Assembly (NCBI GenBank): GCA_964016885.1
Contig: OZ024758.1
Span: 16,864,001-16,928,000, forward strand
Direction of reading: 5' to 3'
Length of the DNA: 64,000 nucleotides
Origin: Eledone cirrhosa
Lineage: Eukaryota
The position numbers and the translations under genes were made by a program. The notes under the pieces are model-generated. The model did no database searches. It was not told the origin of the DNA and saw only the letters and a program-made list of their open reading frames with translations. This document shows, piece by piece, positions 1 through 64,000 of this stretch. Each line of letters starts with the position of its first letter. The stretch's first letter is position 1.

Positions 1-679
1 CATATATGATGGTTAGTTGCGATATAAACAAGCAACTGCCGGATGAAGAAACAAACCCTGACCAACAGCAGTAAACTATTAGTTGAAATGCAGTGGTGTA
101 TTAAAAGCGGTGTTAAATGCCTTCAAATATTTAACTATTTAATTCCCATCTACTTAACACAAAATAATGTGAGTTAAAATTTATACACATTTTTTTCTTT
201 TTCATTTTTCTACACATGAATATAATGAGGTACATTATATATAACACACTTCCTAAAAAGAGAAAAAATAACTCGTATTTGAATTCCCACCTAATATAAA
301 TATTTTAAGTTATGTGCTAAACAATTTGAAATCTTCTACTCTAGAATGCAAATCTAATCTACACTAATGTTGAATTACCATATTTTTTAATAAAAGACAC
401 CGTCCATAATTTTCAAATAATTTTGAAATTAATCACGAATTTTGATGGAATTAGTAATATAACTAACTTTCCTATTATTAAACTGTTTTTTTAAGCATTC
501 ATTAGCAACGTTTAGATCAATATAAACCACTTTGTATTGTAGAATCTGGGTCATTGTCAGACAGTTTGTCTTCAAAAGGGTTAAGCAGATTCAGTTAGCT
601 ACTTAACTTTCTGATGAACCAGGCATAAAGTATGTAAGCTGCCAGCTTATATTAGTTTTAAGTCTAAAGTCTGTCTTAA

Positions 680-1177
680 CACTTTAACACAGGCATGTCA
701 AACTAGTGGAATGCGGGCCAGATGCGGCTCTTTACAAGCACACCTGCGGCCCGCAATAAGGTTTTTACAGCACAAGCATGTTTTATCTTCGTAATATAAA
801 TAAAAAAAAAGTTAGTTGTAATGTGCGCAATTGGTTGTCATGTGTGGCGCTCAGACAACATGTGTGGCGCTCAGACAACACGTGTGGCGCTCAGACAACA
901 CATGTGGCGCTCAGACAACACATGTGGCCTTCGAGGGACCCTCAGTTTGACATGCCTGCTTTAGCATTTACATCACTCTATAGATACTATTCTACTTTTC
1001 TGGTAAAGGCTTTATCTTACATAATTATCTGACATAATATTGAATCTACGAGATTCTGAAGTCATTGATTTTGAGAACAATACCTTAACATCAATATGAG
1101 CAGCCAGTTACAACCAGTTTGAACAGAAAGAGGTGAGAGAATTCTGGCTGGATATGGCTGGTTTAAATGCTAAAGGG
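680..1177. mobile_element. piggyBac-type MITE (family P1), interrupted by a hAT MITE
   Basis: TTAA at 676-679 and 1178-1181. Right TIR aaatgctaaaggg; left TIR c(a)ctttagcattt split by the insertion. Body matches about 10 other copies in the window. Confidence 0.8.
690..958. mobile_element. hAT-superfamily MITE with an internal 20-bp tandem repeat
   Basis: 15-bp TIR caggcatgtcaaact / agtttgacatgcctg. 8-bp TSD ctttaaca/ctttagca. About 4 copies of tgtggcgctcagacaaca(c/t)(g/a) at 841-927. Confidence 0.85.
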
Positions 1178-1187
1178 TTAAGCCAGA

Positions 1188-1450
1188 AGCCTCATTTGGC
1201 GGGTGCCTATCCCGATTTCATGGCGTGAAGCAACTGAGAGTACAAGACTCCCCCCCCCCCCCCCCCCTGGACAGGATGCCAGTCTATTGCAGGGATAAAC
1301 CCCCAGCTATTGCTGGTACTCATTCTCAGCTGAGTATACTGGAGCAATGTGAAATGAAGTGTTTTGCTCAAGAACACAGTCCAGGAATCGAACCCATGAC
1401 ATTACAATTGTAAGTCCAACACCTTTACCACTAGTCCACGTGCCTTCACA
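1188..1450 (-). mobile_element. tRNA-derived SINE with an A-like head and a different 3' body
   Basis: Minus strand has A box tggactagtgg, B box ggttcgattcc, then gtgttcttgagcaaaacacttc (shared with SINE A), then ccctgcaatagactggcatcctgtccaggg. Confidence 0.7.
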
Positions 1451-1493
1451 ATTTCCCACATACAAGTGTTTAAGTTTTTAAATGAAACTTTAC

Positions 1494-1642
1494 CCCTTTA
1501 GCATTTACAATACTCAATATATACTATTGTATTTTCACAGCTAAGGCCTTATCTCACATAATATCGAATTTATGAGATTTTCATATTTATTTTGAGAACA
1601 ATACCTTAACATCAGTATGAGCAGCCAGTTACAGCTAAAAGG
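1494..1642. mobile_element. Internally deleted P1 MITE
   Basis: ccctttagcatttac start; ends gctaaaagg followed by TTAA. Confidence 0.65.
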
Positions 1643-1727
1643 TTAAGTTCAGAACATTTTGTTGAGGATTATTCAAGCCTTTATATCACCAACCACACAA
1701 CATCTCTCATCCACATGTGCACCTCAG

Positions 1728-1920
1728 TTGTGTGTGTGTGTGTGTGTGGACGTGTGTGTGGACGTGAGTGTGAGGACGTGGGTGTGAGTATGTGTGTATG
1801 TGTGGGTGAGTGTGTGCATGTGCGAGTGCATGCGTGCGACCGAGTGCGTGCATGCTCGAGTGCATGCGTGCGACCGAGTGCGTGCATGCTCGAGTGCATG
1901 CGTGCGACCGAGTGCGTGTG
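1728..1920. repeat. (TG)n-derived microsatellite with a short CpG-rich tandem unit
   Basis: TG runs plus about 3 copies of gagtgcatgcgtgcgaccgagtgcgtgcatgctc. Confidence 0.85.
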
Positions 1921-1986
1921 AGTATAATTATGAATGAGTATGTGTAAGTGTCAGTATGTATGTGTGACTGAGTATGCATCTGTGAG

Positions 1987-2670
1987 TGTGAAAGCGCGTG
2001 AAAGCGTATGAGAGCATGTGAAAGCATGTAAAAACGTGTGAGAGCGTGTGAAAGCACATGGAAGCATGTGGAAGCGCGTGGAAGCATGTGAAAGCGCGTG
2101 GAAGCGCGTGAAAGTGTGTCAGAGCGTGTGAAAGGGCGTGGAAGCATGTGAAAGCGCGTGGAAGCGTGTGAAAGCGCGTGGAAGCGTGTGAAAGCGCGTG
2201 GAAGCGTGTGAAGGCATGTGAAAGCGCGTGGAAGCGTGTGAAAGCGCGTGGAAGCGTGTGAAAGCATGTGAAAGCGCGTGGAAGCGTGTGGAAGCACGTG
2301 GAAGCGTGTGGAAGCGTGTGGAAGCGTGTGAAAGCGTGTGGAAGCGTGTGAAAGCGCGTGGAAGCATGTGGAAGCGCGTGGAAGCTTGTGGAAGCGCGTG
2401 GAAGCGTATGAAAGTGTGTCAGAGCATGCGAAAGGGCGTGGAAGCATGTGAAAGCGCGTGGAAGCATGTGAAAGCGCGTGGAAGCGTGTGAAAGCGTGTG
2501 AAAGCGCGTGGAAGCACGTGAAAGCGTGTGAAAGCGCGTGGAAGCACGTGAAAGCGTGTGAAAGCGCGTGGAAGCACGTGAAAGCGTGTGAAAGCTTGTG
2601 AAAGCGCGTGGAAGCACGTGAAAGCGTGTGAAAGCATGTGAAAGCGTGTGAAAGCATGTGAAAGCGTGTG
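1987..2670. repeat. 10-bp minisatellite G(A/G)AAGC(G/A)(C/T)GT, about 68 units
   Basis: Strict 10-bp period, visible column-wise. It explains the His/Arg/Phe ORFs at 1707-2813. Confidence 0.95.
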
Positions 2671-3069
2671 TGTGGCAAACTACAGGCTAAAGCTAACTGC
2701 AATAAACTTATGACATCATGAAGAGATTTGTCTCTCGTCTGCTTGTCACAAAATACATGAAGCAGTTCAGTGAAGTTTGTGAAATGTCGAACCAATCCGC
2801 TGCACTTCTTCACCTTTACTAAAAAGAAAAAGACGGAGATATCTTATACCTAACAAAAACGATTTTTATATTCTGAATTGTCTCTTTGCAAATCATTATC
2901 AAAGCTTTAGAGAATGGTTCCCTATTGAGGAACTTTCCTAACCACTTAAGTTCTATTGCTAAAACATTTAAGATTTTTCCTGTTAATTTAGTACATATCA
3001 CTACTGCTATTTTAGAATCTTTTGCATATAAATACAAAAAGAAAAGAAAAATATAAATGAATAAATGTG

Positions 3070-4715
3070 GACATGTACATACACATAATATACAAACAAA
3101 CAAACATTCATACAAGCATACAAGCATACATGCACATAAATATACAAACATATACAAATACATACATATGAATTCACATACAAACAAAAATACACACATT
3201 CACATACAAACATAAATACACACACATTCAAATACAAATATAGACATACAAACATACAAACACATTCACACACAAACATACAAACACACATTCACATACA
3301 AATACACACATTCACACACAAACATAAAAATACACACATTCACATACAAACATTTATACAAGTACACATGCACATCTACATTCGTACTTGCACATACAGA
3401 AACGTACTTGCAGATACATAAACGTACTTGCAGATACATAAACGTACTTGCACATACATAAACGTACTTGCACATACATAAACGTATATAAATACGTAGA
3501 CACACATTCACACACGTACACATTCATATACAAACACATAATACACATTCATAAACAAACATATACAAACACATACAAGTACATACAGGTACACATTCAC
3601 ATGTATGCACATAAACATACAAACATTTATACAAGCACACACACATCTACATACAAACATATACAGGCACATATTCACATACAAACATATACAAGCACAT
3701 ACAGACACATTCACATAAGCATACTAGTATTCATATAGGCACATGCACACATGCATATGCACACAAATATACAAATGAGGCAATTATATACAGATTACAT
3801 ATACATATAAACATACAAATATAAACATATTCATACAGGTATACATGCACATGCATACAAAGAGAAAAACAATGCAATATATACAGGCACACATACACAT
3901 AAATATACAGGTATACATACACACAGGTATACATACACATAAACATAGAAATATATTCACATATACACACACATACATACATATATACAGTTACACAAAG
4001 AGACAAACACACAAGCATAACCATTCACATATACACACAAACACACACATACATACATACACAAACATTTACACAGAGACAAAAAGCATAAATATATACA
4101 CACAAACACCGAAACACAGATACACACATACAAACATACATACATACATACAGATACACACGCAAACATTTACACACAGAGACAAACAAGCATAAACATT
4201 CACATATACACACAAACAGATACACACACATACAAACATACATACATACAGATACACACACAAACATTTACACACAGACAACAAACAAGCATAAACATTC
4301 ACATATACACACAAACATATTTTTACACACGAACAAACAAACATGTACTGTTACAACAAACACATACACACACAATTACACAGAAGCATTCAAGCATATT
4401 TACATAAACACACAAACATTTTTACACACACACAAACACACTGTTACAACAAACACACTCACGCACAAAAAAACAAGCATAAACATTCACATATACACAC
4501 AAACATGTTTACACACATCGACAAACACACACACAAGCAGTTTCACACACATCGACAAACACACACACAAGCAGTTTCACACACAAAAACAAAAATATTT
4601 TTACACAGGATCACACACACACAAGCAGTTACACACACACACAAGCATAAACATATTCACATATACACACAAACGCACACAAACATTTTTACACACACAG
4701 ACAAACACACACAAC
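3070..4715. repeat. Degenerate (CA/TA) low-complexity tract
   Basis: acatac/acacac motifs, a 20-bp subrepeat aacgtacttgcacatacata at about 3380-3485, and local duplications. Confidence 0.9.
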
Positions 4716-5738
4716 CACTATTATACATCTTGAGTTCAATTAAAAAAAACAAAAAAAACACACCAAAAAGCTCTTCAAAATAGAACCAGAGATATGCAGT
4801 GAAATATTGAAAGAATGAATCTAAAGAGCTTGAAGGCTTTGTAAATATAGTAACACTTAAGTAGACAATAGATCTTAGTAGTTATGAGTTAGTAAGTACA
4901 AAGTTAAAGCACCTTTATAATCATTCTTCAAATCTTTGGATGCTTCCTTTCATTTTGTACAACTCGTTTTCTCTATTCATCTCCCTTCTCAAAAATCTAA
5001 TTCATGTAAAATTTTGAAATTGAAATTATAAGATAATCTGAAGGCAATATCATTATTTACTTTATTTATTAATTCTTAATTTGAATAATTTATTATTAAT
5101 ATCAAGAACATGCGATTAATTAGAAAAAGAAAATTATATTCTCCCTAAAACAGTTAAAGTTCATTTTTTTTTTTTTTTTCCAATTTTCATTTGCAATTTA
5201 AAACAATTTCTTTTTGTTGTATCTGTTTGCTTTCATTTTGTTTTTTCTCACCTCCTGTTGATTAATTTCTATAAAGAAAATAGTTCTTTCCCCATTTTAC
5301 CATATATGTTTATTGTTTTATTTAATTGTTTGTTTTATCTTTATATATTTTTTTAACTTTTATATCTTTCTTGACTAATAAGTGGTCAATCTAATTTAAA
5401 CTAATTTAAAAATGTTTGTTATCATTAGGGTATCTTAATGAAACAAATTCTGCATTTATTTTTGATATTTTTGGCATAGTAGTAATCAGAAATTTTGAAA
5501 TTAAAAATGTAAAAGGATCTTCTGTCCTCCAATATTTGGAATGTAATTTTCACTCGTATTCTCTGCTAATAAAATATTTGCCAATATTCGGTAACCCATC
5601 TTAAAGACGTTAAAATTGGGGCAAACAGAAAGATACTTGTAGTAGTTCCATTAGAAATACTTAATTCTCTTTTGTTCTCTATAACTTGGTATGAAAATAT
5701 TTTACACTAATTTCACTACTGTTTCAACAGAGTGTGTT

Positions 5739-5775
<37 letters not shown>

Positions 5776-5837
5776 TCCCCATTCATTTGATATGGTCTAG
5801 TGTGTGTGTGTGTGTATATATATATTTATATATATAT

Positions 5838-6180
5838 GGAGGCACATGGCTTAGTGGTTAGAGCATTGGCCTTGCAATCGAAAGGTTGTGAGTTCAATTC
5901 TCAGACCGGGTGATGTGTTGTTTACTTGAGCAAGACACTTTATTTCACATTGCTCCAGTTTACTCAGCTGTAGAAATGAGATGATAGGGACTGGTGTCCC
6001 TATCATTCCACTGCAAAGTGGTCGTGGAGGTGCCACGGCAAAAAAGCACCCAGCACTCACTGTAAATGAGATTGGTGTTAGGAAGGGCATCTAACTGTAG
6101 AAATCAAGCCAGAATCAGTTCCCGTCCCACCCTTGCAAGCAGGGAAAAGCGGATGTAAAATGAAATGATGATGAAATGAT
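5838..6180 (+). mobile_element. SINE family A, full length
   Basis: tRNA-like head (tggcttagtggt ... gagttcaattct), middle ttgagcaagacacttt, hairpin tgatagggac-tggt-gtccctatca, module aggaagggcatc, RTE-type tail cccttgcaagcagggaaaag plus (tga)n. Flanked by (TA)n. Confidence 0.9.
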
Positions 6181-6657
6181 ATATATATATATATATATTC
6201 CCCATTTATTTGATTAAGCCAAGAGTGTTGGAGTAACAGAATCGATAATATAGTTAGCAGAGTCATAAAACTGTTGAATATTTGTTCTGGCACCTGGCAC
6301 TCTCTGCTATGAGTTCATATTTTGCTACAGTCTTTCATCATATAGAGGTCAATAAAGAATGTACCATCCCAGAATAGGTGCAGTTCTCTCAGCTATTCTC
6401 CTTTCAAGTATCACATCTTAGATTTTCTGTTGGATAATGGGAGGGAAGGTCGAGAGTTCAAATGTTACTAAAGTCCATTTTGCTTATCGTCATTTCGAGG
6501 TAAAAGGAAAAAAACATGCCATCCTAGAGCTGATGTAGCTTTCTCTCCTTTTCTCCTTCCAAATCTCACATCTTAGACTTTTTGCTGGATCAGAGGAAGA
6601 AGTGTGGAGCATGTGTCTGTGTCTCCTTGTGAATGCATAGGCATCTATAACTCTTAA

Positions 6658-6877
6658 CCCTTTAAGGTTCAAACCGGCCCAAACCGGCCAGAATTATCTA
6701 CCTCTTTCTGTTCAAACTGGCTGTAACTGGTCACTCAAACTGATGTTAAGGTATTGTTCTCAAAATAAATACTTTCAAAATCTCAGATTCGATATTATGT
6801 GAAATAATTATGTGAGGTAAAGCCTTTACCATGAAAATATAATAGTATATATATAGAGTAATGTGAATGCTAAAGGG
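6658..6877. mobile_element. P1 piggyBac-type MITE, complete
   Basis: TTAA-ccctttaag ... aatgctaaaggg-TTAA. Confidence 0.85.
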
Positions 6878-7077
6878 TTAATGACATCATGATATATACA
6901 GTAATGTCGTATTTGACTACATTTGTAAGTTTAGGAAGAGCATTTTATACATTAAGAAGGGCATCCAGCCACAGAAACCAAGCAAGAAACAGTTCTGTAT
7001 AAGCAAGGGAGTCACCTAATCTGACTTGCCTGAAATGAGACATGTTTTACCCATACTAGTGTGGAAAAATGGACATT

Positions 7078-8505
7078 AGAAGAAGAACGAGAAGAACGAG
7101 AAGGAGAAGAAGAACGAGAAGGAGAAGAAGAACGAGAAGAAGAACGAGAAGGAGAACGAGAAGAAGAAGGAGAAGAAGAAGAACGAGAAGAAGAACGAGA
7201 AGAAGAACGAGAAGAAGAACGAGAAGAAGAACGAGAAGAAGAATGACGAGAAGAAGAATGAGAAGAAGAACGAGAAGAAGAATGAGAAGAAGAAGAACGA
7301 GAAGACGAAGAACAAGAAGAAGAACGAGAAGAAGAAGAACGAGAAGAAGAAGAACGAGAAGAAGAAGAACGAGAAGAAGAAGAACGAGAAGAAGAAGAAC
7401 GAGAAGAAGAAGAACGAGAAGAAGAAGAACGAGAAGAAGAAGAACAAGAAGAAGAACGAGAAGAAGAAGAACGAGAAGAAGAAGAACGAGAAGAAGAAGA
7501 ACGAGAAGAAGAACGAGAAGAAGAATGACGAGAAGAAGAATGACGAGAAGAAGAAGAACGAGAAGAAGAAGAACGAGAAGAAGAACGAGAAGAAGAACGA
7601 GAAGAAGAACGAGAAGGAGAAGAACGAGAAGAAGAATGACGAGAAGAAGAACGAGAAGAAGAATGAGAAGAAGAAGAACGAGAAGACGAATGAGAAGAAG
7701 AAGAACGAGAAGACGAAGAACGAGAAGAAGAAGAACGAGAAGAAGAAGAACGAGAAGAAGAAGAACGAGAAGAAGAATGACGAGAAGAAGAATGACGAGA
7801 AGAAGAATGACGAGAAGAAGAATGACGAGAAGAAGAATGACGAGAAGAAGAATGACGAGAAGAAGAAGAACAAGAAGAAGAAGAACGAGAAGAACGAGAA
7901 GGAGAAGAAGAAGGAGAAGAAGAACGAGAAGAAGAATGACGAGAAGAAGAAGAACGAGAAGAAGAAGAACGAGAAGAAGAAGAACGAGAAGAAGAAGAAC
8001 GAGAAGAAGAAGAACGAGAAGAAGAAGAACGAGAAGAAGAAGAACGAGAAGAAAAAGAACGAGAAGAAGAAGAACGAGAAGAAGAAGAACGAGAAGAAGA
8101 AGAACGAGAAGAAGAAGAACGAGAAGAAGAAGAACGAGAAGAAGAAGAACGAGAAGAAGAAGAACGAGAAGAAGAAGAATGAGAAGAAGAAGAACGAGAA
8201 GAAGAAGAATGAGAAGAAGAAGAACGAGAAGAAGAAGAACGAGAAGAAGAAGAACGAGAAGAAGAAGAACGAGAAGAAGAAGAACGAGAAGAAGAAGAAC
8301 GAGAAGAAGAAGAAGAACGAGAAGAAGAAGAAGAACGAGAAGAAGAAGAAGAACGAGAAGAAGAACGAAAAGAGGAAGAACGAGAAGAAGAACAAGAAGA
8401 AGAAGAAGAAGAAGAACAAGAAGAACAAGAAGAAGAAGAACGAGAAGAAGAAGAACGAGAAGAAGAAGAACAAGAAGAAGAATGAGAAGAAGGAGGAGGA
8501 GAAGA
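7078..8505. repeat. 1.4-kb interrupted (GAA)n polypurine array
   Basis: Dominant 12/15-mers such as agaagaagaagaacg. The poly-Arg and poly-Phe ORFs are artefacts. Confidence 0.95.
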
Positions 8506-8770
8506 TGATTACATCTCTTTTATGATTGGAGTTCAAATTCCACTTAAGCAATTTTGTCTTCACTCCTTCCACAGTTGATAAAATCAATATCAACCGTGCA
8601 CACAGATCAATATAATTGACTATCTGCCTCTTTTGAAATGTGCAGCTTTGTGCACTTTTACGCAGTCAATATTACATTTCTATCACAGTTAAACATCTAC
8701 ATTTAATTTTTAAGCAATTTAATTTTAGGTGTTCTCACCTTTGCTTCTTTTGATAAACAATATAATTAAT

Positions 8771-9150
8771 ACTTTAGCATTTACATTACTCTATATTTAC
8801 TATTATATTTTCATGATAAAGGCTTTATCTCACATAATATTGAATCTATGACATTTTGATATTTTTTTATTTTGAGAAGAATACGTTAACATCAGTATGA
8901 GCTGCCAGTTATAGTTGGTTTGAATAGAAAGAGATGAGAGAATTCGGGCCAGATATGGCCAGTTTAACCCTTTATCATTTACATTACCATTACTCTATAT
9001 TTACTAGTATATTTATCTCACATAATATTGAATCTATGAGATTTTGATATTTATTTTGAGAACAATACCTTAACATCAGTATGAGTGGCTGGTTACAGCC
9101 ATTTAAAACAAAGAGGTGAGAGGATTCTGGCCGGATACAGTTAGTTTAAA
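8771..9150. mobile_element. Two head-to-tail P1 MITE copies
   Basis: ctttagcatttacattac at 8772 and ccctttatcatttacattac at about 8968, joined at gtTTAA. Confidence 0.7.
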
Positions 9151-9743
9151 TGGATGTAATTTTGATAGATTAAACATATTTGTCTCACTACAATAAGTAT
9201 GTTTGCCCAAACTTAACTAATCGTTAATCATTTATAGAATCTACAGCAGACAAAATAAGGTACATGGCTGGAGGTTTTGAGGTTAGGAATTTGATCTATT
9301 TTTATACAATGATTTTAGGATGCTGTGAGGCAAAATATATTTTCATATTTGCTTCAGGTCTGTTTTACTGAAAACAAGACGTCCACAATTTTTTTTTTTT
9401 TTTTTTTAAACAAAAAGCACACAAAACACATGTGTAAATAAATAAAATAATTTCCTCAGTAATTCATATTCAAGTATTCAAATTTACTAAAATGCCTGCA
9501 GTATGTTAGCAAAGATAAAAAGATGGAATCATTGTCACATTAATAAAAGATGTATGATGTGTATAACTTAAAATCCTCTGTATAAATAGGTTAAAAATGA
9601 CTATACAAGTCCTTTCTTCTGGCTGAAATATTTCCTACCAATCTCTCTGATTTTCTTTCCTTTATTTGACTTGGCTCTGTTTCTTTCCAACTAGTTCTAT
9701 CTCTCATTTTCTTTTTCCCTAGTTTTAGATGTTATATATATAT

Positions 9744-10068
9744 TCATTTCATTTCATTTTATGTCTGCTTATTCCCTGCTTGCAAGGGTGGGACAGGAAG
9801 TGATTCTGGCTTGATTTCTACAGCTGGATGCCCTTCCTAACACCAACCTCATTTACTGTGAGTGGTGGGTGCTTTTTTGCCGTGGCACCTCCATGCCCTC
9901 TTTGCAGTGGAATGACCCCAGTCTCTATCATCTCATTTCTACAGCTGAGTAAACTGGAGCAATGTGAAATAAAGTGTCTTGCTCAAGGAAACAACACATC
10001 ACCCGGTCTGAGAATTGAACTCACAACCTTTCGATTGCAAGGCCTAACCACTAAGCCATGTGCCTCCA
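9744..10068 (-). mobile_element. SINE family A
   Basis: Reverse complement of 5838-6180 with small deletions. Confidence 0.9.
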
Positions 10069-10084
10069 TATAGTTATATATAGT

Positions 10085-10151
<67 letters not shown>

Positions 10152-10505
10152 TCGATTTTATGGAGAATACATATGAGGGAAATATATTGATCATTATCAG
10201 CTATTTTGTTTTACCATTTTATTAAATTTACTAAGATACTCTACGAAATATGCAGATTGTCACTAGTTTTGCTTTGATATATCTTAATGCATGCTTAAGT
10301 GTGTATGGGTATATTTCATTAACTTTCTTATGATTAAGGCTCAATTTTATTCTCTGAATTCTATTTTGAGCTGTTTTTAGAGACAAGACATATGTTTGAT
10401 TTTGTATCATTCATGACATCCTTTACTTTGAATGTAATATAATAATAATTCGTTTCTGAATTTGTTTAGCAAGATTCTTTATCTGAAATCGTGTGTTGAA
10501 ACCGA

Positions 10506-10738
10506 TATTGTTATACTTTGGGAGGGTCATGTTGCCAATAAGAAACACACACGTGTGACGAAAGGACTATGACTATATATAAACAACTATCTGGTTGTGG
10601 AACCAACCAACCAACCAGAAATTATAAGTTTGTAGATTTGTAAATATATAAATTTATAAATATATAATAAATTGAAGTGAAAGCAACTGGTGCGTGTGTT
10701 TCTTATTGGCAACATGACCCTCCCAAAGTATAACAATA
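10506..10738. repeat. Foldback with about 45-bp arms (Penelope-like remnant?)
   Basis: tattgttatactttgggagggtcatgttgccaataagaaacacac and its reverse complement, about 140 bp apart. Confidence 0.7.
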
Positions 10739-10739
10739 A

Positions 10740-10860
10740 TAATAATTGTTTCTACGTTTGTCACAAGGCCAGCAATTATCCCAGTGCATTACTGGTACTT
10801 TATTTTATCGACCCCGTAAAGATGAAAGGCAAAGTTAACCTCGGCAGGATTTGAACTCAT
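10740..10860 (-). mobile_element. SINE family B, 5'-truncated
   Basis: actggtactttattttatcgaccccgtaaagatgaaaggcaaagttaacc core; B box gagttcaaatcc on the minus strand. Confidence 0.85.
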
Positions 10861-11012
10861 ATAATATAATAATAATAATAATAGTGATATATATATATTT
10901 ATTATAAGAACAGATTATAGTTTAAGCCAAGAATCACTGCTTTCACCCTTAACGGGATCTTCTGAAACTCGAGCCCTCTTCGGATTTTAGTCTTCACATT
11001 TATTATTACAAT

Positions 11013-11296
<284 letters not shown>

Positions 11297-11582
11297 TGGC
11301 AGAATGAATATATTTTGTTGGGGCTAATACTATCTGGAAATAGGGGTGGTTATGCTGATTTTATTACATGGCAGTAGCCTCAAAAGTTTGAAAACCTCTG
11401 CTGTAGTATATATACATTTATATAGGGTTTTTTTCTAGTCTATACACATTTTATTCATTAGACTGCGACTATGCTGGGCATTTAGAACATCAGATAGAAT
11501 ACTTTGTTATTCGTTCCATCTCTGAGTTCAAATCCTGCCATGCTCAACTTTGCCTGTCATCCTTTCGAGGTTGATAAAAAAG

Positions 11583-12160
11583 TACCAGTCTAGTACTGGG
11601 GTCAATTCTTCCTCTATATCTCTTTCTCGTTTCCTCTCTCTCACTATCTTTCTCTGGAAGAAATCTGCTGTATTAAGGCTTGGAGAGGGATGGGCTCTGC
11701 CAGGTTTTAAAATGCCCAAGAAACGCTATATGTCAATATGGTGCCCCTGTGACTATCAAGAGTTACGGGATCATACATACATATAAATATAATACCAGTC
11801 TAGTACTGGGGTCCATTCTTCCTCTATATCTCTCTCACACTATCTTTCTTTGGAAAAAATCCACTGTACTGAGACCTGGAAAAGAGATGGGCTTCGCCTG
11901 GCTTTAAATGCCCAAGAAACGCTGTATGTCAATACAGTGCCCCTATGACTATCAAGAGTTACGGGATCATACATATAAATATAATACCAGTCTCGTACTG
12001 AGGTCCATTCTTCCTCTATATCTCTCTCACTATCTTTCTTTGGATCAAATCCACTGGAAAATAGATGGGCTCTGCCTGGCTTTAAATGCCCAAGAAATGC
12101 TGTATGTCAATTCTGCTACTGCACCCCTACAACTCTATCAGGAGATACAGGATCATACAT
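11583..12160. repeat. Three degenerate tandem units of about 200 bp
   Basis: taccagtctagtactg ... aaatgcccaagaaacgct ... gagttacgggatcatacata repeated. A related single copy lies at about 28665-28860. Confidence 0.75.
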
Positions 12161-12602
12161 ACATGCTAGGGCACCACAATGGTTTACACAACAATTTTAA
12201 CCAATTTTAAACAATTTTAACCAATTTTAAACAATTTTAAACCAATTATGTTTAGAAGATTTCCTGTAAATTATCATTAATTCAAGTTACTTTCTGGACT
12301 GACATTGATTAAATTTATTGATGTAAGAGGAATCTGGATTTGTTACAGTAATCCACCTCCGTCATAAAGCTGACATTTTTAGATATATACAATTCCTATT
12401 GCGAGGAGCTTATTGAATTAAGCTTCAAATCATCATAGCAGAAAGCAGAGATTTCTTAGAAAATTCTAAATTGAATTATAATTTTCCCTTTTTGTCCATT
12501 CAACTAAATCCAATTATGTAAACTGCCTTTAAAGTGCCGTAATAATTCTTCTTCTATACTATTAACTGATATGGGAGTTTCTTAGGTATCTATCAAAAAT
12601 AA

Positions 12603-12764
12603 ATCATCAATCATCATCATCATAATCATCATAATTGTCATCATCATCATCATAATTGTCATCATCATCGTTAGTATCATCATTAGTATCATTAGTATCA
12701 TCATCAGTATCATCATCATCATCAACATCATCATCATCATCACCACCACCATCAATATAATAAT

Positions 12765-12797
<33 letters not shown>

Positions 12798-12908
12798 TAT
12801 CATCATCAACATTAGTATCACCATCATCATTAGTATCATCATCACCACCATTAGTATCATCATCACCACCATCACCATTATAATCTTCATTATAATCATC
12901 ATTGCCAT
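12603..12908. repeat. (CAT/CAC)n trinucleotide tract
   Basis: Direct reading. Similar tracts at 26720-26935 (GAT/GGT) and 41283-41625. Confidence 0.9.
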
Positions 12909-13151
12909 TTACTTATAATCGTCTTTATCTATCTATCTATGGTGAATGTGGCGAAAATGGCCCGAGTGAATGGGCCTTCTCTGTATATAAATCTGAAGGT
13001 TGAAGAAGATATACAGAGGGAAGATGGGAACACCTACAAAACGTGCTCCTGGTGTTGAAGGCTGTTCAATCCACGGGGTCTAAAACAACCCCACAGTAAG
13101 GTCCCCCCCCCTCCCCCTATTGGGAATTTTGATTGTTTTATTTCATATATA

Positions 13152-13392
13152 CAGGGTGGGGCATAAAAACTGTTACAAATTAAAATGCAAATAGTTCTTG
13201 AAAAAAACATTTACTTCAACAAATAGTAAGTAATATACTATTAAACAACTGCACAAAATTTTATTCGAAATGCTTTCCTCTAGCTCTCACTACCGTTCGA
13301 AGTCTTCTAAGAAAGTCTTTGATGGCTGCACGAACAGTTTCCATTTAAAACTTTGATTTAAAACTTTGTAACAGGAATTATGCCCCACCCTG
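13152..13392 (-). mobile_element. Internally deleted Tc1/mariner element retaining the transposase C-terminus
   Basis: TA TSD; perfect 15-bp TIR cagggtggggcataa. Minus 13344-13261 translates to METVRAAIKDFLRRLRTVVRARGKHFE*, a typical Tc1/mariner C-terminal RRL..V....G.HFE motif. Confidence 0.85.
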
Positions 13393-14158
13393 TAGTTTAT
13401 TGTCATTCATCATTGTTAAAGATTTTATGTAAAACCCCTGCCGTCACGTCTTGTAACATCCCTTGTGGCAAATAACAATATCTATCTATCTATCCAACTA
13501 ACTATCTACCTATCTCAGGTTTCCTTAAGAGGAACTACATCAAATAACCTAGTGCTGGAGCCACAATAAAAGACACCCAGTACACTCTGTAATGTAGTAA
13601 TGATGGTACCATGATAAAAGACACCCAGTACAACACACATATATGTATATCATGACCCATACACTATTCACTTTCCTGATATTTCTAAATTATTTTAAGT
13701 ACTATGCATGCACCTTTGATGAGTTGTACTGCACTTGAGCATTGTACACAATAATTTCATTATTATATATAAGTATGAGTAGCTTCATTTCTATATATTC
13801 TGTATTTACATTGTGCTATGCTCATCTCTCCAGAGCCAATAAAATATAATCAGACGAAGTCGAGGAGATGATTTGATAAACTATATTCTACTAAACATAT
13901 AGTCTTAAGTCAAAGTAAAGTATCATTACTTTTATTAAGGGTCTTGTTGATAGTTCAGTATATTATGACCCTTATAGATAAGCAGATGCATCTACAAGAT
14001 AATCTTCAAATGGTAGTCAGATTACTTCCTCAGGCTGATTAAATTTTAGTCAGCCTCAGACTGAAAAAGGATTTTCAGAGAAGAATCTTGTTCTGTGATC
14101 AAATATTTTTAGAATATATATATATATGTGTATGTGTATGTGTGTATATATATATACA

Positions 14159-14477
14159 GGAGGCACATGGCTTAGTCGAAAGGTTGTCAGTTCAATTCTC
14201 GGACCGGGTGATGTGTTGTTTCCTTGAGCAAGACACTTTATTTCACATTGCACCAGTTTACTCAGCTGTAGAAATGAGATGATAGGGACTAGGGTCCCTA
14301 TCATTCCACTGCAAAGTGGTCGTGGAGGTGCCATGGCAAAAAAGCACCCAGCACTCACTGTAAATGAGGTTGGTGTTAGGAAGGGCATCCAGCTGTAGAA
14401 ATCAAGCCAGAATCAGTTTCCATCCCACCCTTGCAAGCAGGGAAAGCGGACATAAAATAATGATGATGATGATGATG
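14159..14477 (+). mobile_element. SINE family A with a deletion in the head
   Basis: Same modules as 5838-6180. Confidence 0.9.
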
Positions 14478-14498
14478 ATATATATGTATAAATATGTA

Positions 14499-14550
<52 letters not shown>

Positions 14551-14793
14551 TATATTTATACATAAATATATATAGTTATACATATATATATATATACATA
14601 TTTATGCATATATATATATTTATACATATATATATATGTATATACATATACATATTTATACATATATACATATATATACATATATACATATATATACATA
14701 TATACATATATATATATATATACATATTTATACATATATACATATACATATTTATACATATATACATATACATATTTATACATATATACATAT

Positions 14794-15833
14794 ACAAGAG
14801 ATGTAGCGGGATCTCAGGAAGCTTAATTAAGAATGTAGGATTCACATGCAGCAGCTGTGCTGAAACAGCAAGCAAACAGCAAGCAAACAGCCACAGGAAA
14901 CAAGTACCACCAATCTCTGGGAGGGCCCTGTAGAAACAGTAGACAGCTTCTGCTACCTAGGTGACCGAATTAGCAACGGAGGTGGGTGCTCAGAAAGTAC
15001 AATAACTAGGGTAAGAACGGGATGGAAGAAGTTTAGGGAACTACTACCACTGCTAGCTGCAAAAGGCTTCTCCCTCAGAATGAAAGGCAGACTGTATGAT
15101 GCGTGTATCCGAACAGCGATGTTGCATGGTAGTGAGACCTGGGCGCTGAAGGTGGAAGACTTACGTAGATTAGAGAGAAACGAAGCCTGCATGCTCCGAT
15201 GGATGTGTAACAGTAATATACGTGAACGACAAAGCATAAATGAATTGAGAGAGAGACTGAGCATAAGAGGAATCAAATGCTGCGTGCAGGAGAGGCGGTT
15301 ACGCTGGTATGGACATGTGATGCGTATGAAGGATGACAGCTGCATAAAAAGGTGCAGAGCACTAGAAGTTGATGGAAACCGCGGAGTGGGGAGACCCAAG
15401 ATGACTTGGGATGAGGTGATAAAAGCCGACCTTACCCAACTACACCTCTCAAAGTCAATGACACACGACCGTGACTTCTGGCGTCACGCAGTAATACAGG
15501 GTACCCGACCTCCCATGGGTACATGCTGAAGCATATAAACAATATGCCCCCCCCCCCCCACCGCAAGGTGGTCGTGGAGGTGCCACGGCAAAAAAGCACC
15601 CAGCCCACACTGTAAAGTGGACGTGTAGGCGCCACGAAAAAGCACCCAGCACTCACTGTAAATGAGGTTGGTGTTAGGAAGGGCATCCAGCTGTAGAAAT
15701 CAAGCCAGATCAGTTCCTGTATGAGCAAGGCATGGTCAGCCGACCAGACACTGCCCACAACAGGACAACCCGTCTAACCCATGCTAGCGTGGAAGAACGG
15801 ACGTAAAACGGTGATGATGATGATGATGATGAT
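14794..15833 (+). mobile_element. 5'-truncated RTE-clade LINE: ORF2 C-terminus plus long 3' UTR
   Basis: [53 protein letters not shown] and GRPKMTW motifs. Stop at 15529. The only visible disablement is an 11-bp duplication at 14863-14884. (GAT)n tail. Confidence 0.92.
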
Positions 15834-16091
15834 ATACATATTTATACATATATACATATACATATTTATACATATATACATATATTTATACATATTTATA
15901 CATATATATATATATTTATACATATTTATACATATATATATATATTTATACATATATATATATATTTATACATATTTATACATATATATATATTTATACA
16001 TATATATATATATACATATTTATATATATACATATTTATACATATTTTATACATATATATATACATATATATATATATTTATACATATACA

Positions 16092-16122
<31 letters not shown>

Positions 16123-16466
16123 TTATACATATATTTTATACATATATATATATATACATATTTATACATATATATATATATACATATTTATACATATATT
16201 TTATACATATATATATATATACATATTTATACATATATATATTTATATATATACACATTTATACATATATATATATATATACACACACACACATATATAC
16301 TTTGAAATTCCTCTTAGATTGATATCAAAGAAATCTCCTAAGACTTGATAAATTTTTCATTGGTCGCTGTCTGTGAGATTCTTATTTTATTTGGCTGCCA
16401 TAATATAATTTTCTTGATTGTTTACTTTTCTTATAGATATTACTTCTAACAGAATAATGTCTAGAG

Positions 16467-16581
16467 CTTCTTCCCCAGTTTCTTCATCAGTTTCTTCATG
16501 AGTTTCTTCCCCAGTTTCTTCCCCAGTTTCTTCCCCAGTTTCTTCCCCAGTTTCTTCATCAGTTTCTTCATCAGTTTCTTC
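16467..16581. repeat. 12-bp minisatellite agtttcttc(ccc/atc), about 9 units
   Basis: Direct reading. Confidence 0.85.
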
Positions 16582-17119
16582 GAGTGAATTTGCTTCTCTT
16601 TAATCAGAATCAGATTTTTTTTTTTTTTTTTTTTTTATCCTGTCATGTAATAATAATTAAGCGAAACGTTGGAGAGAGACAGAGAGGGTTTCTCTAATTT
16701 GAGCACAAGGTAAGCAGTAGAAAAGAAATATGTGCAGGAAGTGTGATTCTCTGTAGAAAGGAAACATGGGATTTGAGAATAGAAGATCTAAAAGAAAATT
16801 CTGAGTAATGAGATGAAATATGATCCAATTACTGAACAATGCTGAATTAACCAGAAAAATAATAAGATTTGGTATCTGATGCTTGATAAAATGTATACAT
16901 GAGAATGTGTAGAGATAGTTTATATATGGATGACATAAGCAGAACGAAAACGTACATTAGCTGTCTAATATTTCCATAGTGAAATCAGAATAGGGAAAAT
17001 TAGGTCAAAAGTAAAGATTATGTAGAAATATATGGAAAGTTGTTGTATTTAAAAACAGTTCTTATTTCTGACTCTTTTATTAGTTTGTCTTCTTTGCCCA
17101 CTTATTTCTGAGAGGGTTA

Positions 17120-17605
17120 TTGGGGAGCAGAGTCTTCAAATACTCCCTCCAGTGGGTCCCGTCAGAAGCAACAGTTACCAACTGATCCCCAAGCACGACC
17201 AACCAAGCTCATGGATGTTATCCAGCCAAGAGTCCTGTCAGAGCAAGGGTCTCCAACTGATCCAGATGGGTCCCCAAGCCTGACCTATGAAGCTCATGGA
17301 TGTTATCCAACCAGGATCCTGTCAAAAGTAATGGTCTCTAACTGATCCAGCTGGAACCCCAAGCATGATCAGCCAAGCTCATGGATGTTATCCAACCAGG
17401 ATCCTGTCAAAAGTAATGGTCTCTAACTGATCCAGCTGGAACCCCAAGCATGATCAACCAATCTCATGGATGTTATCCAGCCATCTTGCTCAGGGTCTGT
17501 CCCTGGGTCTCCTACCTGTTGGATTCGCACATAAAATCTCTCCAGCAATTCTTTCCAGAGAAATTCTAGCCACATGCCCATAATATCTGAGCTGTGATCT
17601 CTCAA
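17120..17605 (-). mobile_element. Degraded RTE-clade 3' end with an 85-bp tandem amplification
   Basis: Minus strand reads ERSQLRYYGHVARIS...GRRPRDRP*ARWLDNIHE. ctcatggatgttatcca recurs every 85 bp (about 17207, 17292, 17377, 17462). Confidence 0.8.
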
Positions 17606-17764
17606 TTCAAAGAAGTAGCAGGTGCAAGCCTTGAGAGTTGGAATGGCTCTTCTAATGCATCTCTCACACCATCCTCTGGGGAAACACCTTCTCTATTGTG
17701 TCTGCTAGAGCTGTGAGGTGACCAGTCCATGAGCCCCCATTTGCTCATAATAGTGAAATATGAG

Positions 17765-18085
17765 CTCCCATGGGTACAAGCTGAAGCATATAGACAATAT
17801 TCCCCCCACACACCCCACTGTAAGGTGGTCGTGGAGGTGCCATGGCAAAAAAGCACCCAGCCCACACTGTAAAGTGGACGTGTAGGCGCCACGAAAAAGC
17901 ACCCAGCACTCACTGTAAATGAGGTTGGTGTTAGGAAGGGCATCCAGCTGTAGAAATCAAGCCAGAGTCAGTTCCTGTATGAGCAAGGCATGGTCAGCCG
18001 ACCAGACACTGCCCACAACAGGACAACCCGTCTAACCCATGCTAGCGTGGAAGAACGGACGTAAAACGGTGATGATGATGATGAT
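17765..18085 (+). mobile_element. Short 5'-truncated copy of the 14794 RTE family (3' UTR)
   Basis: Near-identical to 15510-15833. Confidence 0.9.
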
Positions 18086-18190
18086 GGAGGAAAGCGGGAG
18101 AGTCGGAGGCAGTGACAGTGGGAGTTTGGTTCCTCTGTGTTCAGACCTGGTGTAGATGTATATGTTTCACAGACACACACACACACTGAG
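18086..18190 (+). mobile_element. 3' UTR fragment of the CRE-like element
   Basis: ggaggcagtgacagtgggagtttggttcctctgtgttcagacctgg, shared with 29421-29480, 44260-44310, 54820-54870 and 58470-58530. Confidence 0.6.
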
Positions 18191-18989
18191 ACAATTTAAT
18201 TTTTAGAAATGGAGTTCTACACAAGTAACTCAAACCTCACACAAGTTGAATATTTGACTAAATATCTTGTATAAATTCACGTTCGAAGATACTTGAAGAG
18301 TTCCATAACAGAGGGAGATAAGAAGCGAGCCTGAAACAGTTGTATTCTTCTAACCTATACTATCAAAATAGATATTTTGAATACTGCTCAATGTAATGCA
18401 TTATTTAACCCTTCAGGTTCATCTGGGAAAATATGGGAATAGACTTTATAAAAGTATAAAATTAAAACCATACATGGAGAAACAATTTTTAGAAATGTGA
18501 TAAAGAAACAGGAATTTGTGTGATAGAAATATTGCGCAATAACTAATATTCAATTACATTTCTAAATAGAAACTTTAAACTAATTTCAATTTCTAAATTC
18601 ATTCACTGAATTTAAAGATGCTCGTTGATAGTAATGAATGTTAAGGTGAGCACTTGAACTTAGCATACAATTTCATATTTTAATACAGTTTCCATCATTG
18701 AATGCTTATTGAACAAGCTAACCATCTCCTTGAGAAATATGCTGTACAAAATCTAAGGTACAAATCAGATTAATGTTGAAACATCATCATACACAGAATC
18801 TACATTATCTCATCAAAAGCTCATATCATGCACGCATTTTTGTGTGAGACAAAACAAAATTAAGTGGCATACATACATACATATACATATTTATTATTAG
18901 TATATATAAAATATAAAGTTTAAGAAAAGAACTTCTGCTTTCACCCTATTACAGGATCTTCTGAAACTTAATATACACACCCTACTCCA

Positions 18990-19240
18990 TCCCCCCCCTT
19001 CCCATTCCATCCACTGTGTTGAAGACAACAGTCCACACGGTAAGGTGGTCGTGTAGGACACACAGTGAATAGACTCACAGTCCACACTGTAAATGTGGTT
19101 GGTGTTAGGAAGGACATTCAACTGTAAAAAAAGCTGCCAGAGAAACTTCTGTGTGAGCGAGACATGGTCTAACATCATATGGAACAAAACCGTCTAACCC
19201 ATGCTAGCATGGAAGATTGTTAAACGATGATGATGATGAG
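18990..19240 (+). mobile_element. Older retroposon sharing the aggaagggcatcc module and tail type 2
   Basis: C-run, ggtggtcgtgtagg, ggttggtgttaggaagg, aacccatgctagcatggaag, (gat)n. Relatives at 45825-45995 and 46770-47230. Confidence 0.65.
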
Positions 19241-19255
19241 GAGGAGGAGGATATA

Positions 19256-19599
19256 TCATCATCATCATCATTTCATTTTACGTCCGCTTTTCCCTGCTTG
19301 CAAGGGTGGGACGGGAACAGATTCTGGCTCGATTTCTACAGCTGGATGCCCTTCCTAACACCAACCTCATTTACAGTGAGTGCTGGGTGCTTTTTTGCCG
19401 TGGCACCTCCACGACCTCTTTGCAGTGGAATGATAGGGACCCCAGTCCCTATCATCTCATTTCTACAGCTGAGTAAACTGGAGCAATGTGAAATAAAGTG
19501 TCTTGCTCAAGGAAACAACACATCACCCGGTCCGAGAATTGAACTCACAACCTTTCGATTGCAAAGCCAATGCTCTAACAACTGAGCCATGTGCCTCCA
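19256..19599 (-). mobile_element. SINE family A, full length
   Basis: Reverse complement of 5838-6180. Confidence 0.9.
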
Positions 19600-19614
19600 T
19601 AAAACTTAGCTTGC

Positions 19615-19752
<138 letters not shown>

Positions 19753-19814
19753 TGTTGGCTTCTTGCTACAAAAATTTCTATACATTTCATTTATAAATAT
19801 ATATATATATATAT

Positions 19815-20132
19815 AATTGTTTCTACTGTTGGCACAAGGCCAGCAAGTACCCAATGCATTACTGGTACTTTATTTTATCGACCCCGTAGGGATGAAAGGC
19901 AAAGTTAACCTCGGCGGGATTTGAACTCAGAATGGCAAGGGCCGTAACTATGCGTCAAAGCATGGCGCCCGACCCTCTACTGATACAGCCAATCCACCGT
20001 CATGGAATTTCATTATATATATATATATATATATAATTGTTTCTACTTTAGGCACAAGGCCAGCAATTACCCAGTGCATTACTGGTACTTTATTTTATCG
20101 ACCCCGTAAGGATGAAAGGTAAAGTCAACCTC
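19815..20132 (-). mobile_element. SINE family B: one near-full copy and one truncated copy
   Basis: Head ggattggctgtatcagtagagggtcg on the minus strand, core gcctttcatcc..ggggtcgataaaataaagtaccag, tail agaaacaattat. Confidence 0.85.
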
Positions 20133-20140
20133 AATATATA

Positions 20141-20315
20141 TATAATGAAATTCCGTTATAACGAAATTCACGGGGTATTAAAAAAATTTGTTGTTGCAAA
20201 AATTCTTTATAACGAGATCGAACTAACATTGAGCATGTGATCGGGGATTGGAAAATATTTTGTTATAATGAAAAATTTCTGATAATGGTATTTGTTATAA
20301 TGGAATTTTACCAGT
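20141..20315. mobile_element. pogo/Tigger-like MITE remnant
   Basis: Repeated ttataac/gttataa motifs; end ggaattttaccagta. Confidence 0.5.
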
Positions 20316-21076
20316 ATATCCTGAAATTTGGATGTTATTAGGAAGGGAATCCAGACTTAGAAGATATTTCAAAATATGGATTGTATAAGCAAGACATTTT
20401 TCTCTGACTTGTTTAGTCAAAGAATATGACAACCCATGCAACCTATTCCAGCGTTGAAAGCAGATATAAAATGATGATGATGATTATTATGATGGTCATA
20501 ATGGCACACCCTCACACACATACACATACGTATATATACATATTTTTGTTTTTAAAGTCATGGGCTTTAATTATGTAAGTGAAATTTTTGACAACATTAT
20601 CTTCAAACTGTTATCATGGAAATCATAATCAAAGAGTTACAAATAAAATTTCCCAATATTTTTATTTGTTTTCTTTTAGTTTGAAAATGTAATTTAAAAA
20701 GAAATGTGCTCAAAGACTTGATTTCATAATCTAAAGGTGGAAACTTTCTGATTAGAAGCAGGCGAGTGTGATTTAAAGAAGAAAGCATTTTTAAAAGTAT
20801 AACCATGTTCCAATCATGTAAAGCTAGATTGTTCAATTAACGTACATTATTTTGTAAAGTGAGGAAGGTGGAATGACATAATTCAGAACACTAACTGATC
20901 ACATAGCTACATCAATTGTACAATAAAAAATAAAGGTTTAAAATTAAAACAAATATACAAACATCAGTTGTGAACCTTGTTAAATCTTAATACAACAACC
21001 ACCCACTCACACCCAACGATACACATATTGAGTTGATAAAATATATCTTTTATAATTTAAAAGTTAAAGTTTTTCT

Positions 21077-21102
21077 CAGTTATCCCTGTGGTAACTTTTC
21101 TG
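21077..21102 (-). other. 26-nt fragment of 28S rRNA (domain V), not a gene
   Basis: Minus strand CAGAAAAGTTACCACAGGGATAACTG matches, from memory, the conserved eukaryotic LSU segment GTGTCAGAAAAGTTACCACAGGGATAACTGGCTTG. Confidence 0.75.
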
Positions 21103-21560
21103 CCCATAGTATCGGAGCTATGATTTACTCTGAATTGGGAGGGTATTTGGAGTAACATTACCCAAAGTGCATAGCTCAGAGATCTGATAGTCACTCTAGG
21201 TAGAGCTGAAACTTCTCTGAATTTAGAGAGATCACAGCTCCGTTACTATGGACATATGGTTAGAATGTCTCAGGAAAGAATCACTGGACAGGTTTGTATG
21301 CTGGAGATCAGAGTCACTCCAGGTGGAGCCACTACTCTGAATTGAGAGATCACAACTCTGATACAATAGGCATGTAGTTAGAATGTCTCAGGAAAGTATT
21401 GTTCAACAGATTTGTAGCTTATAGATCAGAGAGTCATTCCAGGTAGAGTTGCTACTTGTACAAATTGAGAGATCACAGCTCTGATACTATGGGCATGTGG
21501 ATAGAATGTCTCAAGAAAGAATCACTGGACAGATTTGTCGATCAGAGAGTCACACAAAAC
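21103..21560 (+). repeat. Tandem units of about 120 bp derived from the RTE RSQLRYYGHVVRMS segment, with an inverted piece at the left end
   Basis: gagatcacagctc.g.tactatgg at about 21228, 21346 and 21469. 21103-21123 is the reverse complement of the same motif. Confidence 0.75.
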
Positions 21561-22051
21561 CGAAATTGCTCTAAGTTTATAAAGCATGACATTTTTAGGG
21601 AAGATTCCAAAAGACATGCAAACAATTACATTATATTTACAAATTATTAAATAAAATAAACAATTCAATATAATAAAATGTAAATAGAGGAATACAACTA
21701 GTACAGGGTCACCCCTTATCTCCCTTTGTTGTGGAACTCTTTTGTCATAAATGAGTCTCAAAAACTCTTTGCTTTCAAAACTTTATTTCTGAAGCAATGA
21801 CAAAAGTTTTCAGCACGTCCATGAGTAAGCCATTTGCAAAGTGTTGAAAGCTTTTTTATGTCTAGCAAAGAAGAGTTTCACAACCAAGGGAGATGAGAAG
21901 CGAGCCTGTACAAGTCTTATTCCTCTATTTATAAAGCATGACATTTTTAGGGAAGATTCAAAACTGAATTTTCTACAAATTATTAAATAAAATAAACAAT
22001 TCAATATAATAAAACAATATTTTTTTTGTAAGTATCAACATATACACACCT

Positions 22052-23350
22052 TTAAGAGAAGTGTTCCAGATGATATAACTTGAAACAGTTAGTAGAGAGA
22101 TTTACCTTGCAATGTTCACACACTCTTTCTAGTTTCCTTGTAATATTTTCTTTGAAACAGTGTTGGCAAGTTTTCTTTCTCTCAAAGTCTACATGCTAGT
22201 GCATGGTACCATGAACCCAAGGAACTTCTTCCATGAGTATTTTCCTTTTATATGAATAGTTCCCAACATGTTTACAGGCCAGGTACATTCTCAACCCCAA
22301 CTAGGGTACATTTTTTCCTTTCATTTTTTTAAACAGGTGGCAATGGTTTGAGAATGCTTTCATCAACACAAATGAACATACAGCCACATCAACAACAAAA
22401 TAAAACAAATACTTCATTTATTCAACCTCCTTCCATTGCAGCACAGGTGAGAACCAACTGGCTCTCACCTGTGCTGCATGGTTCACTCCATTCATGTACT
22501 CCGTGTAGTTTTTTTTTTTTTTTTTACTATCCGTTACGTAGGACACGTAAGAGAGGCTTTTAATCAAAGCTTTTATTAACGGTAAATTACACAACTTATT
22601 CCTTGTATCCCGTTTGCTCTGCTAACCAGTGACGCCTTTTTAATGATGCCTGCCTCGTCGTTTTTCCTATCCCCGTGACTGCACTTAATACAAAGCACAA
22701 CGGCTACAACTAGCAGACGATGACACCAAGATACTAATTAACTATCACACTATCCTTCGACGAGACACGATGTTGTGTTTCCTAGGCTTTTGGTTTTGCC
22801 AGACACTTGTAAAATCATTGGGACTGGAATTTGTGGTCAGCAGTGTCACAGCCCTCATATCATGCCAGGCTGTTGCCACCAGGCTTTCTTTTTGCCTCTG
22901 TATTGTGTCACGTTGGTTCTTCAATTTTGCTTAAGTAATAGCTTGTGGCATGTCTTTCATATTTGTTCATATTGTGCTGCAAAAATAAGTCCCATTCTTT
23001 AAAACTTCCTGTACGAGTTTGACAGAAGAGAAAAAATTATCACAATAAAACATATATCTCTCGTGGGGTCCTTCAAAACTCTACCCCAAGTCTTTATCCG
23101 TTTCATGTGGAACTGTATAAACTTGAAAACAAATGTATAAACAGAGCAAGTGTATAAACAGAGCAAGTGTGTGTTTCAGCCGACATTTGCATTTTTATTC
23201 CACGATTTGCAGGCTTCAGGGGAAGATATTGTTTGAAGCCAAATAATCCAGTGAAAGCAATAATGCCTTTGTCAATTCATGTTTCCGTATAGACTGTACT
23301 GTGTCTTCTAATTCTCATGTATCATCAATAAATGGCCAAACATGGGCACG
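22052..23350 (-). pseudogene. Fossil piggyBac (PGBD-like) transposase
   Basis: Collinear motifs IDKGIIAFTGLFGFKQYLPLKP..GIK, YCDNFFSSVKL..L..NG.Y, RQKESLVATAWHD.RAV.LLTT, YMNGVNHAAQVR, KYLFYFVVDVAV, and the C-terminal Cys-rich domain CQHC..VCEHCKVNLSTNCFKLYH. Stops, frameshifts and deletions throughout. Confidence 0.9.
22504..22767 (-). mobile_element. 264-bp insertion resembling a solo LTR, inside the piggyBac fossil
   Basis: TGT...ACA ends, CpG-rich, AATAAA at minus 22577-22572. It interrupts the transposase. No clean TSD. Confidence 0.5.
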
Positions 23351-23525
23351 TTTGCCGTTTCAACTTTCTGACGCCATATTTGTTTTGATATAAATTATCG
23401 TTATTAAAACTTGTTGCTCTTTCTTTCTCACTCCTTGTAAAAAAGAAAAGAAAGGAGCGCTATTAATTGCAACGTACTTTTATATTCAGACGTTATTTAC
23501 AAAACAATCCCTGATTGGTTTAAAC

Positions 23526-23819
23526 CAGGCATGGGCAACTCTTTTTGAGAAGCGGGCCGCATAAGATATGGCTGATCATCAAGCGGGCCGCAAGCGCTAA
23601 TTTACATTCGTGTCCACATAAAAAAAAAGGGTGGTAACTCAGGTTGTTTTGATTTGTTTCTTCAGAATACGTTAACGTTGTTTTCTTCGATCGTGAAAAT
23701 GATAGAAAGATAAATTACGACTGAAAAGTTGGGATAAAAAAAAAATCAGAAACATTTCACTTAGGTGACTTAGGCGAGCCATTCAGAAAGCCTCGCGGGC
23801 CGCAGGTTGCCCATGATTG
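23526..23819. mobile_element. hAT MITE (family H2)
   Basis: TIR caggcatgggcaac / gttgcccatgattg; 8-bp TSD gtttaaac/gattaaac. Second copy at 57939. Confidence 0.88.
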
Positions 23820-24039
23820 GATTAAACTAAAATTAGCTTCCTAATTTAACCAATCACTGAATATTTTACATAAAGAACGAGTACCTTTCAGACCATGACT
23901 GAAAAAAGTGAACAACGAATTTTCTCGTGCATCAACCTCCAGTGGAATTCTGATATCATGGCCACAGTCGTAGTTAGAGGGCGAGAGTAATGACTAAATA
24001 CTGTAAAGCAGATATATCACCTTTATGTTTTATCAATAA

Positions 24040-24875
24040 TAATTTCTGATTTAGGCACAGCGCCAATAGGAGAAAATCGATTAAATCAACACCAGTGCAT
24101 TACTGGTACTTTATTTTATCGACCACATAAGGATGAAAGGTAAACCTAACCGTGGCGTAATTTAAACTCAGAACGTAAAGGGCCATAACTCTATGACGCA
24201 AAGCATATTGTCCGACGCTCTACCGATACTGCCAATCCACCGCCTTAGCTTAATAATTGTTTCTACTTTAGGCATAAGGCCAACAACTTTGGGGGAGGGG
24301 AACATCGATTAAATCGACCCCGCCAGTGCATTACTGGTGCTTATTTTATCGACTCCGTAAGGATTAAGGGCAAAGCTAACCTCGACAGGATTTGAACTCG
24401 GAACGTAAAGCGCCGTAACTCTATGCCGCAAAGCATATTGTCCGACGCTCTACCGATACTGATAATTCACCACCTTAGCTTAATAATGGTTTCTTATATA
24501 GGCACAATGCTAGCAATTTTGGGGGAGGGGGAAAGTCGATTAAATTGACCCCAGTGCGTGACTGGTACTTTATTTTATCGACCCCGTACTCTATCCTGCA
24601 AAGCATGGTGTCCGACCCTATACCGATACTGCCAATCCACTGCCCTACCTTAGCTTAATAATGAGGAATTATATTAGATCCCTCCAAATTCTCGTCATTT
24701 TCGAAGTTATTCGAAAACCATGTATAATCAACTCTGACTTAGGCACAAGGACAACAATTTGCTGGGAGTGGAAATTTTATTAAATCAGCCCCAGTGCGTT
24801 ACTGGTACTTTATTTTACCGACCCAAGAAAGAGGAACGGCAAACATAACCTTGCGCAATTTGAACTCAGATCGTT
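24040..24875 (-). mobile_element. Cluster of about 4 head-to-tail SINE B copies
   Basis: Repeated SINE B cores separated by ccttagcttaataat at about 24243, 24473 and 24648. Confidence 0.8.
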
Positions 24876-25264
24876 AGAATGTCATGACTAAATACAAGAT
24901 CGATAGTAAAATAAGGTCGACTTATATTCAAGGTCAATATTTTGCCGATTTTCACCAACTTCAGATTGTACACAAATAAGGTGCTAGAATATCTGGAGTG
25001 ATTATTTTAAAATGAAATATTGCTTTTCTTTATTAACTACATCGTCATTGTTGTTATTTATGTATTCCCATGAAAATATTTCCAAGAAAGTTTTATAATT
25101 TTAACTTTTTAATAGATTAATATCCCATACATGTGCACGCAAACACATATATATACACATGCACATATATATATATATATACGTTTTTCTCTGACTTAAT
25201 AATACTTTTTCTTTCGATCTTACGTAAGATTGAAATCTTACTTCTGACTTGTGTTTTATTGCTC

Positions 25265-25400
25265 CATCTCTCTCTCTCTCTATTTCACTCTCTCTCTTCT
25301 CACTCAGATCTCCTTGTTTTCTCTCTCTCTCCTCACTCAGATCTCGTCGTTTTCTTTCTCTCTCTCTCTTCTCACTCAGATCTCGTTTTCTCACTCTCTC
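25265..25400. repeat. (CT)n with ctcactcagatctc repeats
   Basis: Three units of about 45 bp. Confidence 0.75.
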
Positions 25401-25432
25401 CCCCCTCTACTATATGAATCTTTATACAAAGT

Positions 25433-25515
25433 TATTGGGTCGTCAGTTTGAAATTTGTAGAAATTTGTTATTTTTTCTACACATTTCTACAAATTTCATA
25501 CTTGACGACCTGATG
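25433..25515. mobile_element. Mariner-type hairpin MITE of about 80 bp (MADE-like)
   Basis: tattgggtcgtcagtttgaaatttgtagaaat versus atttctacaaatttcatacttgacgacctgatg, with a short spacer. Confidence 0.65.
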
Positions 25516-25977
25516 TTATTCGATCTCTTGTATACAGAGTCCTGGCTTTTTAGAGGCCGAAAGTTAACAAAAAATCGCGAAACTTATGAAAAAAATATAA
25601 AATGGAGAACATAATAAAAGAAGTATGACGTAATTGAATTGTTAACCAAAAGCTATATTCCAAACGACACTTAAAACATTTTAAACATTAAAATATTAAA
25701 ACTTCATAAAAACATTTAATACTCATGAGAATTTCAAAACAACGCCATCTAAACATAATGTGTTGATTAGCTGCTTCGGTTTATAAACAGGGTTTGAATC
25801 TTTGCCATTTCTCAGACATAAACTAAAGGGGCGTTCATGCGTGTATGTGTACATGTGTAGGTTTGTTCATTTGTCTGTGCAAAGTTGTGTGGGATAGGCA
25901 TTGGACCGTAATGGAGTTGGCTGCTATGAGAGTGTAGATTTGTAAGTGAGCGTGTGCATGTGAACTCACTAATGCCT

Positions 25978-26230
25978 TCATCATCATCATCATCATCATC
26001 TGGCGGTCTCAGTCGAAATGGACTCAACAATTGATCTCCACGTGGGTCTGTCGTTCATTGCCATTGCTAAGTCGTGGATTTCAATACCAGAATCTCTGGA
26101 GAGGACATCGGGGTAGGAGAGCTTGCGCCTCCTGTTATTAGTGACTGCTTGTGGTTTCCAAAGCACTAATTGGGACATAGCGTTGTAGGTGGCACGATGG
26201 CAGTGGTCAGCAAATCTTACTCTCCTCTTA
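25978..26230 (-). mobile_element. RTE-like LINE 3' end (third family)
   Basis: RRVRFADHCHRA..SQLVLWKP..LSYPDVLSRDSG..LAMAMNDRPTWR..* followed directly by a (TGA)n tail. Confidence 0.8.
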
Positions 26231-26345
26231 CCCCAGTGCGTGACTGGTACTTTATTTTATCGAACCCTGCAAACGATGAAAGGCAAAGCTAACCCCGGCA
26301 GGATTTGAACTCAAAACGTAAAGGGCCATATATAAAGGGAAGTAT

Positions 26346-26380
<35 letters not shown>

Positions 26381-26720
26381 ATAATAATAATTGTTCTACT
26401 TTTGGTACAAGGCCAGCAATTATACCAGTACATTACTGGTACTTCATTTTATCGACCCCGTAAGGATGAAAGGCAATATTAACCTCGGTGGGATTTGAAC
26501 TCAAATAGTAAAGGGCCGTAACTCTATGCTGAAAAGGTTGCGTCCAGCCCCTTACTGATACTGCCAATCCACTGCTCTAATAATAATTATAATAATAATA
26601 ATAATAATAATAATTGTTTCTACTATTGGCACAAGGCCAGCAATTACCCAGTACATTACTGGTACTTTATTTTATCGACCCCGTAAGGATGAAAGGCAAA
26701 GTTAACCTCAGCGGGATTTG
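26231..26720 (-). mobile_element. Three SINE B copies or fragments separated by (TAG)n/(TAA)n
   Basis: SINE B cores at about 26245, 26435 and 26655. Confidence 0.8.
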
Positions 26721-29289
26721 ATGATTATGGTGATGATGATGTTGTTGATGATGATGGTGATGATGAGGATGAAGATGATGATGATGGTGGTGGTGGTGGT
26801 GATGGTGATGATGGTGAACGTGACGATGATGATGATGATGGTGACGATGATGATGGGGGTGGCGGTGGTGGTGGTGGTGGTGGTGATGAGGGGGAGGAGG
26901 ATGATGATGATGGTGATGATGATGATGATGATGATGTGGAAGGTGAGGAGCGGGAAATTAATGATACTAACTAAATCTGACCTGAAGCCACATATTACAT
27001 CACAGGGAAAGCTATTTAGGAAAATGAAGCCTTCATTCGGTTTGTTTACATTATGAAACATGACTGTTTTTCCAATTCTGTGAAGTTATTTTTACTAATA
27101 AATTGACCAAACTTTGTTAAAAGAATCATTTGAAAATTTAATAATCTGAAAAAGTAGAACATTTTTTTTTTCTCAAAATCTGCCGACTGGTTTGTGTTTG
27201 TTAATATTCAGAAGAATTTAAAGAAGTATTCTTAAAATCACATGATAGGAATAAAAAGGTAAAAGTCTTTTAAGGATGGTATACATCAATAAAATGATAA
27301 TATTTTTATGCATTAAAAAACAATTTCTTACTTGTGTGAGTATTTTTAGTTTACACACACAAAACAAAACAATACAATAATAGTAGAAAAAAATCATTTT
27401 TAATTCATTGCTTTTGTTCAAGAAAATCATATTTTTAATTCTGTTTTGAGAAAGAAAAATCAATTTAAAAAAAAGGTCAAAAAAAAATTGAATGATAAAA
27501 GGAAAAACGAATTCAGATGAACAACAACAGCATCTACATTATTAACATCAATACTGCCACCACCACCACCACCACTACCATCATCATCATCATCATCAAC
27601 AACAAAAGGAAAACATACATACTTACCTTATCTTGAAGAAAATTCAAAAACAAATTTCTAAGTAATTTTAAATATTAATTTTGTTTTTCAATGTTTTAAA
27701 ATATCAAAATCCCATGAGCATAAAAGATAAAATGACAAAAATTAATTTACTTGCTGATTAAAAAGGAGAAGATCTAAGAGATTAAATTAAAATCTATTTA
27801 CTTATTTTTAATGTTACTGTGAAGACTGAACCTGTAGCTGTTTTAGAATAGTGAGAAAACAACTATGATGTTTGTTAAAAATAATTTCTAATAAGGTGGA
27901 AAATAATAAAAAGGTGAAATACCTTTTTTTTTTTCTTAGTTTAGTTTGCATGATCAAATATTTCTATTTATATCATGCTGATGGCCATATGTATATAATA
28001 AAAATTGTTAATTACAAAAAGGCAATCCTGTGAAATAGAGAAAAGATTTCAGGAAGTTACTGAACAATCTACATTCATTTCATGGTTCAAGACATATCAA
28101 TTTCATTGTTACTTCTCATTCTTGCTCATACTTGTTGAATTTTGGATATTTACCTTCATATAAGACATATTAATTAGCCTAATAATTGTTTCTACTTTTT
28201 GGCTCAAGGCCAGCAATTATCCCAGGGATTTGAACTCAGACCATAAAGGGCCGTAACTCTTTGCTGCAAAGCATGGTGTCTGACCCTCTACCAATACTGC
28301 CAATCCACCCTCAAATCACCAATCACCTGCTCTAACAAATACCATTTTGTTAAGCTGTGAGCTGAGATATAGTTATTTTTCTTCCCGTCAAGGGTGCCTT
28401 GATTATCTTTGAAATCTATATTTCATTCCAACTTTCCAAAGAATTAACCATTTTGATACCAACCAATCACCCAAACTGTCTTTGGTTCCATCAAACAAAA
28501 CAAAACCACCCATTTTAAAAGGTTTCTATTTAAAGTAAACCCTTCCAACCTAATTTAACATACAAACCTTTTGATAATTTATGTTAAAAATAACATTTTA
28601 ATAATAAAAAAAATATTAATAAATTTAGTAAATCCCTCTAAATCTTTCATTAATTAATTCAAAGGGTCCCTTTCTTCCTCTATATTTTTTCTCACTTCCT
28701 TTCTCTCCCTCTTTATCCTTCTCTACAAAAAAATTTGCTGAATTCAGAGCTGGAGGGGACATAGGCTCTGCAAGGTTTAAAAATACCCTAGAAACATGAT
28801 ATAGCAGTATGACACCACTACGAACCCCCCTCAGGAGTTACAGGATCATACTACATACATTATTTTTTGTTTTGTGTAAATAGTATTTGAGTATAGCTGT
28901 TTCCTGTATTTGATGCATTACTCTTCTCTAATATATGGGATAGCCTATAAAAGATTTAATGTATAATAGATTGTGTATAAATTTCTTTCTTTCATTCACA
29001 GTGTTCATTTTCACATTGTCACTTGATGATTTCATCACTGTACACTCTCTCCATTGTACTGTTGTGTATTCTGAGAAGACAAATGGTTATCCATATCTCT
29101 ATGCATTGCTGATGATAACAATATATATCCCATCCCAGCAAAGAATCCATCTAATAAAATAGATATAAAATATGTATTTTAAGTGATCTTATATCTTCAA
29201 TTTGTAAGGAAGGAACAGTAATCATGTTCAGTTAACAGGATAGATCCTAGATGTAGAAAGCATTTTAATGTGAGTGGGTTTCAGTGAAA

Positions 29290-29369
29290 TATATACATAT
29301 ACACCAGATTCGAACACAAAGGAACCAAACTCCCACTGTCGCTGCCTCAGTGTGAGTGTGTGTCTGTGA

Positions 29370-29424
<55 letters not shown>

Positions 29425-30050
29425 CAGGTTCGAACACAAAGGAACCAAACTCCCACTGTCGCTGCCTCTGTCTCTCCCGCACTCTCCATCTCTCGCTATT
29501 ATGAGCTGAGCAAATGTGGGCCCATGTGCTGACCGACCTGTGGCCCAGGCAGACAGAATAGGGAAGGCATTTCAATTGAAGATGGTCAGGAAGACACACT
29601 GGAAGGGCCATTCCAATTCACAAGGCTCACACCTGCTGGTAGCCAACTCTGTGCTGATGGTGGTAAGTAGGGAAATGGCCCTAGGGCCAAGGACACCAGA
29701 AGTCGCCCCTGCTACACGTAACCAACTCCATGCCGATGGTGTGAGCAGGGAAATGGCCCTAGGGCCAAGGACACTAGCAGTCTCCACTGCTGCAGGTAAC
29801 CAACTCCATGCTGATGATGGTGTGAGTAGAGAGATGGCCCTAGGGCCAAGGACACCAGAAGTTGCCCCTGCTACAGGTAACCAACTCCATGCCGATGGTG
29901 TGAGCAGGGAAATGGCCCTAGGGCCAAGGACACTAGCAGTCTCCACTGCTACAGGTAACCAACTCCATGCTGATGATGGTGTGAGTAAGGAGATGGCTCT
30001 AGGGCCAAGGGCACCAGAAACCTCCACTGTTCTAGGCTCAACCACAAACC
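29290..30050 (-). mobile_element. CRE-like (restriction-like endonuclease) non-LTR retrotransposon 3' end with an internal 78/81-bp tandem repeat
   Basis: Minus strand reads VEP.TVEVSGALGPRAISLL...ELA..RCEP.ELEWPFQ..I..NAFPILSA, like the CRE C-terminus P.AVET.G..G...LL.......FQR...I.RGNA. The 3' UTR is partly duplicated at 29290-29370. Confidence 0.75.
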
Positions 30051-30607
30051 TATCGGAGAACAACCGATATTATAGACCACAAAACTGGCAAACGAAACCA
30101 ATTACAGTTTATTTTCTAAACAAAAGACTCAGCTTATTATTCTAATTTTCACATTTTTTATGGCTTTTTATATCATCATCAATCACAGAACATTTATGCA
30201 ATCCCCATCATCCCGATACAGGCCGTGATGACATTTGGAATATTTATTTTTTCTTAATGTTTTTTTATATTTTCTAGCTATATTTTACTGTGATATGTTG
30301 ATTCATCAATGTCTTATTGTCCCAGGGTGTTGTTTGTTATCAGTTTTGCTATTTGTTATTATATTATTTTGTGTTATAAAGATGACAATATCTTATAGGT
30401 GATATATGAGTGTGATTTAGTCTATTTGTTTGTGTATGTATATATATGTATGTGTATATGTACATATCTATGTATATATGGAGGTGTTTATGTATGTATG
30501 GATGTGTGTGTATGTATATATATCTATGTATGTATGTGTATCTATATATCTATGTATGTGTCTATGTACCTATGTATATACGTAGGTATGTGTGTTTGTA
30601 TGTATGT

Positions 30608-30648
<41 letters not shown>

Positions 30649-30785
30649 TGTATGTGTGTGTATGTATACATGAGTGTGATTTAGGTACTTTGTTTATGTA
30701 TGTATGTGTGTGTATGTATATATCTATGTATGTGTGTAAGTATGTGTATATATGTATATATATATATATATAGTAAGAATAAATG

Positions 30786-30876
<91 letters not shown>

Positions 30877-31028
30877 TTTGCCAATGTAGTGATGATAGAG
30901 TGAGATATTACTTTGGTGCATTGAAATTCATAGCTTTTATATCTGAAAAAAAAATGGCCAGAAACTCACAGACACACATTCCAATATATGTATTGTAAAC
31001 ATACATTGATAATATTAATAAAAATAAT

Positions 31029-31350
31029 AATATAATTCAATATACAAGAGAGATAAACACTAATATAAACATACATGTGTCCGAATTGTAAAGGACTAGG
31101 TTTGCTAGGGTGAAATAATACTAACTACAGCAATATGGTTTGCCAGACTTAATTTAAAGTAGTAAATTAAGAAAATTAAGAAAAATAATAACAAACCTAT
31201 ATTGGGCAACTGCCTTAAAACACTTAAGTCTGGCAAACCATATTGCTCTAGTTAGTATTATTTCACCCTAGCAAACCTAGTCCTTTACAATTCGGACACA
31301 TGTATGATTATATTAGTGTTCATCTCTCTTGTTTATTCAATAATTATATT
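31029..31350. repeat. Long foldback with about 125-bp arms and a spacer of about 70 bp
   Basis: 31044-31152 is the reverse complement of 31224-31332 with few mismatches. Confidence 0.9.
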
Positions 31351-31435
31351 GTACGGCTCGGATAAGCTTTTTTCTTAGAGCTATTTAATTGTAAGAGAGT
31401 ATTTTCAGTTTCTAACTCAGTATATATATAAAAAT

Positions 31436-32337
31436 AATAATTGTTTCTACTTTTGGCACAAGGCCAGCAATTATCCCAGTGCATTACTAGTACTTTATTT
31501 TATCCACATCGTAAGGATGAAAGGCAAAGTTAACCCTGGCGGGATTTGAACTCAGACCATAAAGGGCCATAACTCTTTTCTGCAAAGCATGGTGTCCGAC
31601 CCTCTACCGATACTGCCAAAATAATAATAATGATTTCTACTATAGGTGCAAGGCCAGCAATTTGAAGTAATCAGGAAAGTGGATTAAATCAACCTCCATT
31701 GTGTTACTGGTGCTTTATTTTATCGACCCCATAGGGATGAAATGCAAACCTAATTGTGTTGGGATTTGAACTCAGAACATAAAGGGTTAATACTATATGT
31801 TGCAATGGATGTTGTCCGACACTCTACTGGCACTGGCAATCCAAATAATAAAAATAATAATAATAATATTAATAGCTGCATAGAGTTATAGTCCTTTACA
31901 TTCTAAGATCAAATCCTGCCATGGTTAGCTTTGCCTTTTATCCTTACGGGATCAATAAAATAAAGTACCAGTAATGCACTGGGATAATTGCAGGCCTTGT
32001 GCCAAAATTAGAAACAATTATTATCATTATTATTACCCTTTACTAAGATCAAATCCTGCCATGGTTAACTTTGCCTTTCATCCTTATGGGGTCAATAAAA
32101 TAAAGTACCAGTAATGTACTGGGTAATTGCTGGCCTTGTGCCTAACGTAGAAACAATTATTACCCTTTACATACGGCCCTTTACGTTCTAAGTTCAAATC
32201 CCGCTGGGGTTAGCTTTACCTTTCATCCTTATGGGGTTGACAAAATAAAGCACCAGTAATGCACTGGGGTCGATTTAATTGACTTTCCCCTCCCCTTCAA
32301 ATTGCTGGCCTTGTGCCTAATGTAGAAACAATTATTC
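31436..32337. mobile_element. SINE B cluster: 2 minus copies followed by 3 plus copies
   Basis: SINE B cores in divergent orientation around 31850. Confidence 0.8.
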
Positions 32338-32378
32338 TCAACCCACATGGCCTTAATTATTATCATTGAAAGATTTAA

Positions 32379-33157
32379 CCCTTTAACATTTACATTACTC
32401 TATATATACTATTGTATTTTCATGGTAAAGGCTTTACCTCACATAATATCTCACATAACATTTACATTACTCTATATATACTTTGTATTTTCATGGTAAA
32501 GGCTTTATCTCACATCATATCTCACATAACATTTACATTACTCTATATATACTTTGTATTTTCATGGTAAAGGCTTTATCTCACATCATATCTCACATAA
32601 CATTTACATTACTCTATATATACTATTGTATTTTCATGGTAAAGGCTTTACCTCACATAATATCTCACATAACATTTACATTACTCTATATATACTTTGT
32701 ATTTTCATGGTAAAGGCTTTATCTCACATCATATCTCACATAACATTTACATTACTCTATATATACTTTGTATTTTCATGGTAAAGGCTTTATCTCACAT
32801 CATATCTCACATAACATTTACATTACTCTATATATACTATTGTATTTTCATGGTAAAGGCTTTAGCTCACATAATATCTCACATAACATTTACATTACTC
32901 TATATATACTTTGTATTTTCATGGTAAAGGCTTTACCTCACATAATATCTCACATAATATTTACATTACTCTATATATACTATTGTATTTTCATGGTAAA
33001 GGCTTTACCTCACATCATATCGAATCTATAAGATTGTGATATTATTTAGTTTAAGATCAATACCTTAACATACGTATGAGCAGCTGGTTACAACCGGTTT
33101 GAACAGAAAGAGGTGAGAGAATTCTGGCCGGATATGGCAAGTTTAAATGCTAAAGGG
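32379..33157. mobile_element. P1 MITE expanded by 9 internal 71/72-bp tandem repeats
   Basis: TTAA-ccctttaacattt start, aaatgctaaaggg end. Units start at about 32386, 32458, 32529, 32600, 32672, 32743, 32814, 32886 and 32957. Confidence 0.9.
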
Positions 33158-33516
33158 TTAGGGCTATGGTTGATATCTTTTGCCCAACATACCATGCAGT
33201 GGCATTGAACCTGGAAACTTATGATTACAAAGGGAAATTCTTAACCATTCAACTTTGCTATGTTCACAAATAAAATGGACGAAATAGATGAAAGTCAAAT
33301 CTTTACAGAATTTAAATAATTTTGCAATGAGAATCTCTTATAACTTTAGATTAAAGTGAAAACAACAAGTGCTTCTCTATGTAGTTGCTTGGTCTGTTTG
33401 GTTTAGTACCCAAATTTGTTTCATCCTGTTTTACTTTTTGTTTTAATAATCTAAAATTTCAGTTGCTTGAAATTGCTAAAATATTCAATAAAAATAATCC
33501 TAAATCTCCTAACATT

Positions 33517-34287
33517 TGGCAGTATCGGTAGAGGGTCGGACGCCATGCTTTCCAGCATAGTTACGTCCCTTTATGATCTGAGTTCAAATCCCGCCGAGGT
33601 TGACTTTGCCTTTCATCCTTACGGGGGTCGATAAAATAAAGTACCAGTAATGCACTGGGTAATTGCTGGCCTTGTGCCTAAAGTAGAAACAATTATTTCT
33701 CTACAACGGTAGAGGGTTGGACGCCATGCTTTCTAGCATAGTTACGTCCCTTTACAGTCTGAGTTCAAATCCCGCCGAGGTTAACTTTGCCTTTCATCCT
33801 TACGGGGTCGATAAAATAAAGTACCAGTAATGCACTGGGTAATTGCTGGCCTTGTGCCTAAAGTAGAAACAATTATTTCTCTACAACGGTAGAGGGTTGG
33901 ACGCCATGCTTTCTAGCATAGTTACGTCCCTTTATAGTCTGAGTTCAAATCCCGCCGAGGTTAACTTTGCCTTTCATCCTTACGGGGTCGATAAAATAAA
34001 GTACCAGTAATGTACTGGGTAATTGCTGGCCTTGTGCCTAAAGTAGAAACAATTATTTCTCTACAAGGGTGGTTGATTGGCAGTATCGGTAGAGGGTCGG
34101 ATGCCATGCTTTGCAGCAGAGTTACAACCCTTTATGATCTGAGTTCAAATCCCACTGAAGTTATCTTTGCCTTTCATCCTTACGGGGTCGATAAAATAAA
34201 GTACCAGTCATGCACTGGAGTCGATGTAATCGACTTTCCCCTCCCCCAAAATTGCTGGCCTTGTGCCTATATAAGAAATCATTATTT
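33517..34287 (+). repeat. Tandem array of 4 SINE B copies, period about 180 bp
   Basis: Units joined by ttctctacaa; the middle units are nearly identical. Confidence 0.9.
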
Positions 34288-34437
34288 CTCTCCAAGAATC
34301 ATGCTGTACTACATCCAACACTTGCAATTGTATATGACTTGATAACTAACGTGTATCAGACTTTTACTAAGGGTTTTATGTTTTAGGTACCCATGCATTC
34401 ATTAGCAGACACCCTCTCACTCTACCTTGATCTAGTG

Positions 34438-34623
34438 CAGGGTTTGCCAAACTTTTTCAAATACAGAACCCTTTTTGGTTCAGAAACTTTTTGGGGATCC
34501 CCTAAAGTCTAATACTGTTATGTAGTCAGAATATAAACATATAACTCTACCTTTTTTCACGTAACGGCAGACACTCCTTTGTGGAACCCTTGGGTTCTGC
34601 AGGACCCACTTTGGGAACCACTG
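34438..34623. mobile_element. hAT MITE (family H3)
   Basis: cagggtttgccaaact / tttgggaaccactg ends; 8-bp TSD atctagtg/atttagtg. Confidence 0.75.
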
Positions 34624-34675
34624 ATTTAGTGGAACCTTGAGCATGTTACAGATGGAAAGAGAAAGAGCTCTCCCA

Positions 34676-35745
34676 GCATTGGGCTTTAGTGTAGTGGAAC
34701 AACCAACATGTGACAGCTGGAAGGAGAAAAAGCTGTCCCAGTGCTGGACTTTAATGTAGTGGAACAACCAACATGTGACAGCTGGAAGGAGAAAAAGCTG
34801 TCCCAGTGCTGGACTTTAATGTAGTGGAATAACCAACATGTGACAGCTGGAAGGAGAAAAAGCTGTCCAAGTGCTGGGCTTTAGTGTAGTGGAATAACCA
34901 ACATGTGACAGCTGGAAGGAGAAAAAGCTGTCCCAGTGCTAGACTTTAATGTAGTGGAATAACCAACATGTGACAGCTGGAAGGAGAAAAAGCTGTCCCA
35001 GTGCTGGACTTTAATGTAGTGGAATAACCAACATGTGACAGCTGGAAGGAGAAAAAGCTGTCCCAGTGCTGGACTTTAATGTAGTGGAATAACCAACATG
35101 TGACAGCTGGAAGGAGAAAAAGCTGTCCCAGCATTGGGCTTTAGTGTAGTGGAACAACCAACATGTGACAGCTGGAAGGAGAAAAAGCTGTCCCAGTGCT
35201 GGACTTTAATGTAGTGGAACAACCAACATGTGACAGCTGGAAGGAGAAAAAGCTGTCCCAGTGCTGGACTTTAATGTAGTGGAATAACCAACATGTGACA
35301 GCTGGAAGGAGAAAAAGCTGTCCAAGTGCTGGGCTTTAGTGTAGTGGAATAACCAACATGTGACAGCTGGAAGGAGAAAAAGCTGTCCCAGTGCTAGACT
35401 TTAATGTAGTGGAATAACCAACATGTGACAGCTGGAAGGAGAAAAAGCTGTCCCAGTGCTGGACTTTAATGTAGTGGAATAACCAACATGTGACAGCTGG
35501 AAGGAGAAAAAGCTGTCCCAGTGCTGGACTTTAATGTAGTGGAATAACCAACATGTGACAGCTGGAAGGAGAAAAAGCTGTCCCAGTGCTGGACTTTAAT
35601 GTAGTGGAATAACCAACATGTGACAGCTGGAAGGAGAAAAAGCTGTCCCAGTGCTGGACTTTAATGTAGTGGAATAACCAACATGTGACAGCTGGAAGGA
35701 GAAAGGGTTGTCATAGTACTGGGTTGTAATGTAGTGGAACAACCA
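34676..35745. repeat. 65-bp minisatellite, about 16 units, with a 455-bp higher-order repeat
   Basis: Unit gtagtggaataaccaacatgtgacagctggaaggagaaaaagctgtcccagtgctggactttaat; variant units recur 455 bp apart. Confidence 0.95.
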
Positions 35746-36214
35746 CCATATGACGGCTTCAAGGAGAAATGGTTGTCACAGCCCTCAGTTAATACTTTCT
35801 TTATTGACTCCAAATTAATTGTTTCTACTATTGGCACAAGGCCCAAAAATGATTTGAACTCAGAATGACAAGGGCCGTAACTCTATGTGTCAAAGCATTG
35901 CGTCCGACCCTCTACCAATACTGCCAATTCATCACCCTTAACTCCAAAATAATAATTTCTAATTTAGGCACAAGTCCACTTGACTGGGTCTATATTTTAT
36001 TGAACTCGAAAGAATGAAGAGCAAATTGCTCTATGTGGGATTTGAACTCAGAATATCAAGCAACTGTCACATGACCAATTCCATCAATCCACCACACTTA
36101 TTAATTTCCAAATAAGGAATATTAAATTGAATATCAAAAGGATTTAAAGTTAGAACATAGAAAACTGGAACAAATATTCAATGCACTTACAGCTCTGCCA
36201 AATCGACTGCTTAA

Positions 36215-37039
36215 CACTTTAGCATTTCAACGAGCCATATCAGGCCAGAATTCTCTCACCTCTTTCTGTACAAACTGGCCGTAACCAGCTGCTCATACTG
36301 ATGTTAAGGTATTGTTCTCAAAATAAATAACATCAAAATCTCATAGATTTAATATTATGTGAGGTAAAGACTTAACCGTGAAAATATAATTGTAAATGTA
36401 GAGTAATGTAAATGCTAAAGTGTTAAACCAGCCATATCTACCCAGAATTCTCACACCTCTTTCAAACTGGTTGTAATCAGCCACTCATACTGATGTTAAA
36501 ATATTGTTCTCAAAATAAATAACATCAAAATCTCATAGATTCGATATTATGTGAGATAATTATGTGAGGTTAAGCCTTTACCATGAACAAAAAATAGTAA
36601 ATATAGAGTAATGTAAATGCTTAAGTGTTAAACCAACCATATCTACCCAGAATTCTCTTGCCTCTTTCTGTTCAAACCGGCTATAATCAGCTGCTCATAC
36701 TCATGTCAAGGTATTGTTCTCAAAATAAGTAATATAAAAATCTCATAGATTCGATCTTATGTGACGTAACTATGTGAGGTGAAGCCTTAACCATGAAAAT
36801 AAAATAGTAAATTTAGAGTAATGTAAATGTTAAAGCATTAATACAGGCCGTATCCAGCTAGAATTCTCTCACCTCCCATTCAAACTGGCTGTAATCAGCC
36901 ACTCATACTGATCTCAAAGTATTGTTCTCAAAATAAATAATGTAAAAATCTCATAGATTCGATATTATGTGAGATAATTATATGAGGTAAAGCTTTTTCC
37001 GTGAAAATATAACAGTAGAGTAATGTAAATGCTAAAGGG
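36215..37039. mobile_element. Four tandem P1 MITE units
   Basis: Outer TTAA and TIRs present; internal junctions read aatgctaaagtg-TTAA-acc. Confidence 0.85.
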
Positions 37040-37539
37040 TTAATACAAGAAGTAAATAGACAAGAAAAAAATAGAGTAAATAAATTCAGGATTTATCTCT
37101 ATGTCTTTCACCTCTGGTGAGTTAAATGTTTAGAAAGCATTTAAATCTAATGCCTATAATGGCCTTGTAGTTTTGAAAAGAATCTAAAGTAAAATATCTG
37201 AATAGATAAAACATGTAACTGGTACATATGTCTCAAGAGATTGTTCTCTATTTTAACTGACAACATCTATCAAATGTAAAAACACAAAATTATAACTTAT
37301 GATTCCGCAAAGGTTATAAAACATCTGAAGGTACACTGTCTACTTCATTTTCTCTATGACAATGATGTTTTTCACAATGTCTCAGAAAGAAATTGTAGAT
37401 TTATAGTTTTGAACTGTCTTAACATTTTCTCTTATTTGTATCAATCTTGACTTCAAAATAGACATTTACTCATAATTCTTTTGTGTTTCTTCTTCATAAC
37501 TCTAGCTGCTAGAAGAATGATGATAATATACAAAGGAAA

Positions 37540-37950
37540 GAAGAAAGAAATAATAATAAAGAGCAAGAGAAATGGGGTGGAGGATGGTGGTGGTGTGGGG
37601 ATCAGAGAGAGAGAGGGGTGAGAAGAAAAGAAGAAAAAGATGAAGAAAAGAAGAAAAAGATGAAGATGAAGAAGAAGAAGAAGAAAAAAGAAGAATGAGA
37701 AGAATAAAAGAAGAATGAGAAGAAAAAAAGAAGAAAGAAGAAGAAAAGAAGAAACAAAAGAAAAAGAAGATGAAGAAGAAGGAACAAAAAGAAAAATAAG
37801 AAAAATAAGAAAAATAATAAGAGAACAAATAAGAAAAAAGAAGAAAAAGACAAATAAAAGAAGAAACAAACGAACGAAAAAGAATAAGAATAAGAATGAT
37901 AAGAGGAAGATGACAACAACAACAACTATAACAACAACTACAACAATGAC
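37540..37950. repeat. A/G-rich low-complexity tract
   Basis: gaa/aaa/caa runs. Another purine tract lies at 42515-42840. Confidence 0.8.
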
Positions 37951-38348
37951 AAATATATTCATAGCTGTTGAATGAGGATGGAAGAAAATAAAAGTGACTA
38001 TATATATTTTTATTTCTTAAGCTGTCTTTCATTCTATCTCTGTTTCATAGAATAGAAGAGAGATATGATCAAGACCTTTGTAGATCTCTGTATAGTAGTA
38101 TAGCTAGAAGGTTCCATGAAATTAGTGGCCATTATCATTGCTTTTATTGCCAGAAGAATTTGTTTAGCAAAATGGAGGAATGTAAGAGAAAGATATAATT
38201 GTTTCTACTTTAGGCACAAGGCCAGCAATTACCCGGTGCATTACTGGTACTTTATTTTATCGACCCCGTAAGGATGAAAGGCAAAGTCAACCTCGGCGGG
38301 ATTTGAACTCAGATCATAAAGGGACAATGAAGGGAATAAAGTCAGATA

Positions 38349-38442
38349 CAGTCAAACCTTGGTTCACGAACTTTGTTCGTTCCTGAAGGCGGTTTGTCAC
38401 CCGAAATATTAGTGAATCGAAACTATTTTCCCCATATGAAAT
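38349..38442. mobile_element. pogo/Tigger-like left end
   Basis: TA-cagtcaaaccttggttcacgaac...ttccccatatgaaat; no right TIR found. Confidence 0.5.
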
Positions 38443-38499
38443 GTTGAGAGAGAATTACTGTGAGAGAGAGAGAAACAGTGTTTAAGAGGGAAATACAGA

Positions 38500-39107
38500 G
38501 AGAGAGAGAGAGACTGTGTTTGAGAGGGAAATACAGTGAGATAGAGACTGTGTTTGAGAGAGAGAAACTGTGTTTGAGAGAGAGGCTATGTTTTAGAGAG
38601 AAATACAGTGAGAGAGAGACTGTGTTTTAGAGAGAAATATTGTGAGAGAGAGACTGTGTTTTAGAGAGAAATATTGTGAGAGAGAGAGACTGTGTTTGAG
38701 AGAGACATAGAGTGAGAGAGAGACTGTGTTTGAGAGAGACATAGAGTGAGAGAGAGACTGTGTTTGAGAGAGACATAGAGTGAGAGAGAGACTGCATTTG
38801 AGAGAGACATAGAGTGAGAGAGAGACTGTGTTTGAGAGAGACATAGAGTGAGAGAGAGACTGTGTTTGAGAAAGACATAGAGTGAGAGAGAGACTGTGTT
38901 TTAGAAAGACATAGAGTGAGAGAGAGACTGTGTTTGAGAGAGATATAGAGTGAGAGAGAGACTGCGTTTGAGAGAGACATAGAGTGAGAGAGAGACTGCG
39001 TTTGAGAGAGACATAGAGTGAGAGAGAGACTGTGTTTGAGAGAGATATAGAGTGAGAGAGAGACTGCGTTTGAGAGAGACATACAGTGAGAGAGAGACTG
39101 TGTTTTA
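38500..39107. repeat. 34-bp minisatellite tgtgtttgagagagacatagagtgagagagagac
   Basis: 34-bp period (for example 38691 and 38725), about 17 units. Confidence 0.9.
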
Positions 39108-39977
39108 GACGGGCTGCCAATAATCCGGTCATGCGGAGGAGTTCGGCAGTACACCTGAGGTCTTGACGGCGACCAGTGCAAAGAGGAAGCGACCAGACAA
39201 ATGCCGGTATTTGTTTATTTTACGTTCTTCTGCGAGGCGGGCTGCAATATTGGGGTTTGTAGCTGAAGCAACTAACTCTCACTAGATGAAAAACCTGACC
39301 TTTGGTTGTTAGATCTACATGATATCATAACCCCAAAATCAATCTAGTACAGTGTAGTTTGAAATATATTCTTATAAAGAATTACTTATTTGACTAACTT
39401 ATTATCATTAAATGACAATGGACACATTTCTATTATAAATAAATCCTGTATTTCTGAGAAAACTAATGTATGTATATTTGGAAATAATATAATAATTAAT
39501 TTTGTGTGAGGCTATTGAAGCAGACTAAATTCTTTACGGAATCTAACAAAATACCCCCATTCATCTGAATTCAATTTTCATCACATATAACTTTGTCTTT
39601 CATCCTTATTTCATTTACTGTATTAATGAAATATATACTAGTCATATATTGGAAATATTGCTCATAGATAGAAATTATGCTTACAGTAATTGTGCTTATA
39701 GTAATTTCTTTCATTAGCACAATCCCCAAAATTCGTAGAGGAATTAACCCTTTTGTTACCATATCTCTAATTAAATATAAAGGTATATGTTTCAATTAAT
39801 TTTGAAAATAATCAAAGACTTGGAAGAATTTAGTAAAATGTATAACTTTTAAAATAAAATATTGTATAAAACATTATTTAATATCTTTTAATAATAATAT
39901 TCTGAAAGATTTTTATATGAGAATGAACACTGTAAAATATGCAATTTTCTATCATAGAACCAGTGGCAGTTTGATAA

Positions 39978-40202
39978 CACTTTACCATTTACATTACTCT
40001 ATATTTACTATTATATTTTCATGCTAAACACATAATTAATTTCACATAATTATCTCACATAATATCGAATCTATGAGATTTTGATATTATTTATTTTCAG
40101 AACAATACCTAAACATCATTATGAGCAGCTGGTTATGCCCAGTTTGAACAGAGAGACAGGCAAGAATTCTGGTCAGATATGGCTGGTTTAAATATTAAAG
40201 GA
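39978..40202. mobile_element. P1 MITE, diverged
   Basis: Body homologous to 6658-6877, with degenerate TIRs. Confidence 0.7.
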
Positions 40203-40239
40203 TTAATTGTGTGTTTATTAGATTTTTTTTCTTCTGTAT

Positions 40240-40530
40240 TTCTTCTTGTCATTCCTCTCACCCAACCACTTTGATTCTTCCCCAGCACATGGCTCAGCCA
40301 TCTCATTCTATTTATTTTCACAACATTTATCACTGTCTCCATTTCCATAATTTTCTACAATTTGGCGTTTGCTTTCTTCACTATGAGACTGATATTTTGT
40401 TCATTCACTAAAAGATTCTCATTTTTCTTTATTTTCAGCATTCTCTGTTTCTTCACATTCATCACCCAGGTATCACTCCCATAAATCTTGGCACTTCTTA
40501 CACCTGCAACTTGTAACGACAATAAAAAAA
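40240..40530 (-). mobile_element. Highly degraded RTE fragment
   Basis: VRSAKIYGSDTW and RMRWLSHVL motifs. Confidence 0.6.
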
Positions 40531-40694
40531 AAACTACAATTCTGTGCAAGGGCTGTCAAATAAGTAAAATAAGACTTTATTGACTAGATAGTTTTCCATT
40601 TTCATTCTATTAATGAAAAGAAAATTATATTGAAACAAATTTTAGAATAAAAATAGTACAAAGTTTTTTCCTAAATTGTTTCCCCCCAGATTAA

Positions 40695-40915
40695 CCCTTT
40701 AGCATTTAAACCGGCCATATCAAGACAGAATTATCTCACCTCTTTCTGTTCAAACTAGCTGTAACTGGCCACTCATACTGATGTTAAGGTATTGTTCTCA
40801 AAATAAATAATATCAAAATTTCATACATTCGTTATTATGTGAGATAATTATGTGAGGTAAAGCCTTTACTGAGAAAATATAATAGTATATATAGAGTAAT
40901 GTAAATGGTAAAGGG
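40695..40915. mobile_element. P1 MITE, complete
   Basis: TTAA-cccttttagcattt ... aaatggtaaaggg-TTAA. Confidence 0.85.
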
Positions 40916-41801
40916 TTAAGGATATAGGAAATATCTGTACACAAGAATTCCAGCCTTGAGCATGCTGTCTTCGTAGGGGCTTGTTGTATTACATTCTTTA
41001 TCCTCATCATCATCAACGTTTAACATCCATTTTTCCACACTAGCATGGGTTAGGGTGTGAGACAAGGCAGATTAGATGACCATGTCTTGCTCATATGGAA
41101 CCGGTTCTGGATTGGTTTCTATGGCTGGATGCCAGAAAATACAAATTTCTATGAAAATATTCGGTTAAGGATGATGTATACATTCAATGTCTTTGATCAT
41201 AGGCCTGACCTGGGGCTAAATAATCATAACAATAGGAATTAAATTAAACAGAAGATAATCAAATCTCTTATTTTGTTATAAATCATCATCATCATCACCA
41301 TCACCATCACTATCACCACCATCACCATCATCATCATCGTCATCATCACCACTGATCACCATCGTCACCACCACCACCACCACCACCACCACCACTACCA
41401 CCATCACAAATCACCATCACCACCACCATCATCATCAGCATCATCACCATCACAAATCACCATCATCACCATCACCATCACAATCACCACCATCACCACC
41501 ACTATCATCAGCATCATCATCACCATCACAAACCACCATCATCACTATCACCACCATCATCATCAGCACCATCATCATCACCACCACTACCACCACCACC
41601 ATCACCACCATCATCATCATCATTTTCAACACCATTTAATAACAAATCTATTCTCTGCGTACCAAACCAAACCTGTCTCATGGCGGCCATGAAAGTTCTA
41701 GTTAATACTTAACCTCATTTTTACATCCTACTCATTGTAACCTCAGTAGTTAGTCAAAGCATAAATAATGTAGCAGAAGTTTCCTATATCTTCTTTAGTT
41801 T

Positions 41802-42006
41802 GCCAGATGGGGCTACAAGACCTGCGCAACCATCTGCGAATGCGGAGAGGAGGACCATACGATGCAGCACTGCCTAGTTTGCCCTCTACTATCCAACCAG
41901 TGCAGCTTAAAAGATCTCGCAGAATTTAATAATAATGCAAAGGACCATGTAAAGAAATGGGAATATCTCATATAACCACATCCTTCGAAGATACGAAAAG
42001 AAGAAG
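41802..42006 (+). mobile_element. Vingi/Ingi-like LINE 3' end (CCHC knuckle)
   Basis: Open frame 41802-41975: ARWGYKTCATICECGEEDHTMQHCLVCPLLSNQCSLKDLAEFNNNAKDHVKKWEYLI*. Very short UTR, (AAG)n tail, agttt at both junctions. Confidence 0.8.
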
Positions 42007-42926
42007 TTTTTTAAGAATTTATGGTTGAATCATCATCATCATTGTCATCACCATTTAATAACAAATCTATTTTCTGCGTACCAAACCAAACCTGTCTCAT
42101 GGCGGCCATGAAAGTTTTAGTTAATACTTAACCTCATTTTTACATCCTACTCATTGTAACCTCAGTAGTTAGTCAAAGCATAAATAATATAGCAGAAGTT
42201 TCCTATATCTTCTTTAGTTTTAAGAATTTATGGTTGAATTATAAATAAATACATAATTCACATTTAAGTCCAAGTATATTTCACAAGTTCATGTCTTCCT
42301 TTTTCATAGTTGAGTAGAAATTTACACGGTACCAAACTGTTTATTTCAAAATTTATTATCCAAATGTCTTGGAGATTCTACTTTGCAAGATGCTTTCCTC
42401 CAGTCACAAATCAGATAGCCAAACACTTCCAACCTGAGTGTAGAATTTATTACTCTTGTCAACTAGTAGAATGTAATTACTTACTACTAAGCTAGTTGTA
42501 TGGAGAATAAATAGACAGAGAGAGAGAGGGGGAGAGTGAGGGATGGAGAGAGGGTGGGAGTGAGAGAGTGAGGGATGGAGAGAGGGGCGATAGAGGGTGA
42601 GAGTGAGGGATGGAGAGAGGGGGATAGAGGGTGGGAGTGAGGGATAGAGTGAGAGAGTGAGGGAGTGAGGGAGAGAGTGATGGAGAGAGAGGGAGAGAGA
42701 GAGGGGAGAAATAGTGGGAGAGATGGGGAGAAAGAGAAACAGAAGAAAGAGAGAGGGGGAGAAGGAGAAAGAGAAGAAAGAGAAAAAGGTGATGGAAATA
42801 GAGAGAAAAGGAGCAGAAGTGAAAGAAGAAAGCTGGAGCAAGATCTTAAAATTTCATTCTGGAATTGCAGAATCTTCAGAATATTGAACAGAATGAAATG
42901 TTAGGAAGAAAGTATAGCACTTCAGA

Positions 42927-43907
42927 ATGACAGGATTATTATAATTGTTTCTACTTTTGGCACAAGGCCAGCAATTACCCTAGTGCATTACTGGTACTTT
43001 ATTTTATCGACCCCGTAAGGATGAAAGGCAAATTTAACATCGGCGGGATTTGAACTCAGGCCGTAAGGGGCCGTAACTCTATGCTGCAAAGCATGTTGGA
43101 TACTGCCGATCCACCGCTCTATGACAGGATTATTATAATTGTTTCTACTTTTGGCACAAGGCCAGCAATTACCCCAGTGTATTACTGGTACTTTATTTTA
43201 TCGACTCCGTAAGGATGAAAGGCAAAGTTAACGTCGGCGGGATTTTAAATCAGGCCGTAAAGGGCCGTAACTCTATGCTGCAAAGCATGTTGAATACTGC
43301 CGATCCACCGCTCTATGACAGGATTATTATAATTGTTTCTACTTTTGGCACAAGGCCAGCAATTTCCCCAGTGTATTACTGGTACTTTATTTTATCGACT
43401 CCGCAAGGATGAAAGGCAAAGTTAACGTCGGCGGGATTTAAACTCAGGCCGTAAAGGGCCGTAACTCTATGCTGCAAAGCATGTTGGCTACTGCCGATCC
43501 ACCGCTCTATGACAGGATTATTATAATTGTTTCTACTTTTGGCACAAGGCCAGCAATTACCCAGTGTATTACTGGTACTTTATTTTATCGACTCCGCAAG
43601 GATGAAAGGCAAAGTTAACGTCGGCGGGATTTGAACTCAGGCCGTAAAGGGCCGTAACTCTATGCTGCAAAGCATGTTGGCTACTGCCGATCCACCGCTC
43701 TATGACAGGATTATTATAATTGTTTCTACTTTTGGCACAAGGCCAGCAATTACCCAGTGTATTACTGGTACTTTATTTTATCGACTCCGCAAGGATGAAA
43801 GGCAAAGTTAACGTCGGCGGGATTTGAAATAAGGCCGTAAAGGGCCGTAACTCTATGCTGTAAAGCATGTTTGCTACTGCCAATCCACCGCTCTATGACA
43901 GGATTAT
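42927..43907 (-). repeat. Tandem array of 5 SINE B copies, period 193-194 bp
   Basis: atgacaggattat at 42927, 43121, 43315, 43509, 43702 and 43895. Confidence 0.95.
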
Positions 43908-43989
43908 CATAATGAAGTTCCATTATAGAAATATGTGTAAGGTAGAAAATAAAGAATTAGATGCTTGATAGAACTTTAAAGTGTTATAT

Positions 43990-44470
43990 CACAGGTACAG
44001 GTTCACGGTCGAGCCCTGGGCAGTGGAGACCTCTGGTGTCCTTGGCACTAGGGCTACCTCCCTACTCACCACCACCATAGGCGCTGAGCTGGCCAGCTGC
44101 AGGTGTGAGCCTTGCAAGATGGAATGTCTCTTCCAGCGCACCCCCTTTACCATCCTGCAGCGAAACGCCTTCTCCATTCTGTCCGCTCCGCCAGGGCTGT
44201 GGGGAGGCCAGCGCGTGGGACCCCATTTGCTCACCCTACAAAGAAATGGGGAGGGCAAGAGAGATGGAGGCGATGACAGTGGGAGTTTGGCTCTTCCACG
44301 TTCGGACCATATTCTTGTGGTTGTGTTCATTAAGCAGTTAATGAGTCTATTTGGTCACCATACAGAGAAATGGGGAGGGCAAGAGAGATGGAGGCGATGA
44401 CAGTGGGAGTTCGGCCCTTCCACGTTTGGACCATATTCTTGTGGTTGTGTTCATTAAGCAGTTAATGAGT
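43990..44470 (+). mobile_element. CRE-like non-LTR 3' end with a duplicated 3' UTR segment
   Basis: VEPWAVETSGVLGTRATSLLTTTIGAELA..EP.KMECLFQR..ILQRNAFSILSA; duplication of about 125 bp within 44240-44470. Confidence 0.8.
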
Positions 44471-44728
44471 TTGTTTATGTATAGACTCTATACTGTACAT
44501 TGTGTATGTATCAAACAGTCAAATTATCAACTGAGTGAGCTATGATAATTGGATTGTTCTTATTATTCTTTGCTATATTTTAAATAAAGAAAATAATCTA
44601 TGCCGGTACCAATTGAATAGTAATTCAACTTCTCAGGTGAGTTGTATCAACTGTGGGTCCCTGTTCACTTGGAACTGCTAGAAATAGTTGCTTGCCAAAA
44701 CTCTCCTAAATCAGATTTACTGTCTTAA

Positions 44729-45010
44729 CCATTTAGCATTTAAACTGGCCATATCCAACCAGAATTCTTTCACCTCTTTCTGTTCAAACTGGCTGTAACT
44801 CACCACTCATACTTATGTTAAGGTATTGTTCTAAAAATGAATGATATCAAAATCTCATAGATTCGATATTATGTGAAATAATAATTGTTTCTACGTTAGG
44901 CACAAGGCCAGCAATTACCCAGTGCATTACTGGTACTTTATGTGAAATAATAATGTAAGATAAAGTGTTTACCATGAAAATACAATAGTAAATATAACGT
45001 AATGTAAATA
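44729..45010. mobile_element. P1 MITE interrupted by a SINE B 3' fragment
   Basis: TTAA-ccatttagcattt start; SINE tail at 44880-44940 flanked by tatgtgaaataataat repeats. Confidence 0.75.
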
Positions 45011-46401
45011 CACAAAGTGAGTTGGCTTGAAGAATTGATAGGAAGAAAGGAATAAAATGGATGAGAGGAGATCACAAATATTTAAATACACTTATCAGCT
45101 TTCAGACCGCCTGAGGTTTCAGCGATTTAATAAATCCACATATAGTTTCATGATTTGAATGATAAGAAATCTTTTTCCAGAAAGAGTCAGAAAATGGAAA
45201 TGAGAAAGAGATATTGGGGAAGGATCAACCCCAGTCCTAGACTGATACTTTTTTTTTTTATTGAACTCGAATGGAGGAAACACAAAAAGTTTACCTCAGT
45301 GGGATTTGAGAGCAGAGAGCCCGAACAAATAACACAAAGCACTTTATCTGACGTTATAACAACTCTGCCGATTCACTGTATGATATATATATATATCAGA
45401 ATGAATACCGCAACACAAAGCACTCTATTCAATGCTCTAAAAATTCATCCCATTCATCATCATATATATTTATTAAACTGAGTTGCTGAAGATCCTATAA
45501 AAGGGCGAAAGCAGAGATTCTTTCTTAAACTTTAATCTCTACATATAATAAATATTTGCTCTGTTTCTTATATATAAATATATATAATCCTTATTGAGCC
45601 CTCTTCACATTTATTATCACTATATATATATATATATGTATATGTAGTATTAACGTATAAGGGAGCAAAGAATCAGTGTTGCATCATATACATATTTAAT
45701 TAGATATTACATATGTTTCACTGTCGCTCAGCTCGAGGAACGTTCTATTAATTGTGGAACCTGACTCTGGAATTAGAAACTCCTCAGATATGTTTTAACA
45801 TGTATATATATATATATATATAATGTGGCCAAGTAGGTAACATGGTAAAAAGCTCCCAGTCCACACTGTAAATGTGGTTGGTGTTAGGAAGGGTATCCAG
45901 CAGTAAAAAAACCTGCCAGATACACTTCCGTGAAAGAGACACATGGTTTCCTGACCATTCCCGCATCAAATGGAACAAAACCATCTAACCCATTTGAAAG
46001 GTAAGCATCCCAAAACCTCTTAAAACAACGACAATGTTTGTATCAATCTATGTTTAATGCATTTATTAAAATCGCTCCTCTAAAACTATTGGACTTGTGC
46101 CTAAATACGAAACCTAAATAATTCTAATTAAAGTATCATAAAGAAGTTTAAATTAAAATTCTTTGCTATGGTATCTATTTTCACATCTCAATATTTTGTT
46201 ACAATCAGATGTGAAAAGCAAAAATTTACAAATATAAATAAATAAATAAATAAAGGAATAAATAAATAATATCAAGCAAACAAATAAGAATTTTTAATGG
46301 ATTTTACTTCCTTTTGTTAGAAGTGATTAGTATTGAAATAATGTTTATTTGTCTTAAAGTTTAACATCTCAAGCATTGTCTTAGATAATTATATATATGT
46401 G

Positions 46402-46433
<32 letters not shown>

Positions 46434-46572
46434 TAGATATATATATATATTCCAGACCCATGCTAGCGTGGAAAATGGACGTTAAACGATGATGATGATG
46501 ATGATATATATATATTTATTCAAATAACAGATTAAAGTTTAAGCAAAGAATCGCTGCATGTATATATATATA

Positions 46573-46608
<36 letters not shown>

Positions 46609-46769
46609 CAATTATGAGAATAATAATTGTTTCTACTTTAGGCACAAGGCCAGCAATTACCCAGTGCATTACTGGTACTTTATTTTATCGACCCCGTAAG
46701 GATGAAAGGAAAAGTGAACCTCGACGGAACAATGGAAATTATTTTGTACAGTAGTTAGGTGCCCTATAT

Positions 46770-47230
46770 CATCATCATCATCATCATCATCAGGTTTAGC
46801 GTCCGTGTTCCACGCTTGCATGGGTTTGGACGGGGGTTTTCCCACTTGAGGCAAGAGTGGTTGTCTTGCTCGCATAGGACTGTCTGGCGGGTTTTCTACA
46901 GTTGGATGCCCTTCCTAACACCAACCACATTTATAGTGTGGGGCTGGGAGGTTTTTACCGTGTTGCCTACACGGCCACATTACAGCGTGGACTGTCTGGC
47001 GGGTTTTCTACAGCTGGATGCCCTTCCTAACACCAACCACATTTACAGTGTGGGGCTGGGAGGTTTTTACCGTGTTGCCTACACGGCCACATTTACAGCG
47101 TGGACTGTGTGTTTTTTGTCGTGACACCTACACGATCTCATTTGTTTCGGCCTGGATGTTGTGGGACCAACATAACTTTACATTGAAAGGGGCGGTGTGG
47201 GTGGGGTGGAGGTGGTGGGACGGGGGTGTG
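46770..47230 (-). mobile_element. Retroposon with tail type 2 and an internal duplication of about 110 bp
   Basis: Two copies of ggactgtctggcggg...ggatgcccttcctaacaccaacc; (CAT)n on the plus strand. Confidence 0.7.
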
Positions 47231-47300
47231 TTTTGATAGAGATGCCTACTGACTGTAGTAGGTTTTTACTTTGTATTTAGGTAAGGCGGGTCTTCTCTAT

Positions 47301-47339
<39 letters not shown>

Positions 47340-47347
47340 ACATAAAG

Positions 47348-47389
<42 letters not shown>

Positions 47390-47437
47390 ACATAAAGCAC
47401 ACACACACATATATATATATGTGTGTTGTGTGTATAA

Positions 47438-47862
47438 ATAATGACTGATAAGTTTCAAAAAGCCGGTGCAATGCGGTAGAAAAATATGAAGGACAAAGGA
47501 TGACAAATAAAACAAAACAAAGTAATGTTTTACCTAATATATTTCAGGGCTTATATACCCTTTTCAAATGTGAAATGGAAATGGTTCAAAGCAAAAATGA
47601 ACAATTGATATGTTCTTCCTTAACTGATCTATGTGTCTGAAATATGCATGTGTGGAGCCATTATAATAACCAATATGCTTTGTGGAATTTTAATCTATTA
47701 TTTATCAGATGATATTCTTCTTAAATATAAGGGCCTCTTTGATTCTTATATTACATTGAATAATTGATAAAAAATTACTTTGAAGCATTTTATTTGTCAT
47801 CCATTGCCCTTTATATATTTCTATTGCATTGCACCAGTTTTCTGAAATTTATCAGTCATTTG
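47438..47862. repeat. Foldback with about 75-bp diverged arms
   Basis: atgactgataagtttca...ggatgacaaataaaa versus ttttatttgtcatcc...tgaaatttatcagtcat. Confidence 0.7.
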
Positions 47863-47897
47863 GTACATATCTCACAAAGCTTTGTATTAATACTGCT

Positions 47898-48226
47898 TTC
47901 ATTTCATTTCATTTCATTTTACGTCCGCTTTTTCCCTGCTTTCAAGGGTGGGACGGGAACTGATGCTGGCTTGATTTCTACAGCTGGATGCCCTTCCTAA
48001 CACCAACCTCATTTACAGTGAGTGCTGGGTGCTTTTTTGCCGTGGCACCTCCACGACCACTTTGCAGTGGAATGATAGGGACCCCAGTCCCTATCATCTC
48101 ATTTCTACAGCTGAGTAAACTGGAGCAATGTGAAATAAAGTTTCTTGCTCAAGGAAACAACACATCACCGGGTCTGAGAATTGAACTCACAACCTTTCGA
48201 TTGCAAGGCCAATGCTTTAACCACTA
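47898..48226 (-). mobile_element. SINE family A
   Basis: Reverse complement of 5838-6180, lacking the first ~12 nt. Confidence 0.9.
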
Positions 48227-48442
48227 ATATATATTCACTTTTATGTTGTAACTATATATATATATATATGTATGTATATAAAATAACAAGTAGCCTTTAC
48301 GGTAATCCAGCTAGAGGTTATGAGAGTACTCTGTATCAAGGATAGTTTTAATGTTCAGTATTGTTTGACTCAACCTGTAGTTTCCCTAGTCAGGTGGTCA
48401 GTTTAAGATAGTTCTTAGGTAGGCTGTTCTTGGAGTAATAAT

Positions 48443-48681
48443 AATAAAAGAATGAAGAATAACATGGTCGGCTGTACACTAGGGTTTATTTAAAGTATTA
48501 ACAATTGTTTCATTAGTAAGATCAATATTCTGATGATTTGGTTGGGTATCGACTGTAATTAAAGTCCTGTGACTTGACTTCTAATGATCAACGATTTTTA
48601 GACACACCGGACTAATGAAACAATTGTTAAAATTTCAAATAGACCCTATTGTACAGACTACCATGTTATTCATTCTTTTAC
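48443..48681 (+). ncRNA. Foldback containing a hammerhead-ribozyme-like core (Penelope-like remnant)
   Basis: Arms of about 70 bp. CTGATGA at 48530-48536, stem II ttggtt/gactaa, GAAA at 48617-48620, palindromic stem III ACAATTGT, GTT triplet. Confidence 0.5.
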
Positions 48682-48704
48682 TATATACATATATATATAT
48701 ATAT

Positions 48705-49197
48705 AAAAGTGCAGAGCACTAAAAGTCGATGGAAACCGCGGAGTGGGGAGACCCAAGATGCCTTGGGATGAGGTGATAAAAGCCGACGTTACCCAATTAC
48801 ACCTCTCACAGGCGATGACACACGACCGTGACCTCTGGCGTCACACAGTAATATAGAAGACCCGACCACCCCCCATGGGTACAAGCCGAAGCTGAAGCAT
48901 ATAGACAATATGTCCCCACACCCTCCCACTGCAAAGTGGTCGTGGAGGTGCCATGGCAAAAAAGCACCCAGCCCACACTGTAAAGTGGACGTGTAGGCAC
49001 CACGGAAAAAAGCACCCAGCACTTACTGTAAATGAGGTTGGTGCTAGGAAGGGCATCCAGCTGTAGAAATCAAGCCAGAATCAGTTCCTGTATGAGCAAG
49101 ACAAGGTCAGCCGACCAGACACTGCCCACAACAGGACAACCCATCTAACCCATGCTAGCGTGGAAAAACGGACGTAAAACGGTGATGATGATGATGA

Positions 49198-49200
<3 letters not shown>
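48705..49200 (+). mobile_element. 5'-truncated copy of the 14794 RTE family
   Basis: Near-identical to 15350-15833; (TA)n on both sides. Confidence 0.9.
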
Positions 49201-49228
<28 letters not shown>

Positions 49229-49336
49229 ACGAAGGAAGTGTGGCAACGAATCAGGCAGACCATAACAGGCCAGAGTACTCAATACTTTGGGTAGTAGAAT
49301 GCGCAATAGGAATAGAGTCCAGATATACCTGTGGAA

Positions 49337-49522
49337 ATGGCTTGAGCTCTGCCGTCGGGGTTCTGACTTTTTTCCTATTACCCATTCTACTGTCCAGAAA
49401 TAGCTTTCAAAACGGCTTGATCTCTGCCGTCGGGTTCTGACTTTTTTCCTATTACCCATTCTACTGTCCAGAAATAGCTTTCAAAACGGCTTGATCTCTG
49501 CCATCGGGGTTCTGACTATTTT
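49337..49522. repeat. Tandem repeat of about 80 bp, 2.3 copies
   Basis: ggcttga.ctctgcc.tcgggttctgact recurs three times. Confidence 0.8.
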
Positions 49523-49616
49523 CCAATATATATATATATATATACGTTATTCCGGGTTGAATCGGAGGTAACCACAGTAAGTAAGGTACTCAATACATAG
49601 CAGAGTATAAAAGTTT

Positions 49617-49726
49617 TAATATAGATGAGATTCTACAGGACTAGAACTGTTTCATTCTTTAGAAATCATCAGGATGATTTCTAAAGAATGAAACAGTTCT
49701 AGTCCTGTAGAATCTCATCTATATTA
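49617..49726. repeat. Perfect palindrome with 54-bp arms and a 2-nt spacer; hammerhead core on the minus strand
   Basis: 49617-49670 is the exact reverse complement of 49673-49726. The minus strand reads CTGATGA-tttctaaagaat-GAAA-cagttcta-GTC starting at the axis. Confidence 0.9.
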
Positions 49727-50249
49727 TATATATATATATATATATATCCAGATTCACAGAAACCTATCGAAGATATTTATCGATTAATATCTAATATCTA
49801 TCGATCAGGTCCAGGTTTGTCTTTAACCTGTATGTATTTTTCGTTGTAGTATTAAGGTGGCATCAAACCGCTGGTCACATTATTCATTGTGTCACTATTA
49901 CCTAACTTATTGTGAATACTCTGTGGAGTAATTTATTCATTTCTCGCTCATTGAGTGATTCGTGATAGCATTCGTAAATTGATTGCAAAACTGCTATTGG
50001 CAGCTGTAACTTCAGTTATACTCATTCTACTGTTTGTATATATAGCAGAGTTATGTAGCTTGCTTGAAGCATTGTTTAATAGGAAAGACAAATTTAAATT
50101 ATTATTATTATTATATTTATATATATATACATACTTATATATATTTATATATATATATATATATATTTATTTATATACACACATATATATATACATTTAT
50201 TCATATATATACACATTTATTCATATATATATGTATATATACAAATGTG

Positions 50250-50325
<76 letters not shown>

Positions 50326-50371
50326 TATAGATGTATATATACAAAGCTGTCTCTCTCTCTATATATATATA

Positions 50372-50427
<56 letters not shown>

Positions 50428-50744
50428 TAGATGTATATATACAAAGCTATCTCTCTCTCTCTCTATATATATATATATAAATGTGTCTATATATATATAT
50501 AAATATACACACACACATGTGTGTGTGTGTTAAATGAATGAACAAAGAACTTCCTGAGATCAAAACATTTATTATTCTTTGTACGATTTGTTAACTAGAA
50601 AATTAGGTTTGATAATGCAAACATAATGTTTATGAATCGATTAATTTCCGTCAAATCTCCTCAAGAATAAAAGGCCCCTTGCAACATAGAATTAAAAAAA
50701 TATAATTACTATTAAACTGAAGATATTTATATTTGTATTGACTG

Positions 50745-51430
50745 GCAATGTTGTTTAACGTCGGACAATATGCTTTATAGCATAGAGTTATACTCCTTTA
50801 CGTTCTGTGTTCAAATACTGCCATGGTTAGCTTTGCCTTTCATCCTTACAGTGTGGTTAAAATAAAGTACCAGTAGCATAATGGGGTTCATTTAATCAAC
50901 TTTCCCCTTTCCTTAAATTTGTTGCCCTTGTGCCTAAATCTCTAAATCAGAAACAGTCATTAGGGCAGTAGATTATTAGTATTTTTAGACAATTGGACAA
51001 CATGCTTTGCAGCATAGAGCTATGTCCCTTTACATTCTTTGTTTAAATCCTGTTGATTTAATTGACTGTCCTCTTCCCTAAAAATTGCTGCCCTTGTGCC
51101 TAAATCTCTAAATCAGAAACAGTTATTAGGGCAGTAGATTATTAGTATTTGTAGACAATTGGACAACATGCTTTGCAGCATAGAGCTATGTCCCTTTATC
51201 TTCCTTGTTCAAATCCTGTTCATTTAATCAACTTTCCCCTTTACTAAAATGTGTTGCCCTTGTGCCTAAATCTCTAAATCAGAAACAGTTATTAGGGCAG
51301 TAGATTATTAATATTTGTAGACCATTGGACAACATGCTTTGCAGCATAGAGCTATGTCCCTTTATGTTCCTTGTGCAAATCCTGTTGATTTAATTGACTT
51401 TCCCGTTCTGCCTAAACCAGAAACCATTAT
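50745..51430 (+). repeat. 166-bp tandem array from a deleted SINE B derivative
   Basis: tctaaatcagaaacag at 50941, 51107 and 51273. Confidence 0.8.
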
Positions 51431-51699
51431 CTATCCTAATTTTGTCGTTAACGAAATGTGCATAGAATAGTAATAAATATTTTAATCCCAGCAACTTGTT
51501 TGGCCTTTCATTAACACAGGTTTATGTTCTGTGATGTTGCTTATGTTCAATATATTGGATGTCTCCATTTATAAATATTTGTATGATATAATGTCCCCCT
51601 TTGCCTCTCTCTCACTCACTCTCTCTCTCTCTATATATATATATATACACACATATAATGTATAAATAAATATATATATATAAATAATGTATATATATA

Positions 51700-51727
51700 T
51701 TTTCCATTTGTTAATATCGTATATATA

Positions 51728-51773
<46 letters not shown>

Positions 51774-51922
51774 TATTTATATATATCTATATATCTATAT
51801 ATACATTATTTATATATATATCTATATATACATTATTTATATATATATATATCTATATATACATTATTTATATATATATATATCTATATATACATTATTT
51901 ATATCTATATATCTATATATAC

Positions 51923-51970
<48 letters not shown>

Positions 51971-52033
51971 GTATATATAGATATATAGATATAAATAATG
52001 TATATATATAGATAGATATATATATAAATAATG

Positions 52034-52115
<82 letters not shown>

Positions 52116-52143
52116 TATATATACGATATTAACAAATGGAAAC
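51700..52143. repeat. AT-rich foldback of about 440 bp centred on (TA)n
   Basis: ttttccatttgttaatatcgtatatataattta is mirrored at 52111-52143; inner tacattattt units are mirrored by aaataatgta. Confidence 0.85.
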
Positions 52144-52300
52144 TATATTTATAAAACCATATTTATTTCATTATACATATTTCAAGGACACCAAGTTAAA
52201 TTATGGCGTGCTTTCATCAGATAAAATATAATATAGAGCAGTTTTATAAATAAATATTGACATACCCTTAAAGAATGCAACCATTACTGTTGGAAGCTCC

Positions 52301-52341
<41 letters not shown>

Positions 52342-52399
52342 TGTATATATATAAATATAATGTATATATATATATATAAATAATGTATATATATATATA

Positions 52400-52587
52400 T
52401 AATTGTTTCTACTTTAGGCACAAGGCCAGCAATTATCCAGTACATTACTGGTACTTTATTTTATCGACCTTTAAGGATGAAAGGCAAAGTCAACCTCGGC
52501 GGGATTTGAACTCAGATCGTAAAGGGACGTAACTATACTGGAAAGCATGGCGTCCGACCCTCTACCGATACTGCCAATCCACCGCCG
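52400..52587 (-). mobile_element. SINE family B, full length
   Basis: Head ggcggtggattggcagtatcggtagagggtcggacgcc, B box gagttcaaatccc, core gcctttcatcct..ggtcgataaaataaagtaccag (Nin/Sauria-like domain, from memory). Confidence 0.9.
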
Positions 52588-52685
52588 TATGTATATATAT
52601 ATATATATATATATAAATGATGTATATATATATATAAATGATGTATATATATATATATATATATATACAAATATATATATATATA

Positions 52686-52836
52686 CGTTATTCCGGGTTG
52701 AATCGGAAGTAACCACAGTAAATAAGGTACTCAATACATAGCAGAGTATAAAAGTTTTAATATAGATGAGATGAGAATCTCAGAGATTCCTGATGATTTC
52801 TGAAGAATGAAACAGTTCTAGTCCTGTAGAATCTCA

Positions 52837-52842
<6 letters not shown>
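52686..52842 (+). ncRNA. Second copy of the 49546 repeat with a non-palindromic hammerhead-like core
   Basis: 52686-52772 matches 49546-49631. CTGATGA at 52790-52796, ttc-tgaa-gaa stem, GAAA at 52809-52812, GTC at 52821-52823. Confidence 0.6.
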
Positions 52843-52902
<60 letters not shown>

Positions 52903-53111
52903 TAATATAAGTAGGTATACGTACATACATATATGTATACAGACGTACAGTAGTATGTATATATAAATACATACATGCACACATATATATATGTACGTAT
53001 GGATTCACCGAACATTTATTATAATGCTCGGTGTGTTTGTAAACATATATAATACATATTTACACACACATATATATATCCATACACAAAAACAAACACA
53101 CACACATACAT

Positions 53112-53181
<70 letters not shown>

Positions 53182-53794
53182 TATATATAAGATGGAGTTA
53201 ATAAATGTTGTATCATTATATCATCACACACAACATTATAATAAGCAGATGGTGATATCGACTTGAAAAATTAGAAAATTAATAAATCTGTCTTTAGCTG
53301 CGTGAGTTCACAGTTCTCTTTCTCTACTCTTTATTCTCATTTCTCTATTTTCATTTCATTTCCACTATTCCATACTACTTGTGGTACTTGAAACTGTCTG
53401 ACAATTAGTGTATCTTTTTATGGCTATAACCTATTGGCAAATCTTCAACAACTAAAAGCAATTACGAGAAAAAAAAAATATTTACTAAGTATTCCCCATA
53501 CCTTTGTGGAAATTAGCTGAACACATTACATTTAATCTCTTGAGAGAGAGCCATTAATTCTTATATGAAAATATTATTTCTCTAAGGAAAGCCCAGCAAC
53601 ATTTGTAAATAAACATCACCTCCAGAGAACACTTATCTTATTTAGTTAGTTCTTCATATCTCCCTACAAAACAATATGTATGTTAATATACAGGTTTGTC
53701 ATCAATTGGTTTATTATAATATATTTGACCTTTTATTTCTGTTTTTTTTATTATTATTATTATTATTATTACTATTTTTACCATTTTTTTTAAA

Positions 53795-53842
<48 letters not shown>

Positions 53843-54169
53843 ACACACCTTTCCCTGTTAACATGCATTTTTATAATGGCCAACTTTAAACCTCCACCCT
53901 TGATTTATTTTAATAATATTTCACCTTATATTTGTGTTTTGATATATAATTATTATTGTTATTATTTTCATTATTATTATTATAACATTACCTTTCCAAT
54001 TAACATGCATTTTTATAATGGCCAACTTTACACTCCAGCCTTTTTATAGATAGTATGAAAACAATAACAACAACGACAACAACAAAACAAAGTAAAAAAC
54101 TGAAATATCTTTTAAGTGATTGCTTAAAAGGCAATGTAATTCAAATTATTTACTTACTTATTCTATATA

Positions 54170-54355
54170 TAATAATTGTTTCTACTTTTGGCACAAGGCC
54201 ATCAATTACCCAGTACATTACTGGTACTTTATTTTATCGACCCCGTAAGGATGAAAGGCAAAGTTAACCTCGACGGGATTTGAACTCAGACCATAAAGGG
54301 ACGTAACTATGCTGGAAAGCATGGTGTCCGACTCTCTACCGATACTGTCAATCCC
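54170..54355 (-). mobile_element. SINE family B
   Basis: As 52400-52587. Further copies at 28183-28310, 35815-35935, 38197-38325, 46620-46728 and 59570-59760. Confidence 0.85.
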
Positions 54356-55029
54356 CATAATAATGGAAATTAGTTTGTACAGTACTCAAGTGCACTACAA
54401 CTCATCAAAGGTGTACATATAGTACATAAAATTTTGAAAATATTTACGAATTTCGAATTTCTCATTATCGAGCGGGTGTCTGAGTATATCTTAACATGAC
54501 AAGATTTTGTTTAGATAAATATAAACACTTAATACCCTAGATCCAGGGACAGTTTCAGACAGTTTGGTATTAAATAGTTGAAAAAGACAAAATGATCACA
54601 GCCGAATGCATTTGATTATAGACTTGTTCAATCAGGGTGGACCTATGTCTAACAAATTACAAAACATACTAATTACCTATGTCAATAAAAAGAACAAGAA
54701 TACAGCACATCTCTCTCACCATCCTTCGGGGAAATACTTCCCCATTCTGTCTGCCAAGAGCTGCTGGGTGGCCAGCATGTGGGCCCCCAATTGCACATGA
54801 GTGTGAGAGATGGTGAGAGATGGAGGCAGTGACAGTGGGAGTTTGCTTCCTTTGTGTTCAGACCTTGTGTATGTGTATATGTTTCACAGACACACACTCA
54901 TGTATGTGACTTGACAATTATCTATGTAATTAATTAAATAAATAAAGAAAGATATCGATGTAATTAATTTCATTTTTCACATAAAAAAAATAACTATTGA
55001 ATACAATACACCTTGAGGATAGCTTTTGT

Positions 55030-55760
55030 ATAATGATAGTGTGTGGGAAAGAAGACTGTTTGTATGGACATGTGATGTGCATGGAAGAATGACTGTTGGG
55101 TGAAGAGGTGCCAAGAAATCTTGGTGGAAAGAAGACACAGTAGAAGGAGATCATGAAAAACATGGGTGGAGGTGGTGAGATCTTACCGCAGATCGCTGAA
55201 GCTCACACACAGAGGAGATGACAAAGAACCGTGACGTATGGAGAGATGCTGAAAAGGGCCTGAGCCACCCTTGCAAGCAAGGAAAAACTGATGTAAAATG
55301 ATGATGAGAGTGGTAGAATAAGTATCAAAACTGTATCCTATGGTGGGTTTTTGTAAAAGTCTGTAAGTGATGAAATTGCTCTATAAATTTATTTGGTATG
55401 TGCTTTATCAAATATATTTTATATACTATCATACATCATGAACAATTTTTCACCCAGTTTTCTATGCCAGCATGGGTTGAACAGGTTCGTTCCAGTACAA
55501 CATGTCACCACTTATTGCATAGCTATCTCCTTCACTTCTTTTTCCCATATTTTTTATTAGTTTCCCTATTCTTCAAGTTTATTCCACTGTCATTGTTTGG
55601 CACTTCTTTACTTCTTACTCATCTGTCATCTGTATGTATCAGCACGGTCCTTTCTCTTGCACATAACATATGCTTCCTCATGTACACATTGTTTCTATAT
55701 GCTTCATATACAGTAACATTACATATTCAGTGGAGCATGCTGTCTTCATTTCCTTTGCTC
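55030..55760. mobile_element. Two degraded RTE fragments in opposite orientations
   Basis: Plus strand RLFVWTCDV-type YGHV remnant with tail cccttgcaagcaaggaaaa at 55030-55310; minus-strand remnant at 55440-55760. Confidence 0.6.
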
Positions 55761-55826
55761 ACCCTCTGTGTTCAATACCCGTGTTTTGTTTACTAAATAA
55801 TATCAATTTTTATATACAAAGGTATA

Positions 55827-56166
55827 GAGGCACATGGCTTAGTGGTTAGAGCATTGGCCTTGCAATCGAAAGGTTGTGAGTTCAATTCTCAGACCGGGTG
55901 ATGTGTTGTTTCCTTGAGCAAGACACTTTATTTCACATTGCTCCAGTTTACTCAGCTGTAGAAATGAGATGATAGGGACTGGGGTCCATATCACTCCACT
56001 GTAAAGTGGTCGTGGAGGTGCCACGGCAAAAAAGCACCCAGAACTCACTGTAAATGAGGTTGGTGTTAGGAAGGGCATCCAGCTGTAGAAATCAAGCCAG
56101 AATCAGTTCCCGTCCCACCCTTGCAAGCAGGGAAAAGTGGACGTAAAATGAAATGAATGAAATGAA
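55827..56166 (+). mobile_element. SINE family A, full length
   Basis: As 5838-6180. Confidence 0.9.
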
Positions 56167-57938
56167 ACATTATACAATTTGGCTTTCACTTAGAGAGAGA
56201 GAATCCATTTGTTGTCAGTAGAGTTAATAGAAGCCTAAACTTATTCCACCACATTCAGATTTAGCTACTGATTTCAGAACATCCACCTCTACTGCTGTTC
56301 AAGTTACGTAGGTAATAACATCTTTAAACTAATTCTAAAGATCTTTCCAGACATTTGAAAGAACTTTCTTTGGAGCTGTTATTGCTAATCATTTCTGTTC
56401 ACCTACTATACACATATTTCTCCTTTCTTGGTAATCTGCCTCTATAATCTCACATCACCTTTTATGCACCCAGAAGTTACATTGAGTACACAGTACAGAA
56501 TTCCTAGTAACACATTTTCTGCATATCGAACATGGCCACTTCTCATATAGAAGTATAATCTTGCATTCTTTTCTGCTTGGATTTCTTTCCTCCCTCACTT
56601 CCAGTGTCATATACACTGCTTCTCCTTCTCAAACAAAACATTAAAAAAAGTTAATCAAACAGAAATTTTGCTGTCAATTTAATCATCTATTTACCAGTTT
56701 TTACAAAACTCAGTTTTGTGCTTAATCAACAAAATTCAATTGCACTTCAAGATAGTGAAAAAAAGAAATATTAGTAAAAGAATCATGGGAATGAGATATA
56801 AACATTTTTTCAATATTTTTTCAATATTTTTTAACATATTAGGTTTTAGATTTTTTAAGTATTATGTAGAAATATTGGCCTGACTTCCCATATGGATTAA
56901 TTGGCACACAATAGTTGTAAACATCTCCTCTGTATAATACATCTATTTCCATTCTGCTACACCTTATCAGGAATAGAATAGTATGACAATGATAATCTAG
57001 AAAGGAATATTTATGAATATGAGATAGTCTCATAACTTCCAAACCTTCTATTTCCTTCTATTTTCTTTGAGGATACTTATTTGAATAGCATTAATTTAAT
57101 TGAGAGTGCCAGGCAGTAGAGAGATTCACAGATGTCTTAATAAACTATAACAACTGTCAAATATTCTAGAATACTTATGACAACTCATAAATAATTCAGC
57201 TTTTTTTGTTTGTATTTTTCTTGTTGGTATCAGAAAGAAATTAAAAACATTATATCACATCTGAACAGTTTATACATGTATAAGATCTGTCTAGAAATAT
57301 ATGGTGTAAAAGCATTTCTTTTTAGAAAGATATTTGTGCAAAGTGACATATGAATCAAATGATCGGACTATAATTTAAAATATAGTATTGTCTTTTCTGG
57401 CATTAATGGTAATGAAAAAAAAGGTAGATTTCTCACTTATCAGATAGAATTATAAATTGCATTTTCAATAAATAAATATTACTTGTTGATATATTCTCCT
57501 GTGTTCTGTAATGTAAATCAAATTGAAAATATATAGGAGAATTGAATCTATAAAGCAAGACTTTGAAAACTTCTAACAAACTATTTATCAACATTATATA
57601 AACAACAAACAGATCTACAGACTCATATTAATTTTACAGTAATGAATAATGAAATTTGTTTTGCTATCATAAATATTAAGTCAAAATATGCATGCAATAT
57701 GAAAAGGCATTTTGGATTGGTTACAATTATTAATGAAAAATCATTTTTCAGAGACATTCATTTGTTTTACCCATAACTTATTTATTTCAGATCTCTGAAA
57801 TGAGATTTATAAATACCTAGCAAGAATGTAGAGTTTCACAAATAAATTAAGATTCAGATAATTGAATATATGTTTTGATAGAAACCTAAACAACCTAAGT
57901 GATCAGAATAATATGGTCCAACAATGAAGCCTCTACAT

Positions 57939-58238
57939 CAGGCATGGGCAACCTTTTTCAAGAAGCGGGCCGCCTGAGATATGGCTGATCATCAAGTGGG
58001 ACGCAAGTGCTAATTTACATTCATGCCCACATTAAAAACAAAAGGTGGTAACTCAGGTTGTTTTGATTTGTTTCTTCAGAATTCGTACACATTTTCCTGG
58101 ATTGTGAAAATGATAGAAAGATAAATTACGACTGAAAAGTTGGGGTAAAAAAATCAGAAATATTTCACTTAGGTGACTTAGGTGAGCTATTCAGAAAGCT
58201 TCAGGGGCTGCATGTAGGCCGCAAGTTGCCCATGACTG
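57939..58238. mobile_element. hAT MITE (family H2), second copy
   Basis: TIR caggcatgggcaac / gttgcccatgactg; perfect 8-bp TSD ctctacat. Confidence 0.92.
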
Positions 58239-58308
58239 CTCTACATGTTCACTTGACCTGCTAGAAATAGTTGCCAAAACTCTCCCAAATCAGACTTAAG
58301 TGTCTTAG

Positions 58309-58678
58309 CCCTTTAGCATTTAAACCGGTCGTATCCAACTAGAATTCTCTCAGCTCTTTCTGTTCACACCAGCTGTAACCGGTTGTTAATACTGATGTTA
58401 AGGTATTGTTCTCAAAATAAATAATATAAAAATCTCATAGATTAAACATTATGTGAGATAATTAGGTGAGGGCAAGAGAGATGGAGGTGATGACAGTGGG
58501 AGTTCGGCTCTTCCATGTTCAGACCTGGTATGCAGTGTCAGTTGCCTGTAGGGAGGTAGTGGTTTGTACTTAGCGAAGGTTTTTAGAACTTTGTGTTTGC
58601 AATTCCAAGATTATGTGAAATAAAGCCTTTTCTGTGAAAATGCAATAGTTTATATAGAGTAATGTTAATAATAAAGGA
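58309..58678. mobile_element. P1 MITE interrupted by a CRE 3' UTR fragment
   Basis: ccctttagcattt start; gagagatggaggtgatgacagtgggag at about 58476; the MITE resumes at about 58610. Confidence 0.7.
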
Positions 58679-58769
58679 TTAAAAAAGAGTGAAGGGCATA
58701 TTAAATAATGTAGAATTAAGTATATTACTTTAAAAATAGATCCTTCTATCTCTTTCAACATTATATATT

Positions 58770-59238
58770 ACTAGCAGAAAACCCACCCTTTGGGTGGTTT
58801 CTGCTAGCATGTGTAGTGTGCATATTGATATTATACGCAAGTATGCACAGGAATTGAAGAGAAACTGTGTTACAGTGTCTTCTGTAATCAGAAAAGTAAT
58901 CCATGATACATTTAAAAAAAGATGATATTACATATAAACTGCATTATGGTAAAATGTAATGAAACCTTATATAATTGTTTCTACTTTTGGCACAAGGCCA
59001 GCAATTATTTCAGTGTATTACTGGTACTTTATTTTATCGACCCCGTAAGGATGAAAGGCAAAGTTAAACTCGGCGGGATTTGAACTCAGACCATACCTTA
59101 TAAAATGATGCAAATATATGGATGTTTATATAAACAAGGTAATAAGTGTTATGATATAATGGATGTTAACCGGAAGTGTAGACATTTGAAAATTTTAAAA
59201 GAAGTGAATCTTAAAATAAACAATCATTATATATAAGA
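58770..59238 (+). mobile_element. Possible Helitron/Helentron-like non-autonomous element with a nested SINE B
   Basis: Starts tactagcagaaaacccacc-cttt-gggtggtttctgctag (hairpin) and ends ttatatataaga. Nested SINE at 58972-59094 with accttata TSD. Confidence 0.4.
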
Positions 59239-60390
59239 ATATTTATGTTTAATCAACAGCTACGAAATTTAGTAGATAAATTATGTAATATTCATTCACT
59301 ATTTATTCAAAGTAATCTAACTTATTTTACTAACAGGATAAAAAAATATATTTGGGACACAATCCCGCACTCCTCCCTTTTTTAGAGTCATGATATACAA
59401 TGCTTCAAGCAAGCTACAATATTTTATAGATGAGATGGTTTCAGCTGTGACATGTTTGATCATACATCAGTTACATCAGAACTGACTTGGAACTAAACAA
59501 CAATGATAAAACCAACAACAACAATAACAACGGTATCAACAACATACATTAACATGACAGTGATATGGATAATAATTGTTTCTACTTTAGGCACAAGGCC
59601 AGCAATTACCCAGTGCATTACTGGTACTTTATTTTATCGACCCCGTAAGGATGAAAGGCAAAGTTAACCTCGGCGAGATTTGAACTCAGATCGTAAAGGG
59701 ACGTAACTATGCTGGAAAGCATGGCATCCGACCCTCTACCGATACTGCCAATCCACCGCCCTATGAATAATAATAATACTAACACTATGTAGTCTAAAAA
59801 GAAGAAAAACTTTAGTCATCTTTATATTAGAGTGTATTAAATACAATATACGGACAGTTATTTAAATGACTATCCATGTTGCATTTATTGTTTTCTGTTA
59901 ATTTTCGGGGAGCAGGTGAAATTTTAATGCAGCTAATTACTTGCTTTTATTTGGAGAATCAGTGATGAAATACCTTTTTATTAAAATGGAAAACTAATCT
60001 AATATTAACTTCATAGACGGAGATAATTTCAAAACCAGAAGAAATGATCTTCTTGCTTAATTGGGAAATATATTAACCCTTTTGTTATCATATTTCTAAT
60101 TAAAAATATAACTGCCTGTGATTTTGAAATCACTTTGAAACTAATGAAGAAATTGGAGGAATTTAGCAACATGGCCAGCCGTCTTGTTAATGAACTGATG
60201 TTTGGAACATAACAATTCTTACATATAATTATGGTTTTGTCATTTAGAGACAATGCCAAAAGGGGGAAAGTCAATTAAATCAACATCAGTGTATTACTGG
60301 TACTTTATATTGGTTTCTGATTTAGGCGCAATGCTAACAAGGGGAAGTCAATTAAATCAATCTGAGTGCATTACTGGTACTTTATTTTAT

Positions 60391-61170
60391 CAACACTGCA
60401 GATCTTGGGTACACAAGAGATGTAGTGGGATAGCAGGCAAACTAACAGGTAGGGAAAAAAATACATATGCAGTAGATGTACAGGGAAAGTTGACAGTAGA
60501 AGTTGCATTGATAGACACATTTTTCAAATGCAGGTGGGTTCTATAGAAGTGGTTGATAGCTTCCAGTACCTAGGTGATCAGATTATCATGGGAGAGGATG
60601 TTCCGAGGCCATAGTATCTAGAATAAGGATGGGTTGGAAGAAGTTTAGGGAGCTGCTTCTTCTGCTGATGAAGAAGGGTTTCTCCCTGTGTATGAAAGGC
60701 CGGTTTTATGATACCTGTGTGAGGTGCACGATGCTGCATGGTGGTGGGACATGGGCAGCGACTGCAGAGGATATGCGACGGCTGGAGAGAAATGAGGCAA
60801 GCATGCTCTGTTGGATGTGCAATGTCAATGTGCGTAAACGACCAAGCATGGATGTGTTGAGAGAGAAACTGTGTTTAAGAGAGATAAGTTGTAGGTGTGC
60901 AGGAGAGACGACTGCGATGGTATGGACATGTGATGCGCATGGAGGAAGACCGCTGGGTTAAGGAGTGCCATGAAATGCCAGTTGAAGGAAGATGCAGTAG
61001 AGGAAGACCACAAAAAACATGGGCAGAGATGGTGAGAGCAGACCTCAGATCGCTGAAGCTCACGGTGGAAATGACGAAGGGCCATGACAAGTGAAGATAT
61101 AATGTGCTGAATAGGACCCGTCCCACTCTTGCAAGCAGGGAAAAGTGGACGTAAAATTATGATGATGATG
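60391..61170 (+). mobile_element. 5'-truncated RTE-clade LINE (second family), inserted inside a SINE B
   Basis: WVHKRCSGI, VVDSFQYLGD, GWKKFRELL, MLHGGGTW, RRLRWYGHVMRM and GRPQKTW motifs with frameshifts. Short UTR cccgtcccactcttgcaagcagggaaaagtggacgtaaa(tga)n. The SINE resumes at 61171. Confidence 0.9.
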
Positions 61171-62628
61171 TAAGGATGAAAGGCAAATTTAAACTCAGCA
61201 GGATTTGAATTCAGAATGTAAAGGGCCATAACTCTATGCCGAGAAATATTAAGGTCAGACAATTTTTAAAAAAGGATATTATAAATTAACTTATATTAAC
61301 AACTTTAACAAAAATTGTATTCTTATCTCGTCTCCTCTCAGCATTTACAAAATAATAATTTTGAGATATTTCCTCAATTGTAGCCATATATAATTTGAAT
61401 TTCCTTTTAAAGATATCTTAAAGCTATTTTAAATTATTAATACACTTAAATACACTTTAAATAATGTAATATTTCATTTCTTTCTTTTTCAGACATGATT
61501 TAAGTCGAATCCTTAGAGAAAATATAAAGAGAATTTTATTTTTGTCTTTAATTAGTTTCGTTTAAGTGCTAAAATAATTTTGCATTTTAGAATTATTTTG
61601 CTTGTTTCATTTGTTGAACAGAAGTTGTACTAGAACACAGCTTTCAAAGGTTTGTTTGGTCAATGATATCAACCCAGTATTTATTTCAGTCTGATACATA
61701 TTTTATCAATCATCATTTATGAAATCAATGTTATCAGACATAAAGGAATGTAGCATGAACAACCATAATATTGAGACCAGAGTAAATATAAACAAACTTA
61801 CATACAAGTATATAACAAGGTTTTATGCAGTTTCCATCTACCAAATTATACCTACTTAATCAGAACTGATCTGGAGCAAAACAACAACTGTGATGACCTC
61901 ATGTCCATGTTTGTCTCAAAGGTACAAACACCATTGAGTAGAGATTGGTGTTTTCTCTTAAAAGGAAAAAGCAATCTCTTTAGTGCTAGTACCATGTTAA
62001 AATACACCCAGTATAATTTATAACATGGTTGGCAAATTAACAGAGATATAATGTAGGGTAAAAAGGACACTTTAGTTATTTCAAGAACACAATGCAAAGC
62101 CCAATCCGAGAATCAAACTCACGACCTCAGGATTGTAAGCCCAACACTCTAACCACTAAGCCATGTGCCTTCACTGTATGTATATATACATATATATATA
62201 TATATACAAGTGGAAGGTTAGTAAAATCGAAGTTATGGTAGTGGCCAAACCAACGAAGTAACACTTAGGTTTGCATGAAGCACTCAATATATATATAGAG
62301 GGAGAAAATGTAAGGGAAACACAAATATAAACACAAGGACAATTCCCACTCATCAGTTGTCTTCTGTGGATCACTAATGTTTTGAACGCATTAAAGACAG
62401 TACATCTCACCACAGTACGTTGATAACTAAAAGGGACAGCTATCTGGGAAAAAAAGCAACAACAAAAAAAAATAGACGATAATGAAGAGAACGACAAAAA
62501 AATAAAGATAACAAAAGAAAAAGACATACTGATAGAGAAAGGGAAAACACGAAAGAAGCACTACATGTAAGTTGCAGTAACCGGGGAGAGAGAGAGAGAG
62601 GGAGAAGTTAATACTGAGACCGAACATA

Positions 62629-62998
62629 CCATATTTCCCGGCATCGAGGATGCTACTTACTTTTTTTCTAAAATAAGTCTAAAACATATACCATGCATCC
62701 TGGAGGCCGAAGGTTGTTTATTATTTTTTTCCGAAGTGGATTGGCAGTATCGGTAGAGGGTCGGACACCATGCTTTCATGCATAGAGTTATAGCCCTTGC
62801 CATTCTGAGTTCAAATCCCGCAGAGGTTAACTTTGCCTTTCATCCTTACGGGGTTGATGAAATAAAATACCAGTAATGCACTAGGTAATTGCTGGTCTTG
62901 TGCCAAAAGTAGAAACAATTATTTTTTTTCAAATTTATGGTTGTCAAAATTAGGGTACATCCTTGAGGACGAAGCAGCCTCAGTGCCAGGAAATATGG
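62629..62998. mobile_element. Tc1/pogo-type MITE with a nested SINE B (about 62735-62920)
   Basis: TA TSD; TIR ccatatttcccggcatcgagg / cctcagtgccaggaaatatgg. Confidence 0.8.
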
Positions 62999-63579
62999 TA
63001 AGTTCTGAACCCATACTAACAGCACAAGGGTGAGAGAGAAAAAATAGAGAAAATGTTCAACTGAGAGATATTTTACCAGGCAGTAATTAACCAAAAGCAA
63101 TTCTCTAAATACATTTTGTTTTGTAATTCTGATGTAGTTAGTAATGTAAAGTTTTTATGGTTGTATTTCCATAGCTTTTATGATACAAATAGTTCCATGG
63201 TCAATATTCATTATGTCATACATAACTATTTGCAACACACAAGGCATCACTCCATAAACTATCAATTTATTAGCTACACCAAGTGAAAATGGTGCACTTA
63301 AAAATATGGCTTTTAGTTAGTTTTAAAGAGATTCTACTTAACGTGTTGTCTACCCAATGTTTGTACCAAATATACAATACTGTTTCATCTTATTCTCTTC
63401 CTGTGCATTATTCTAGTTTATTTTTCTATGTCTAATGTTATGGGGTCTATTATATTCCAGTACTATATATATTGGTACTATATTATTTTTCTATGTCTAA
63501 TGTTATGGGGTCTATTATATTCCAGTACTATATATATTGGTCTTGTTCACTTTCATATTTCTGTATATTTGGACGCAAA

Positions 63580-64000
63580 GCCAACAGTTTTGTGGGGAGG
63601 AGAAAGTTGGTTAAATCAACCCCAGTACATGACTGGTACTTTATTTGATCAAACCTGTAAGGATGAAAGGCAAAGCTAACCTTGGCAGGAATTGTACTCA
63701 GCACGTAAAGGGCTATAACTCTATGCCACTAAACATATTGTCTGATGCCCAACTGATACTGTCTATCCACCAAATTAATAATTGTTTCTACTTTTGGCAC
63801 AAGGCCAGCAATTACCCCAGTGGATTACTGGTACTTTATTTTAGCGACCCCGTAAGGATGAAAGGCAAAGTCAACCTCAGCGGGATTTGAACACAGATCA
63901 TAAAGGGCAGTAACTATATGCTGCAAAGCATGGCGGTCGACCCTCTACTGATACTGCCAATCCCCTGCCCTTTTAATAATGGTTTCTGATTTAGGCACAA
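63580..64000 (-). mobile_element. Head-to-tail SINE B copies running to the window end
   Basis: Two cores plus the start of a third. Confidence 0.8.

What the first reader, a model, noticed from the sequence alone, without database searches (positions are those of the whole stretch)
49546..52842. Perfect palindrome hinged exactly on a hammerhead core, with an unhinged sister copy 3 kb away
Seen: 54-bp perfect arms at 49617-49726. The 2-nt spacer supplies the CT of CTGATGA, so the minus strand reads CTGATGA-stem II-GAAA-cagttcta-GTC while being fully sequestered by its own complement. The sister copy at 52686-52842 has the same upstream flank and the same core on the plus strand without the long foldback. 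Established: Penelope-like elements (PLEs) carry minimal hammerheads with a short stem III that can cleave as dimers, and often insert with inverted termini. Inference: the inversion breakpoint is tied to the ribozyme structure during reverse transcription, giving an 'off' (dsRNA) and a possible 'on' version of one element. Stem I is weak in both copies.
Basis: partly seen in the sequence, partly recalled or inferred. Interest (0 to 1): 0.72.

Follow-up and report, generated by a model that had tools for sequence, protein, structure and literature searches.

The report
Penelope stubs meeting at RNA start
Both copies are short back-to-back stubs of a very abundant Penelope-like jumping gene, and they meet at the hammerhead ribozyme most likely because the element's predicted capped RNA starts six bases before the ribozyme core and is likely copied from both ends of one DNA cut, which would show which RNA strand these elements use.

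Summary
The 54-bp palindrome and its sister are real. Both are stubs of a Hydra-clade Penelope-like retrotransposon (16,398 exact core matches; one copy with a 713-aa RT + GIY-YIG ORF).

The hinge is not special. Only 150 of 6,382 comparable palindromes share it, in both orientations and several subfamilies. Arm ends pile up at +1..+10 of a predicted start (TATA at -30, Inr), and the core lies at +7..+13. A non-templated G precedes +1 in 2,068 copies, also in a subfamily where stem-I snap-back predicts A; this is likely the cap. In 35 of 38 pairs one arm is long (tail) and one short; 30 of 31 share a haplotype. Best model: both nicked TA-target strands prime on one capped sense RNA, run off its 5' end and are end-joined.

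The architecture is known; the cap evidence was not found in print. No RNA data. The scan reached this reading earlier on other windows of this genome.

The parts
49545..49673 (-). Copy A long arm: element positions +6..+134 (+1 = A of AGATTCC), core, 3' stem I strand and ~70-nt tail; runs into (TA)n
   Evidence: against real locus L039; 2 differences, both common family variants
49673..49726 (+). Copy A short arm: +9..+62, ending in (TA)n at the short end site
49671..49673 (.). Hinge: AG = T8 and C7 of the long arm; G at 49673 is shared by C6 (long arm) and G9 (short arm), a 1-nt microhomology
   Evidence: same hinge at 150 loci
49628..49672 (-). Hammerhead core of A lacking the 5' strand of stem I; predicted cut site between 49634 and 49633; predicted inactive
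52686..52772 (-). Copy B long arm remnant: +48..+134 with tail
52773..52783 (.). B junction: GA, then GAATCTC (reverse complement of G-AGATTC), A, and the non-templated G at 52783 (likely cap copy); looks like the common both-arms-G junction after loss of about 41 nt from the long arm (inferred)
52784..52843 (+). Copy B short arm: +1..+60, ending in (TA)n
52784..52834 (+). Complete type I hammerhead of B: stem I AGAUUC/GAAUCU, CUGAUGA, U, stem II UUC/GAA, U, GAAA, stem III CAG/CUG around UUCUAGUC, GUA; predicted cut between 52828 and 52829

Best explanation
Copies A and B are independent stub insertions of a Hydra-clade Penelope-like retrotransposon, each likely made when both nicked strands of a (TA)n target primed reverse transcription on one predicted capped sense RNA, ran off its 5' end six bases before the hammerhead core, and were then likely trimmed and joined head to head. 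Shown: family, parent ORF, arm layout, end positions, extra G, shared haplotypes. Inferred steps: (1) a Pol II promoter in the pLTR starts the RNA at +1; (2) the RT-GIY-YIG protein cuts both strands of (TA)n; (3) one strand primes at about +134/137 and the other at +55..67, the two tail boundaries; (4) both cDNAs run to the cap and often copy it as an extra base; (5) the two cDNA 3' ends lose 0-20 nt and are joined by microhomology or filler. In A the arms lost 5 and 8 nt, which places the join on CTGATGA. The ribozyme is mostly uncleaved in the template.
For: Family: 16,398 exact 31-mer matches, control 0. Parent: L062, 713-aa ORF from +182, between two cores 5,966 nt apart. Promoter: TATAAATA at -30, CCAGATT at +1, CCAAT further up (consensus motifs recalled). 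Sample of the first 100 matches on C1: 38 close head-to-head pairs, 35 long+short; 56 of 76 arm 5' ends at -2..+10, none at +41 or +46; loop/53 haplotype equal in 30 of 31 readable pairs, about 0.33 expected per pair. Base before +1 genome-wide: parental CC 7,269; G 2,068; non-C then C 1,368; A or T 468. In about 20 of 30 G loci neither partner arm nor flank supplies the G. Second subfamily, where snap-back predicts A: G 39, T 23, A 16 of 78; G in 12 of the 22 truncated among 30 fetched. Both arms read G-AGATTCC at 164 loci; 22 of 22 examined are long+short, with a 1-nt spacer A 8, T 8, other 6. PAc cuts and extends both strands, starts at two internal sites bounding the tail, and uses uncleaved RNA (PMC11167929). 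An extra G marks capped 5' ends in L1 insertions (PMC11702581).
Against: No RNA evidence was obtained; start site and cap are inferred from DNA. In the second subfamily 10 of 22 truncated copies lack the G, 2 of 8 untruncated copies carry G by substitution, and the search fixed position -2 as T, so longer snap-backs were excluded. About 10 of 30 G loci can be explained by partner or flank. In both-G junctions one G could be templated filler. One locus shows a 4-nt stem-I snap-back-like extension (L154). Haplotype sharing could also come from one dominant source locus per cell or later conversion. The 5' end of full-length L062 lies at -3 to -6, not +1. Arm ends are BLAST calls, uncertain by the microhomology; one pair (L104/L106) is a duplicate. 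RTs add untemplated bases without a cap (recalled).
Confidence: 0.78

Rival explanations
1. Self-priming or fold-back: one cDNA (or an antisense RNA template, as proposed for rotifer PLEs) folds on itself and the second arm is a copy of the first.
For: Explains shared haplotypes. Proposed in PMC3846280. Occasional stem-I or templated fillers at junctions.
Against: Both arms reach +1 plus G with a single base between them in 16 of 22 examined, too tight for a fold-back loop. Either arm can be the more truncated one. The second arm stops at the family's fixed short or long end. An antisense template does not explain a wall at a sense TATA/Inr start with an extra G.
Confidence: 0.12
2. One reading: the hinge is set by the ribozyme structure or cut, and A and B are off and on versions.
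For: The same hinge recurs 150 times. Stem I gives 6-7 nt of microhomology at some junctions. A few arms end near +46.
Against: 150 of 6,382. Other hinges are as common in the 50 loci listed. Only 126 strand matches (about 70 loci) have both arms cut back beyond about +30, and about 15 of the roughly 58 loci listed sit at +46..49. A has no stem I; B has no promoter.
Confidence: 0.05
3. A short palindromic master element is itself transcribed and re-mobilised as a unit (MITE- or SINE-like).
For: Some junction types recur many times.
Against: Identical hinges occur on different haplotypes, subfamilies and orientations. No arm among 402 had more than 2 A>G or 3 T>C changes. Stubs lack the promoter.
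Confidence: 0.04
4. Assembly fold-back artefact.
For: No contig in 4 public runs spans locus A (contigs break in repeats).
Against: Thousands of palindromes with varied hinges, private differences between arms, unequal arms ending at family-specific sites, and non-mirrored flanks.
Confidence: 0.01

Closest known systems
Hydra clade of C-terminal EN+ Penelope-like elements (Craig et al. 2021, PMC8557442; passages read)
   Same: Single short ORF with RT and C-terminal GIY-YIG; RW(K/R), DKT, CxCX5C, CxxC and CxH motifs; no CCHH; hammerhead in pLTR; (TA)n targets; inverted 5'-truncated copy with a tail on one end.
   Different: Tail about 70 nt rather than 30-40; element about 6 kb because of a microsatellite-filled 3' UTR; very high copy number; stubs of 150-200 bp dominate close pairs. 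No tree was built here.
PAc Poseidon element in vitro (Frangieh et al. 2024, PMC11167929; parts 1-2 of 4 read)
   Same: Two internal RT start sites bounding the tail; both target strands cut and extended; AT-rich target; uncleaved RNA as main template.
   Different: Other clade. The paper does not treat cDNA 3' ends, caps or palindrome formation in the parts read.
PLE minimal hammerheads (Cervera and de la Pena 2014, PMC4209133; parts 1-2 of 4 read)
   Same: Type I core in the pLTR, extra base after A9, pairs of opposite-strand motifs 100-700 bp apart already noted.
   Different: 6-bp stem I and 3-bp stem III with a CUAG-centred loop, so not a minimal form; U-U instead of G10.1-C11.1; stem II only 3 bp.
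L1 twin priming and cap G (PMC11702581; passages read)
   Same: Second RT from the other target end; end-joining with microhomology; extra G at capped 5' ends.
   Different: In L1 the two cDNAs cover adjacent parts of the RNA and give an inversion; here they cover the same part and give a palindrome.
Palindromic PLE junctions in Adineta vaga (Arkhipova et al. 2013, PMC3846280; passages read)
   Same: Head-to-head inverted pLTRs, palindromes at the junction, TATA and Inr in the pLTR.
   Different: Explained there by self-priming on an antisense template; the data here favour two cDNAs from a sense capped RNA.

Membership tests
EN+ Penelope-like element | Single ORF with RT and C-terminal GIY-YIG endonuclease | tested here: met
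   L062 713-aa ORF with YRDD and IVY..YIG; Pfam GIY-YIG only E=0.012, below cut-off, and no RT family hit; 1,403 homologues, best 39-54% identical, unnamed; motifs conserved in 40
EN+ Penelope-like element | pLTRs, inverted 5'-truncated copy, tail on one end | tested here: met
   35 of 38 close pairs long+short; kb-sized versions L061, L064, L065
Hydra clade | RWK-like and DKT motifs | tested here: met
   RWR (homologues R40 W39 K35 of 40) and DKT (D40 K40 T36)
Hydra clade | CxCX5C linker, CxxC and CxH around conserved E and N, no CCHH | tested here: met
Hydra clade | Insertion into (TA)n | tested here: met
   Flanks of nearly all loci printed
Hydra clade | Length under 3 kb | tested here: not met
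   About 6 kb between pLTRs in L062; the paper says 'generally' short
Hydra clade | Phylogenetic placement with named Hydra RTs | not tested
   No named reference sequences were in hand
Type I hammerhead ribozyme | Core CUGANGA, GAAA, UH with stems I-III | tested here: met
   GUA register: 96% of cells paired, 2 stem I pairs covary, stems II and III show no covariation; same layout in other families in the loci
Type I hammerhead ribozyme | G10.1-C11.1 pair | tested here: not met
   U and U at these places; the hammerhead fold is 5 kcal/mol above the minimum in the monomer
Type I hammerhead ribozyme | Self-cleavage | not testable with these tools
   No assay; arms starting at +46 are rare
Non-LTR retrozyme | Tandem hammerhead units | tested here: not met
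   A and B are head-to-head stubs; one 221-bp tandem derivative exists elsewhere (L171)

The most novel reading that the evidence does not exclude
PLE palindromes are fossil run-off products of two RT passes over one capped sense RNA, primed from both target ends. The thousands of stubs then map the transcription start at base resolution, overturn the antisense self-priming model, and show that the hammerhead sits at the extreme 5' end of the RNA yet is almost never cut in the copied template.
Probability: 0.7. Interest if true: 0.65.

Novelty: new member of a known kind. Interest (0 to 1): 0.5.

Why it matters
How PLEs build inverted ends, and which RNA strand they copy, is open in the papers read (PMC3846280, PMC8557442). 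This family gives a base-level prediction that is simple to test: a capped start at +1, two start sites, one template, and an uncleaved ribozyme. The single locus is ordinary. More than 6,000 near-perfect hairpins could also be a source of double-stranded RNA when read through, which was not tested.

Tried and rejected
Rfam scan: no hammerhead match at E<=1. GTC-cut register rejected. A first impression of a fixed AGAG 5' end and of a peak at +41 came from the 30 loci chosen for likeness to B; it vanished in the positional sample, and AG microhomology explains most +41 cases among 82. Snap-back as the only source of the extra G: weakened by the second subfamily. A-to-G editing: not seen in 402 arms. 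RNA: no RNA holder listed, which says nothing on expression. Contigs of 4 runs hold the element at great depth but do not span the hinge. Paper searches that found no report of the cap or two-ended model for PLEs; subscription papers and supplements were not seen, and Repbase or Dfam may already hold the family. Not counted genome-wide: stem-I microhomology joins and copies reading into the ORF.

Full report
Observation. The palindrome is as described: 54-bp perfect arms at 49617-49726 with spacer AG, the only such non-simple palindrome in the window. The sister at 52686-52843 shares the flank and the core. Rfam gave no hammerhead among 75 weak matches. The window lies in a 3.0-Gb assembly.

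Family and parent. A 31-base core motif occurs 16,398 times, control 0. Longer copies continue upstream into a pLTR and a microsatellite-rich UTR. Locus L062 carries a 713-aa ORF starting 182 nt into the element, between two cores 5,966 nt apart. Pfam gave only a sub-threshold GIY-YIG hit. Against 40 of its 1,403 homologues the ORF shows the Hydra-clade motifs listed in PMC8557442: RW(K/R), DKT, CxCX5C, CxxC, CxH and no conserved CCHH. No tree was built. I number the element from +1 = A of AGATTCC; TATAAATA begins at -30, CCAGATT spans +1 and a CCAAT box lies upstream (the promoter consensus motifs are recalled).

Anatomy of A and B. A is a long arm (+6..+134, minus strand) joined to a short arm (+9..+62) through one shared G. 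The 'upstream flank' is the inverted tail. B is a short arm (+1..+60) preceded by an extra G, an A, the 7-base mirror GAATCTC, and a long arm reduced to +48..+134. A and B differ at three shared positions, so they are separate insertions.

Where arms end. I fetched the loci of the first 100 core matches on contig C1. They gave 116 arms, 76 of them in 38 close head-to-head pairs; the other 40 were single or widely spaced. Of the 38 pairs, 35 are one long plus one short arm; 56 of 76 5' ends fall at -2..+10, 9 lie further upstream, 11 further downstream, none at +41 or +46 (BLAST ends, one duplicated locus). Loop and +53 variants agree between arms in 30 of 31 readable pairs, against about 0.33 per pair by chance. 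Over 402 distinct arms from all loci, 3' ends peak at +136 (152), +60 (46) and +67 (42). These match the two start sites bounding the tail in PMC11167929.

The hinge. Head-to-head GATGATTTC pairs with 0-26 bases between them number 6,382, several subfamilies included; 150 have A's hinge. In 23 of these the arm starting at +6 was the long one in 10, the short one in 9, unclear in 4, on many haplotypes. The hinge is therefore a recurrent joining product. It lands on CTGATGA because the core occupies +7..+13.

The extra G. Before AGATTCCTGATGATTTC the genome has parental CC 7,269 times, G 2,068, non-C then C 1,368, and A or T 468. Ten of 30 A/T loci were parental substitutions; none of 30 G loci had intact parental sequence; in about 20 of 30 neither partner nor flank supplies the G. 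At 164 loci both arms read G-AGATTCC; 22 of 22 examined were long+short, 16 with a single A or T between. A snap-back of the cDNA end onto stem I would also add G in this subfamily. In a second subfamily it would add A, yet G led with 39 of 78, against T 23 and A 16. Among 30 fetched, 8 were untruncated; of the 22 truncated, 12 had G, 8 A and 2 T. An extra G marks capped 5' ends in L1 (PMC11702581). No RNA run was listed, so the cap is inferred.

The ribozyme. Moving the triplet to GUA (+43..45) gives stem I AGAUUC/GAAUCU, stem III CAG/CUG, 96% paired cells and two covarying stem I pairs; related sequences inflate this score, and stems II and III do not covary. Other families in the fetched loci have the same layout. 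The motif has U-U in place of G10.1-C11.1 and is not the monomer's best fold. If cut RNA were the usual template, both arms would start at +46. Only 126 strand matches have both arms that short, and few sit at +46..49. A lacks stem I; B folds otherwise with its flank.

Mechanism. Most likely the protein nicks both strands of (TA)n, each end primes at one tail boundary near the 5' end of a capped sense RNA, both cDNAs run off at +1, and their ends are trimmed and joined. The template may be the full transcript or a short one from a lone pLTR; the data do not separate these. Kilobase palindromes with the same long+short ends (L061, L064, L065) would be the same reaction from the 3' pLTR. A fold-back model explains shared haplotypes but not two complete arms one base apart.

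What is known. The architecture is in print: PMC8557442 (passages), PMC3846280 (passages), PMC4209133 (parts 1-2 of 4), PMC2377424 (passages). I also read part 1 of 5 of bioRxiv 10.64898/2026.07.22.740005 and passages of PMC13000458; a search inside PMC7353768 returned nothing. PMC3846280 proposes antisense self-priming. Searches found no report of cap signatures or two-ended priming in PLEs; supplements were not read. After I had formed this reading, the scan's notes showed the same idea from other windows of this genome; that is not independent support.

Verdict. A real but ordinary locus of a new Hydra-like family, whose population carries good DNA evidence on an open mechanistic question. 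Interest 0.5.

Noticed in passing
window 52115-52303 (minus), core at 52220; inverted 3' piece at about 51702-51730: A second, unrelated type I hammerhead stub (8-bp stem I, GAAA-TATGTA-TA) between TA tracts, with a tail-to-tail copy of its 3' end across a 400-bp TA-rich palindrome; a relative is in L228.
   Followed up: partly
L171 (G000:C1:67879500-67882800): Three tandem 221-bp units of this family spanning -12..+204, retrozyme-like and including the ORF start.
   Followed up: partly
G000, and tallies: Strand imbalance for the parental motif (5,041 forward, 2,228 reverse), suggesting a large tandem array somewhere.
   Followed up: no
L061, L065 (G000:C1): Palindromes of this family with 3.3-4.3 kb arms and the same long+short ends.
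   Followed up: partly
L004, L019, L043, L170, L195, L203, L232, L260 and others: At least eight further hammerhead-bearing repeat families in the fetched flanks, many with GAAA-palindromic tetramer-TA.
   Followed up: no
window 50886-51408 and 49317-49527: Tandem repeats of 166 bp (3 copies) and about 74 bp (3 copies).
   Followed up: no
window 48066-48227 and 55839-56000: 162-bp inverted repeat, 97% complementary, 7.6 kb apart, enclosing both A and B.
   Followed up: no
L132 (G000:C1:94684487-94687504): A G-preceded +1 arm sits directly behind a partial upstream pLTR, a possible capped 5' end inside a tandem junction.
   Followed up: no
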